A stretch of DNA of 64,000 nucleotides, taken from Squalus acanthias. Its lineage: Eukaryota. The notes under the pieces are model-generated. The model was not told the origin of the DNA. It did not search any database and saw only the letters and a list, made by a program, of their open reading frames with translations. The stretch is from contig CM059435.1 in NCBI GenBank assembly GCA_030390025.1, positions 106,020,001 to 106,084,000 on the forward strand. The letters run 5' to 3'. This document shows, piece by piece, positions 1-64,000 of this stretch. A program made the position numbers and the translations under genes. Numbering within the stretch: the stretch's first letter is position 1; each line of letters begins with the position of its first letter.

Positions 1-757
1 CATTTTGGTAGAAAGAATGAGGAGAGGACATAAAAACTAAATGGTACAATCCTAAAGGGGGTGCACGAACAGAGAGACCTGGGGGTATATGTGCAAAATG
101 GTTGAAGGTGGCAGGACAGGCTGAGAAAGCAGTTAAAAAGGCTTATGGGATCCTGGGCTTCATAAATAGAGGTATAGAGTACAAAAGCGTTGAAATTATG
201 ATGAACCTGTATAAAACACTGGTTCGGCCCCAACTGGAATACAGTGTCCAATTCTGGGCACCACACTTTAGGGAGGATATGAAGGCTGTAAGAGAAGGTG
301 CTGAAAAGATTTATGAGAATGATTCCAGGAACGAGGGACTTCAGTTATGTTGACAGACTAGAGACGCTGGGGTTGTTCTCCTTGGAGCAGAGAAGATTGA
401 GAGGAGATTTGATAGAGGTGTTCAAAATCATGAGGGGTCTGGACAGAGTAGATAGAGAGAAACTGTTCCCATTGGCAGAAGGGTCGAGAACCAGAGGACA
501 CAGAGATTTAAGGTGATTGGCAAAAGAACCAACGGCGATGTAAGAAAAAACTTTTTTATGCAGCGAGTGGTTAAGATCGGGAATGCACTGCCTGAAAGGG
601 TGGCAGAGGCAGACTCAATCATATCTTTGAAAAGGGAGTTGGATAAGTATCTGAAGGAAAAAAAATTGCAGGGCTACAGGGTAAGGGCAGGAGAGTCGGC
701 ACAGGCTCGACGGGCCGAATGGCCTTCTACCATGCTGTAACCATTCTATGATTCTAT
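1..757 (+). mobile_element. CR1-clade LINE, 3' end of ORF2 plus 3' tail (frameshifted)
   Basis: ORFs 102-353, 298-516 and 513-740 give the CR1 C-terminal motifs LYKTLVRPQLEYSVQFWAP, LGLFSLEQRRLRGDLIEVFKI and NALPERV. Ends in GGGCCGAATGGCCT...ATTCTATGATTCTAT. Confidence 0.92.
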
Positions 758-1974
758 AATTAGTTTTTCAGGTCATTTCGTGAACTATACTGAATGCATC
801 CTGGGTTTTGTACCAATACCATATTTAATGTCTCACTGCTGTGGGCATTAAAATCAAGATTGATTGGCTGAGCAAGGATAAAGAGGTGACTATGTTTGAA
901 GAGATAGCCAACTATTCTGAACTCAAATTGGTTGATACACCATCCGATCTTCAGCAAGGTAGGGTTGAATACAAAATAGACCAATTACAGTACATCGAAA
1001 CATTAAGACTAATCCATGTAGTGTGAAACTTTAAGAGCAGAAACTGAGCTTGTTTAAAAATTAACTAATTCACTATGTATTTTTTAAATTAATTTTATGT
1101 TGTCTTATTGCATTGTATTCATTACAATGTATGTTGCACCCAAGGAATGTGAACAACTTTTACATTTTTGTTTTAAGAATTGACTCCCTCATTCAATTGG
1201 TCCTGGCTCCCTTCATCACATCACTTGACTGCTACAATAACAGATTCAACAATAACAGTATTGCACAGGGCTCTGCTTCACACTGCTTAATAAACTGGGT
1301 CAGGATGCAGGTGGACAGGAAAGCACAGCTGAGGCTGCTCGACCCAATCACATTTAAAATGGTGGCCTTGGTGGGCTGAAGAAATGCATGCTTGGCATTT
1401 CCTCTTCAAACATGCATTAAAACTTACATCTATCCACATTAACAGCCATCTGTCAATTTGTAGCTAATCTGCTCAATAGGTCAAGATTTTTTGAAAGCTA
1501 TCGTCCCTTAAATTTGGCACCTGGCCTCAGCTAATGTTATATTACAAGTACTGTAGTACTATTCTCCACATCGTCTATGACTAGTGAACAAGCACAGATG
1601 CAAAAACTTTTAACAGGTGCTTTTACAAATCTAAGTGAACTATATCCACTGAATCACTGGTTCAGTTACCTTCTCAAAAAATTCAAAATGAATGAGTACT
1701 GAGCTGGTGCTTCTAAATCCATGCTGACTATTTTGTATGGCCTTTGCTCATTTCAGATGTGCATGGTGTGCAATGCTCAAGTATTTTCCCCACTACACAT
1801 GTTGGGCGAATTGTTCCATACTTCACAGCTTCATGTCCTGCTCCTTTTTCCCCCCTTGAATGAATATTTTCTTTCCTCCTATTTTCAGGTGCAGCTTCTA
1901 AAAAGGTTTACCAGAACCTCACCCATCTCCTTTGTCACTCCCTTAAAATTCCAATGTATATCCCATTGCATGCT

Positions 1975-2520
1975 CGCCTTAACACGTCTACTTCTCTCAA
2001 CCCCTCCACTGCGCATCCGACATCCAATCTTGGCAATTTCTTCCAGTTAAACATTGGGAAGACTGAAGCCAGTGTCTTCGGCCCCCTTGCCACTGATTCC
2101 ATCCCAGTCCCCATCCACTCTCAGGTTGAACCAGAGTGTTTGCCACCATGGTCCTATCTGACCTCAAGTTGAGCATCCAACCTATAAACCTCTCCATCGC
2201 AAAGACCACCTTATCCCTACAACCCAATGCACAGCAGTGCACATTCTGCTCTTCTAACTCTGGCCTTCTTGGCATGCCCTCCCTGCCTTTGTTCCACAAT
2301 CCACAGTGTAACCTAGAACCATTCAGGCAGTACACATGAACTTTCTCCCTATACTCTTCCACCTTGGTACCTCTGTTTCTACCTTCAAAATCGTCTCGAG
2401 ACCTACCTTCTTTGACCGTGCCTTTAGTCACCTCCAGTAGCTCTTCTACTGCTGGGTGTCCATTTTCTATGGCCCTGGGACCTTTACATTAACAGCACTG
2501 TATATGTGCAAATTGTCCTT
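1975..2520 (+). mobile_element. Degenerate L2-type LINE 3' fragment
   Basis: NFFQLNIGKTEA motif (ORF 1954-2172), C-rich strand and an L2-like tail (GCACTGTATATGTGCAAATTGT). Confidence 0.6.
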
Positions 2521-2762
2521 GTAGATTGTTGAACCAAAATGGTTTGAGTATCAAATTTGACTATAGCCTTCATTTGTGAAAACTGATGTGCAAAATCTAC
2601 TAAACCAACCTGCCATTTCCTAATCCCCTATAATCTCTCTTCCCAACTGAATAACCCACCTATTTCTTGATCCTCTATTATCGTTCTTTCCAACTAATCT
2701 TTTAAAAGGACCCATTTGGTGTTTTAGAACCATCATTATAAATATAGAACTAAAAAGGTTAC

Positions 2763-2782
2763 CTTCTCCTGCTATTAGTGAA
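2763..2782 (-). other. Candidate 20-nt microexon (TTCACTAATAGCAGGAGAAG) of the minus-strand gene
   Basis: Minus strand reads ttttaattgttttgtactttccag|exon|gtaacc, with a pyrimidine tract, AG and AAG/gtaac donor. A second acceptor upstream (tgttctgttgtccttggtgctttccag, exon start 3005) would give a 243-nt form. Confidence 0.5.
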
Positions 2783-5734
2783 CTGGAAAGTACAAAACAA
2801 TTAAAAGTCATCGCACCAGAATGCCGATCTGTTAAATGTTCATTTTAATGATCAACGGGTTTGTGAGGGAGAAGGAGCAGCAGCGTCTGATCTTTGGTTC
2901 CCTTATGTACAGCTCCAATCTCCTTCGAGGTCTGTTCTAAAAGGCGTGTTCTAAAACCAAGTGCAAGAAAGGCTGCCCTTGTCCGTGCTTTTTGTTGCTG
3001 TGATACTGGAAAGCACCAAGGACAACAGAACACTCAGTTTTATTTTATAAGCAAGTTCACATATGAAATGAAACATTCAAAAGGGTATCAGCACTATAAT
3101 CAGAGCATACAGCACTTTTTGACATGATGAGGTGACAGGAAAAGGAATTGCCTCTTAAATAGAGAACAAGATTTCTGTCCACAACGAGGCTATTTTGACC
3201 TGAACCACTCTTTCATATCTACAATTGGTTGATTCAGAGCCGTGCTGCCTGAGCTGTGGAAGCCCATTACACATTGATTGAAGAGTGTCACAAGTGTGTA
3301 TATATATATATATTTTTAAACTCCGTATACCAATTAACATTTAAACTTAAAGATGTTGGACAGCATAATGACAGCATTAGTATTTTTCTGAATACTATAC
3401 TTTTTTTTGGCATGCAACATTCTATACCGCTGCTCATTTTAAAAAAAACAAATAAAAGTGGAATGAATTTCTTTCAAGTTGGAGCAGTTCCTTATGTGAC
3501 CAGCTGTTACATTGCAGCTTTTCTTTATGCATGTAATTTTCATTGAGGAGTGACACAAATCTCTAACAAAGTTTGGCTGTTATGATCTTGCACAGACAAA
3601 AAAAAAAATCTCCATTAGTTGGAGTCCATTTTTGAAAAATCTATAGTGTAAATATGCGAGCACAGCCATCAGATCATTCACATGCATGCAAGATTGTAAT
3701 TCATTAATTGTTGGTACAGTACTTATGTATTGACAATAAATTAATTCTGCAATACATTTATAAACTGCTACAGAATTAGCATGCAATGAAGAACTTTGTT
3801 GCAAATTGATACTCAGGAATTGTGACACAAGAATATGTGATATATGCCATAGGTTCCTAATGTACTTATTTGCATCAGATTGCTATTTGTGTTCAGATAC
3901 TGTACCATCATTTTATTAATTTACTGATGTGGGACAAATATTTATAGAAAATTTAACATCATGATCTAATTACCATTAACCGTGACCACTCTGCCTGTCA
4001 GGCAGATCCACTTCTGATATTACTGTTGTTTTATATGATTGTGCAATGTAGAAGGAGACACTGGATTGCTTCAGTGCTTAGATAATGCGAGATAGCAAAT
4101 CTTAACACTATCTGACATACACAACTTCCTTTCATTTAAAAAAGGACAAAATGTTTAAAGACAAAAGCAGAGTTCGCACCAAATATGTAAACTGCTACTA
4201 AGACAAATGTTTTTACGAAAAGTGCTGTATACAAGGCTGAAATATGAATTGATAAAGAAGAAATTTAGTGAGTAAGTAGTTTACTGAGAGATAGAAAATC
4301 CAAGATGATATTTCAGTTGTAAGTAATTTACACCTTTAACACAAAAAAAAACACCACAGGGGATGTAGTGCTAGCTTTGCTGGACAGAAATCTCCAACAT
4401 ACAGATTTTGTACTTCAAATCTAACCAGACAATTATCTATTACAAAAATGGCGCATATCGCTGATACAGCAAAAAATGAGCAGACTTTAGAAGGTCACGG
4501 TTAGTAAACTGCAGTAAAAACTGTAACAAATTTCTCTTTTTAACAAAAAATGTATAACTGAACCACCTTCCAAACGCCATCCACATCACAAGAGAGGAAT
4601 GCGGCAGGTAAGGCAAGGCAGACAAAACATAGCTCAATTAGTAATAGTTGGACAAAAAAACAAGTGTGTGTGTGCATGTGCGCATGCATGCTGGGCGTGA
4701 ATGCGATCAGCTGAGATGCCCCCTGCCCCCTCAAGGTGAATAGCCTGGTGACAATCCCAATCTAGGCACATATGTGGATTTGGACAAGGTACCACAGTAC
4801 TGTCAGTGCCTGTGGAACTATATCCCAGAACATCAGCTCCTTCTAGTGAAGAGAAAGGGAAATTTAAAATAATCTTTAGAAACAGTTCTCTGCTGTGACG
4901 CAGGCACTACTACATAGTCATCTGTAGCTGATGGGAAGCAGTGAAATAAAAAGAGGAAGCTCTCCTCTGACCTTGCAAGAACTTATCTGTCACAAGATGC
5001 CTCTCTTGTAGTCAAACCAGATATAAAACTGAACCAGGAACCAACTGTGTATGGGAGAGGAAAAAGGATTAATGAGCAATACCAACTGAAGAGGGGTAAA
5101 ATCAAACTCAGAGACCCATGAACAAAATCCAATAAGGATTCACACTTGAAGCATGGAAGGAGCAAAACAACTGATTCAGTATAAAAGCTAAAAAAAACTA
5201 GAGATACTAGTGACAACACTAAGGAGTTCACCTGGACCACTTGAAGCAGTTCTACAATACAAAAGGTATTACTGACGTACTTTAAATCCCACTTGCTGAT
5301 GAAATGCACACCAAGAGTATGCGTGCATTGTGAAACCACTGTCACAACAAAGTCGTGGCCAGTAGTGCTGGTTTAGATTTACTGCTGCCGTGCCTTCAGA
5401 GGATCCTTAGAACACTTCACTAAGTTCATCTTGGTGCATTGCTGGCTCCATACAAAACATTAATATAATACAAGTTCTTAATTGAAAATCCAATGTCTTT
5501 AACAGATCTTCCCAGAAACAAGGCCATTTCTACCAGTGCAAAAACATACCTCAAAGTCTCTCATCGAGAAGTAGTGCTCCTTCCATATAGCCCAAATGGG
5601 AAAACTTTAAATGTTGATTTAATTTGATTCTATGTTAATTCTTTGGGTATATATAAATAGCAAACTCCAACCCAAACCAAATTTGAACCCACTTTAATAT
5701 TTCAGCAACTTGTCAGTAATAATGTGCAAGAAGA

Positions 5735-5786
5735 AGGGAAATGTGTACAGTAGGTGCAGAGGGAAATGTGTACAGTAGGTGCAGAG
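5735..5786. repeat. Perfect 25-bp tandem duplication
   Basis: AGGGAAATGTGTACAGTAGGTGCAG x2. Confidence 0.9.
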
Positions 5787-6217
5787 AAGGTTTCATCACA
5801 ACGAATGATTATCAACTGGTTAAAAAAAAAGGAATATGAAAAGGACAAATTATTTAACGGTAGAGCTAATAAATGATCTATGGATTCTCTGGCAATGCTG
5901 ATAACTGCACTACTCTTCTAAAATTGGTAGTATCTGAACATTATTCCTGGTGGATGTCCAGAATACACTTTAAAAACTAAACCAAGCTAGGAGAGCCACA
6001 CCACAGGACAGCAGAAGCCTGTGTAATCTATCATGAGGTTTGCTTAATAGCTGCTTTGCAGTGTCAAATAGACCTGTGAAAAGGCCAATTGACCATGGCT
6101 TTTTAATTTGGTGAATGAAATAATACAACAATGGTATGTACCTACTGAAATCAGCTAGGGTCAGAAACTTTTAATAATATATCCGGAGACATATTCTGAA
6201 TGCAAATTTTACACAAT

Positions 6218-6977
6218 GGCCCGGATATTGCGGTCAGCGGCGAAGGGATGACACTCGCCGCTGACCTCGAAAAAAGCTGCCCACCAAGATTTAGCGGGCT
6301 CGAGAGAATTGATTTCCTCTATTCCGATGGGACTTTGAATCTGGTGCCATCTATAGGGGATCTGTGGTGTCCTGCAACAGTAAAGACATTAGGAAGGCTG
6401 ATCAGCCTATCAGATTGACGAATTCTCAGACAGCAAAGCAGGAAGTAAAAAGCACAGATTATTATTCACATTTAATCATTGTACAGAAAGCAAAATAAAA
6501 ATTGGGACATACACATGGGATTAAAGTAGAAACTGAAATATCAAACAAACTTTAAAATAAAAAAAAGTTATTATTTAAAAAAATCATGGAATTTTAAAAA
6601 TGTTCTTCTGAGGGAATGAGATTCCACACTTGTAAAATTAGATTTTCAGGGCCAGAGAGATTGTCAGCATTAATTATGACTTAGTACACCATTAAAAACT
6701 CAGTTACACCTCATTCAACAAGTTGCAACATTTTCAATGGTTTTTACAGTGAGAATAGTGTGTAAAAAGTTGAAGTTCACGTCAATTCACTGATTCTGTG
6801 TTGACTGCATCTGTGAAGACTGCAACTGCGCACCCTGTGGAGGAGCAGGGTAACACTGTCAGCAACTTCCGCGTTTAACTACGCACGTGCAGACGCCAGA
6901 AGTTGCTGTCAGTTTTACACAGTAATGATGGCGGGCTCTGACAGTTTCACAGTCATTACAACCACAAATTCTGGGCC
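6218..6977 (+). mobile_element. Non-autonomous PIF/Harbinger-like DNA transposon, ~750-bp family, copy 1
   Basis: Imperfect TIRs (GGCCCGGATATTGCGGT / ACCACAAATTCTGGGCC), 3-bp TSD AAT, and internal homology to copies at 9.8, 38.2 and 50.4 kb. Confidence 0.8.
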
Positions 6978-7209
6978 AATGCCTTCAGAGGAACTGGCAA
7001 TTTAGCCAACAGTTTCCACTTCAGGGAAGTCTCAATGACCAAACCAAGCAGATCACCGAGATAACTGACAAAAACAAAAAGATCAAATATCATCAGTGCC
7101 ATCTTAAATCACAGGAAGATACTCAGATTAGATTCGAAAGAGAATTCAATGAATGGAACCTCATTTTGGTATATTCAATTAAATCAACCGATAAGTCCGA
7201 AACTCAATA

Positions 7210-7430
7210 CAAACAAAAACTTGCATTTATGTAGTGCCTTTAACATAGAAGAAACATCCCATAGCACAGTAAGTAAAAAAGGATGCCGAGCCAAAGGAGG
7301 AGATACTAAGTGGGCTTGGTAAAAGAGATGGGTTATAAGGAGAGTCTTAAAAGAGGAAAGGGAAGGTGGAGAAGCAGAGGAGTGTAGGGAGCGTAGGCCT
7401 AGGTGGCTGAAGGCACAGCTGCCAAACAAT
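7210..7430 (-). mobile_element. L2-type LINE 3' tail
   Basis: AACTTGCATTTATGTAGTGCCTTTAAC tail. The reverse strand encodes SLSSFKTLLITHLF, an L2 C-terminus. Confidence 0.65.
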
Positions 7431-7480
7431 ACCTAGAGTGGATTCACACTGCAAATTTAGCATCTGTATAAAGTGGGATG

Positions 7481-7995
7481 AACATAAGAATTAGGAGCAG
7501 GAGTGGGCCATACGGCCCTTCGAGCCTGCTCCGCCATTCAATAAGATCATGGCTGATCTTCGACCTCAACTCCACTTTCCCACCCGAACCCCATATCCCT
7601 TAATTCCCCTAGAGTCCAAAAATCTATCTATCTCAGCCTTGAATATACTCAAAGACCCAGCATCCACAGCCCTTTGGGATAGAGAATTCCACAGATTCAC
7701 AACCCTCGGAGTGAAGAAATTCCTCCTCATCTCGTCTTAAATGGTTGACCCCTGATCCTGAAACTATGGCCCCTAGCTCTAGACTCTCCAGCCAGGGGAA
7801 ACAACTTCTCAGCATCTACCCTGTCAATTCCCCTCAGAATCTTATATGTTTCAATGAGATCACCTCTCATTCTTCTGAACTCCAGAGAATAGGCTCAATC
7901 TACTCAATCTCTCCTCATAGGAGAGCCTTCTCATCCCAGGCATCAATCTAGTGAACTTTCGTTGCACCGCCTCTAAGGCATGAATGTCCTTTCTC
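7481..7995 (-). mobile_element. CR1-clade LINE 3' end
   Basis: AACATAAGAATTAGGAGCAGGAGTGGGCCATACGGCCC tail. The reverse strand resembles the CR1 ORF2 C-terminus (..RNFFTPRVVNLWNSL..). Confidence 0.85.
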
Positions 7996-9775
7996 ACTGA
8001 AGCTAAACTTTAGTGTAAATCAGGTGTCATGGTACAAACAGAATCCAAGTGAAGCAATGAGACTCCCTCCTCCACTTCACTGCAGCATCAGGTCAGGACC
8101 CGACCTCAGATTCAGGTGGCACTTGTACTATAATTGCAGCATAGGTGTGGAGCAAAACCATTTCTATAGTTGTAGTATGAATGCACCCTTCGTGGTCTAC
8201 TCTATGCAGAAGCAATTAGTTGTGAGCCTTCTCTGGTGTAGCTCAAGTTGGGGCACCAAAAAGCCGCCACCTTACCCAAGTAGCAGCATCCGTCAAAATA
8301 TATAAAAGAGAGAGGGTGTCTTCAGTTCTTTTACTGATCTACCTAAATAGACATTCTGTCTAGACTCCAATACAGGTATCAGGGAGCATCAAACAGCATC
8401 AGGATTAAAGGACTCTTCCAAGAACAAAGTTAACAATCTTGGCCCATACTTCTTTGGAGGACTTTTTAATGTTTTTAACTCTGTGCCTAAGACTTGTCAT
8501 CATTTAAGAAGTACAAATTACAGGAGAAGCTGCGACATTGGCAATGCTTTGTTTTAACTTTAAATGGTAGTTTATGTCCAAATGTCACTATTAATTTGAA
8601 AATAGAGGCACAAGCTATAAAAGGACATGATGAGCCCGCAGACAACAAAAAGGTACCAGTCACATCTAATTGATTAAGACATTCTTCCTTTGGCTAATGT
8701 AAAATCTAAGAACTAACAGTGCATTTACTTTATTCAGATATTGGCAGCTCCCAATATGCTGGTATTGTGCAGGTGCTGGCAATGGCAAATATATACTTTC
8801 TGACCTCCACAAAACTGACGGCAGAGGCCTACCGTTTGTTGGGTTTCATGATCTGCCAACGGAAGTACACCATCCTCATTTGGCCCACTAAATATGTTCA
8901 AGGTTCAGTGCACTTACACCATTGCCATAAAATTGCACCATGTCACAGTATGCATGAAACAGTGGCTCAGCACATGATCTTCATGGACAGAATTCCATTT
9001 TTTTTTTAAATGGAGGATTTTTTTTTCCAAAGCAAACAATGACATAATATTTATATTATCCTCCACAGGTTTAAAAACTGCAGCAAGGTGGACAGTGGAC
9101 TATAAATACACCGCTATGGTAATCTTTCAAAAGGGCAGCATCTGATACAAATATTTTCTCGTGGGGTATAAAGGCAACAGTTGAAGAGTATCTCGATCTC
9201 AAGCAGGGGAAAAAATGTGAGTTAAGGGTGGCATTACACGCAAGCCAAGGTCATCCATGGTGAAGTGCAAAAGATGTCAAAGCTGTAGCAAGTTTGCAAT
9301 TTACACTGCACCTGTTATCGGCAAGAAAATTAGGTCAAGATGTGCTGGCAGAGGAAGGAGGGAATTCTTGCTGAACATACTGCAGCAATTCTGGCAAAAA
9401 TCCAAAATGGCAGGGCTGGCATGAGAAGGGGTCTACTTTCTCTTTACCAGGACCGGTTCTTTTCGTTCCCCCGCCCTCACCCCACCCCTCCAGGATTTCT
9501 GATAAAAATTCATGTTATGTGAGAGCTCACAAAAAAACTTGACAAGAGGCATTTCCATCTTGAAAGTACCACAGGAGAAATTACATCAAGACCATTTACA
9601 ACTATATACAAAAGTAAACAATTTAAAAGTATATGAACTAGATTAACTGTAAACTTAAACTGTACAGCATAAGCTCAACTACATTAAAACTTAACAAATC
9701 TTACTGAGCAGCGTTCAGGAATTAGAAGTTCTCTGAAGTAAAACTGCCTAGTATTGCGACATCAGGTGATAAATT

Positions 9776-10683
9776 CAGGGATTTTCTTCTGAGTGATGGT
9801 TGGCTTGCAGTTGCAATGGATAGACAGCTCAAGACAATTATCACTGGCTCAGTTAAACATGGAAATCAGGAAGCTGCTGTCCGATTTGCCCTGTTCCTGC
9901 ACAAGCTTCGCTATACCGGTATCTCGCTGAGAGATTCAGCATTAAAACACATGAAGGGTGTGAAGTTACAGTACTTACCCACTAGATACCTACTAAACAC
10001 GCCAGAAAAAGTTAGGGCTTGTCCGTTCAAGTGCAAGTAGATTTTTAACGGCATGATAAGCAATGTTCCCACTAATTTTTTTTGGGTGCGCGGTCCATTT
10101 AACGGGCTATGCGGCCCAAAGTTTCGCGTATGTACGTAATTTCACATTTGAAAAGCTGGTCCCACTCACGCGGTCACGCAGCTTAGCAGGAACGTTGGTG
10201 ATGAGCCTTAATTACTGCCAAACAACCTCCTAGACACTGAAAATTTACTTTTACAAGTGTGGAGTCTCATTCCTTCAGATTTTAATTATTGCTGGAGATA
10301 TAAAAGAAATGAAATTTAAAAAAAAAAAACTTTTTCTTTGTTTCTGATCGCTCTCTCTCAATCCCATCTTTCTTTCCCTCTTTTTATTTCACTTTCTGTA
10401 CATGATTTGGCATTGAATTAACTACTCTAACTTACACTTCCTGGTTCACACTCTGCGTGCCTCAGCAAAGATTCTTTAATCTGATTGGTTGAAGAGACAC
10501 GCTGTTGCTTGCTCTATTCAAACATGTTCCAGATCCCCTGTAGAGGACACCGTGCTGTATCAGACTCCCGATGACCGCAAGTTGCCGCTCAAAAGGCCAC
10601 GAAAAGTCTGTGGCAGCTGTAAGCGTAATGAACAGCGAACGCAGTTCGTTCGCTCGCTTGCCGCTGACCGCAAAATTCGGGCC
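9776..10683 (-). mobile_element. Harbinger-like ~750-bp family, copy 2 (inverted relative to copy 1; contains a nested MITE)
   Basis: Right end CCGCTGACCGCAAAATTCGGGCC matches the reverse complement of copy 1's start. Shares ACAAGTGTGGAGTCTCATTCC. Left end is degenerate. Confidence 0.75.
10061..10197. mobile_element. hAT-like MITE (137 bp) nested in copy 2
   Basis: TIRs CAATGTTCCCACTAA / TTAGCAGGAACGTTG, near-identical 8-bp flanks ATGATAAG / GTGATGAG, and absent from the other copies. Confidence 0.75.
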
Positions 10684-12283
10684 ATTATTATGTGTTTTGA
10701 ACAAAATGTACACAGACTAGAAAAACAAATTCCCTTCAGGTTTTCACATATGTTTTGTGTAAAGCTTCATTTGTTGAAAGGTGCTCAATTTCATCTGCAC
10801 AGATGTGCCCCCGACCAGCCAAGTCAAATATCTGATCACTAACTTCAAGAACTTTTGCCAAAGTTGCTTTGATTCAAATAATCATTGCATCGCTTTTGGT
10901 ACAAAATTATTTAGTTCAATGTGTAAATGTGTCATCTGAAGATGACAGATTAATAACGCACTGATTCCAAGGGTAGAGTGACAGCAAAAAAACTCCTGGT
11001 CCTCCTCAAGGTATTCCGTGACACACTGCTGCCTTGACAAATGAACAAAATATCTCATCATTACAGGTAATGAAGAAGGGACTTCGGCATGGTCTCCAAA
11101 ACTACCCAACAGTCTTCCAATTGATAGAATCTACTTCTAGACTTGGTACAGTTGAAGATGTAGTAATCCCTCACTGTGATCTCAATACAAATGATTGACA
11201 TGGGTTATTCAGAATTCCTTTTCCTTTATTTGTGCTATGCATAATCTTTAGATAGATCGTCACATCTAAATACGAATATTTGGGATTACTTCACAGGTTT
11301 TCAAGTTTCTCTCTTGCTAAGGAATGTAGTGTTGGACTAGCAAGCTTGCAGAGTGGGCGGTTGGTCTGAATAAATGCTTCCATAAATAAGGTAAACATTT
11401 AATTCCTTCACTCTTTTGTTATTGATTTTAGTCTTAAAAAGTTCAAAAATTAAACATTTTAATTTGTTTCTGTTGCAACTCCTCAGTATTTGCAAACCTG
11501 AGTTTACCTATTTCAGATACGAGATGTCGACTGCAGCATGCTCACCGTGTAAAATCCAAAAAGGCACATTACATGACAAGTAGAATCATTTTAAAACAGT
11601 AACATTAAACACTGCCTTTGGATATTGCACCAATCTTTGCAATGCGTTCTTAACTTTTTTCAATAGAAAAGTGGTATCGATTTTAATACAGTTGAATTTT
11701 AAGAAGTTACAAAAACGTGATAATTTCAAGAGATAAAACCTTGGTTACTGCTTCACTAAATTTTATAGTTACTCAGATTATAACTGGTAAGTTTTGGTAA
11801 GCAAGTAACAATTTCAACAGAGTGCCTGTGGCAAAAATTGAGTTTTTTTTTGTCTGTAGTTTATTTTTCCTCCTTTTTACAGTTTTCAAGTTAAAATAGG
11901 TTCTTAAAAAAAACACACTCCATCTTGAACCTGCAAACTCATTGAAGCTAATGTATTTTTCCTTAAAGTCAACCTGATTATTGTCTGCTGCATCGAGACA
12001 AAAAGTATAAATTATTACACTAGCATTTTCACTATAAAGTTGTTCATGCCAATGCTTCTCCACAGCACTTTCCGACAGCAATCTGCATAGTTATCCATCT
12101 ATTAAGTCTGTCAGGTTATTTTGTCACCCTGTGTAGCTGTTTAGCAGTGAATGTATTCACCCTTCTAATCTCATCAGGCGCTGACAGCTTGGCTTCATCT
12201 TGAAAAGGAGGTGGATAGTTGGAGACAGATTCGGAGAGACCTGCCTTATTTGAACCCGACTGCATTGACAACTATATTTAATT

Positions 12284-12491
12284 GTGAGAAGTCGCACAAC
12301 ACCAGGTTATAGTCCAACAGTTTTATTTGAAATCACAAGCTTTCGGAGCGCTGCTCCTTCATCAGGTGAAGTGACGAAGGAGCAGCAGCTCCGAAAGCTT
12401 GTGATTTCAAATAAAACTGTTGGACTATAACCTGGTGTTGTGCGACTTCTCACTTTTGTCCACCCCAGTCCAACACCGGCATCTCCGCTTC
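12284..12491. mobile_element. Penelope-like element remnant (inverted pLTR fragments forming a fold-back)
   Basis: Arms 12284-12364 and 12372-12453 (66 bp perfectly inverted), AATAAA in each arm, and a direct repeat ATATTTAATTGTGA at 12274-12287 and 12492-12505 (TSD). Confidence 0.85.
12333..12369 (-). ncRNA. Minimal type I hammerhead ribozyme motif (Penelope-associated)
   Basis: Minus strand TCAC-CTGATGA-A-GGAGC(AGC)GCTCC-GAAA-GCTT-GTGA has the CUGAUGA and GAAA core boxes, a 5-bp stem II, a palindromic AAGCTT stem III and a 4-bp stem I (TCAC/GTGA). Confidence 0.75.
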
Positions 12492-14500
12492 ATATTTAAT
12501 TGTGAAAGATATCTTTTGATATCCGTTGATTAAATGCCTTAAGACATTTTACTGCGTTAAAGGCGCAAGTTGTTATTGTTTGTCTCTGGGGGAATGAACT
12601 GATGGACAGCTCCTTGCCCAGGGAGATAAATATATTGACCACTTTTGTTTTGCCATTTCTGCAGTTCTTGTTCTACAGCCCATGTAGAAGGAAGCCTGTG
12701 AAGACATAATCTCAAGTATAAATTTGGTGCTTCATAAACTGATCTAGGTTCATGGTCATTAAGATAGTTAGTAAAAAGTTTGTCTTTTTTCATTATTTGT
12801 GAACCAAGAAACTTCAAGCTAAAATGTTGTAATCTAGTGGAATCTGTTGATCTTTCACTATTATTTTTACTTTTAATAAACCAAATTCATAGACTACAGC
12901 CCCAGTCACACGGTCAGATAGTGATTATTCTTCCATCATCCAAACACAAAAGGGCTTATGATTTCCAGTAAGCAAATTACAGTAACAAGGGTGTTCCATT
13001 CAACCTTGGGCAATACTACAATATCAGATAGTATGTGCACGTAAGGTCACGCTTCAGTTCTTAGGAAGCAAGGGCTAACCGAGAGCAATGGCCCTCGACA
13101 CTAAGCCCGAGAGAAATATCTGACAAGAGCCTGAAAATTGTAGCATTGCCAACTACAAAAATGTAATCTGAAATTTAGCACCTCATGGAAAACATGAATG
13201 AGTCCATTGAGCCAGTGTGTGCACCCAAATGTGTCTATATCTGTGAATGTGTAGGCACATTTGGGTTTAAGCACTGCTATTACAGATTCGAGCACACTTT
13301 TTGCTCGAAAGCGTAGCAGCAACTTTCCACTAATTTTACATAAACTGTTTAAAACATGATTGCACAGCCTGCAAGACTGCACAGAATCTGGTTAGCCTGT
13401 GAAAACCTCACTCAAGCATTAGCAGTTGAGAGGTTCGTTAACGACTATTGCTGCATTTCTATATTAAAACTAACCAGAGAAAAGGTAGGATTGACGGATT
13501 GATTTTGAAAGATGAATGACATTTAAAAAATGAAAAGAAAAGCAAGCAGTGGGTGAAAAATTAGATGTAAAGTCAGATAATAAAAAGTGCTTCATACAAC
13601 AAGTAGCACAGCACATTGCTGTACCAATAAGTTGTAGGACAGGGTAGTAAAAGGCAGGTGCACTCCCCACACAGTGAGTTACATATTACTGGGAAGGCAA
13701 CAGATTCTAGAGGATTTAACAGTGCACACATACTAGTTTAAGCATCGGTGTAAAGCGGTTTCGACTTTATGTGGATGCTAAACTTGGAAGTATAAACTAG
13801 ACGTCGAGACCCAAGTGAGGCAGAGCGAGACTACCTCCACCAGGAGGTTCGCAATGTTCTTTGCTCCAGTGACACAATTACTCACTAAAAAAAAATCTAC
13901 AAGTATCTTAAAAAGTTATCCCAATACGTTATACTGACGTTCTACTTATTTAATATTTCACTTAAAGTACTCTACATTCCCACAGGCCCCATTATTTTAA
14001 ATGGCCAAATAATGATTTGGCGCAGGCTTCACACAGAACATTCCAGATGCTACAATTCAGTCAAGCAATAACACCAACATAAAAATTCAACAATTACTGT
14101 AGCCCACATATGTTCATAACCCAATGACAACCGCAATGTTCAAAACAGCATTGATACTTCACACAATCTCAAACATCTCTGCCCCAATACTAAGAGATGA
14201 AGCACAAAACATTGCAAACAGTACTGTAGTTAACCATTATTTTGTTCAAATATGAAGTCGATATTTTATCCACCAACAAATACCTAGGCCCAGCAACAGC
14301 TATGCTTCAGTACTGTTAGACAAAGAACTAGTCAATAGAACATACTGATCACCTGTTACTGGGGCAGACTGCAGCTGGCTACAAGAAGCGATTTAGTCTG
14401 TATTGCATGACTATCAAAGGCGTGGAGGGAGACAGGTCTCACTACAATGTAACATTCACAAGATCATCGCCTCTTCCCTACCTCCTGAAAAAAATGGTTA

Positions 14501-14710
14501 GTGGGTACGGTAGCATAGTGGTTATGTTACTATGGACTAGTAATCCAGAGACCTAGATTAATAATCTGGAGACGCGAGTTCAAATCCCACCACAGGCAGC
14601 TGGGGAATTTAAATTCAATCGGCGCGGACACGATGGGCCGAAGGGCCTCTTTCTGTGCTGTATAACTCTGACTCGAGGTGGTTGCATCAGGGTAGTTAAA
14701 TTAAATAATT
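14501..14710 (+). mobile_element. tRNA-derived SINE head interrupted by a CR1-type 3' tail
   Basis: GTGGGTACGGTAGCATAGTGG...GAGTTCAAATCCC matches the element at 51453. CR1 tail GATGGGCCGAAGGGCCT lies at ~14620-14672. Confidence 0.7.
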
Positions 14711-17700
14711 CTCAAACAGAAACTAATGGAATGGGAACTCTGCTCTACACCCTATTAAATGCATGTATTTTTGTAGCTGTGTTCAGTTTTGGTCACCAAA
14801 TCATAAGAAGTGCAAAGGGTGCAGAAAAGTGCAACATGTTTGAGCCAAGTGGAGGGGAGAGAAATAAGCTATTAGGAAATTAGAAACCCACATTAAAATA
14901 ATACCATTAGATTTCCATTTTTAGCCTTTCCTTCTACAATGCAATTTGTAACGGAGCAGAAGCAGCACCGTACATCTAGAAACTGCCAATAGCATACAGC
15001 TGTTCCTAGGGTGGCTGCTTAAGCTGCAGTTTCACTTCACATGGTGTAGCATGGCAGCGTAAAAAAAAAACATAGAAACTATGATATTCTTTTGTACTAT
15101 TCAGTTAAATCACAGTAGAACTACTTGTTAGATCATGTGATCACATGCCCCTTGGCAACATCGTCCGAAGACATGGGGTCAGGTTCCACATGTTTTGCTT
15201 TTTAATGCAAGTAAAAGAAAAATTGTAAAGGAAAAAAAATGGAGGATGTTTACTTAAAAGAAAAAGCAGTTTCTCTTAGTAAGGAAATTGCCACATACCA
15301 CAACATTTTTTTCAACAGCAATTATAACTACTCTGACAATTTGCATATTTAAAATACAAAACAGATTACTGTACTAGATGGCCTGTATGGCCCTATCCAT
15401 CCTTATTTAATAGGATTTACTCGGGTTAGTTAGCATGCAGGTAGGTGCTAGGTTTTAAATTGATGCAGCAGAATACCTTAATATTACAGGTTTGCAGAAA
15501 CTGCTATGAATGCAAAGTCGCTCATAACTGATAATGGCAGTCACTTATGCAGTGAAAAAAAATACTCAGCCCAGAGGCAGGAAAAAACCACAAGTGAGCA
15601 AGTATAAGGCATTCTTCACTGCCTATTTTCACTGTTCCTGTTCAGGGAAAGCAACCTCCATGCACCAGCCTCTAGCTTTTAACTTATCAATTGGGGGCAT
15701 GCTGGCATGCAGAGACCCAAGTGTAACTAGTGTGAAAATGCAGGAGACCACCTCCCACATTTACTTTACAGAAAATGGTGGCATTAACCCAACTTGGTGG
15801 GTAGGTTGAGTCATTTATACAATGAGGTACAGCCTGAAGAGAGAAATAAATAGGGACATCTAACATCATGTAACCTCCTGCAATGTAAAAGAAACTATAA
15901 TGTGGTTTAGTAGCGGGGGCACAAAAAAAAGGTTTGCACTCTACGGCTTTGAATGCTGTTGACTGGTTATATTCCCTATTCACTGGAGTTCACCATATCA
16001 GCAGAGTAAAAATACAAAGTTAGGAAGTTTTTGTAAAGTATGATAATATTTTAATAATGGTATATCCAGGACTCAAAATAAGTGTGATTGGATTAGTAGC
16101 ACACCTGGGCTAATTATAAACCTGACAAGACGATGGACATTAAAATGAGTATTTCTTTTAAAACTATTACATTTTGGTCAGATGTTGCAGCTTGGAGATC
16201 ACGTCAGCAATTCAAATTTAAAAACAAATAATTGTTTTGCAGAAGAAAGCGCTATGAAAAATCACTGTCTAGGATTGGGAGGTTAAGAGAGAGAGAATTT
16301 ACAAGCGCTTTATGAAATATTAAGAAATTAGGAGGCTTCTCCACACAATTTCCAAAATTCATCTAACCTAGCTGAATTATTTTCTCTGTCAGTCCAATAA
16401 AATAGTATGCATTAATTAGTTGGGGAGAAGATTTTTATTTAGAAATGAAAGAGCGCTATAAAAACGGTTGAGTTACTGGTCTAGAATTGCCACAGGTAAA
16501 ACAAAATCCAGGTCCCAATTTCCAAGTCATTGGTTCAGAGACTGCAATCCCAAGAAAGGTGGTATTCAACACTTTTCACCCAGAGAGTAGACCAGACCTA
16601 TAACAAGAAGTCTGCCAATGTTACTTAGCAACAAATGTCCAAGAACTGCGCCAGAGTAACCTGGATTGATTCACCTTCCCATTTTCCTTTTTTGTGGGGG
16701 AACTCACCTCACCGCAAATAAAGGACCGTAGTGAAAAAATTAGTTTGGGCAGTCTCGATCCAGTTCTCTTCTGATTCTAAAGCATGAAACAGACCATTCA
16801 GCATTTAATGTTGGTAAGGTGGCAGGCCCCTTTCAGACAGGCCTTAAGCAGAGCCACTGGAAAACTAACAGATTGTGGCAAAAATTGCAGAGATTTTCCC
16901 TAATTTCTTGGGAGAAATTACAGGTTTTTCCATATTTCACAGATGCATCCTTCTTTTCTAACTTATGTACCCCATCCATACACGCTGACACTCTCCACTT
17001 ACCACAGTAAATACTAACACTCTTTTCCGATTCTCTCCCTCCTGTTTGCTTCTAGCTCCAACTGATGCAGGAATTCCTGATCTGTCAAAGCTATTGCAAG
17101 ATCACTACATGCTTTGGGCAGAAGTTTCTGATCAGGTAGGAACTAGGAAAATCAGGGATTACACAACAACTTTTTCTGGGGCAGGGGCAAGTCTTAAGGG
17201 TTTTATCACTGGCCCTCACCTTAGCAGTGCTTTATGAAATAAAGGATGGTAATTGTAAGTTAGGCAACTATTACATTGATGCAACAAGGGATGCTCTTCT
17301 GAAACTGGGTAAAGGCACGTTGTTGGGATAGGGCAGAGAAAATTACTTTACATCTAACCCTTACTATGCTTGACCTAGAAGTGCTTGCTCCTAACACCAA
17401 GTGGAAAATATACCAGCATCAGCATCCCTCACCCTGATGATTATAAATTTACAAACATTTTAAAAATGTGTTGCATTCATTACTGCACACACAATTTACA
17501 TTGCACTCGCTACACATTCTCCTTTCCATATTGTGAATATTCTGTACCAAACACACCTACATACAACACTTGTTGAAAGAAGTTTGTTATGTTTTGAAAA
17601 ATTCAACACATTAGTTTATGAAATGGGCAAAATCCCTTCTTCGAACCCAAATACAATTCTCCCAAATTGGAGGGGGGGGGTAACAGTGAGTGCCTACAAT

Positions 17701-18030
17701 TTGATTTCAATCAGTATCAGGACCATTTCTGAGCTTTACAACTTTTATGAAAATATTGATTAAAAAATATTACAAGTTAACTTCACCTACCTGAATCCTA
17801 TATATTTTGCAATACCCTCAAAACACTTTTGTCAAAAAGGGCACTCAGAATTGAATGCTCATAATTAATACAGAGCTATAGACGCATGTGCATCGTAGAG
17901 AACTACAACAGTTGATAATGTACTAGCAAACTGTCCATGGCGATGCCCAATGTCAGTTGATGAATACAAAGTTATTTTTATATTGTTTGCGAAGCTCTAC
18001 GGTCTGCATCTAAGTGTCCCACAAAGACAA

Positions 18031-18199
18031 GGTCCTAAAATTTGTCTCGGGCGGTGGCAGGTCGGTTGCCCGTTATGCGCAGCACCCGATATTCAGTTCC
18101 ATTGCGGTCAATGCAACGGACTATCAGGCGCTGTGTATAACGAGCGGCCGACCCAATATCGCCCGTTTTGCGCCACCGGCCGAGACGAATTTCTAGGCC
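18031..18199. mobile_element. GC-rich palindromic MITE (Harbinger-like ends)
   Basis: Imperfect 20-bp TIRs GGTCCTAAAATTTGTCTCGG / CCGAGACGAATTTCTAGGCC, and an internal fold-back centred on CATTG-CGGT-CAATG. Confidence 0.75.
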
Positions 18200-20635
18200 A
18201 GGAAGATCTAGGCCAGGAAATTTAAACACTAAACAAGCAGAGAGAGCATCAGTTCTGCATTCATACAATCCTTAACTTTTCTGAAAACAAATAAAAAATA
18301 AAACGGCTCCAATAACGAGACTATCGCTGATTATGAATGCAACTTATGATTTCTTTTATAGAAACTACAAAAGAACTTTCATTTTGTAATACAAGAGAGA
18401 ATGTGCTGCAGTTTCTTAGTATTTTAAACACCTAACCTATAGAAACCACCCAGTGTATTAGTGCACTGTGCCATTATTTAAGTGTAATCAGCCTCTGCTG
18501 CCTTTCACCTCTACCCCAATAGCAAGCTGCTGTTTTTGGTGGAACCAACAGATCTATGTGGATGTTAGGGCCAAGGCACGAGGATAAAAACGTACAATTA
18601 AATGCGATGTTAGCAGCGAGTTGTCAAACTAATAGCATTTTGACATCACTTAGGGAGGGAGCCTACACCACCCAGCCTAACTCCACAAGTAAAGATTGAC
18701 TGACTACAGAGGGAAGGATAAACAACTGAAAACGTGCAACAAAAAAAAACATTTTTACCTAATGTCGGCAACAAGCATGCTCATATCAGATGTTGCATGG
18801 GTCAGATGAAATATTAAGATCCTCTTCTATACTGACCCCAAAACAGTCCAGAAAAGTATCCCCCACTAATGTTCCAGCATGACATTTATGCTGAACTAAT
18901 CTGCCATCACATGTCTACTGCAAATTAATGTCAGGTGATTCATCTTCTGCAAAGCATAGATCATTCCATGTGCATAGATACACACATACAGCACTGTACA
19001 TAGTGCACATACCTGTTCCCTGTTTCAGGGAAAACTTAAGTGTTGTGTGTATACATATCTACCCGACAGCACAGTTGCCAGTTGTCTAAAGCCTCAATTC
19101 TAGTCATCTCAAGTCCAGGTGTTACACTGGAACCCATGTTCATGAATCACTGACATATTGCTACACAAGTGTATATGCAAACAGACCACATTGAAATTCG
19201 GTGGCTCTATTTTTTGGTTTGCATGTCGCACTTTACATTATGGACATAATTTCCATATTATACAAAAAGGGCTTTATAATGCGAGACCATTCAGCTAGTG
19301 GACAATTCAGTTAACTCATCAGGTTGGGTCAGAACCAAGATCCCAGAGATGAAAGGACAGTCCTATTACACCATCTAAAATCTTAGCGAAACAAGGTCGC
19401 CACGCACCATTTATAAACACTGAGAAATGGTGTATTAATCACTTTGATCTCAACAGAAATGAAGCAAACGAATTTGTAGAACACAGCATCCCTTTATGTG
19501 TTAATAGAAATGCCTATAACTTGCTTCTCAATTTCGTGGCACAGCACAATATACTTGCAATTACAGCCCTGCTAATGAGTTGCAATAGATCAAACAAAAA
19601 TCTAAATGGTCAATTAATGCAAAATCTCATCAACCCAGTCACCACTCCAATCATCTGCGAAGTAGACTTAGGTGACAATTATATTTTAAAAATTGAATGT
19701 GCATTCAGGGTTTACTTAATGTGTAATTAATGCAAAAAGTACAATAATCCAAGCAATCTAGGAATGAATACTATTAGCACATTACAACAGAGCACACATT
19801 TAACCAGGAAACTGTACTTTTCATGTCATTTTAATGTTTAATATTCAGTTCTGATCAGAAAAAAACTCAACAGATTACTTGATTATGAAGTTTGTTAGGT
19901 GGTGTAATAGTAGTTTTAAATCTGCACAAGCCCAACATAGTCCAAACTGGTTATAGAGGCAGCATGCGTCAGGTAAAATATCTGTGACAAGTACTTGTGT
20001 TATTACTTCTGTAGGGGATTGTTTTTTTTTGGAAGTATTGCCGTTTAAAATATTCCGAAGAGTCCTATGTGTAAAAAGTGAACACACTGGAATGACATCA
20101 GCCTTTATAGTGGTTCCTACCCCATAACACTGGTACTGGGATCCTTTTTATCTATAATATTTTGTGCTAGCACCAGACCCTGCATATTCTACACAGACGT
20201 CAGATGGAAAAATAGATAATTAGGAGCAACCATGAATGCAACAAATACCATGGCCTAACCACATTTGAACATGTGAGCACTACACAAATTTAAAAAGGAG
20301 GCAGATTATACGAGAGGCTTTTCTGCCAAATACAGTTTCATACTTTACTGTAATGCACTTTTCCGATAAAATAAGTCACTACAATTCACCCACAATACTA
20401 GCCATTTTACTTTTCTTTCCCCTTTTAAAAAAAACCACAAACGTGGTTTAATAGTGCTTTCAGTATAACGTATATGTGCTATTTTTAGATGTGAATTTTC
20501 TACTAGTTCTAAACATTCCGTCACAATGCAAATTCAGTTCAATGCTCTGGTTACTGCTGTAAACCACAGTAACACATACCAGCCATGCTATTTTTCTTAA
20601 ACTAATAAATCAGTGTCTTAACAACTGGCGCTTAC

Positions 20636-20649
20636 CTATCCACTGAAGT
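20636..20649 (-). other. Candidate 14-nt microexon (ACTTCAGTGGATAG)
   Basis: Minus strand has a T-rich tract ending ttaccag, then ACTTCAGTGGATAG, then gtaagc. Strong acceptor and strong donor are 14 nt apart. Confidence 0.55.
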
Positions 20650-20749
20650 CTGGTAAAAAAAATGAAACATTTTTCAGTTACTGAGGTGGCATGAGGGTTT
20701 CAGGCACAAAGCCCATTTGCAAAAGTTAAAAAGATCATTAAGGATGGCT

Positions 20750-21155
20750 CATCATAGTTCATTCATCCAGAATCATCCTGAAGTCTCCTCCAACCCCACC
20801 CATTCCCCCATTGCAGCTTCCAATTGGTTCTTCATTGATTTCAGGGCTTTCACCACCTATACTACAACCAGGAGTCCAGTCAATGTGTTGATTGTCTACG
20901 TGTGAAGATATCCCGATATTGGTCCTAAATTTGCCTTTTACTAATTGTGGCACCTTGTCTTACACGCTCAATTTCATTTTATGTAAGTTTCCGGATTTAC
21001 CTTTTTGCATACCATTTGCTATTTTATATATTTCTATAAGATCACCTTTTCAGCCTTGAAGGGAGGTGTCTGTGAGACCAAATGTTTTCAGTCTTTACTC
21101 AAAGACTTCTATTACTAGGGATCAGTCTTGTGGCTCTTTTCTGCACACTCTCCCT
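20750..21155 (-). mobile_element. Old CR1 LINE 3' fragment
   Basis: Reverse strand has remnants like KGKFRTNIG and the GDLIE..K motif (TTCTATAAGATCACCT). Confidence 0.5.
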
Positions 21156-24100
21156 CTCAAGCAATGATTGTAGGCTGTAGTTGGACAGAAACAAGTGGTC
21201 CTTTTTATGCCCACAAAGATGATTTAAGTTTTATAGTAGCAAATATAGTACATTTTAAATTATGAAATCACAATCCAATTAAAAAATATAAATGTTTACA
21301 ACTGGGCATTTTGGAAAAAAGGGAACAGCTGGGTCACACAGCTTTAAAATCTAACAAACCATTAAGTGACATTCCAATAAACCACACTATATAGGGAAAT
21401 GAAAGGAGTTGGGGGGGGAGGAGAGAACACAGGTCGCACAGCTGGCTAGCATAATCTCATCTCTGGAATCAGAATTAAAATGTCGATAAGAAAAGTGAGA
21501 TAAAAGTCTGCTCTATCTTGACTGGCATTCAGGGTCCAACATGTAGTATCCTTGAGCAGCTTAAAGCAGTCACTAACCTTCTGTGCAGCTAGCCCATACT
21601 ATATCTAGCCTCTTGGTCTTGAGTGGCAAGAGTGCAAAAACATTTGAATTCTTCAGAACTGACATCCTTAATTTGAATGAACATTAATGATAAATCGCTT
21701 TTAAAAGAAATTAACTTAAAAAAGGATTTTTTTTTCAACTAGACACATATACTTCAAGGAGGTACAAATACAATGAGAAAGGGTTGCAAGTAGAAAGCTC
21801 ATGGAAACTGCCATGCAAATGTTTTCATGGCATCATTCCAATTTAGGCTTGGTGCATACATTCACATTCAATTCAGATTAACAGACTACTTAGTGGATTG
21901 CCTTGGTCCACGTTACATAAGAGTACCCAGGGTTGAATTATGGTTTGGCACCTGATATCCAACTACAGTACATTACACATAAAACAGTTAACCGCATCAT
22001 GCATGTCCACAGGGTGGAATATCACAGAGCTTGGTAAAAATCCACAGGATGCAAAGCAGGCTAATTGTGTCTTGGCAAACAGACGAATTCAACCAATCAA
22101 AAGTCATTAACCATGGAGAGAAAACAAAGAATTGCTCCATTCAATAAAAAAAAACAGCCAGTAACCAATCAAATTCCTGAAAATAGAAATCTATGTCCTT
22201 TGAGTGGCCATATTGGTCATTCAACAATCCCGTCTTCCAATACCTCCAACAACTTTTGCCTCCATAAACCACCCTTGGGGCCAGCCACCGGATTCATTTG
22301 TGTAGCTTGCATAATTCAGCGGGACCTTGGAATGTTGATTTTTTTTTTAGGTCCCTGCTTACAAACAATGTACAAAACAGACGAGATCTATTGCATATCA
22401 GATTCCTACACATGCACAACCTCGATGCCAGCCTTCTATATGAGCTCACTCTCATAATAAAACAAAATGTGAACTCTAAATTGAATTAGCAGATTCATCT
22501 ATATGCATTGATAAAATATATTGATATAATCACAAACACCAACCTCTAAAAGCAACAGGGTTATTGCTCGGAGTGGAAGCAGAAGCTGCTTTTCCACCTT
22601 TTACTTGTCATATGACATAATCAGCAAGATCGAACTAGAGATGGAGATTAATGAACAGAAAGAAAGCGAACTACAGGGAAGGGACCTTGCAGCACACTCG
22701 ACATAAAGAGTACTGCACTTTTGGGAGCTGGGCTGGGACAGAATAGGACTGGCCGGATTCACAGCTCTTCAAACTGAAGCGGTGCAGCAAGGCCTCCCTC
22801 ATGGGACCCACTAACTCAGTAAGTTACTGATTATCACAGTAACTAAACACCACAACTGCTTCTTAGTGTCCTCCTCCAGCCGCGAGTCTCAACCAATCGC
22901 CACCGTTACTAGCACTGCCACTCTGTCTCTACAGGTTATCACTTGTCAGTAACTCCTGCTGCCACTGTTCAATCTCTGGTTTCAGCCCTAAATTTCAGGC
23001 AGTTATTTTCACTTCTATTACCACTCTTTGGGCTCATGTCTTCTAACAGTTACTGGCACTACCGCTGTCCCAATGAGTTATCAACCATTAGTATCACCAC
23101 CACTGCTCACTCTCCGATCCCACTTCTTGTCATAGGCTTAAATACCATCACCTCATCTTCTGTGGGACCCAAATGAGCAGATCCTTTAATGGCCTACTGG
23201 TATACAGTACTTGGTTTATTTTGCTGTTGCTTAAACTGCCTATCCTAAAAACAAATTACCATTTGCTAGAAGCTGATTAGCAAAAAGGAAAGGCAGAACA
23301 AAAGTCCATACATCAAAGTATCGTAGCCCAAAATCTTTATTGGCCTCGAGCACTGTGTGTCAAATATACACATTTTCCATCAATCTTTTGATCTTCTGAG
23401 TGAGACAAAACTTGCACAGTTTCATGTATTACAGTAGCTCTCAAGGCCTCTCCTTTCCCAGGTGGATCCTTATCTCTCTCCCCATAGCCCCTGTACACAC
23501 TTGGGACATGGTGACTGCCATTTTACTGCACGGTCTGAGCTTTTAAGGTCATAAATATAAAAAATTAACAAAATCAGTAAAGAAACATTTCCGACAGGCA
23601 TACAGAAAAGACAAAGGAGTGACTTAAGGCATTTTAGATGACCTTTTTTCACTTTAGTCCAAGAAAAAAAAAACTAATTCAGTGTACAACTCTCTCTTGC
23701 AGCTTTATTCCCATCTCCATATAGGTCCATTGGGCACTGGCTTCACTATTTATGGATATAATAGAAAATTAAACAAATGCTATAGAACACAGCATTGTGC
23801 AAGTGAACCTGATGAATAATTTGTGTGCTGCTTCTGTGAACTAGAAACTAATGTCCTGCAATACTGTGTCTGCAGCCGTTTCATTCATCTCCAACAGCTG
23901 CTAATCTGGGCAGAAACGAAGTGTGGGAAAAATACATTTGCCTTGGTCAGAGAAGATGTAGTCCAGTAAGCCCCAGGCTGGTCACTTCATCAGATATGAC
24001 ATAGCCCAGAAAGCGCCAGTGTATGTGAAATTCATTTAGCGTGGAAAGCAGTCTGATAATTAGACATGTTTTCTGCCATGCTGACAAGATTATGCTGAAC

Positions 24101-24742
24101 TGGCCCCAACCATAAGCATGCTCACATCACAATGCTGTTGTGCGTCATGAAGCAAACTCACAGATGCACTGTACCAGCTCAGGGTGTTAAGCAGATCAGC
24201 ACAAGAGGTTGTTCCAACTGTAGATCAGGGGGTCTCTTGCTGTCAGAAGAAAGTAGGTTAGATGTTTTACATTTGCAAGTGGAGCCAGTGGTGAAAGAGC
24301 CATGTGTTTGCCGTCTGCTGCATGTTGTAATGTAAAAATGCCTTTACATAAAGAAGTAAACAGAAAGAGTGACAAAAGGAGTCGTAGGCAGAGAGCTTGC
24401 CAAAGCCAGAAAGACACAGCGGAGTGGAAGGCCAACAGTGAACTAGAGTGCGAGACATAAACAGAGAAGCAACAGCAAGAGAGACCCCAAATATTTTTTC
24501 TGCCCAGGACCAACAGTAGCAGAGATCAACTGGTTGAATATGCAAAATAGCACATACCAACAAGGGTTCTCTAAACTAATACTGGGATTAATTCACTTTA
24601 ATACACAACCCTGATTTTGGACAGCTTAGCAGGATCTGTACAGCCAGTAAAGAACCCCTTTTTCAACATGCATTGCAAATTTACCAATGTACCAGCATTT
24701 ATATTTGTTTTCTCTTTTTATCTGTACAGTAGACCAATTTAC

Positions 24743-24851
24743 CTGCAGGAGGACAACTGGTCTGAAGGGCTAGTGACTTCCACTAACACATGGTCAATGT
24801 ACTGAACGCCTACATGCGGGAAGCTTCATGCACAGTCTTGATTTAACAAAT
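24743..24851 (-). other. Candidate 109-nt exon (probably non-coding or cassette)
   Basis: gctgttcttttagtttttcag acceptor and CAG/gtaaat donor; no supporting coding signal. Confidence 0.25.
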
Positions 24852-26469
24852 CTGAAAAACTAAAAGAACAGCAATTGCATATTTTAATTGAGAGTATGTG
24901 TGAGGACCAGTGGCTTTGGTAGCTACTGTTCTACAGCCTTAATTCTGCACCTTGCTACTGTACATTGTACCCTGTGTATCGGCCATACCTTTGACCACAT
25001 GTGCAGCACCAAGTACACAGACTAACGACTTCTCTCCACAGGAGTCAGCAAGACATCAATTTATCTTCAAGCGTACCAATCACCTCATACCCACTTTGCC
25101 AAATTTAGTCCAATTATTGAGATTCCCAATAAAAACAGTGCATGCACACATGGACTGCTAAAAAACCAATTGAATTTATTACATCGGTAATCTTGTTTTT
25201 CCCATTACCTGAAGGCATCCCTCAAAACATGTTCTAATAATCTGAAGTTTGGTGGTATTCTAAGACTTACAGGTTAGAGCTTCAGTTACTTCCTTTCCCC
25301 TCAAACAATCTAGAGATGTAGCACAGCAATAATTTTAGAAAATATGTTGCTCAAAAATTTCCAGATTAACCAAAAATGTGTTTTATTTTGAAGGGAACGA
25401 ACTGGAACTACAATATCTATATTCTGGGATTAACTTGGACAAAACTAGTAATGCGCCCTGTTCTCCTCCTCCCCCACCACCCACCCCGCAAAAGACAAGA
25501 ACTTAAGCAATTAAGTGCAATATGATGCACGGTCTTATTCACCCTTTTTAGCTATTTCTCATTGTTCCAATTTAATTGGCATGTTCCAAAGTTAAACAGT
25601 ACCCCTGAAAAAAGCAGCAGCAGCATGCAAGACTTACAAGCCAGCTAAAATCAGTTATATAGATTAATATTGATTCTACAGGAAACCATATTCCTGTTCC
25701 AAACATCAACCTGAATTCCACCCTACCAACTCATTTCAGTCAGTAGTACCCCTTACTAACAAAGAAACTAAAAGACCAACATTGTTTTTAATATTTTTGT
25801 TTAAAAATTGAATGTTGATGACCACACAGAATTACCGAACCATAGTGTGCAAAAGAATTGCATTAGTATCACTGGTGATCATTTTGTTTCATCAACCTTA
25901 GCATAGAAACAATGTATGTTAAGTCAACTGCTTAACATTTGTACTGTGACTCTTTCCAAGTTTGTCTACAATTAAGCAACAAATACAGAAATAATGTTCT
26001 GGCCTTATATTTTAAACTAACTAGTTATTATTACTGGTGACAAAAAAATCCTGCCACAATTTCCAGAAAATTATGGTTAAATTTACTGGTCCCTCATTGG
26101 AGAAACCAGGTAGCACAATAGGCTTGCATATAGTCCTTTTCCCTTCTGAAACCTGGTTGAAATCCAGCTCAGATGAGCATGATGAAAGTCTCCTCTCTCT
26201 ATTGGCTGCAAGAATCCTCAGTGAAATGAGCCTGGGCATCTTCAACCCAGTTCTTTGTTGATGCAAGCCCACAGCATAAAGCTACCCATAATTCAACACA
26301 AATTGGCAGTCTCATTTCGAGAAACCACAAGGTTGCATGATGTAGGAAATGGAAAGTTTCATACTGGTGGGTGTGTTTTTAAGTTTGCATTTAAAACACA
26401 TTAATGGGGGACAGCCGCTGACTGTGCTAAACTGGGCCTGAGCACAATTGGCTATCCAAATTTAAAAGT

Positions 26470-27720
26470 TCTTGACCCCTCCCACCACCAAGTACCTTGC
26501 TCAACTGCACTGGGCATCATCCGCTACACATGCCACTGTCTCTCATCAAGCAACCTCTTCCAAGCTGCATCATTGCCCTTTCTCGATTCTTACTCTGCCT
26601 GCTGTGCTTTTGTGGGGTCAGCTTCATCAATCTCCTTTCCATCCCTCTCTGCACCTCCCAATATTCTCTGGGGATATCAGAAGTGTGTGAAAGCTCACAA
26701 TCAGTATCCGACAGCCATTCTGTCCATATTGTTCTGCAAAATATCCACACTCCCAACAAGGCCCTTTCCATCCACAAAGTCATCGTGGACAAGCACGTTG
26801 ACATCCTTGGCCTACTGAAACCCGCCCACCAACAGTGTTTCTCCCCTCTCACGAAGATCACCCTGCCAGCTACATGTTTTGGTGTTACCCCGCCTTGCAA
26901 CCTCTCCTCGTTTTCAAGTGTCACCTAAAAACATTTCCTCTCCCACCACATTCACTCTTCCTGCTCAAAGTCCATCTCTCTCCCTGAAAAGTGCGCAGAC
27001 ACAATCGTTTATGTCGATGACACCTACCTCTCTGCTGCCACCACAACTCAAGGTGTTGCTGTACTATCCCGACTGCCTATCTGACATCAAATTCTCGATG
27101 ATTGAAATTTCTTATAGCTGATCAGCCAAGTGCAAATCTCTGGCTCTGATTGTCAATTCTACTCACTGACTGCTCACCAATGCCTCTACCTCTTCCTCAC
27201 TGCTGTTAAAACCGTCATCCACTCCTTAATCACCTTGAGGATCAATGTCACTAATGCTCTTCTTACCAGCCTTCCTGTTTCATCCTTTACAAACCTCAGC
27301 TAATCCCGAGCTTCGCAGCCCACATACCCATCACTGCCACACTCCAATAGCCCCTTTTGCTGATGAAGCATGGTGGTGATGGGAATGTGAGCCACAATTT
27401 CTTCGGGAATCTTCTTCAATAATAAGGTTCCAGCCCACAAACTTGTTCTGTTGAATCTAGATTACTAACTTTCCTTCACACCTCTGTTCCATCAATCTTT
27501 CAGCTATAGTGACACTGCTCTGAAACTTTCTCTCTAAATCTCTCTATCTTCTTGCCCGTCTCCCAGTCTTCAAAACTCCACTAAAATTCTAGCTCTTCAA
27601 CCTTGTCTTTGGTCTCGTTTCCCTAAATCACAAAAAAATGTCTCAGAACCACTCTTCCACCATTTAATGCACTAAGACTTTTATGTGGGACATGCTATGT
27701 AAATGTAAGTAGCTCTCATC
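26470..27720 (+). mobile_element. Highly degenerate L2-type LINE fragments
   Basis: Endonuclease-like NIHTPNKALSIHKVIVDKHVDILGL, a YVDDT-like RT remnant (~27010), DCLSDIK and a C-rich strand. Confidence 0.6.
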
Positions 27721-28513
27721 AGCAAGCTCCTCAACCATGAGTGCCCAAAGTCTGCACATGTGCACTTTCCATTAGGAGTCACTAAATGGTATGAAACCAA
27801 ACTAAGTTTTCTCCTCCCTCACCCCAGGAAGCTGGGGATAATTATCATGTTCTATTGCCCAGCACTGACATTCCACACTTTGATGAGCACAAAGAAATTT
27901 GCCAAAACAATTAAAGCTGGGGTGGGGGGGGGGGGGAAAATCATAGACACAAAGTCACCTGTATTGAAGATCTCTTCACTTCATGATACCCACAGCATTT
28001 AGGTCAAAATTGAATTTGGTTGACGAACCAAATGACATTGATTTTGTAGAAGAAGTTTAAGGAGTTGGGCACTAGATTGAAAAATAAGACCTCATGGATA
28101 GCAATCTCCATGTTGCTTCCTGTGCTGTGCGTTGGACAGGTCCAAGAGAGGAGGATTAGGCACGTCACCGTGTGGCTGCAGAAAGGGTTTCCATTCTTGC
28201 GGCATTGAAACCAGTTCCAGAAAAAGGGAAAATTATACCAAAGGGACACCCTTCACCTGAACCAAAAAAGCATTAATATTGTTGTGCAAAGGGTAAAGAG
28301 AGCAGTGGAGGAAGATTTAAATTAATATATTCAGCAGGTGGGGAAAGTCTGTGCTCAAGACTAGTGAGGCAGAGCGGGATTAATAAAGCTGTTGGAGTAG
28401 AAGCAGAATGTTTATGAAATAAATAGTAAGAAAAAGTTACTTAAGAAAGGTAAAAAGTTAGGAAGGTATAAAAGGCAGGAAGGCTCTGAGGTGGTGAATA
28501 CTGTCGTAGACCA

Positions 28514-28833
28514 GGGCAACACGGTGGCATAGTGGTTAGCACTGTTGACTCACAGCGCCAGGGACCCAGGTTCGAATCCGGCCTCGGGTGACTGTCTGTG
28601 TGGAGTTTGCACATTCTCCCCGTGTCTGCATGGGTTTCCTCCGGGTGCTCCGGTTTCCTCCCACAGTCCAAAGATGTGCGGGTTAGGTTAATTTGGCTAT
28701 GATAAATTGACCCTTAGTGTTAGGGGGGATTAAATACGTGGGGTTACGGGGATCGGGTGGGATATGTGTCGGTGCAGGCTCGATGGGCCGAAATGGCCTC
28801 TATCTGCACTGTGGGGATTCTGTGATTCTGTGT
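28514..28833 (+). mobile_element. V-SINE (HE1-like): tRNA head, V-domain, CR1/HER1-derived tail
   Basis: A box TGGCATAGTGG, B box GGTTCGAATCC, V-domain TGTGTGGAGTTTGCACATTCTCCCCGTGTCTGCATGGGTTTCCTCCGGGTGCTCCGGTTTCCTCCCACAGTCCAAAGA, and tail GATGGGCCGAAATGGCC..GATTCTGTGATTCTG. Confidence 0.92.
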
Positions 28834-28939
28834 GAGAAGGAGCCAGGTTACGAGAGGAAAAAAAAATAGGTTACTTCTTCCAAAATAAATTGGTCAAGGT
28901 TGAGTGGTATGTATGTGAATTCATAAAGTGTTTAATACA

Positions 28940-31900
28940 AAACTGGGCAGTAGAAGTATTAATAACTATGAAGGGGTATTACACAGAAGCTATAATGGAG
29001 AGAAAGTTTAAGTTTGGACAACAATGGGAATTTAATATTCCAGGTTATAACATTTTCAGGAGAGACAAAGAGTGGGTAAAGAAAGGCTGGCATGGCAGTA
29101 TTAATAAGGGATTCCATCACAGTGCTATAACATTACGAAGTTCTATGGGGTTGCAATAAGAAGGAATCAATATGGATTGAGTTAAGAAGAAAGGAAGGAA
29201 AATATTACAATTCTCAGTGTGCATTAAAGGCCAAAAAACAATGGAGATGGGATAGAAGGGAAGAGCTATATGCAGTTTAGAGAGATAAGCAAGAAGGGGG
29301 CAATAATATTGGGTGATTTTAACTATTCCAAGGTAGACTGAGATAAAGGTAACATAAGTGGTCGAAGTGGGGTGCAAGACTGCTTCCTAGACCAGTCTGT
29401 TCCTAGTCCAACATGGAAAGAAGCACTTCCTGATTTTAGTTCTGGAAAATTGGGCAAACAATTGATGTGAGAGTAGAAGAATTGGGAAATAGCAACCACA
29501 ACATAGTTAGGTTCAATGTGAAATTAAAAAGGATACATAAAATAAGGATGTTGCACCAGAAAATGATAATCATCAGTAAGATAACTGAATTGGCCCAAAT
29601 TAAATGGATAGCAGTTACCAAATAGGACAATGGCTAAAACAATGGCAAAATCCTCAAATACAGGGTAGAACATTACAAAACAGATCTATTCCTATAAGAC
29701 AAAAAGAGGTGCATCAAATGATGAGTTCAATTTAAACAATTTTACCCATATTCACAACCATCCCCTTGTCCGTACCATCTCTCGTGGCCTCTCTACTCCC
29801 ATGGTCTTCTTGATCGTTAACAAGGCCATCTCTGACCATTTCTTTGTATCCCTCACCACCACATTTCCGCAACCCACGTTGAACCCCACCTCATCTGCAT
29901 CAACCTCTGGAAAAACTCTTCCAAGTTACTTTCAAACTCCCAAGTGCCAAGGCTTTGGTCCTGCCATTCGCCAAGATAGTTTTGCAGATGTCGATTTACT
30001 CAACCCCTTCCTCACTTCACCTTTGATGCCTTTGTCCCCAGCAAAACCTGCAATTTGACACGATCAACCACACCATCCTCCTCCAACAACGTTCCTCCGT
30101 TGTCCAGCTCAGTGGGACTGTGCTTACTCGGTTCCACTCCAAGCCATTTACCTGTCCAATCGCAGCCAGAGCATCTCCAGCAATTGCTTCTCTTCCCAAC
30201 CCTACGCTGTTACCTCCAGAGTCCCCCAAGGAACTATGCTTGATCCTCTTCTCTTCCTCATCTACATGCTGTCCCATGACAACATCTGCAGGCATGGGGT
30301 CAGGTTCCACATGTAAACTGTGACACCCAGCTCTACCTCTCGTGACCCCTGTGTTGTCAGACTGCTTGTCCAACATCCAGTCTTGGATGAGCTGCAATTT
30401 CCTCCAGTTAAACACTGGGAAGGCCAAAGCCACCATCTTCAGTCCCCACCATAACCTCCTTACCCTCGCCACCAATTCAATCCCTCCTCCCCCAGCCACT
30501 GCAGGCTCAATCAGGCTGTTCACATCTTCAGTGCCCTATTGGATGCCAAGCATATAAAAAGTAAAAGAATTGTTAAAGCATGAAGGGGTAATCTTGGGGA
30601 GGATGAAGATATGGCAAAGATATTAAATAAATGTTTGGCATCAATTATTTTATTTTAAAAAATACTGGATGTGAAAATGTAGATGTACTGGAGAATAATG
30701 TGGAACTATTAGAGATAATTGTAGAAAAGGAATTGGTTCTGACAAAAATAGAAGTAAAGGTTTGTAAGTTATTGGGTCCTGATGGCGTATAGCCAAGGCG
30801 GTTGCAGGAAGTCAGAGAAGAGGCAGCAGAGGCTCTGACCACAACTTTTCAATCCTCCATAAATATACAAATTGCGCCAGGACACTAGAAGGTATAATGT
30901 AATCCCTCTGTTCAAGAAGTGATAAAAGGATACAGTACTGGGTAACTACAGACCAGTTATTCTAACATCAGTTATAGGCACATTTTTAGAATCCATAATT
31001 CAAGTCAAAATCAGTGACCTTTTAAAATTGTTGAGACAGACAATCAAGAACAGCAAGTCTGGATTTCTTTAAGGCAAGTCATGTTTGATCATGTTTTTTG
31101 GCACCGAAAAAGATTGGATAAAAGGAACACAGTACATGTAGTTCCTATGCATTTTCAAAAGGTATTCGATAAAGTGTCTCACACAAGGCTTGTTAAAAAA
31201 AAAATTCAAATGTACAGTATAGAGGACATATAGCAGCATGGATAGAAAGTTAGTTGATAGACAAGAAACAAAGAATTAGGGTTATGGGTGTTGCTGGCAT
31301 TCAAAAAGGATTGGAAGAGGTTTACCCAGGGGAGAGTGTTTGGTCCATTTTTGTCCTTACTAAAAGGTACATCATTTGGACATGGGTGCGGGGAGCACAA
31401 TATCAAAATTTGCCCATGCCACAAAAGTAGGTTTGGCAAACAGCAAGGTGAACCGTACAAGACTTCAAATAGACAGAAGGTTAGCCTAATGGGTAGACAG
31501 GGGGCAGATGCAATTTAATGCAGAGAAGTGTAAGGTAATACGTTTTGGGAGGATAAACAAGGAATGGGAGTATACTCTCAAAGGAAAGGTGCTGAAAGGT
31601 TTGGAGAAGAGGGAGACTGTTGGCTGCAAATACATAATTCCTTGAAAGTGCAAATGAAGGAAGGTAAAGCTAGAAAATAGCCTATTGCATTTTGGGTTTT
31701 ATAAATAGAGCATAGAATAAAAGAGCCACAGCTAAAGTATACTGTGTTCAGTTTTGGATGCCTCATTATAAAAAGGACATTCAAACTATAAAGTGCACAC
31801 AGTAATCACCAGTGATATGTAACAAAATTTATGAGGAGAGACTCGAGATATTATATCTATTTGTACTGGAGCAGAGACAGCCAAGAGGAAACATAACAGA

Positions 31901-32320
31901 GGTTTTTTTTTAATTATGAAGGGTTTTGATAGAGTGAATAGTGAAAGACTATTTTCTCTGGTATGGGAGTCAGTATAAGGGGTCATGAATTTAAAATAAC
32001 TACCGAGAGATTAGGAGAACTTTCTTTACACAACAAATTGTTAGAGCGTGGAATGCTTTGCCGGAGGCAGTAGCTGAGGCACAGGATTGAAACTCAGTTG
32101 TATACCTTCTGGTTTAGCCCAAGTGGACAGGGGGAAAAAGTCAGGAGCATGGGTACAGAGTTTTAAAAGGAAAGGTGAATATTTCAAGCAGAGGAAGATA
32201 CAGGATTATTGAGAGTGCACAGGACAAGAGGATTAGTTTTGGATTGCTCTAGCAAAGAACCGGCATTGACACAATTGGCTGAATGGGCTCCTTTAGTGCT
32301 GTAAACTTTTATGGCTCTGA
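28940..32320 (+). mobile_element. Old, internally deleted CR1 LINE ORF2 (EN to 3' tail), interrupted by an L2 fragment
   Basis: EN motif WEFNIPGYNIFRRD and a GDFN remnant, then GPDG, GNYRPV, GKSC, FQKVFDKVSH and PQG-like RT remnants, then a CR1 tail at ~32270-32320. Confidence 0.8.
29740..30545 (+). mobile_element. L2-type LINE fragment nested in CR1
   Basis: AISDHFFVS, an FDTINH-like remnant, and LSDCLSNIQSWMSCNFLQLNTGKAKA. Confidence 0.75.
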
Positions 32321-33399
32321 TATAGGTACAATAAGATTTCAACGGTTAGTAAAATTAGAATCCTTAGGCTGTTCAAAGCTAGAACGTCATAGCATTCCAC
32401 TACTCCAGGTAAACCACGATAGAACATGACATAGTATTTTTTCTTGGTTTTCTAAGTATTGAACTGTCAAACGCTGTACAACTGGTATCATTTTTTCCAC
32501 ATAGTCTCAAGAATACGTGATTTAAAAAATCAAATGACAGACAGATGGGCACAATGTGAATACGATCAGCAAACAGCTGCAAATTCTCAATTTTATCACC
32601 TTAGATTTGGTATACCATTCGTTTGCAATTAACTGTTAAAATCAATTATTATTGTACTCTGGATTCTAGCATTTCATTTTTTTTTAAATGTCAAGTGCTC
32701 ACTTTCTCAATTCGCCATTTTCTGTCCAACCAAAAGATGCACAATGAAATATTCATATCAAGTTAATGAGAGGAAATATTTTTATTTGCTCTCATTCCTT
32801 CTTAAAAGTACACAAATTCTTAGAAGTTAGAGGAAGGGAAAATTATTTTCTGAAATGTTCCAAGTAAACTTGAAGGCTCAGTAGATCTGTAAACGGGCTG
32901 CTCCTGTTTCTTTACTCTCATCCATAAGTCACATTTTCTTCTGAAATGTTTAACATTAGGAATACCATAACACAAGAGTAAAGATCTAGAACAGAAAATA
33001 TACAATATTCAAAAATGTATTTTTGTTTTATAAACTTTTAAATACAGTAGCTGATCTCCCATGGCGATGGACACGGGCACTCTGTTGTGATGTTTAGCAT
33101 GGTCCAACACCGAGCTGGGGAACACAGTGCAGTGGACATTGGGAGTGGAGGGTGGGCAGGGTGTAGAATTTTAAAATTAAAACAACTAGACCTCATGAAA
33201 AGTAGAAACTAGTCACCGTTTTCCTTCAGGTAACTATTGAGTTACCTACTTGATTGAATCACTACAGCTGCTTACTCTCTACAAGTTTTTCCTACTCAAT
33301 AGTGCTGGGGATGTAGCGACATTTTCTACCCACTTAAGAGGTATAGCTGTTTATTGTTAGTCAGACTACAGTATTTGTCCAACAACAAGTTACGGATAA

Positions 33400-34030
33400 G
33401 CCAGAACTTCCTCCAGTTGAACACTGGGTAAACCAAAAGTCATTTCTTTCAGCGCTCACCAAAATCTCCATTCCTTTACTGTCGAATCCAGCCCCCACTC
33501 ACTCAGGCTGAACCAGATGGCATACTACTGTGTTGTCCTGTTCAATCCTCAACTGAGTTTCAAGCCCCATACCCGATCCATCACTAAGACTGCTTATTTC
33601 CATCAATAGTGCCCACCTTCATCTTTACTTCGCCTCCACTGCTACTGAAACCCCTATCCATTATTGTATTGCCTGAAGATCCGAGCATAACAACACTCTC
33701 CCTCTGCCAGCCTCCTGAGCGCCATCCCATACAAATTCCACATTGTTCAAAACTCCGCCACCCACAACCTGACCTGCACCGTCCCACTTACCCATTCATT
33801 CTTGCCAACATCTACTTACAATCCCTTCATGGACTCGCTCAACCTCTGCAACCTCCACCAACCCTACATTCCAGCCCATGCTCTTCAGTCTTCTGACGCT
33901 GGCCTGCTGTGCTTTCGGTCATCACTCCAATTTTTTTTTAATTACTTGACATCAGTTTCTCCTCTATGAAGCACCTTCCGACATTTTCTACGTAGAAGGC
34001 ACAATATAAATCCGAGTAGTAGTTGGTGCG
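33400..34030 (+). mobile_element. Degenerate L2-type LINE 3' fragment
   Basis: AACTTCCTCCAGTTGAACACTGGGTAAACC (NFLQLNTGKT) and an L2-like tail near 34000. Confidence 0.6.
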
Positions 34031-34849
34031 AAAATAGTCTACTGCAATTACATCAATAGTGCCCAATCACCCAACTTCACAGTGCCATTAGTCAATCTTG
34101 AAATACCACTGACAGGAGCAAAAGGTCCAGACACTTTTTGCTTCAATCCGTTCTTGTCCGTTGATCAAAGATTCACTATCCGTTGTAGCATCCACTGTAA
34201 TGCTACCCAATACTTATGGTGTTCCTATGACACTATTATTGTAAATAAAAGATTATTTTGATTAATCGCACAGAATAGCCTAAGAGTTGCATGAATACAC
34301 TGTGATCCAATTTGGTACATCTAAAGTAATGGAAGGCCATTCAGTTTTACACCTGACAAAATATTTCTGGGCTTAAATGGATTTTTGTCTATTTTGGCTC
34401 CAAACATTTTCTTATACAAAATCTTATTGCAACTTTGACAGCAGGGAAGACATTACTGAGGCACAAGTAACACACGGTTTATTTTTAAGTGTTATATAAA
34501 AAAAATACCCAACAGCATCACATGCAGCCATTAAGCATCATCAGGTTCCAACAATGACCTCCTTGTTCATAAACTTCATCCTCAATAACTGACACCAAAC
34601 ACCATGACTGAAATACTGAGACCTTTGCTCGTTCAAATTCATTTTGCACAACTGTGTAAATGCAAATTAACAGTATTAATTGTGGATTGTACAAATTCTT
34701 AACTGATCTTCCAATGGATCAGGACTACTGTTGGAGAAAATTACAACTCCTTTAAGCAGAACAAGAGCAGCAAACTATTTCTGAAACAGGTCTTTTGAAT
34801 TCTTCTCATTATTATACTTGGTCAAAAAAAAAGGAAACAATAGCTGCTC

Positions 34850-35110
34850 AATAACAAGTACTAATATCTGTTTTTGTGGTGTTTGTTAAGGGAAGAGCAT
34901 TGGGCAGGACACTGGAGAAGAATCTGCTCTTCTTCAAAAAAATACCACTAGATCTTCAAATGTCCAGCTGAACAAACGCAAGTCCTCAGTTTAATGTCTC
35001 TTCCAACAATGCAGCACTCCTTCAGTACCATGTTGAAGTATTAGCTCAGCCCTGGAGTGAGACTTGAAACCACAGCCTTCTGATTCAGAAGCAACAATGC
35101 TACCAAGGTG
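34850..35110 (-). mobile_element. Degenerate DeuSINE/SacSINE1-like copy
   Basis: Similar to 47589-48029 (CTGCTCTTCTTCAAA, GCAGCACTCC, CTTGAAACCACAGCCTTCTGA). Confidence 0.6.
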
Positions 35111-35604
35111 ATGTATAATGCTTTTAAATACATACACATTAGCTAAATATTTGAAATATCAGTAAGCCATTTGAAAAAGGAAAATTCAAATCATTCTCTA
35201 GCAGGAATTTTATGTAATGAGCCAAACCAATCTTTAATTCAATCAATGCCTGGAACGGGAGTAATTTTTCCACAAACAGAAATGAATCTAGCAGCAGAAA
35301 GTGATTCTACATTCCATTGAATAGACTTCTGCATTCTAAATTATTCAAGCACCATTTGATGAATGACATTAACCTAATGCCTAACCTTTCATGGAAAAGA
35401 AGAGTACAGAAAAGGACCACAAAAAATGTGAACATTAACTCAATCACTATTGGATTCTTAAAGAAATTTTGCACTACTCCCTTTGAAATTAGCATTTTTA
35501 TTTCCCCATAGCTGTCCCACATCTCCTGATCAGTACTTCTCAATTGCTTTTAATGATTTGCTCATTCTAAAAGTCCACGAAAAAAAAAATCTATGAACAG
35601 ATGA

Positions 35605-35728
35605 AAATGGGGAGAGCGCGGGAATATGGTATTGAGATAGCGGATCAGCCATGATCATACTGAATGACAGAGCAGGCTCAAAGGGCCGAATGGCCTACTC
35701 CTGCTCCTATTTTTCTATGTTTCTATAT
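35605..35728 (+). mobile_element. CR1 3' tail
   Basis: GATCAGCCATGATC...GGGCCGAATGGCCTACTCCTGCTCCTAT, the reverse complement of the 7481 tail. Confidence 0.8.
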
Positions 35729-36059
35729 TTGAGCAAATTCCACAAGACGAGGTTCTCAGTGCAGAGCCTCACTCGATGGGACCACAGATTGACCCATGGT
35801 ACTTCCTTAATTTGGGCATTTCAACATCATGCAAGTTAATTTAGATGCCCAACACTGTCAGAAACAGGAGCTCCTCCAACCTAATTCCCCTTGTTATATC
35901 ACAACTACATGCTTGAACAGAAAATGAAATAAAACAAAAAAAGTTAATGTTAATAATGACTCTTCATAACTGATTTTTTTTTAAAGTTATTGTAAAGACC
36001 ACCCCCGGTCTCCCAAAGAAAAAGTTGCAGTTTGTTGACGTACTCTTTTTCTGAACCCT

Positions 36060-36810
36060 TGCCAACAACTCCAAGCCCCTCCCCGCCCACTGTATCAGTC
36101 TGAACTAGACTATTCACAATCTAGGAATCCTATTCGACCCCAAGCTGAGCTTCCAGCCCAATACCCTTTCCATCACAAAACCTGCCACATCCACCTCCAT
36201 GACATCCGGCCCTGCTCCTGCCTCAGCCATCTGACGCCAAAACAACCAATGCCTCGGTTTCCTCCAGACTCAACTAATCCAATGCTCCTCTGGCCGGCCT
36301 TTGATTCTCCACCCTCCGTAAACAGCAGTCCATCCAAAGCTCTGTTGTCTGTATCCTATCCCTCATCAAATCCTACCCTCCCATCCCCCCTGTCCCCAGT
36401 GATCTACATTGGCTTCTGGTGCCAGCCTGTCTCAACTTTAAAACGTTCATCATGGCATTTAAATCCCCACATGGCCCTGCCTCTCATTTCTATCTTCCTC
36501 TAGCCCTACAATCTCTCTCCTCAGAATTCTCCATTCCTGACTGCAACCTCTGGTGCATCCCCTCTCCCTTAGCCCCATCATTGATGACTATGCCTTCAAC
36601 AGCCTAGACCTTACACTCTGCAACTCCCTGCCTAAACCCCTCCACCTCTCCACCTCCCTCTCCTCCTTTAAAACCCACCTCTTTCACCCCTCTTAATATC
36701 TCCTTCTTTAGCACACATTCAATATTCTTCCCCTTACACCTCTGGTGAATTAGCTTGGGACATTTTTCTACATTTAAATCCCAATATAAATGCAACTCGT
36801 CATTGTTGAT
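36060..36810 (+). mobile_element. L2-type LINE 3' fragment
   Basis: C-rich decayed ORF (NLGILFDPKLSF, FKTFIMAFKS) and a ATATAAATGCAA tail. Confidence 0.65.
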
Positions 36811-36965
36811 GATAACTCATGCATTAAAAAATATTCATATGGTATTCATTAATAAAAATTCACACAACTGATATGAAATTAATTTCCCCTGAAAATATAA
36901 CCTTCTGAATAAATATAGCACTGCAGTATTGTTTTATCAGAGTATTTGTTGGATCTTAACACAAC

Positions 36966-37151
36966 GTAGGCTGCAAGTACCCTGTAACTGTAGCATTGAC
37001 GTGAAACAGATTTGCTCCGCACAAATGCTATAGTTGTGGTGTAAATCCAAAGTTAAGATCCCATTGGACTCTGGATTTGTACAACTTGGCACTGATGTGG
37101 AGCAAAAACTCTCTGCATTGATGTTATAGTTGTAGTGTAAATGTAACCTTA
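36966..37151. repeat. Short palindromic MITE-like units (related unit at ~8115-8190)
   Basis: Recurrent TGTGGAGCAAA / TTTGCTCCGCA and CTATAGTTGTAGTGTAAAT motifs. Confidence 0.5.
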
Positions 37152-38234
37152 CACTTATTGCATACATTTTCTCCAAGTAGACGTTAAAGTCTTTTATTTA
37201 AAAAAATACATTACATTTTACGATCATATTCTTATCCCTCCATAATTTAGGCCTAAACTGCAATTTCAGTAAGGAAAACTAATTAAGCCCAATTGGGTAT
37301 AGTGAGATAACTAGCAATAATAGAGGGGGGAATTGTCACATGACATTATCTCTACAAGGGATAAGTTAACTAGGATTGTGCTAATCATCATGGACATCAA
37401 ACATGCCATTTGAAGTTATTTTGCCAGTTGGAATATGTAATTGTACTTCAACTAGTAGTGTGTGATTTCCAATAATTATCTACTTTACGTAGACCGTACA
37501 TTCTTTAGAGCAGTTGTTTTCAAACTTCTCTGTGTGGGGGGCCTGCTGCAAGAACTGGCACACTCCGGGAGACCCGATCCTAACTTCTGAATGACTCGAG
37601 TGTCAGCTGCCCATAGAAAAACAGTCCCATTGTTACAGAAAATATACTGATTAGTATTCAGCAACAGAAATAACAAGCTTTTATGTGAGCAAATATAGAA
37701 AAATAAATAAACCTGATGACTGAAATCTGATAACTTTGTGGAGTCTCCATTTGAAAATCTATACTTTAGCAGGCTGTCCAGTACTTAATGAACTTCCCTA
37801 TGCTTAAAGGTGCACACACTTTTATTCAACATTTTCCATCATTTCAGAACAGTCCATGTACAAATGCAAATTTTAAAATCATGTTTATATAACAAAGGGC
37901 ATAATATCTGTAGATTTGAGAGGGTGGGAGAAAAGGGAAACACAACTGGATTAAAGTTTTTGATCAATTACAGACTACTCCCAAAAATTCAATCATTCAA
38001 ATTAAGCAACAAATAACCCACAACAAACTGGAAATATAATGTCCATCAAAACATGAATCAGATAATTCAAACGGTAACTTCAAATTAAGAGTAGACTCTC
38101 GTGTCCAAACTATATGCTATACTATAATCAATGCTTGACGCACTGATTGTAACTTGATTACAATATTTGTATTCCAACAGAGATATTTCTTCATGTAAGT
38201 AACCTACAATACTTGTTCAACCACTAGACATAAT

Positions 38235-38983
38235 GGGCAGGATTTTGCTGTAGAAATAACGGCGAAGCTAACAGCGCTCGCCGTTATTAAAGTGTAAATC
38301 AAACAGCAACTTCCGGTGACCACACATACGCAGTTAAACGTGGAAATCAGGAAGTTGCTGTCTGAGATGCCCTGTTCTTCCAGAAGCTGCGCTACGACGG
38401 TATCTCGCCGGCACTGAAATACATTGAACGGTGTGAAATTGCTGTACTTAGCTGATATACACCCACTAAACTCACCAGAAAGAGTCAGGGCATGTCCATC
38501 CCAGTTTAAGTAAATTTTTATACGCTGTGAAAAGTCTTAATTACAGCAAAACCACCTCTCTGACACTGAAAATTAACTTTTACAAGTGTAGTCTCATTCC
38601 TTCAGATTTTAATTATTGCTGGAGATTTAATAAAATAAAACTTAAAAAATGATTTTTTTTACACTCTGCCTCTTTCATCTCTCTTAATCCTTCCCTCTCT
38701 TTGTTTCGGTACCTGATTTGACAATGAATTAATATACTAACTGACAATTCCTGGTTCAGACTCTGAGTTGTCCTTAACAATTCTTCAATCTGATTGGTTA
38801 AGGAAATACACAGTTGCTTGCCCTGTTCATACAGGTCCCAGATCCTCTGTAGAGGACGCTGTGCTGAAATGGCTCTCCCATTACAGTAAGCTCCGGTGCA
38901 AAAATCCCATAGGTCTGTAGGCAAGTGCAAGCGTAATGAACAGCTGGCGCCGTTCATTCGCAGTCGAGAGCAAAATCCTGCCC
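38235..38983 (-). mobile_element. Harbinger-like ~750-bp family, copy 3
   Basis: Perfect 15-bp TIR GGGCAGGATTTTGCT, TSD AAT, colinear with copy 2. Confidence 0.85.
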
Positions 38984-39184
38984 AATACTTGTGCGAACAA
39001 TGCAGACAACAACTACGTCCCAATATACTTTAATCTTTTCCAAAAAGTATAATCTACTCTCCACAAACTTTACTATTCTAACCATGCATATAACAATGAC
39101 TTTGAAGACTCAGTGGCCATCAAACTCAAGTAACTTTGTGAAGACAAGTACATCTGAGTGATGTGACGCCATCAAAGTCAAAGA

Positions 39185-39260
39185 CTAATTGGATAGCTCT
39201 AGCAAAGAGCTGACACAGGCACGATGGGCTAAACGGCCTCCTTCTGTGCTGTATCATACT
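39185..39260 (+). mobile_element. CR1 3' tail fragment
   Basis: TTGGATAGCTCTAGCAAAGAGCTGACACAGGCACGATGGGCTAAACGGCCTCCTTCTGTGCTGTA. Confidence 0.7.
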
Positions 39261-42229
39261 ACTTTGACATGACCTACTTGCCATGTGATCCAAACTTAGT
39301 GCTGCTGTAGACAGTTGCTGGAAATTCAAGGACAGCAAGGGTTTGCTGTAAAAATTCTAAATGTTATGATGTACCAAAACATGTAAATTAAAACAAATTT
39401 ATAAAAAGACTGAGGGGAGGTGAAGGGGGAAACAAATGACTAAATTCAACAAATATACCTTCAATCCAAAACTATTTTCTACTTTATTTTCATAAAATTA
39501 TAAACTTTGGACACAGTCGAGAACGGTCTACATTTTTCCTGCATGCATACTGTACACTCTACTGAGTTATCTGTGGAAGTCTTATGAGCTATTTAGCAAC
39601 TAACTGAAATCAGTACAATGTGAACCTAACATTGATACTGGAGTAGAAAAGATACATTTGTCCTGAAGGTAGTTTCAAAACATTGAACACTGCAGAAACA
39701 ATGTAATATTTTACCTCAGACACTAAAAGTTTTTGAGCATTAGCCTACTAGAATTTTAATGGGAGTCTCAATAGGAAATTAAAACTGATCTGAATTGCAA
39801 CAGGCTATCATATGTTCCAACACACTCTTCCAATAAGTAGCCTTGCTACTCTTTCTAGCAAATACGATGGATAGCAAGAATCTGAGACTCTGACTGCTGT
39901 GGAATCACTCGGGATTTGAAACTTACCACATATGGTGGTCACAACGGGTTTATGTCCCCACGCTAACATTTTAACAGTAGATTTCACTGAAAACTTACTC
40001 ATCTATCTAAACACACACCTTCTGCCTTTCTATCAAAACAGCATTGGTATTTGTTACATGTTGGAAGACAATGAAGAACAATGCTCTACCTTGTATGTAG
40101 CTAGCACCAAAACAAACACAATTACATTTTGGAAGTTTCCTTTGCAATTTTCACTGACAGAACATTTGAGGTTTTTTTTTAACCATAATAATTAGTAAAT
40201 GCACCAGCTCTCCAGACACAAATTATATATTATTAATTTCCTAAGTGCAAAAATAGTTAAAGGAGAGGCCAAGCCATAATTTTAGTAAAAGTGGTTCCAG
40301 GAATCCTCAAGGGTAAATTTTACGAATTATGAATTAATAAATACAAAATCCTGTAATGCCCACTGCTGTTCGCGCCCAAATTCCTGATGTGTGCTGCTTG
40401 TGGGCAAAGATCTGCTCCAGGAGCTTGAATTCATAAATTTATCCTTTAGTCTCTGGACCTTCGCAGCTGCCCATAATACATTAACAAGAGAAATGTAATA
40501 CTAAAATGAAAACTAGCATAGTATTTTATTGCACACCTAGTGTATTTCTGAATGAATGTATAGAAATTCAAATACCTGAAACGCAATTTATTTTGACAGT
40601 GGTTCTGAACCTTTCGAAATTAGAGATTAACATTCTTGCTTTATCGGACATCATTAACTATTTTTATGTTGACGGATGATGAAATGATCACAATATTAGA
40701 CAGGTGTGCAAACATACATAGCAAGTGTATATAGTTGATTTGATTTTAAACTATGAGGGACTGAGAATATTTCAATTTAATGTTGAACAAACTCTATCTG
40801 TGCTGCTGGTCCTGGAAGTACCAAGCTCCTGGCATCAAACTTTATTATAGTTGGCAAATTAGACTAACTGCTCAGCACTTGCCAGTGGTTAGCTCTCAAA
40901 CTTAAGCCCTGAATTGCAGCAGTGACTAAAGACACTACTCTGCACAAGACTAGAGAGTATAATCCAAATATCCCAAAAATCAAATTGCCCCTTTATTCAA
41001 CTGTGTCTTATCTTTTCTAAGGGAATGTTAAATGTCAAAACAATTCCCAAGGAAATAATTATAGATTTAATTTAGGTATCAGTAATGGTACAAAGTAACT
41101 GGAAAAAGCCATTGAGGGCCACAAGTGTATTTTAATTGTTTCTCATGTAGTTAGTAGTTGATTTGAATTAAACATAAAACAACTCCAACTTTACTTTACC
41201 TTAGATGAAAATAGCCCAAAACTAAATACATTGAAGGGTGAAGCAGCAGGAGAAATAAAATGTTCTATGAAAATGTTTGTTTTCATTGGAGAAAATATTG
41301 AGAGAAGGCATGATCCAGGTATTTTCTTTCAAATAAGTAGAATAATGCAGATACAAGCGCATATCTAACTGAAAGCAGAACCAGAGGGCACATGCACAAA
41401 ATTAACAAGCCACTAACAATGCTTCAGATTAGGAACTTTCTTCTTCCACAAGGTAGTAAACATGTGCGCAATAAATCATTAGAGCCAGCAGCTTGTGCCA
41501 TGTTCAGACTTTTAACAAACAGTTGGATGAACCACCTGTTTAGATTGCGAGTTATAAAAGACAAGTACAGACAGAGATGTGTAGAACATGATGGGTCCTA
41601 ATGTCATGTTAAGGAAAGCAACCAAAGACCTATCATGTGGGATACAAGGATAAAAAGGTACTTTACTTGATTTACCTTAGAAGGGCAGGAAGAAACTTTC
41701 AGCATTTTCCCTCAGGAGATTAAATAGATAGAAGCCACAGTGAAACAAATTGTACATGTGGTGTGAAAAGAGCTGGCCCAAAACCCAATGGCTGTTTTTC
41801 TTATGAACTAGACAGGTGTCTAAATGGGTAATATGATTGTGGGTTGTATGGTGACTGCATGATTACTTTAAGTTACTGAACCTAGGCTCAAAGTTAGTTT
41901 ATAGCAATCAGACTGTTCCCAATTTCATAAAATCAAGTAATACTGTACCTTACGCAAGTCAGAGCATGGCAAAAGTACAAAAAACTTAATTTAGTTTAGC
42001 ATCTAAACCTTCATGCAAGTAAACAGGAAGTTTTCAATTTGCGCTCTCTGAATGTGGCTTGGATCAGTAGTCTTGTGCATTGCAGCTATGTCGGCAATTA
42101 TAATTTTTGGTACAATCTAGAATCGAAGACCTCTGTACTCTTCTGACCTCTGGGAGAAGTAGGAAGTACTTCTCTCAGATGCAGAAGAACAACAACAACA
42201 TGGTCAAGCCCAAGATGCAAGATTTGGTT

Positions 42230-42450
42230 TAAGAGAAAGGATAATCCTGCTGTCCTGGCTAACATTCCTCCCTCAACATCCACCACCCAAAAAAAAACAG
42301 ATTAGCTGTCCATTGCGATTTATGGGATCTTGCTGTGTGCAAAATGGCTGGTGCATTTGCTTACTTAAAAGTAAGTGCACTTCAAAGTCATTTATTGCAT
42401 GTTAAGTGCATTGAGACATAAGGCACTATATAAATGCACGATCTTTGTCT
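42230..42450 (+). mobile_element. 3' half of a DeuSINE-like element
   Basis: GGGATCTTGCTGTGTGCAAAATGGCTG...AGGCACTATATAAATGCA, similar to 49230-49430. Confidence 0.6.
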
Positions 42451-45400
42451 TTCAAAAATGTTTTCAAACTAGTAATCAAGTTCAGATGAAACCTTTGAGT
42501 TGTACTCGACTCAAAAGGGACGCTGGTTTTTGCAGGTTACTTTCAACAAACAAGCTTTCTCTGATCTGTTCCAGCAGGACAATGAAATTGCAGCCCCTAT
42601 CTGCTCTACTGCAATAAAGTTCACTTTTTCTAGGTTATCATTGACTGACTACAGAATACAATAAATCTACCTCTAAATTGAAGCAAGGATTACAAGCAAA
42701 GTTTACCAGTTTAATTTATTTAGAACAATCAAGAAAATGGTCAGTACCATGTAAATTTTATTCAATCACACAGAAGTCCTTTGTTCTCTGTTTAGACTTC
42801 GGTTGAAGTACTTCCTGTGAATTGTGTGATCAACATGTAAGTCGTCCCAGAATTAACTAAGCTTTGCTCTTAGAATGGTAGTCTGCTAATCCAAAACAAT
42901 AGGCACACATTTGGTGCAATTTTAAAAGTTGTATACCTAACCTTTTATTGTACTGAAACTCTTGCCATGGAGCGATGTTTTTTTTTTAAATTTGTGTTCT
43001 CGATGTGGGCAAAGCTGGCAAGGCTGCATTTAGTGCCCATCCCCAGCTTCCATTAGAAGGTGGTGATGGGCCTTCTCCTTGAACTGCTGCATTTCTTGAG
43101 GTGATGGTGCTACCACAATGGTGTTAGGTAGGGATCGTTACTTTAATTTTCCCCGCAAGTATAAAATGAGACGGAGTAATACAAGGTGAAGCCAAGCAGC
43201 GAATGGCCCAATGCATGAAGGCTTCAAGTTCATAATTTTTATAAAATAAGGCAAGGGCAATAATACGCTACCAACAAATTAACCCAATACAACATCCCAA
43301 TTTAAGATTCTAAAAACAGATGTCACATTTTCTATGCTGATTCTGCTAATCTTGGATCTGTGCAGAATACTAAACATTCTGAATTTCACTAAACTTCCAA
43401 ACTCCACCAAAAATTGGAAATGGTCAAGGCCCACCTCAAACTCACCTGAACTAACTCAGTGTTGGCCACTAAACTGACACATGGACTTTGCTCCTGAATC
43501 CAGTGTTCCTAGCAAAATAGCCAACATGTCCCCCAAGGGCTTCTGCCATGCCACCAACTGGCACAATAGCTTTCCTCCTTACTTACATTGGTTGCTGCAC
43601 TGAAACTGGCTAAATAACTCTATAATGTTAAAAATAAATTGAAAATACACTGTCACTGCATATGGCACTTACACATTGGCAGTATAACTTTTCCACTTCT
43701 TTTTAAAAAAAAGAATTCTTCAGCTGGTCACCACAATGCAGCTAATCTAAGTTAAGAGAAAAAATTGCTGTATGAAGCAGCATACCAGTTTGTGGGATGG
43801 CAGATGGGAGCTGGACCACATTTTGCCTCAGAGGCCTGCGATAGTACAAGCAAAGAGATTTTACAACCCGGCAGGAACACAGACATAAGCCCAACGTCTT
43901 TTTTAATACTGAATACGCCATTACTGAAAGACTATCTTTACTTAATGCGACACGAGCTTAGTTTGATGTCTACTGTCAGAATCAGCATCTGCATGAAGGA
44001 CTAAAAATGGAGGACACCATCAGCAATTCCAATTCAACTTTTTAGGTGAGTATACCAACAGTTTGACAACACGTTTAGCCAACTGCAGTGCAGAAATACA
44101 TTTCCCATAATTTAATGTACAATAATATGTATATGTCACTACATCTGCAACATCATATGAATTCTGATTCAAACCTTTCCAAGGAGAGGTGAAGTTGGTT
44201 AATTCAGACTCTAGTGACTCCAAGTCAACCACTTGCCATGAAAGTACGTCTTAAGAAGTCATGAAAGACTGGTACGCCTGTGGGTTGGTCTACAATATTT
44301 GAGCAAGAATAAGGATGAAGATGCCATTCTTCACTTTAAAAAAAGAAGAAAGTGTCACAGTGAAAAAAACAAAATAGTTATCTTACCAGTTATTATCTTC
44401 AAAAGAATTATTACTACGGAGGCAATCAAACCTTTTGATACATTAAAAATCAAGCATATCAAACATTAAGTCATTAACAAACTTTTGTCTTGCCCAGTAT
44501 TACACTCTTTAATGTAAAATCAAAGTCATTGAGAACGTGCCCCATTCTTCAATGCTATTAAACAATGAAACAAGAATAAATGGGATTCGGTCTAGCCTTT
44601 TCGCATCCTCTTAAAAAAAATCCGAATCATTATCTCAATGATTCTAATAAAGCGCTTAGGAAGCTTGAAGAATCAAGGAATTTTCACTCTCTGGTCATTC
44701 ATTAAAGGCTAAATGATTTTTTTTCCCCCTGATGGTGAGATCCCAGAATACTCTGTTGGTTAACTTGTCTAACATTTTACTGTAAAGCTCCCATTAACCC
44801 GTAGGCTTTATTACTTAGCGCATCAGGAATATGTTTTAGGAAAAAACACACTTAAGCCAATATGTTTTAATTTTGTGCAATATTCTTAATTAATCAAGCA
44901 CTTCAAATTGGTCCTCGCACTGCCACCACCAGTAATGGACCTGTACTAAACTCAAGGGTGGAGCAGATCCAAGCACTGGATGGCCTATCTCAAAGTGTTC
45001 CCTCCAGACGCAACCCAAGCTTGAAAGGACAGAATCTAAGTGTAGTGCTGGGTGTTTTTCAAATCACGTGCACAAAATCCAAAATGTTCACAAACCCATA
45101 TGCTGCTTTACTGAAATCCTAGTGACAACCACAATTCAATTAAGCGGCATTTCTTCGGCCAATACAATTAGCCATTAGCAACAGTACACTACTTTTGAGC
45201 AACCTCTTTCATTTTCTGGAGGGAAAAAAAAACAAGACTAAGAATATTAAAGCACTATTAAGAAAAACATTTGACAGCATCAGAAACCTTAAGTCATGCA
45301 AATGCAATTATTTTTATAATAGTGTCCCTAACAAAACCGTATCGGCTATATGAAGTACTGGTAAGCAGGCATTCTCGCACAACTGAAAGACAGTTGCAAA

Positions 45401-46782
45401 ACTCCTTCAAGCACAAAAAATGACCAGCACTATAGTACTACAATCTCAAATGTAAGAATGCCCACTTACTATACCAACATTATAGACTTTTGACTATATA
45501 AAATATATACATACATACAACTCTGAAAACGGTTTCGGGTTAATAAAATATCTCCTCACCTAGCACGACCAAAATGCCTGAGCATAAAGCCATCAAACAG
45601 AAAAGCCGCAAGTTCTATTTGTTTAGCGTAGTTAGCAACACAGGTTCGTATGATTTGAAACCTACATCTTGTACCAGCAGTGTTACTGATGTTGAAAGTA
45701 CTACAATTTATAAAGCAAATTACCATACACTACCTTGCCCATAACTACTGCCTTGATCACATTAATATCGATTTTCAATTAAGATCTGTACCTGTTCACA
45801 TATCCAATTACTCTGAAAAGCTACACGGTCATATCTGAATTTTGTTTTAAGTTGTTTATAGTTTACATAAAAGATGAATTTATTCTTTCTTTCTTTAAAC
45901 CAATAATTTGCGCCATACTGGAAGTACTATAATGTAGTTCAACATGGATTGACATTCCATGTCAAGTCAATCCATATCCCTCAAATAATTTTCAACAATG
46001 TATACTAATTTTAAAGTAAATCTCTGCCTAAATACAAAATTATGCATGCATAGATGAATAGTTTTTGCATAATACTGAAATTTGATAGCTTTATAAATTG
46101 AAAATCTAAAAGTGATAAAGTCTTACACTTTAAAATTCCATACAAAATTACAAATAGTAAAAACTATTGGCAGCAAAATATTATTTGGAATAATAAAATT
46201 GATTACAGAGTCCCAGATGTTCAGCTCTTTCCATCATAAGTAGTTTAGCAGTAAAGGGTTTGTGACGTGCGATTGTAAGTATTAGTAGCCACTGAAACAA
46301 AACCCAAATCGCCAGCTACATTTTGTAGAATATGTCACTTGCCCTTGGCTGTGTAACACAATTCGGAGATGATCGCCATGTCCCACATTGTGTATGGACC
46401 TGAGGAACTTTCTACAACAATGCAGTGAGCGTGGAACAAAACTATGTTTGAAACAAAATATGAATCCAACTTCCACGAGCAACTTACAATAAACAAGTTG
46501 CATCCAAAAAAAAAATAAACATTACATCTTACTGTTTGGGGGAAAAAAATGCATGCACTGAACCAGAAACAGACATAATCACGGGGAATGAAGAATTTCT
46601 GAAATTGCAGCACAGAGCCAATGGGAAATTGTAGTTAGAACTGCGGAAACGCCAGCCACACAGCACGGCTCTCGTGGTGGTGTAAAATGTATACCGAAGA
46701 TGAAGATGATCTAAAGTGTGAGGAGGGCGAAAGTCGGTGCAGGCCCGGTGCGTGAGGTGTGTGTGCGGGGTCGGGATCTTAC

Positions 46783-46900
46783 TCTGCTCCCTGGCTCCTC
46801 ACTGCTGAGTTTGGGCCTGTTCGTTTTTTTTTAACGTTACTCGATTAGAGCAGAGGGGGAGAGAGAGAGAGGGGGAAGAGAGGGAGGGAGAGACTCAGTC
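46783..46900 (-). other. Candidate alternative first exon (5' end uncertain)
   Basis: AGA/gtaaga donor (GT at 46782-46781) inside the CpG island, downstream of a CT-rich tract. Confidence 0.3.
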
Positions 46901-47080
46901 AGAGCCCAGACAAAAAAAAAACAGCACAGCAGCCGCCCAACATCCACACACCGTCGCCCCGCACTCCCCGCCGCCGCGCCCGCCGACATCTTTCATCGAA
47001 AAAGTTGTCGCCGACGCTCAAAAGGACGGAGCTCGGGGCGCTCCGAGCGAGAAACAGAGAAAGAAAACGTTAAAACTTAC

Positions 47081-47160
47081 CGCATGAATTATCTCCTAAA
47101 ATAACTCCAAGATGGCTGTGTATTGCACCGGGGATGCTGGGTGCTGCCCTTTACCCTATG
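47081..47160 (-). other. Candidate first exon ending ...GATAATTCATGCG (5' end uncertain)
   Basis: Strong GCG/gtaagt donor (GT at 47080-47079), ATG 5 nt before the donor, inside the CpG island. Confidence 0.6.
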
Positions 47161-47588
47161 ACCTTTGGCCTCCCTCCTTTGGAAACCGGCACCGAGCGAG
47201 AAACCACAACAACAGGGGGAAAAAAATAACCCTCGACGCTCAGAAGCCGGCTGGCAGCGAGGAGGACGTTTTGTTTGGTTTCTAAATTATCATTTTTTTT
47301 TTGGGGGGGTGGAAACGTTCGTTTTTATGCGGCTTTCTCTCCTCTCAGGGCTTTGACAACACAGCCCAATACCGGTACACTGCACTTGTTTAGAAGAGAG
47401 GATGTGTGGCCTGTAACTGATAAATCAACCGTGTGTATAATTATTATATCTATCTCTGCCTCAAACTCTTTCCCCCAATCCGAATTATACGTGATTACCA
47501 CAGAGCTTTTAACTGGTATGAAAATCTGTTTCCATCTATTGTTTATTTTTGATGAAATTGATTGTCTTTCGTTGCTTGGGTATATAAT

Positions 47589-48029
47589 AGAAAGAAAGAC
47601 TTGCATTTATATAGCGCCTTTCACAACCACCGGACGTCTCAAAGCGCTTTACAGCCAATAATAGTACTTTTCAAGTGGAGTCACTGTTATAATGTGGGAA
47701 AGGCGGCAGCTGATTTGCACACAGCAAGGTTCCACAAACAGCAATGTGATAATGACCAGATAATCTGTTTTTGTTATGTTGAGGGATAAATATTGGGATA
47801 ACTCCCCTGCTCTTCTTCGAAATAGTGATATGGGATCTTTTATGTCTACTTGAGAGAGTAGACGGGGCTTCGGTTTAACATCTCATCCAAAAGACGGCAC
47901 CTCTGACAGTGCAGCACTACACTGGAGTGTCAGCCTAGCATTATGTGCTCAAGTCCCTGGGGTGGTACTTGAACCCACAACCTTCTGACTCAGAGGTAAG
48001 TGTGCTACCAACTGAGCCACAGCTGACAC
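47589..48029 (-). mobile_element. DeuSINE (SacSINE1-like), near full length
   Basis: tRNA head GTCAGCTGTGGCTCAGTTGGTAGC / GGTTCAAGT, Deu-type core, and L2-like tail GGCGCTATATAAATGCAAGTCTTTCTTT. Confidence 0.85.
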
Positions 48030-48988
48030 TTGATACTGAAAATTCCAAAATAATATACATTTTATCTTTGAAGAAATGATTTGCTATTTGTCGCACAGTA
48101 AAATTTATTAGTTGGATCTATCAGGTTTATATTGGTGTACATTGGTGTTAGTCTTTAAAATGTATTGATGCTGGTGTGATAATTTATCTTAATGTCTAAC
48201 TAATTCTATTTTGCTTCTTGATGTAATAAATATTATATAACAGATAGCTACAGCTAGGTACAAATCGGTAATGGAGGAATTGTGATGATGTCATAAATTG
48301 TCAGAATTGTTTTCAACATAATCAGAATCCAAAGAATCGATTACTGCACTGCCAGTTATGTTTTTTACTCTTTAAAATATCTGAAATGTATCTTTATCTA
48401 TTGCTATTTAATTTGGTGACAGTTACCTACCATTTTTTGGCAGCATTGTTCTTTCGTAATTTTAAAATATATTTTGAAAATTACATGGTTGTCAAGATAA
48501 TACAGTGATTTCAGCTGTGAAGATGCACATCATAATGTGACTGATACTGTAACAATAAACTGCATTTACGCAAATACCCTATTCAAATAAATGAATAATT
48601 TGGATAAGCTTCATTCAATAATATTCATTGAACGCAGAAACTGTTATTTCGTACAATTAAAGAATTTCATATGCACATCTTTGGGTAAACCATCAATAAA
48701 TGATTTTCAGATAAGCAGCTTTTGACTGCAATACCATTTCTTATGAGATCCAAATAATAGTAATTGTAGGTACTGGTAGATATATATACAATTATAGATG
48801 GAGGCAATGATTACAAAACTGTAATTGAATCTTGAGTTTCAGATAACGGCATAAACAAGAACAGAGGTTCAGTAGCTTAGGAACACTATCAACTCCAAAA
48901 TCTGAATACAAAACAATATGATTACAACTTTCAAATCTGGTTCCTTCTATCTGTTAATATTGTGATGTGCATTGTAAATTTGCACTTG

Positions 48989-49436
48989 GTCAGCCAGTGG
49001 CTCAGTTGGTAGCACCCTCGTCTCTGAGTGTAGAAGGTTGTGGGTTCAAGTCCCACGCTAAAGACTTGAGCACAAAAATCTAGGCTGATACTCCAGCGCA
49101 TACTGAGGGAGTGCTGCACTGTCGGAGGTGCCATCTTTCAGATGAGACGTTAATCCGAGGCCCCGTCTGCTCGCTCAGGCGAACGTAAAAGATCCCATTA
49201 CACTATTTCGAAGAAGAGCAGGGGAGTTATCCCTGGTGTCCTCAACCAACATAACAAAAACAGATTATCTGGTCATTATCACATTGCTGTTTGTGGGAGC
49301 TTGCAGTGTGCAAATTGGCTGCCGCATTTCCTACATTACAACAGTGACAGCACTCCAAAAGTACTTAACTGGCTGTAAAGCTTTGGGATTTCCGGTGGTC
49401 GTGAAAGGCGCTAGATAAATGCAAGTCTTTCTTTTT
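48989..49436 (+). mobile_element. DeuSINE (SacSINE1-like), near full length
   Basis: A box TGGCTCAGTTGG, B box GGTTCAAGTCC, same core and tail as 47589-48029. Confidence 0.88.
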
Positions 49437-49447
49437 GTAACTTTACA

Positions 49448-50076
49448 CTGGCTTTTTAAATAGAGGTATTGAATACAAAAACAAGGAAGTTATGCTAAAT
49501 GTTTAGAAATCATTGGTTAGGCTTCAGCTGGAGTATCGTGTACAATTTTGGGCACCACTCTTTAGGAATCACGTCAAGGCGTCGGAGCGGCTACAAAGGA
49601 GGTTTACCAGGATGATACCAGGGATGAGGGACTTCAGTTATGTGGAGAGATTGCAGAAACTGGGATTGTTCTCCTTAGACCAGATAAGATTAAGGGAAGA
49701 CCTAATAGAGGTATTCAAAATTATGAGAGGTGTTGACAGAGCAAGTAGGGAGAAACTGTTTAGTCTGGCAAATGGGTCAGTAACCAGAGGTCATAGATAT
49801 AAAATAATTGGCAAAAGAGCTAGAGGGGAAATGAGGAGAAACTTTTTCACACAGAGTGTTGTTGAGATCTGGAACACACTACCTGAATGGTTGGTTGAAA
49901 CAGATTCCATAGGAACTTTAAAAAGGCAATTGGACATGTACTTGAAGAGGGCAAATTTTCAGGGTTATGGGGTCAAAGTTGGGATAAGGGACTAAATTGG
50001 ACATCTTTTTCAAAGAGCCGGCATAGACACGGTGGCCCGAATGGCCGCCTCCTGTGCTGTAAGATTCTGTGGTTCT
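49448..50076 (+). mobile_element. CR1-clade LINE 3' end
   Basis: ORF 49513-49995 VRLQLEYRVQFWAP...LGLFSL...RNFFTQSVVEIWNTLPE, followed by a CR1 tail. Confidence 0.92.
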
Positions 50077-50380
50077 AAATCATGCTTTATTTTCCATTTT
50101 TTCCCTAATTTTTGTTGCACTCATCAAGGTGAGGGATGTTGACATTGAGAAGTGGAACGTTTTCCTATTTTGGGTGTTTAGTGTAAGCGTCAAGTACTCC
50201 CAAATTAGCTATAACAATAATTTGTGTTCACAGTAGAGATCCTGCTATCTAGCTTCTCAAAAGAAAAATATAGGAACAGACCTAAATGCTTAACTATACT
50301 TTTGTTAGTAACTTTTATATGCACGGTGTTTCTTTTCTTGTATTTCTTACCACTGGAGGAGCTGTGCTAGCCTCAACTAT

Positions 50381-51128
50381 GGGCCAAATAGTGTTGTAGC
50401 AGGGCATCTAACAGCGACTGCCATTAGTTGGACTTGCCCTTGCACATGTAGGTTTAAAAAAAAATTTTTATGCCAAGTTGCCAAAAGTGCAAGCTGATAA
50501 CGTTGCAGCAAGGGAAACCGGGCAACCAACTGTGTATCTCCTTAACCAATCAGATTGAAGAATTGTGAAATTAACAGCGCAAGGACTGAGAAGGAATTGC
50601 AAATTAGAGTGGGTGAATTCAATGTCAAATCAGGTACAGAAAGAGAAATAAAGAGAGGGAAAGAAAGATTGGATTAAGAGAGAGAGAAAAAAGACAGGAA
50701 AAGTAAAAAAAAACTTATTTTAAAATTTTACATTTTAAAAATCTCCAGCAACAATTTATAACTGAAGGAATGAGACTCCACACTTGTAATAGTTCATCTT
50801 CAGTGCCATTGAGGTTGATAGGCAGTAATGAACAATTATCACGTCATTAAAAGGGTACTTACGCTTGTAATCACAACACTTAACTTTCTGTGGCGAGTTT
50901 AGTTCATATCTATCGCGCAAATACAGCAACTTCACAGCATTTAATGCATTTCAATGATGAGGCAGACAGTAAAATGCTGTTTTCACAAAGCTAACAGCGG
51001 ACAGCAACTTTTGGATATCCGAGTTTAACCTCACATCTGCCCCTCGCTTGAAGTTGCTGTGCCATTTGCACATAAATAATGGCGAGCACCATTAGCCTCA
51101 CCATTATCTTGACAGCAAAATCTGGCCC
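50381..51128 (+). mobile_element. Harbinger-like ~750-bp family, copy 4
   Basis: Ends GGGCCAAAT / AAAATCTGGCCC, TSD TAT, shared GAATGAGACTCCACACTTGTAA and CCAATCAGATTGAAGAA. Confidence 0.8.
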
Positions 51129-51452
51129 TATCTCTCTGCGATTCGAGCTCCTTAAATATCCCTGAAAACAGTTACCAGGACTTCCGGGATTAGAATAATT
51201 GCCAATCACATTCAAAATGACTGACTGTCATGTACAGAATTGAACAAATCACACAGTCTGTGTTTGTTCGAAAGTAGCTTTGCATTTCCCTCTAGCATTA
51301 CAGACAGCCGCTGAAACTTGCAACATTTGTATCAAGTTAAGCTTGGGAGAGGATTCTGATTATTGCTGGTTCCTTTTATTAAACTCCTTATAACTAGAGA
51401 CTGAATTAAAGGAACCTATACAAAGCTTAAACAAAAGAATTGCTTCATTCTT

Positions 51453-51911
51453 GTGGGTACGGTAGTATAGTGGTAATGTTACTGGACTCGTAATCCAGAG
51501 GCCTGGACTAATGATCCAGAGATGTGAGTTCAAATTCCACCACGGCAGCAGGGGAATTTAAATTCAGTTAATTAAATAAATGTGGAATAAAAAGCTAGTG
51601 TCAATAATGGTGACCATGAAACTACTGGTTCACTAATGTCCTTTAGGGAAGGAAATCTGCCATCCTTACTTGGTCTGGCCTATATGTGACTCCAGACCAA
51701 TGTGGTTGACTCTTAACTGCCCTCTGTGGCCTAGCAAGCCAGTTGTACCAAACCGCTACAAAGAAGTATAACAGCACTGTGGAAATACCTTCACCACATG
51801 GAGCAGTTCAGGAAGGTGGCTCACCACCACCTCCTCAAGGGCAATTAGGGATGGGCAATAAATGCTAGCCTTGCCAGCGCACCCACATCCCGTAAACGAA
51901 TTTAAAAAAAA
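51453..51911 (+). mobile_element. tRNA-derived SINE with LINE-derived tail
   Basis: Pol III boxes (TAGTATAGTGG; GAGTTCAAATTC) and tail GCTCACCACCACCTCCTCAAGGGCAATTAGGGATGGGCAATAAATGC. Tail fragments also occur at ~43000, ~52555 and ~55125. Confidence 0.8.
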
Positions 51912-52067
51912 GTAATTGCTGCATGTTTTCAAAGAAAGAATCTGCAGCGAACTACAAGTAGATTGTACCTCAATAACCTTGCAGTGTTACAAGATTCATT
52001 GAGAATTTCCAATGAAGTCATAAACAACAAAAGCTGAGCAGTTTACAGTTGAGACTTAATGCAAGTA

Positions 52068-52416
52068 ATGCGGGCATCGCTGGCAAGGCTGGCATTTATT
52101 GCCCCTCTCTAGTTGCTCTGAAACAGAATGGCTTGCTGGGCCATCTCAGAGGGCAATTAAGAGTCAACCACATTGGTTTGGTACTGGAGACAAATATAGG
52201 TAAGGACATCAGGTTTCCTTCCCTGACAGAACATGGGCGAACCAGTTGAGTTTTTATTGACAATCGATAGCTTCATGGTCACTTTTTTATTGATACCAGC
52301 TTTTTATTTTAAAATTTTGTAACTGTGTTCAAATTCTCAAACTGCTGTGATGAGATTTGAACTCACATTTTCTGGATTATTAGTCCAGTACCAAAATCAT
52401 TATGCTATCGTACCCC
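52068..52416 (-). mobile_element. Related SINE copy, inverted
   Basis: GCTGGCAAGGCTGGCATTTATTGCCC tail, TTAAGAGTCAACCACATTGG core, and TTAGTCCAGTA...GCTATCGTACCC head. Confidence 0.75.
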
Positions 52417-54039
52417 TTGGCATAAAATGCTCAATAGCATCTTAGGTTTTATAAATATGGGCACAGAATACAAGAGTAAAGAAATAATGGTAATATTTTG
52501 TAAGTCATTGGCTAGGCCACTATTAGAATACTGTTTTTTAAAATTAATTCTCAGGATGTGTCACTGGCAAGGCTGCATTTATTGTCCTAAGAAGGTGGTG
52601 GTGGGCCTTCTTGAACCACTGAGTGGTTTAAATAATTGGTTTAGGAATTACGATATCACATCATTAACTGTGTTCAATTTAATAGCATAATTCAGTTCAG
52701 AATTACAGAATCTTACCCTAAGCTGGGTTCAATTTAACATAGCACATCAATAATATTCAGCTCTGAGCTTGGCAAAATTATGCCAGTTTTAGTTTACATA
52801 GTGAATGAACAGATATCAATCATTCTCTTCTTGTTTAATTCTATGTCTTGGATGGCATAAATATAAAAACATACAACCTCTTTGATCTGGTAGGACTTTA
52901 AATGATATATCAAAACATTTCTATCTTCTTTTGCAATTAGCTGGTATATGTCTCAGTCTCTTTTTTTTAACTGCTCATCATCTTCTAACTTCATCTGACA
53001 ACTTGCACTTACCTATACTATTATACAAATAACATCTTCAAATTGTCACAACTGTTGAAACCCTGTATAAATGGAGTTTGAAATCAATCCACTACTCATT
53101 TACGGATTTTCATTTTCTTCAAACTTTTCCTCAGTTCTACGTTAAGCTAACTTCTGAAGACTTCAACCTAGGCCAAGAACCTTACCCTTTTAGCTTACCA
53201 ATTTTTTTAAATCCTAAAGATCTGATCCATCAATCTCTACAACTGACCAAAGTTGAAATTTCTACTAAAACCCTACACAATGTCCCCCTGCCCCACTTGT
53301 CCAAATAACTTTAGCATTGTGTTCTGCAAGAGTAGTAACTGAAACTGTGTAAGACTGATGGGGTGGGGGTTCTGTTCACCAAGAGCAAGAGGAAGGCATG
53401 CAAGACTTGGAGCCTAAGAGAAGAGAAGCCTAAGAGAAGATTCCTAGGCCAAGGCTTACTGTATTTCCCCCTCCCCCCAGTTATTTTGCAGATCTGGGGC
53501 ACATAGATGTGGAAAACCACTTGGGACATTCTGCCATGCCTCAGGGGACAATACTCCCATCCATGTAGGGGGCAGCATGGTAACTACATGCAAATGAAGG
53601 AAACATGGCCTGCACTATGTTTCCTATCTGTTAGGCCCCAGTGTTCAGAGGTCGGCAGAAGGAGCCTCGAGGCAAAAAGTGAAACGGCCTGTGCAGATTC
53701 TCTCAGATGGTGGCCATCCAAATGAAAAGTTTACTGGGAGACAAGTTTGTCTTTTTTAACAGACAACTCACTGCTGCTCCTGCTGCAGCAGCCCTCCGAT
53801 GCCTGCCGCAGCAAGTCTCCACCCTCAGACTGGCGCAACTCCCTCGTGGAGGCCGGAGAGCTTGGTTCCCACATGTAGATGATCTTGGAGCCAGAAATAC
53901 AGCTGGGATCAGCAGGGCATCTCCATGGTTTTCAGAAGTCCCGCCCTACAGGAACATCAATTCAGGCTGGGGCCGAGGCCCAGTGTTTGAGGATTCATTA
54001 ACAAGAAAAGATTGGAGAAACTTCAGCTTTTAAGCCTCA

Positions 54040-55930
54040 GTCTGAATTTTCCAGTCCTGGAGCAAAAGTAGCACTCGTCAATGTCAGATATGGGTCAACC
54101 TCACAGGATTTCCTAAAGTTGGCCTCATTATGTATTCACAGTGAGCTTCTGACCTGGAATTGCCTGCCACTGTCTGCAGAGGTGAGAATTAATTCACAAT
54201 TGCAGCTTTTAAAGGGTGCAGCTGCGTCGTTGCTTTACAGAAACTGGAAATGGCTGGCCTACAACACATTTGAATTTTCTGATGCTGCCTTGGAAATGTT
54301 TCTGCAGGAAGTGCAGCAAAGGAGGGTTGCCATCTAGTGAGACTCAGAGCACCCTCCCACAGGAGAAGCTTATGGTCTGCTTGGCAGGAGCAGGTGCTGT
54401 GTCAAACAGACAACGTACATGACACACAGATGAGAAAAAAGTGGAATCTATTAAAGTCTTAAAACTGGAACTCCTTGCATTAAAATTTGGAAAGATGAGC
54501 CCAGGAAGCAACCTCCAAAACAACCTGCCTGCGTGAGGCATGTTCATTTACTAACACAGAAGCTGGGACGTAGATGCACACTTGGGTTTCACTCTATGTG
54601 CTCTTTAAACTTTTAACACCTCAAAACTATTCTGGTTGCAGGGCTAGGAAGTGCATAGCAAGCCTGCCTAGGCTTCTTGCTATCTGCAATAGTACTTCAA
54701 CAAGGATATCTTTTGGCTGATCATCAGTGTTTTACTCAGCCATTGGAAGCAAAAAAAGGAGCAGGGCCCCCTAATTTTAGATCATGAGTCAATTTGTACA
54801 CACCATGTTCAACATCCTAAGGCTTGAGAATATAGAGGGAATGGACCAGGTTAAAGCTGAAAGCTTTCCTGAAGCTTGTGGCTGCTGTAATCCTTTTTCC
54901 TCCCACATACATTCCAGCATGCCACCATGGCACACATTATCTGCTATATAACCTCTGTTTGAAAACATATCTTGCAGCCAGCATTTTAACATATGTTCTT
55001 CTTCTGTTTCTGCAGCCAAATCCCACCCAAGACGTAGTGCCCAAGAATCCAGCACCTCAAAGCACCCCACTTTACTCACTGCTTCTGAAGCAGGCACCGA
55101 CACATTGAAGTTTTATTTGTTCTCGGGATGTGAGCAACACTGGCAGGGCCACATGTCTTGCTCATCATTAGTTGCCCTGCATCATGGTGAGCCGCCTTCT
55201 AGGAGATTCACCCTAAGGGATTTGGATAGTTTGCGGAGGATGAATTAAATTTGGTTGCATTTTATTTCAACTGTGTCCCTTTCTTCAGAGATTGTAGAAT
55301 TGGATATTAGCAAATCACAGGGTTGGAATCCATAGTACAGAGATCAATGTTGTTGATGGTGTTTTGGGCCACTGCATTGTGTGCACATATAGAGAGGATA
55401 GTTAGTGTACTGGGCAGGTGGCACTTAGCTGAAGATCTACTCTGTGAGAGCCTGCATAAGGCTCTTGCTATCTGCAACAGTACTTCAAAAGGGATATCTT
55501 TTGGCTGAGTGTCAGTGTTTTACTCTGCTATTGGCTGTAGATGGGCTTCTTCCTCTTCTATTTTTTCCCTTTGCAGGCCTCTCTGAGTGGCAAAGTTATT
55601 AAGTTTGCAGTAGACTAGGATAATCTTTGAGACTCTGGTGGGACTAGGTTGCAAGATGTCCCCAATCTGTATAGATATCTGAAATGTTGCTTCAAGATGC
55701 CTATAGTGTGTTTGATAATGATCCTGAAGTTTACGTGGGCTTGCTCTTTCTCAACATTGACTTCTGGATGCGAATTCAAGTCAGACTGATATGATGAAAT
55801 TTGCCCTCCTCTTATGGCTGCAAAAGTCCAACTTAAGAGTAGTTTGGCCAATCTCAACCCAATTCCTAGTAAACATGGGTCCAAAGTGCAAGTTGCCCAA
55901 GTTTGGCACAATGGTGGAAAAAACCATGAA
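54040..55930. mobile_element. Decayed autonomous-type PIF/Harbinger: Myb/SANT-like remnant (+) and HARBI1-like transposase remnant (-)
   Basis: Plus strand FSDAALEMFLQEVQQRR (~54270-54337) resembles Myb/SANT-like N-termini. Minus strand AHVNFRIIIKHTIGILKQHFRYL (~55670-55745) resembles the DDE_Tnp_4 motif H..R..IE.TIGILKQRFRCL. Boundaries uncertain. Confidence 0.65.
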
Positions 55931-55952
55931 GATGGCTGGTGTGGAAAGCAGA

Positions 55953-56360
55953 TGCATGCCCGATACAAGACTCCCAAAACAAGCGCTCTACTCGGAGCTC
56001 CGACACGGCAAGAGAGCCCCAGGTGGGCAGAGGAAACGCTTCAAGGACACCCTCAAAGCCTCCTTGAAAAAGTGCAACATCCCCACCGACACCTGGGAAT
56101 CCCTGGCCCAAGACCGCACAAAATGGAGGAGAAGCATCCGGGAAGGCGCCGAACACCTCGAGTCTCTTCACCGGGAGCAAGCGGAAGCCCAACGCAAGGA
56201 GCGCACGTCAACCCAAGCACCCCACCCACCCGCCCCTTCAACCACCGTCTGCCCCACCTGTGACAGAGACTGTAGGTCCCGCATTGGACTCATCAGTCAC
56301 CTGAGAACTCTTTTAATGTGGAAGCAAGTCATCCTCGGTTCCGAGGGACTGCCTAAGAAG
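55953..56360 (+). mobile_element. 5'-truncated RTE-clade LINE with C-terminal zinc-finger motif
   Basis: MPDTRLPKQALYSEL..GKR..GGQRKRFKDTLKASLK...WESLAQDR..WR...CPTCDRDCRSRIGLISHLRT, with 10-bp TSD GGAAAGCAGA (55943-55952, 56361-56370). Confidence 0.92.
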
Positions 56361-57282
56361 GGAAAGCAGAAAAACACAGATGCAGCAAGAGATGTTCTTT
56401 CGGGGGATGGAGTAGCGACCCATCTTTGGGATAAAGTAAACTGAATTTTACTTTGCTTATGGTTGTGATATACCTTTCCTTTCAGTATTTAATGCTGATA
56501 CTGAATACAAAAGTAGACAAGTATTCCATTCCCCAGAGTTTTCATCTCTCACTGCTAAACAGAGAGATTCATCAAAATATATTTAAATTTAACCCAGTCA
56601 TCAGGCAACTTCAGCCTCTCATAATTTTATAATTATATCATAAAACAATTTCCATGGAGTAGATGTGCTGCAGTTAATGTTCCAAATCTTAAACCAAATA
56701 TGAAATTGTACATATTAGCACCAAAGCATCATTTCTATACAATAGAGTGTTCAATATGTACTATGGAATAACTCATTTTAATTTTAAAGTCATCAAATAG
56801 TACTCTAATTAAAACTGTAACTCTTCTGGAAAAAATAAGAAAAAAGTTTTTATTTTATCTGAAAAAAGGAGAAAAAGTTTTACACATGACAATGCTAATC
56901 CAAATTAGCTGCAGCAATTCACGAGTTGATAGTCAAGAATCTATTGAACATTTTTAACAACAATAGCATCTCCTGTGTGGATTATTCCAGATAGTTTGCA
57001 TTCTACTAGTTTTTTCTTGAAGTGCCAGTTTATGGTACTGCAATTGAGCACCTGAAAACTGAGGAAGGCCGTATCTCTCTCAGATTTTCCCTATTCCCAC
57101 AATATTTAGTCTTTAAAATATCCAAATTTGGTATCATCTATCTACTACTTGATTTACCTTATCCCTTTTCTTCTTTGCAACCTAAGTTGTCTCCTGCACG
57201 ATGAGCATTGGCCTTTCACTTTAGTTTCTCAATAAAAGAAAGAATCACTATCAACTAATTTGTTGCTCATAATTTGTGCCTT

Positions 57283-59700
57283 GTAGATGGTGGAAAAGGC
57301 TTTGGGGAGTCAGGAGGTGAGTCACTCGCTGCAGAATACCCAGCATGTGACCTGCTCCAGCGTCTGACCTGCTCTTGCAGCCACAGTATTTAAGTGGCTG
57401 GTCCAGTTAAGTTTCTGGTCAATGGTGACCCCCCAGGATGTTGATGGTGGAGGATTTGATGATGGTAATGCCATTGAATGTCAAGGGGAGGTGGTTAGAC
57501 TTTCTCTTGTTGGAGATGGTTATTGCCTGGCACTTGTGTGTTGCAAATGTTACTTGCCACTTATCAGCCCAAGCCTGAACGTCATCCAGGCCTTGCTGCA
57601 TGTGGGCACGGACCGCTTCATTATTTGAGGAGTTGTGAATGGAACTGAACACTGTGCAATCATCAGCGAACATCCCCACTTCTGACCTTATGATGGAGGG
57701 AAGGTCATTGATGAAGCTGCTGAAGATGGTTGGGCCTAGGACACTGCCCTGAGGAACTCCTGCAGCATGTCCTGGGGCTGAGCTGATTGGCCTCCAACAA
57801 CCACCTTTCTTTGTGCTAGGTATGACTCCAGCCAGTGGACAGTTTTCCCCCTGATTCCCATTGACTTCAATTTTACTAGGGCTCCTTGGGGCCACACTCC
57901 TTTATGTCAAGGGCAGTCACTCTCACCTCACCTCTGGAATTCAGCTCTTTTGTCCTTGTTTGGACCAAGGCTGTAATGAGTTCTGGAGCCAAGTGGTCCT
58001 GGTGGAACCCAAACTGAGCATCAGTGAACAGGTTATTGGTGAGTAAGTGCAGTTTGATAGCACTGTCGATGACACCCTCCATCATTTTGCTGATGATTGA
58101 GAATAGACTGATGGGGCGGTAATTGGCCGGATTGGATTTGTCCTTTTTCTGGACAGGACATACTTGGGCAATTTTCCACTTTGTAGGGTAGATGCCAGTG
58201 TTGTAGCTGTACTGGAACAGCTTGGCTAGAGGTGTGGCTAGTTCTGGAGCACAAGTCTTCAGCACTACAGCTGGGATGTTGTTGGGGCCCATAGTCTTTG
58301 CTGTTTCCAGTGCGCTCAGCCGTTTCTTGATATCACATGGAGTGAATCGAATTGACTAAAGATTGGCTTCTGTAATGGTGGAGACCTCAGGAGGAGGCCG
58401 AGATGGATCATCCACTCGGCACTTCTGGCTGAAGATTGTTGCAAACGCTTCAGCCTTGTCTTTTGCACTCACGTGCTGGGCTCCACCATCATTTAAGGAT
58501 GGGGATGTTCATGGAGCCTCCTCCTCCCGTTAGTTATTTAATTGTCCACCACCATTCACACATGGATGTGGCAGGACTGCAGAGATTTGATCCGATCCAT
58601 TGATTGTGGGATCACTTATCTCTGTCTATAGCATGCTGCGTCCACTGTTTAGCATGCATGTAGTCCTGTGTTGTAGCGTCACCAGGTTGGCCCCTCATTT
58701 TTAGGTACACCTGGTGCTGCTCCTGGCATGCTCTTCTACACTCCTCATTGAACCAAGGTTGGTCCCCTGGCTTAATGGTAATGGTAGAGTGAGGAATATG
58801 CTGGGCCATGAGGTTACAGATTGTGGTGGAATACAATTCTGCTACTGCCCCACAGCGCCTCATGGATGCCCAGTTTTGAGCTGCTAGGTCTGTTCTGAAT
58901 CTATCCCATTTAGCACAGTGTTAGTGCCACACAACACGATGGAGGGTGTCCTCAGTGTGAAGACGGGACTTTGTCTCCACAAGGACTGTGCGGTGGTCAC
59001 TAATACCAATACTGTCATGGACAGATGCATCTGCGACAGGGAGATTGGTGAGGACGAGGTCAAGTAGGTTTTTCCCTCATGTTGGTTCCCTCACCACCTG
59101 CCGCAGGCCCAGTCTGGCAGCTATGTCCTACAGGACTCAGCCAGTTCGGTCAGTAGTGGTGCTACCAAGCCACTCTTGTTGATGGTCATTGAAGTCCCCC
59201 ACCCAGAGTACATTCTGTGCCCTTCTTACCCTCAGTGCTTCTTCCAAGTGGTCAACATGGAGGAGCACTGATTCTTCAGCTGAGGAAGGGCGGTAGGTGG
59301 TTATCAGCAGGAGGTTTCCTTGCCCATGTTTGACCTGATGCCATGAGACTTCATGTGGTCCAGAGTCAATGTTGAGGATTCCCAGGGCCACTGTCTCCCG
59401 ACTGTATACCACTGTGCTGCCACCTCTGGTGGGTCTGTTCTGCCGGTGGGACAGGACATACCCAGGTATGGTAATGGAAGAATCTGGGACATTGGCTAAA
59501 AGATATGATTCTGAGAGTATGACTATGTAAGGCTGTTGCTTGACTAGTCTGTGGGATAGCTCTCCCAATTTTGGCACAAGTCGCCAGATGTTAGTGAGGA
59601 GGACTTTGCAGGGTCAACTGGGCTGGGAGTTCCTTTGTCGTGTCCAAATCCGGTGGCTATGTCGATGCCGGGTGGTTTTATTCTTATTATAGATTTTTGT
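57283..59700 (-). mobile_element. CR1/L2-group (jockey-like) LINE ORF2, EN+RT, frameshifted, 3' end missing
   Basis: EN motifs IVILSES, IPGY, TTYRP, VGDFN; QPWFN; RT motifs GPNNIP, NPANYRPISL, QFGF, ALDIK, GVPQGSVLGP, FADD. Confidence 0.92.
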
Positions 59701-59784
59701 AGCTGTTTTCGTACCGCCTAGCGTTGGCGGTGGAGGAACTTTTAGAGACAAAAATCTGGGACAAAATGAATTGGTACTTTAATT

Positions 59785-60015
59785 ATTGCCAACCTTTTAA
59801 GTACCTCCTCTTTATCTATTTTTATCCTATCCAATATCATTACTACCTCCTCCTTTACTGCTACATTAGCAGCATCCTCTCTTCTATTGAAGACAGATGC
59901 AAAGTACTCACTTAGTACCTCAGCCATGCCCTCTGCCTGCACAAGAAAATCTCCTTTGTGGTCCCTAATCAGCCCCACTTTTCCTTTGACTACCCTTTTA
60001 CTATATACATGTTGC
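59785..60015 (-). mobile_element. CR1 ORF2 internal fragment
   Basis: AEGMAEVLSEYFASVF...EEVLKRLA (ORF 59742-60029). Confidence 0.8.
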
Positions 60016-61087
60016 CTTTGAATGATCATGATCTTGTGGCAGAATTGCTATTGTTCCACATTAAACCCCTATAATTCAACTCTCAAGGTCTGACATTGAA
60101 CAGGTTGAATATTGAAACGGATAATCTCTTAGCATGCTTTTCAAGAAGCATACCCATTAACACCTAAATTCAGACCAATCTTGTTCTTTGAATCTTTTTA
60201 TAATTAATGTAAAAAAGTATTTCTAACTATTTAATCCAAAAAAAACCTTAATCATAAGGTGTTAAAACCAAGAGATTCTACCCGAGTCAAATAGTTAAAT
60301 CTTTTCTTATTGCAATTTTTATATTTTATTAATGGGAGATTTCATACCAATGGAAAAACTGTGAACTTTACACTGGGTTAGTAACTGACTGAGGGAAAAA
60401 AGTGCTTGTGCACAAATTAAGGTTATTTCTTCGATACATTGGGGGGAATTTTCCACTGTCCATTACTTCTAACAAAATTGTGAACATGTTCATGCATTAA
60501 CAATTTCACTGTATACAGCAAACAACAGAAATCTTCCCCCATAAACACTCCCTTTCTTCAATCAGATCCCTCATCCATGTTCCTGATGTACAGCCACAAT
60601 GAACTGATCCACAGATAAAATGATTTTTAAAAAACTTTTTTTTCTTCAAATTAACAAGCTCTTCACTGTTTTGAAATCAATATTTTTGAAATAAATAAAA
60701 AATTGTGATTATGCAACTTTGAAATCAAGATATAAATCTTGAGATCCTTAATGTGGAAAATGCAAATTGATCTTGAGAGTACAAAATGTACTACTTCAAC
60801 AGATTAGCTTCATGCTATAATTGAATTAAATTAAATTAAATTAGCTTTCTCTGTATGACATTAATTAACACAATTACCTGTATTGAAGACCATCCTGGCT
60901 TGTTTTGTTCTGATTCTGAAATGCACTAAAGCCAAGCTAACCTCCCTCCCAGAGGCCATTTCACACCACTTGACCTTCATACAGGTAGAGCATAATTCCA
61001 GTCCAGTGTGAAGACAGGTTTAAAAGGGCTGGGGCAATGTGTTGGATCACTCAGCATTTTATAAACGCAGTACTAAATCCTTTTAGA

Positions 61088-61125
61088 ATAAAAACAGAAA
61101 ATGCTGAAAATACTCAGCAGGTCTT
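61088..61125. mobile_element. Short remnant of a second Penelope-like repeat terminus
   Basis: AAAACAGAAAATGCTGAAAATACTCAGCAGGTC resembles a common shark Penelope-type repeat end (from recall); very short. Confidence 0.35.
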
Positions 61126-61690
61126 GAACTAAATCTTTTCGATATTCTGAGAAAACAGATGCTCCTAACCATGCTGTCCTAACATTAAACTCTAGCTACA
61201 GGTGGAGTGAAGTTCTGGGCATGTGTCTAAGCACGTACAACAGAGCTCTCTCTTGGTGGACAGCATGTGATTCACAATCCGTGGCATAATCCCTGTCTTC
61301 CAGCTGTGTTGAGCACTGTATTCTCAGACCAGTATTGCCATATAACTAGCCAAGCTGTTCCGTAGTTGACATATTAGTGCTGTATTTATATAGGCATTAC
61401 TCTACACATGGTCTAAGATCTCAAAGCAGAGGAGGTCTTTCTAGGGACCTTTCTTCCGAAAAGAAATGCAATATGCATGGATATTTGCTGGTCCTGGAGA
61501 TTAGGAATTCACCTGCCTTTCCCATTCTATGTCCATTCGCGTCTAGTCGTAGATTCTGTTTGTGTCTAAGGGTACACTTTTTCTGGTTCCAGTCAGGCAG
61601 TACCATGTTTACATATCTTGGCTCCTAATCATCCTCTCCAAGAAAGATACATGCATGTATAGAGCTATCTCCCAACAATGAAAAGTTTAA

Positions 61691-63401
61691 GGCCGCAAAT
61701 TTCCCAGTGAAGGCGGGATGGTGGCGGGAGAGCTGGTTTCCGGGTTCCAGTCACAATCCTGGCTGCAGCCACTCTGTCAAAGAGATTTTCCCTTGATTGG
61801 TCTTGTTAAGCCTGCCCTGCGGGCTTCCCGGCCACTTAACAGGAAGCGGGTCCGATGACGTCATTTGATGACGCGTCATCGGCCGGTTTCCTTAAAGGGA
61901 CCATGGCCACATTGAGTTTGATGGTTGTTCTGTCAGTGTTTGCCAGCATTGAGGTGCTGCAAACACTGACAAGCACTGCACAAAGGTGGATGCTTGCACC
62001 CAGGCTCTCCAATGACTCCCTCCATATGCTTATGGAGGGAGTCACAGCACTCTTTCCTTCCAAGGGCGTAAGAGACTTCCCCAGGACACCAACGCAGCCT
62101 GGTTGCACATTGCACAGGAGGGCAAAAGCAGGGATGTCGTCAGGGGTCCCTGGCTGCAGTGGCACCAACCTTTCAATGATCTCAGTGGATCACGAAACGT
62201 TACTGCAGAGCCACACTCAAGCTCACCCTGCTGTGCCACTCACACATCCCCATCACTCTGCCTTCCATACCCTTCTCCTGCACATCCTTACTCACACCAA
62301 CTTACCTTGCACCTCCACCCAACCCTCTCTATCTACATTATCACTTCCCCATCTCACTAGCCACCCCTCACACTCGCCCTCATCCTACTGCAAGCATACC
62401 AACTAACAACACACAAGGGTAGGCACTTGAGTGGTTTAGCCAATGTCCATGTGAAGTTTCTGGTAATGTGTTGTCTTACAGTGAAATCTATTTTTCCAAC
62501 ACTGCCCCTTATCGGACAGATCTGAGCGCACCTTGAGAAGTGTCTTACTGAGTTCCAGTGAATGCCCCCCTCCCCCCCCCCCCCCCCACTATAGTGATGA
62601 GTGTGCATGGAATGGCTTGGAAATTAAAGGGATCATTTACGGTGCTGGTGTGGGATGGTGTCAACCTGGCGCATCATGTGGCAACCAGGGTTTACAGCGT
62701 CAAGTGAAGTAAATCTGGCCATGGTGATGCCATTGCTGGCCTCCCGGGCAGCAATGTTGTCAGGGGCTGATGCCCTGTGTCCTGTGCAGCATCAGGTGAT
62801 GGCGGAGAAGGTTGGTGTGCTTGGTGATGTTGGTGTTGGGGCTGATCGTGGAAGGATTCAGAGGGCACCGATGTTGCTGCAATAAATGGCAGCTGCAGGT
62901 GAGATGACAGAAGCGATCTGTCAATGGTGAGAGAGGTTGTTCCAATGAGGTGGCACGGGACATACAGTTGCCTCTAAACACTTGCAAGCTAAAGAAATCT
63001 CTCTAAGTAACCAAAAGTTTCTGCGCTCTGAAACTGACCATCTGCAACATGGCATCCTTTACACCACTTCTGCAGCTTATCAGATACATCAGAGCAGACT
63101 CAACTCACGCCAGGTTGAGCTGGCGTGTTCCCCGAGCAACGGGTAACCCGTGGGGGAGAACGTAAAATTGGAAGGAAGCCTCAAAATAGTATTAAATTGG
63201 CTCTTAACAAGCCATTTAATGAGCTCAGTTGTATCCCCCGCTGCTTAGTGTCTGGTCAGTTCTCCGCTGACAGACCCGACACCTGGGAGACTCGCGTGGA
63301 GGCGGGTTGACAGCGGGTTTCTGACCCGCTGTCAATCATAACAACTTTAACCTCTGACCCGCCTCCAAACCCGCCCTCTGAGCACCGGCAAATTCGTGAC
63401 C
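61691..63401. mobile_element. Internally deleted PIF/Harbinger transposon
   Basis: Imperfect TIRs GGCCGCAAATTT / AAATTCGTGACC, TSD TAA on both sides, GC-rich GGCGGG subtermini, and Myb/SANT-like remnant APRLSNDSLHMLMEGV (+). Confidence 0.8.
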
Positions 63402-64000
63402 TAAGTGTTTGGACAGTGTCGAAGGGTGAGTCCCTGCTCTCTAAACATTTACATTAGGATCAAATAGAGGTAAAAAGTGCCCAGGAGGGGCCTACCAGGT
63501 TTGACCCTGCACTGCATTCACACTCCGTGTGGTGTCAAATGTCGTGAGACTCCCTGCCCCTGGTCGGACCTGGACTCATCACAAATCACACTGCAACTTT
63601 AGCAATTTTTGTATTGTACCAACATCAACTTGCAGTGTAAAGGCACACTCACTATCAAGATGTTAGCAAGTTAGTTGGCAAGTGGGTATATATGGTCCAG
63701 GTGAAAGTAACAAAACAGCAAACCAGTAATGCTACAACTGGGAGCAAAAGCAAAACAGCCTGAAACTTTGCAAATTGTGGCAAACTGTCTTGAGTCTTTC
63801 AATTTTTAGAAAAAAGTCAGTAGTTATAAGGATATGAAATGCTAAATCATCTTGTAATTGGGGGAATTAATGAGGCCCAGACAACAAACTCCATGGTAAA
63901 CTGATTTACAACTTTATATATGCATAGAAGAATGAAATTCCAAGAATGCCTGCAGCATTGGTCGGATTTCCTTCCTCCTTTCCAAGTGCAAGGGGCAGGC

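Follow-up and report, generated by a model that had tools for sequence, protein, structure and literature searches.

A 218-nt Penelope-like fold-back carrying a minimal hammerhead motif in Squalus acanthias: a probable product of double priming

Results

Architecture of the insertion and its target site

The fold-back at 12274-12505 of the window (the whole 64,000-nt stretch of Squalus acanthias DNA that was analysed) is, at a probability of roughly 0.8, a 218-nt stub of an abundant Penelope-like retroelement (PLE), made when both nicked target strands primed near the front end of the element's RNA; the caging of its hammerhead motif would then be an unselected by-product. The parts of the insertion are as follows.

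12274..12287, plus strand: left copy of the target-site duplication (TSD), 14 nt apparent (repeat finder; one copy in two relatives)
12284..12372, minus strand: tail-less terminal-repeat arm of the Penelope-like element, in sense on this strand, with a short-type stem II loop (sequence, family comparison)
12322..12327, minus strand: AATAAA hexamer of the element, paired inside the hairpin (sequence)
12333..12369, minus strand: complete minimal type I hammerhead motif (sequence, own descriptor, PMC4209133)
12365..12374, no strand: head-to-head seam with a 7-nt loop and microhomology of 1-3 nt (T or TGA), found at 232 genomic places
12372..12453, plus strand: tailed arm, truncated at its 5' end at +9, with a long-type stem II loop (sequence, family comparison)
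12454..12491, plus strand: one-sided PLE tail, 38 nt (tail as in PMC8557442 and PMC11167929)
12492..12505, plus strand: right TSD copy (repeat finder; one copy in two relatives)

The repeat finder returned a 66-nt inverted repeat of 100% complementarity (12284-12349 and 12388-12453), and inside it lies a 15-nt pair (12350-12364 and 12372-12386) with one mismatch that reads as a G-U wobble on the minus-strand RNA. One nucleotide is bulged at 12387 and the central loop has 7 nt; the fold-back measures 81 bp overall, and folding of either strand gave a single hairpin of about -154 to -161 kcal/mol. The 14-nt direct repeat (12274-12287 and 12492-12505) overlaps the outer arm by its final 4 nt. These results confirm the first-pass annotation, which had described an inverted repeat of about 80 bp (66 bp perfect, 7-nt loop) between 14-bp direct repeats. 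The two arms differ by an indel in the stem II loop that is polymorphic in the family. The window also holds a 25-nt inverted repeat of 80% complementarity with a 14-nt spacer at 13213-13276. On the fold-back, miRNA models gave only generic sub-threshold matches, and the insertion is absent from two close relatives.

In those two relatives, which are ~3% divergent in the flanks and are represented by single contigs, 12273 is followed directly by 12492 and the 14-mer is present once. The repeat is therefore a true target duplication and the insertion adds 218 nt. A second sample under the same organism label contains both junctions, with 9 differences in about 2,030 flank bases, so that the insertion is lineage-specific and not private to one animal. 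The proposal of a young Penelope insertion, for which a search for the empty site in related sharks had been suggested, is thus borne out. The TSD is longer than the family mode of 12 nt, and the excess is likely microhomology with the arm ends.

The hammerhead motif

The minus strand carries stem I UCAC/GUGA, CUGAUGA, stem II GGAGC/GCUCC, GAAA and the palindromic AAGCUU, together with one unpaired A after position 9 that is absent from the first-pass annotation. A CUGANGA and GAAA core, stems I and II, a UH cut site and a palindromic stem III, which define the minimal type I hammerhead, are all present; C3 lies at 12365 and the predicted cut falls between 12337 and 12336. The U at position 7 is a variant, the family core being mostly CUGACGA. 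Our own hammerhead descriptor found this motif as its single match in the window, against 0.03 matches per shuffled window (30 shuffles), which upholds the claim of a complete minimal hammerhead on this strand. The model scan that had been proposed was divided in its outcome: the descriptor matched once, and the Rfam hammerhead models were silent, with none at gathering score in the window and none at E<=10 in 12200-12600. Stem III can, from its sequence, form only in a dimer, and a minimum free energy cofold did not yield the active dimer. The plus arm begins at U4 and so is without C3 and without the 5' strand of stem I; the reported loss of the core C from the plus copy is correct and extends to this strand of stem I. 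A poly(A) signal had also been noted after the ribozyme. An AATAAA is indeed present at 12327-12322 on the minus strand, but it is the element's own and one of 31 such minus-strand hexamers in 1-47,000.

The motif resembles the published minimal PLE hammerheads (PMC4209133) in being type I with a short stem I and a palindromic stem III, and in having an unpaired base between positions 9 and 10.1 and a G10.1-C11.1 pair. It differs from them in a stem II of 5 bp rather than 7-8 and in an opposite-strand partner that is adjacent and truncated, and it is known from sequence; in the published set (Cervera and De la Pena 2014, PMC4209133), opposite-strand pairs separated by 100-700 bp were also noted. 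A non-LTR retrozyme was considered and rejected, as it requires head-to-tail tandem hammerhead units and the present copy is a single head-to-head insertion. Two further loci were noted: a complete minimal hammerhead that belongs to a related older family and stands alone, without a caging arm (G000:C11:105903994, minus strand), and a head-to-head hammerhead-like pair of a different family, 728 bp apart (G000:C11:105927829, minus strand, and 105928557, plus strand).

Abundance and layout of the family

The hammerhead of the window copy has 14,797 exact matches in the 3.7-Gb genome and the 66-mer of its tailed arm has 3,960. A family sample was taken as the first 90 of 100 listed 66-mer matches on contig C1, which are consecutive copies, with 1.5 kb of flank inspected at 30 loci and about 4.5 kb at 60 loci; the family samples thus represent one contig, and the search pattern favours one subfamily. 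An inverted copy lies upstream in 73 of the 90 copies (3 were judged neighbouring insertions and 1 had overlapping anchors), and in 47 of the 90 the anchors are <100 nt apart, as in the window copy. Both hammerheads are complete in 35 of 69 two-arm copies. The sample spans copies irrespective of gene context, and a complete hammerhead is retained in 17 of the 21 sampled copies that have no inverted arm. Among the 69 two-arm insertions, 26 have a longest flanking repeat of 12 nt and 53 have one of 11-16 nt. Each of the three longest inserts that were inspected is a two-arm inversion.

Seams across the sampled family are highly varied. The count of 232 places for the window's exact seam includes the window and allows two CpG sites to vary; among 12 such copies inspected, the tail stands on either arm, and flanks, loop types and downstream variants differ. 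One copy with the window's seam (L148) has a right arm that breaks after 16 nt and is followed by a further inverted tailed arm. Eight sampled loci (L001, L004, L018, L019, L021, L026, L028 and L051) have near-identical flanks that resemble one CR1-type LINE site.

The ORF of long copies is of RT type, has a Cys-rich linker and ends in a GIY-YIG-like region. The relatives of this ORF are RT proteins of 750-900 aa, some with a GIY-YIG domain called. A 400-aa frame in the sister copy L098 gave weak RVT_1 and GIY-YIG matches below cut-off and has 56-66% identity to 880-aa RT proteins, with PF01541 in three weaker relatives; a PDB search with the element ORF returned nothing useful. The family is accordingly an EN+ PLE, having an RT and GIY-YIG ORF (absent from the window stub itself), an inverted truncated repeat with a tail, and a TSD with an empty site. 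The Cys-rich RT-EN linker in the L098 frame suggests, by the criterion in PMC8557442, Neptune rather than Poseidon.

Arm 5' ends and the extra G

The 5' end of the tail-less arm coincides with the family's putative transcription start (+1 = 12372), or, with the TGA overlap included, lies up to 2 nt farther out. Among 159 arm 5' ends, 25 fall at +1/+2, 27 at +3 to +12 and 17 over the 11 bases just upstream; the +1 calls number 13, of which 2 are probably mis-calls of a farther-extending haplotype. TATATA stands 30 nt ahead of +1 in 25 of the 29 copies possessing it. No peak of arm ends was found at the hammerhead cut site (4 of 159 arms, in a bin that includes arms truncated further in). Splicing was rejected as the source of the +1 end, there being no AG before +1 and no common upstream exon at 20 of 20 loci.

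Genome-wide, the base before +1 is G in 3,112 cases and A in 366; C and T were left out of this count because both are templated in some haplotypes. At the control position before +2, G occurs 509 times against 2,277 for C or T, and makes up 18% of the non-templated bases. The G excess before +1 suggests a cap-like signature, comparable to the extra G at full-length 5' ends of LINE-1 (PMC11702581). Inspection of 20 G-junctions by eye found all of them to be seams with the other arm or with flank. The G is untemplated in 6 of the 20 and can be read from the opposite arm in 14, where it is thus shared and not clearly untemplated. Further points speak against a cap. The window copy has no extra G, and its TGA overlap is what a template extending 2 nt beyond +1 would leave; terminal addition of C by the RT need not depend on a cap. 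In addition, 5 of the 20 seams read CAGGTG-ACTT-CACCTG, a perfect hairpin whose arms match, which is the product expected of cDNA snap-back. This perfect short-hairpin seam at +1 recurs at L157, L160, L162, L163 and L170, and snap-back after one added base could explain it.

Discordance between arms

Four variants of the stem II region are common in the family. Arms are discordant in 15 of 30 tight fold-backs, the window copy being such a pair, and in 1 of 21 long ones (Fisher p=0.0006), the count covering pairs with both arms long enough to type. Background arm-arm mismatch is 21 in 2,520 bases (0.8%). Random pairing predicts 68% disagreement, and the concordance of tight pairs is 0.50 against 0.32 expected at random, an excess that counts against double priming from separate RNAs. 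If the second arm were always a fold-back copy of the first, the two would match; two templates are therefore required for half or more of the tight hairpins, barring repeated RT errors at the loop. Long copies have 97.9% identity within pairs and 92.6% between pairs (15 pairs), and each look, from their sequences, like products of one source. It is plausible that promoter-bearing copies in general can supply short leader RNAs in trans.

The host gene

Downstream of the element, coding exons on the minus strand occur at distances of 16 to 52 kb, and a NOT2_3_5_C exon on that strand at 84 kb.

L031:6243-6362, L033:4920-5067, L034:9416-9598, L034:4898-5023 and L153, minus strand: coding exons of a NOT2/3/5-domain gene

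This host gene is likely CNOT2, judged from human sequences and synteny. Many fibronectin-type exons and a phosphatase-like exon were observed on the plus strand in L045-L050; this neighbour is presumably PTPRB, judging from translations. A CpG island at 46501-47500 of the window, with a minus-strand donor-like site near 47081, is a candidate first exon of the host gene. The element thus probably lies in a 5' intron of a CNOT2-like minus-strand gene with the intact hammerhead in sense, as the first-pass annotation had placed it and as the downstream minus-strand exons would support. A strict splice scan found no convincing exon within the window, and a motif search found no small upstream coding exon. 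Of the 166 stop-free minus frames of L034-L037, 150 were compared with Pfam, yielding LINE domains and weak matches only, and one exon frame searched against PDB gave no useful information. In run X7 (presumed RNA, other organism label), low-depth contig pieces in the unique flanks give a weak hint of transcription. A weak tRNA match (30.7 bits) at 52350-52407 of the minus strand, with a related copy near 51.5-51.7 kb, is probably a tRNA-derived SINE.

Discussion

The proposed origin of the insertion would run as follows. The element's endonuclease would cut both target strands about 12 nt apart, and each end would prime at one of two internal start sites ~38 nt apart, leaving a tail on one arm. 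If the template is a sense transcript that is capped and uncut, and priming takes place in its 5' terminal repeat, only about 90-130 nt would remain to be copied, and the cDNAs would run off the template at +1 or close to it. Microhomology of 1-3 nt would then join two cDNAs, which in this copy probably came from separate RNA molecules. Both promoter and ORF are missing from the resulting stub, which as part of a host pre-mRNA would be expected to form an inert hairpin. Beyond this one copy, we lean slightly towards most short Penelope hairpins in this genome being double-primed capped 5' leaders, produced by a dimeric enzyme holding two different RNAs.

Such hairpins could also be formed by self-priming, in which one cDNA (or an antisense RNA, as proposed for Adineta; PMC3846280) folds back and the second arm copies the first. 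The five G-junctions with perfect short hairpins and the concordant half of the tight pairs are what this route would produce. It does not fit the polymorphic indel that separates the arms of the window copy, and likewise half of the tight pairs; nor does it fit the tail-less arms, which mostly end in a narrow zone beside the 12-nt duplication, the tail on either arm despite the same seam, or a G excess that marks the sense-strand 5' end. We consider self-priming unlikely for this insertion. The arm ends, extra G and arm discordance together favour two separately primed cDNAs from capped sense RNAs, and argue against the antisense self-priming proposed for Adineta. A hairpin copied as a unit, as a non-autonomous element from a master with the window's seam, would account for the many places that have this seam and for the short loop type on both arms in 9 of 11 scorable same-seam copies. 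The short loop type is very common anyway, however, the 12 same-seam copies vary in tail side, loop type and downstream variants, the family's seams are diverse, and the stub is without a TATA box; a master copy is highly improbable.

Selection for caging deserves separate weight, as the first-pass annotation had proposed that the hairpin silences intronic self-cleavage. On this account sense-intronic fold-backs survive because the antisense arm blocks cleavage, and the hairpin feeds small-RNA or editing pathways. Part of its basis holds: if the minus strand is transcribed, the antisense arm is made before the ribozyme, as had been stated, and folding predicts a mean pairing probability of 0.96 for the hammerhead nucleotides with that arm once made. 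The intact motif on the host strand, a predicted sequestration that is near complete (-161 vs -11.6 kcal/mol) and the depletion of retrozymes from Xenopus introns described in a 2026 preprint (10.64898/2026.07.22.740005) also agree with it. The silencing role itself is not upheld. The fold-back is the family default, being the majority layout in a sample chosen irrespective of gene context. Because the arms are head to head, transcription of either strand produces the complement before the ribozyme, so caging arises on either strand, and about half of the two-arm copies retain a complete hammerhead on each arm. The ribozyme would offer little activity to silence, since single minimal PLE hammerheads gave no detectable cleavage in vitro and dimers little (PMC4209133); 8 of 9 Xenopus dimers failed to cleave (10.64898/2026.07.22.740005). 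Copies without an inverted arm, sampled irrespective of gene context, mostly retain the motif. Selected caging is very unlikely to explain this insertion, and as a host function caging is unlikely; the locus is ordinary and shows no sign of serving the host, and the insertion is routine.

Double priming of capped leaders can be compared with three known systems. The head-to-head repeat, one-sided tail of 30-40 nt, TSD and empty allele are shared with Adineta Pen2a_Av and EN+ PLEs, as is a TATATA with a TCACT Inr-like motif in the terminal repeat (PMC3846280, PMC8557442); rotifer elements have a similar TATA and TCACT pair (PMC3846280). Unlike Pen2a_Av, the present copy has no ORF between its arms, the TSD mode is 12 nt rather than 8-10, and there are thousands of copies. 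The Anolis Poseidon element PAc (Frangieh 2024, PMC11167929) is described as cutting and extending both strands with two internal start sites, uncut RNA and a predicted dimer. The present family resembles it in an AT-rich target and, on the proposed model, in two RT start sites bounding the tail, both strands cut and extended, and uncut RNA as template. It differs in that the PAc work is in vitro and is not known to deal with inverted insertions or 5' ends, and that the family here has a Cys-rich RT-EN linker. Activity of the Anolis hammerhead depended on protein, and its cut site did not coincide with the end of any RNA-seq read (PMC11167929). LINE-1 twin priming (PMC11702581) shares the two primed ends, seam microhomology, discrete TSD and extra G; L1 cDNAs, however, copy adjacent parts of one RNA, whereas here the same segment is copied, often from different variants.

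The fold-back layout, the hammerhead motif and dimer dependence are already published (PMC3846280, PMC8557442, PMC4209133). Among the matches listed, some judged by title, no report of extra-G or arm-discordance evidence was found in the literature on Penelope-like elements, in a search with most subscription journals and bioRxiv supplements outside its scope. Relative to the literature found, the family-level clue to mechanism is new and moderately interesting.

With its thousands of copies, the family is a natural collection of the products of a transposition reaction whose steps are still incompletely understood, and the extra-G and arm-discordance counts lead to direct predictions for the in vitro PLE system and for CAGE data. 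Its thousands of near-perfect hairpins are, by their sequence, a large potential source of dsRNA in this genome. If most short hairpins are indeed double-primed capped leaders, genomic seams would map the element's transcription start, record its cap and show that the templates were uncut by the hammerhead, and the question of sense versus antisense templating would be settled for short Penelope hairpins.
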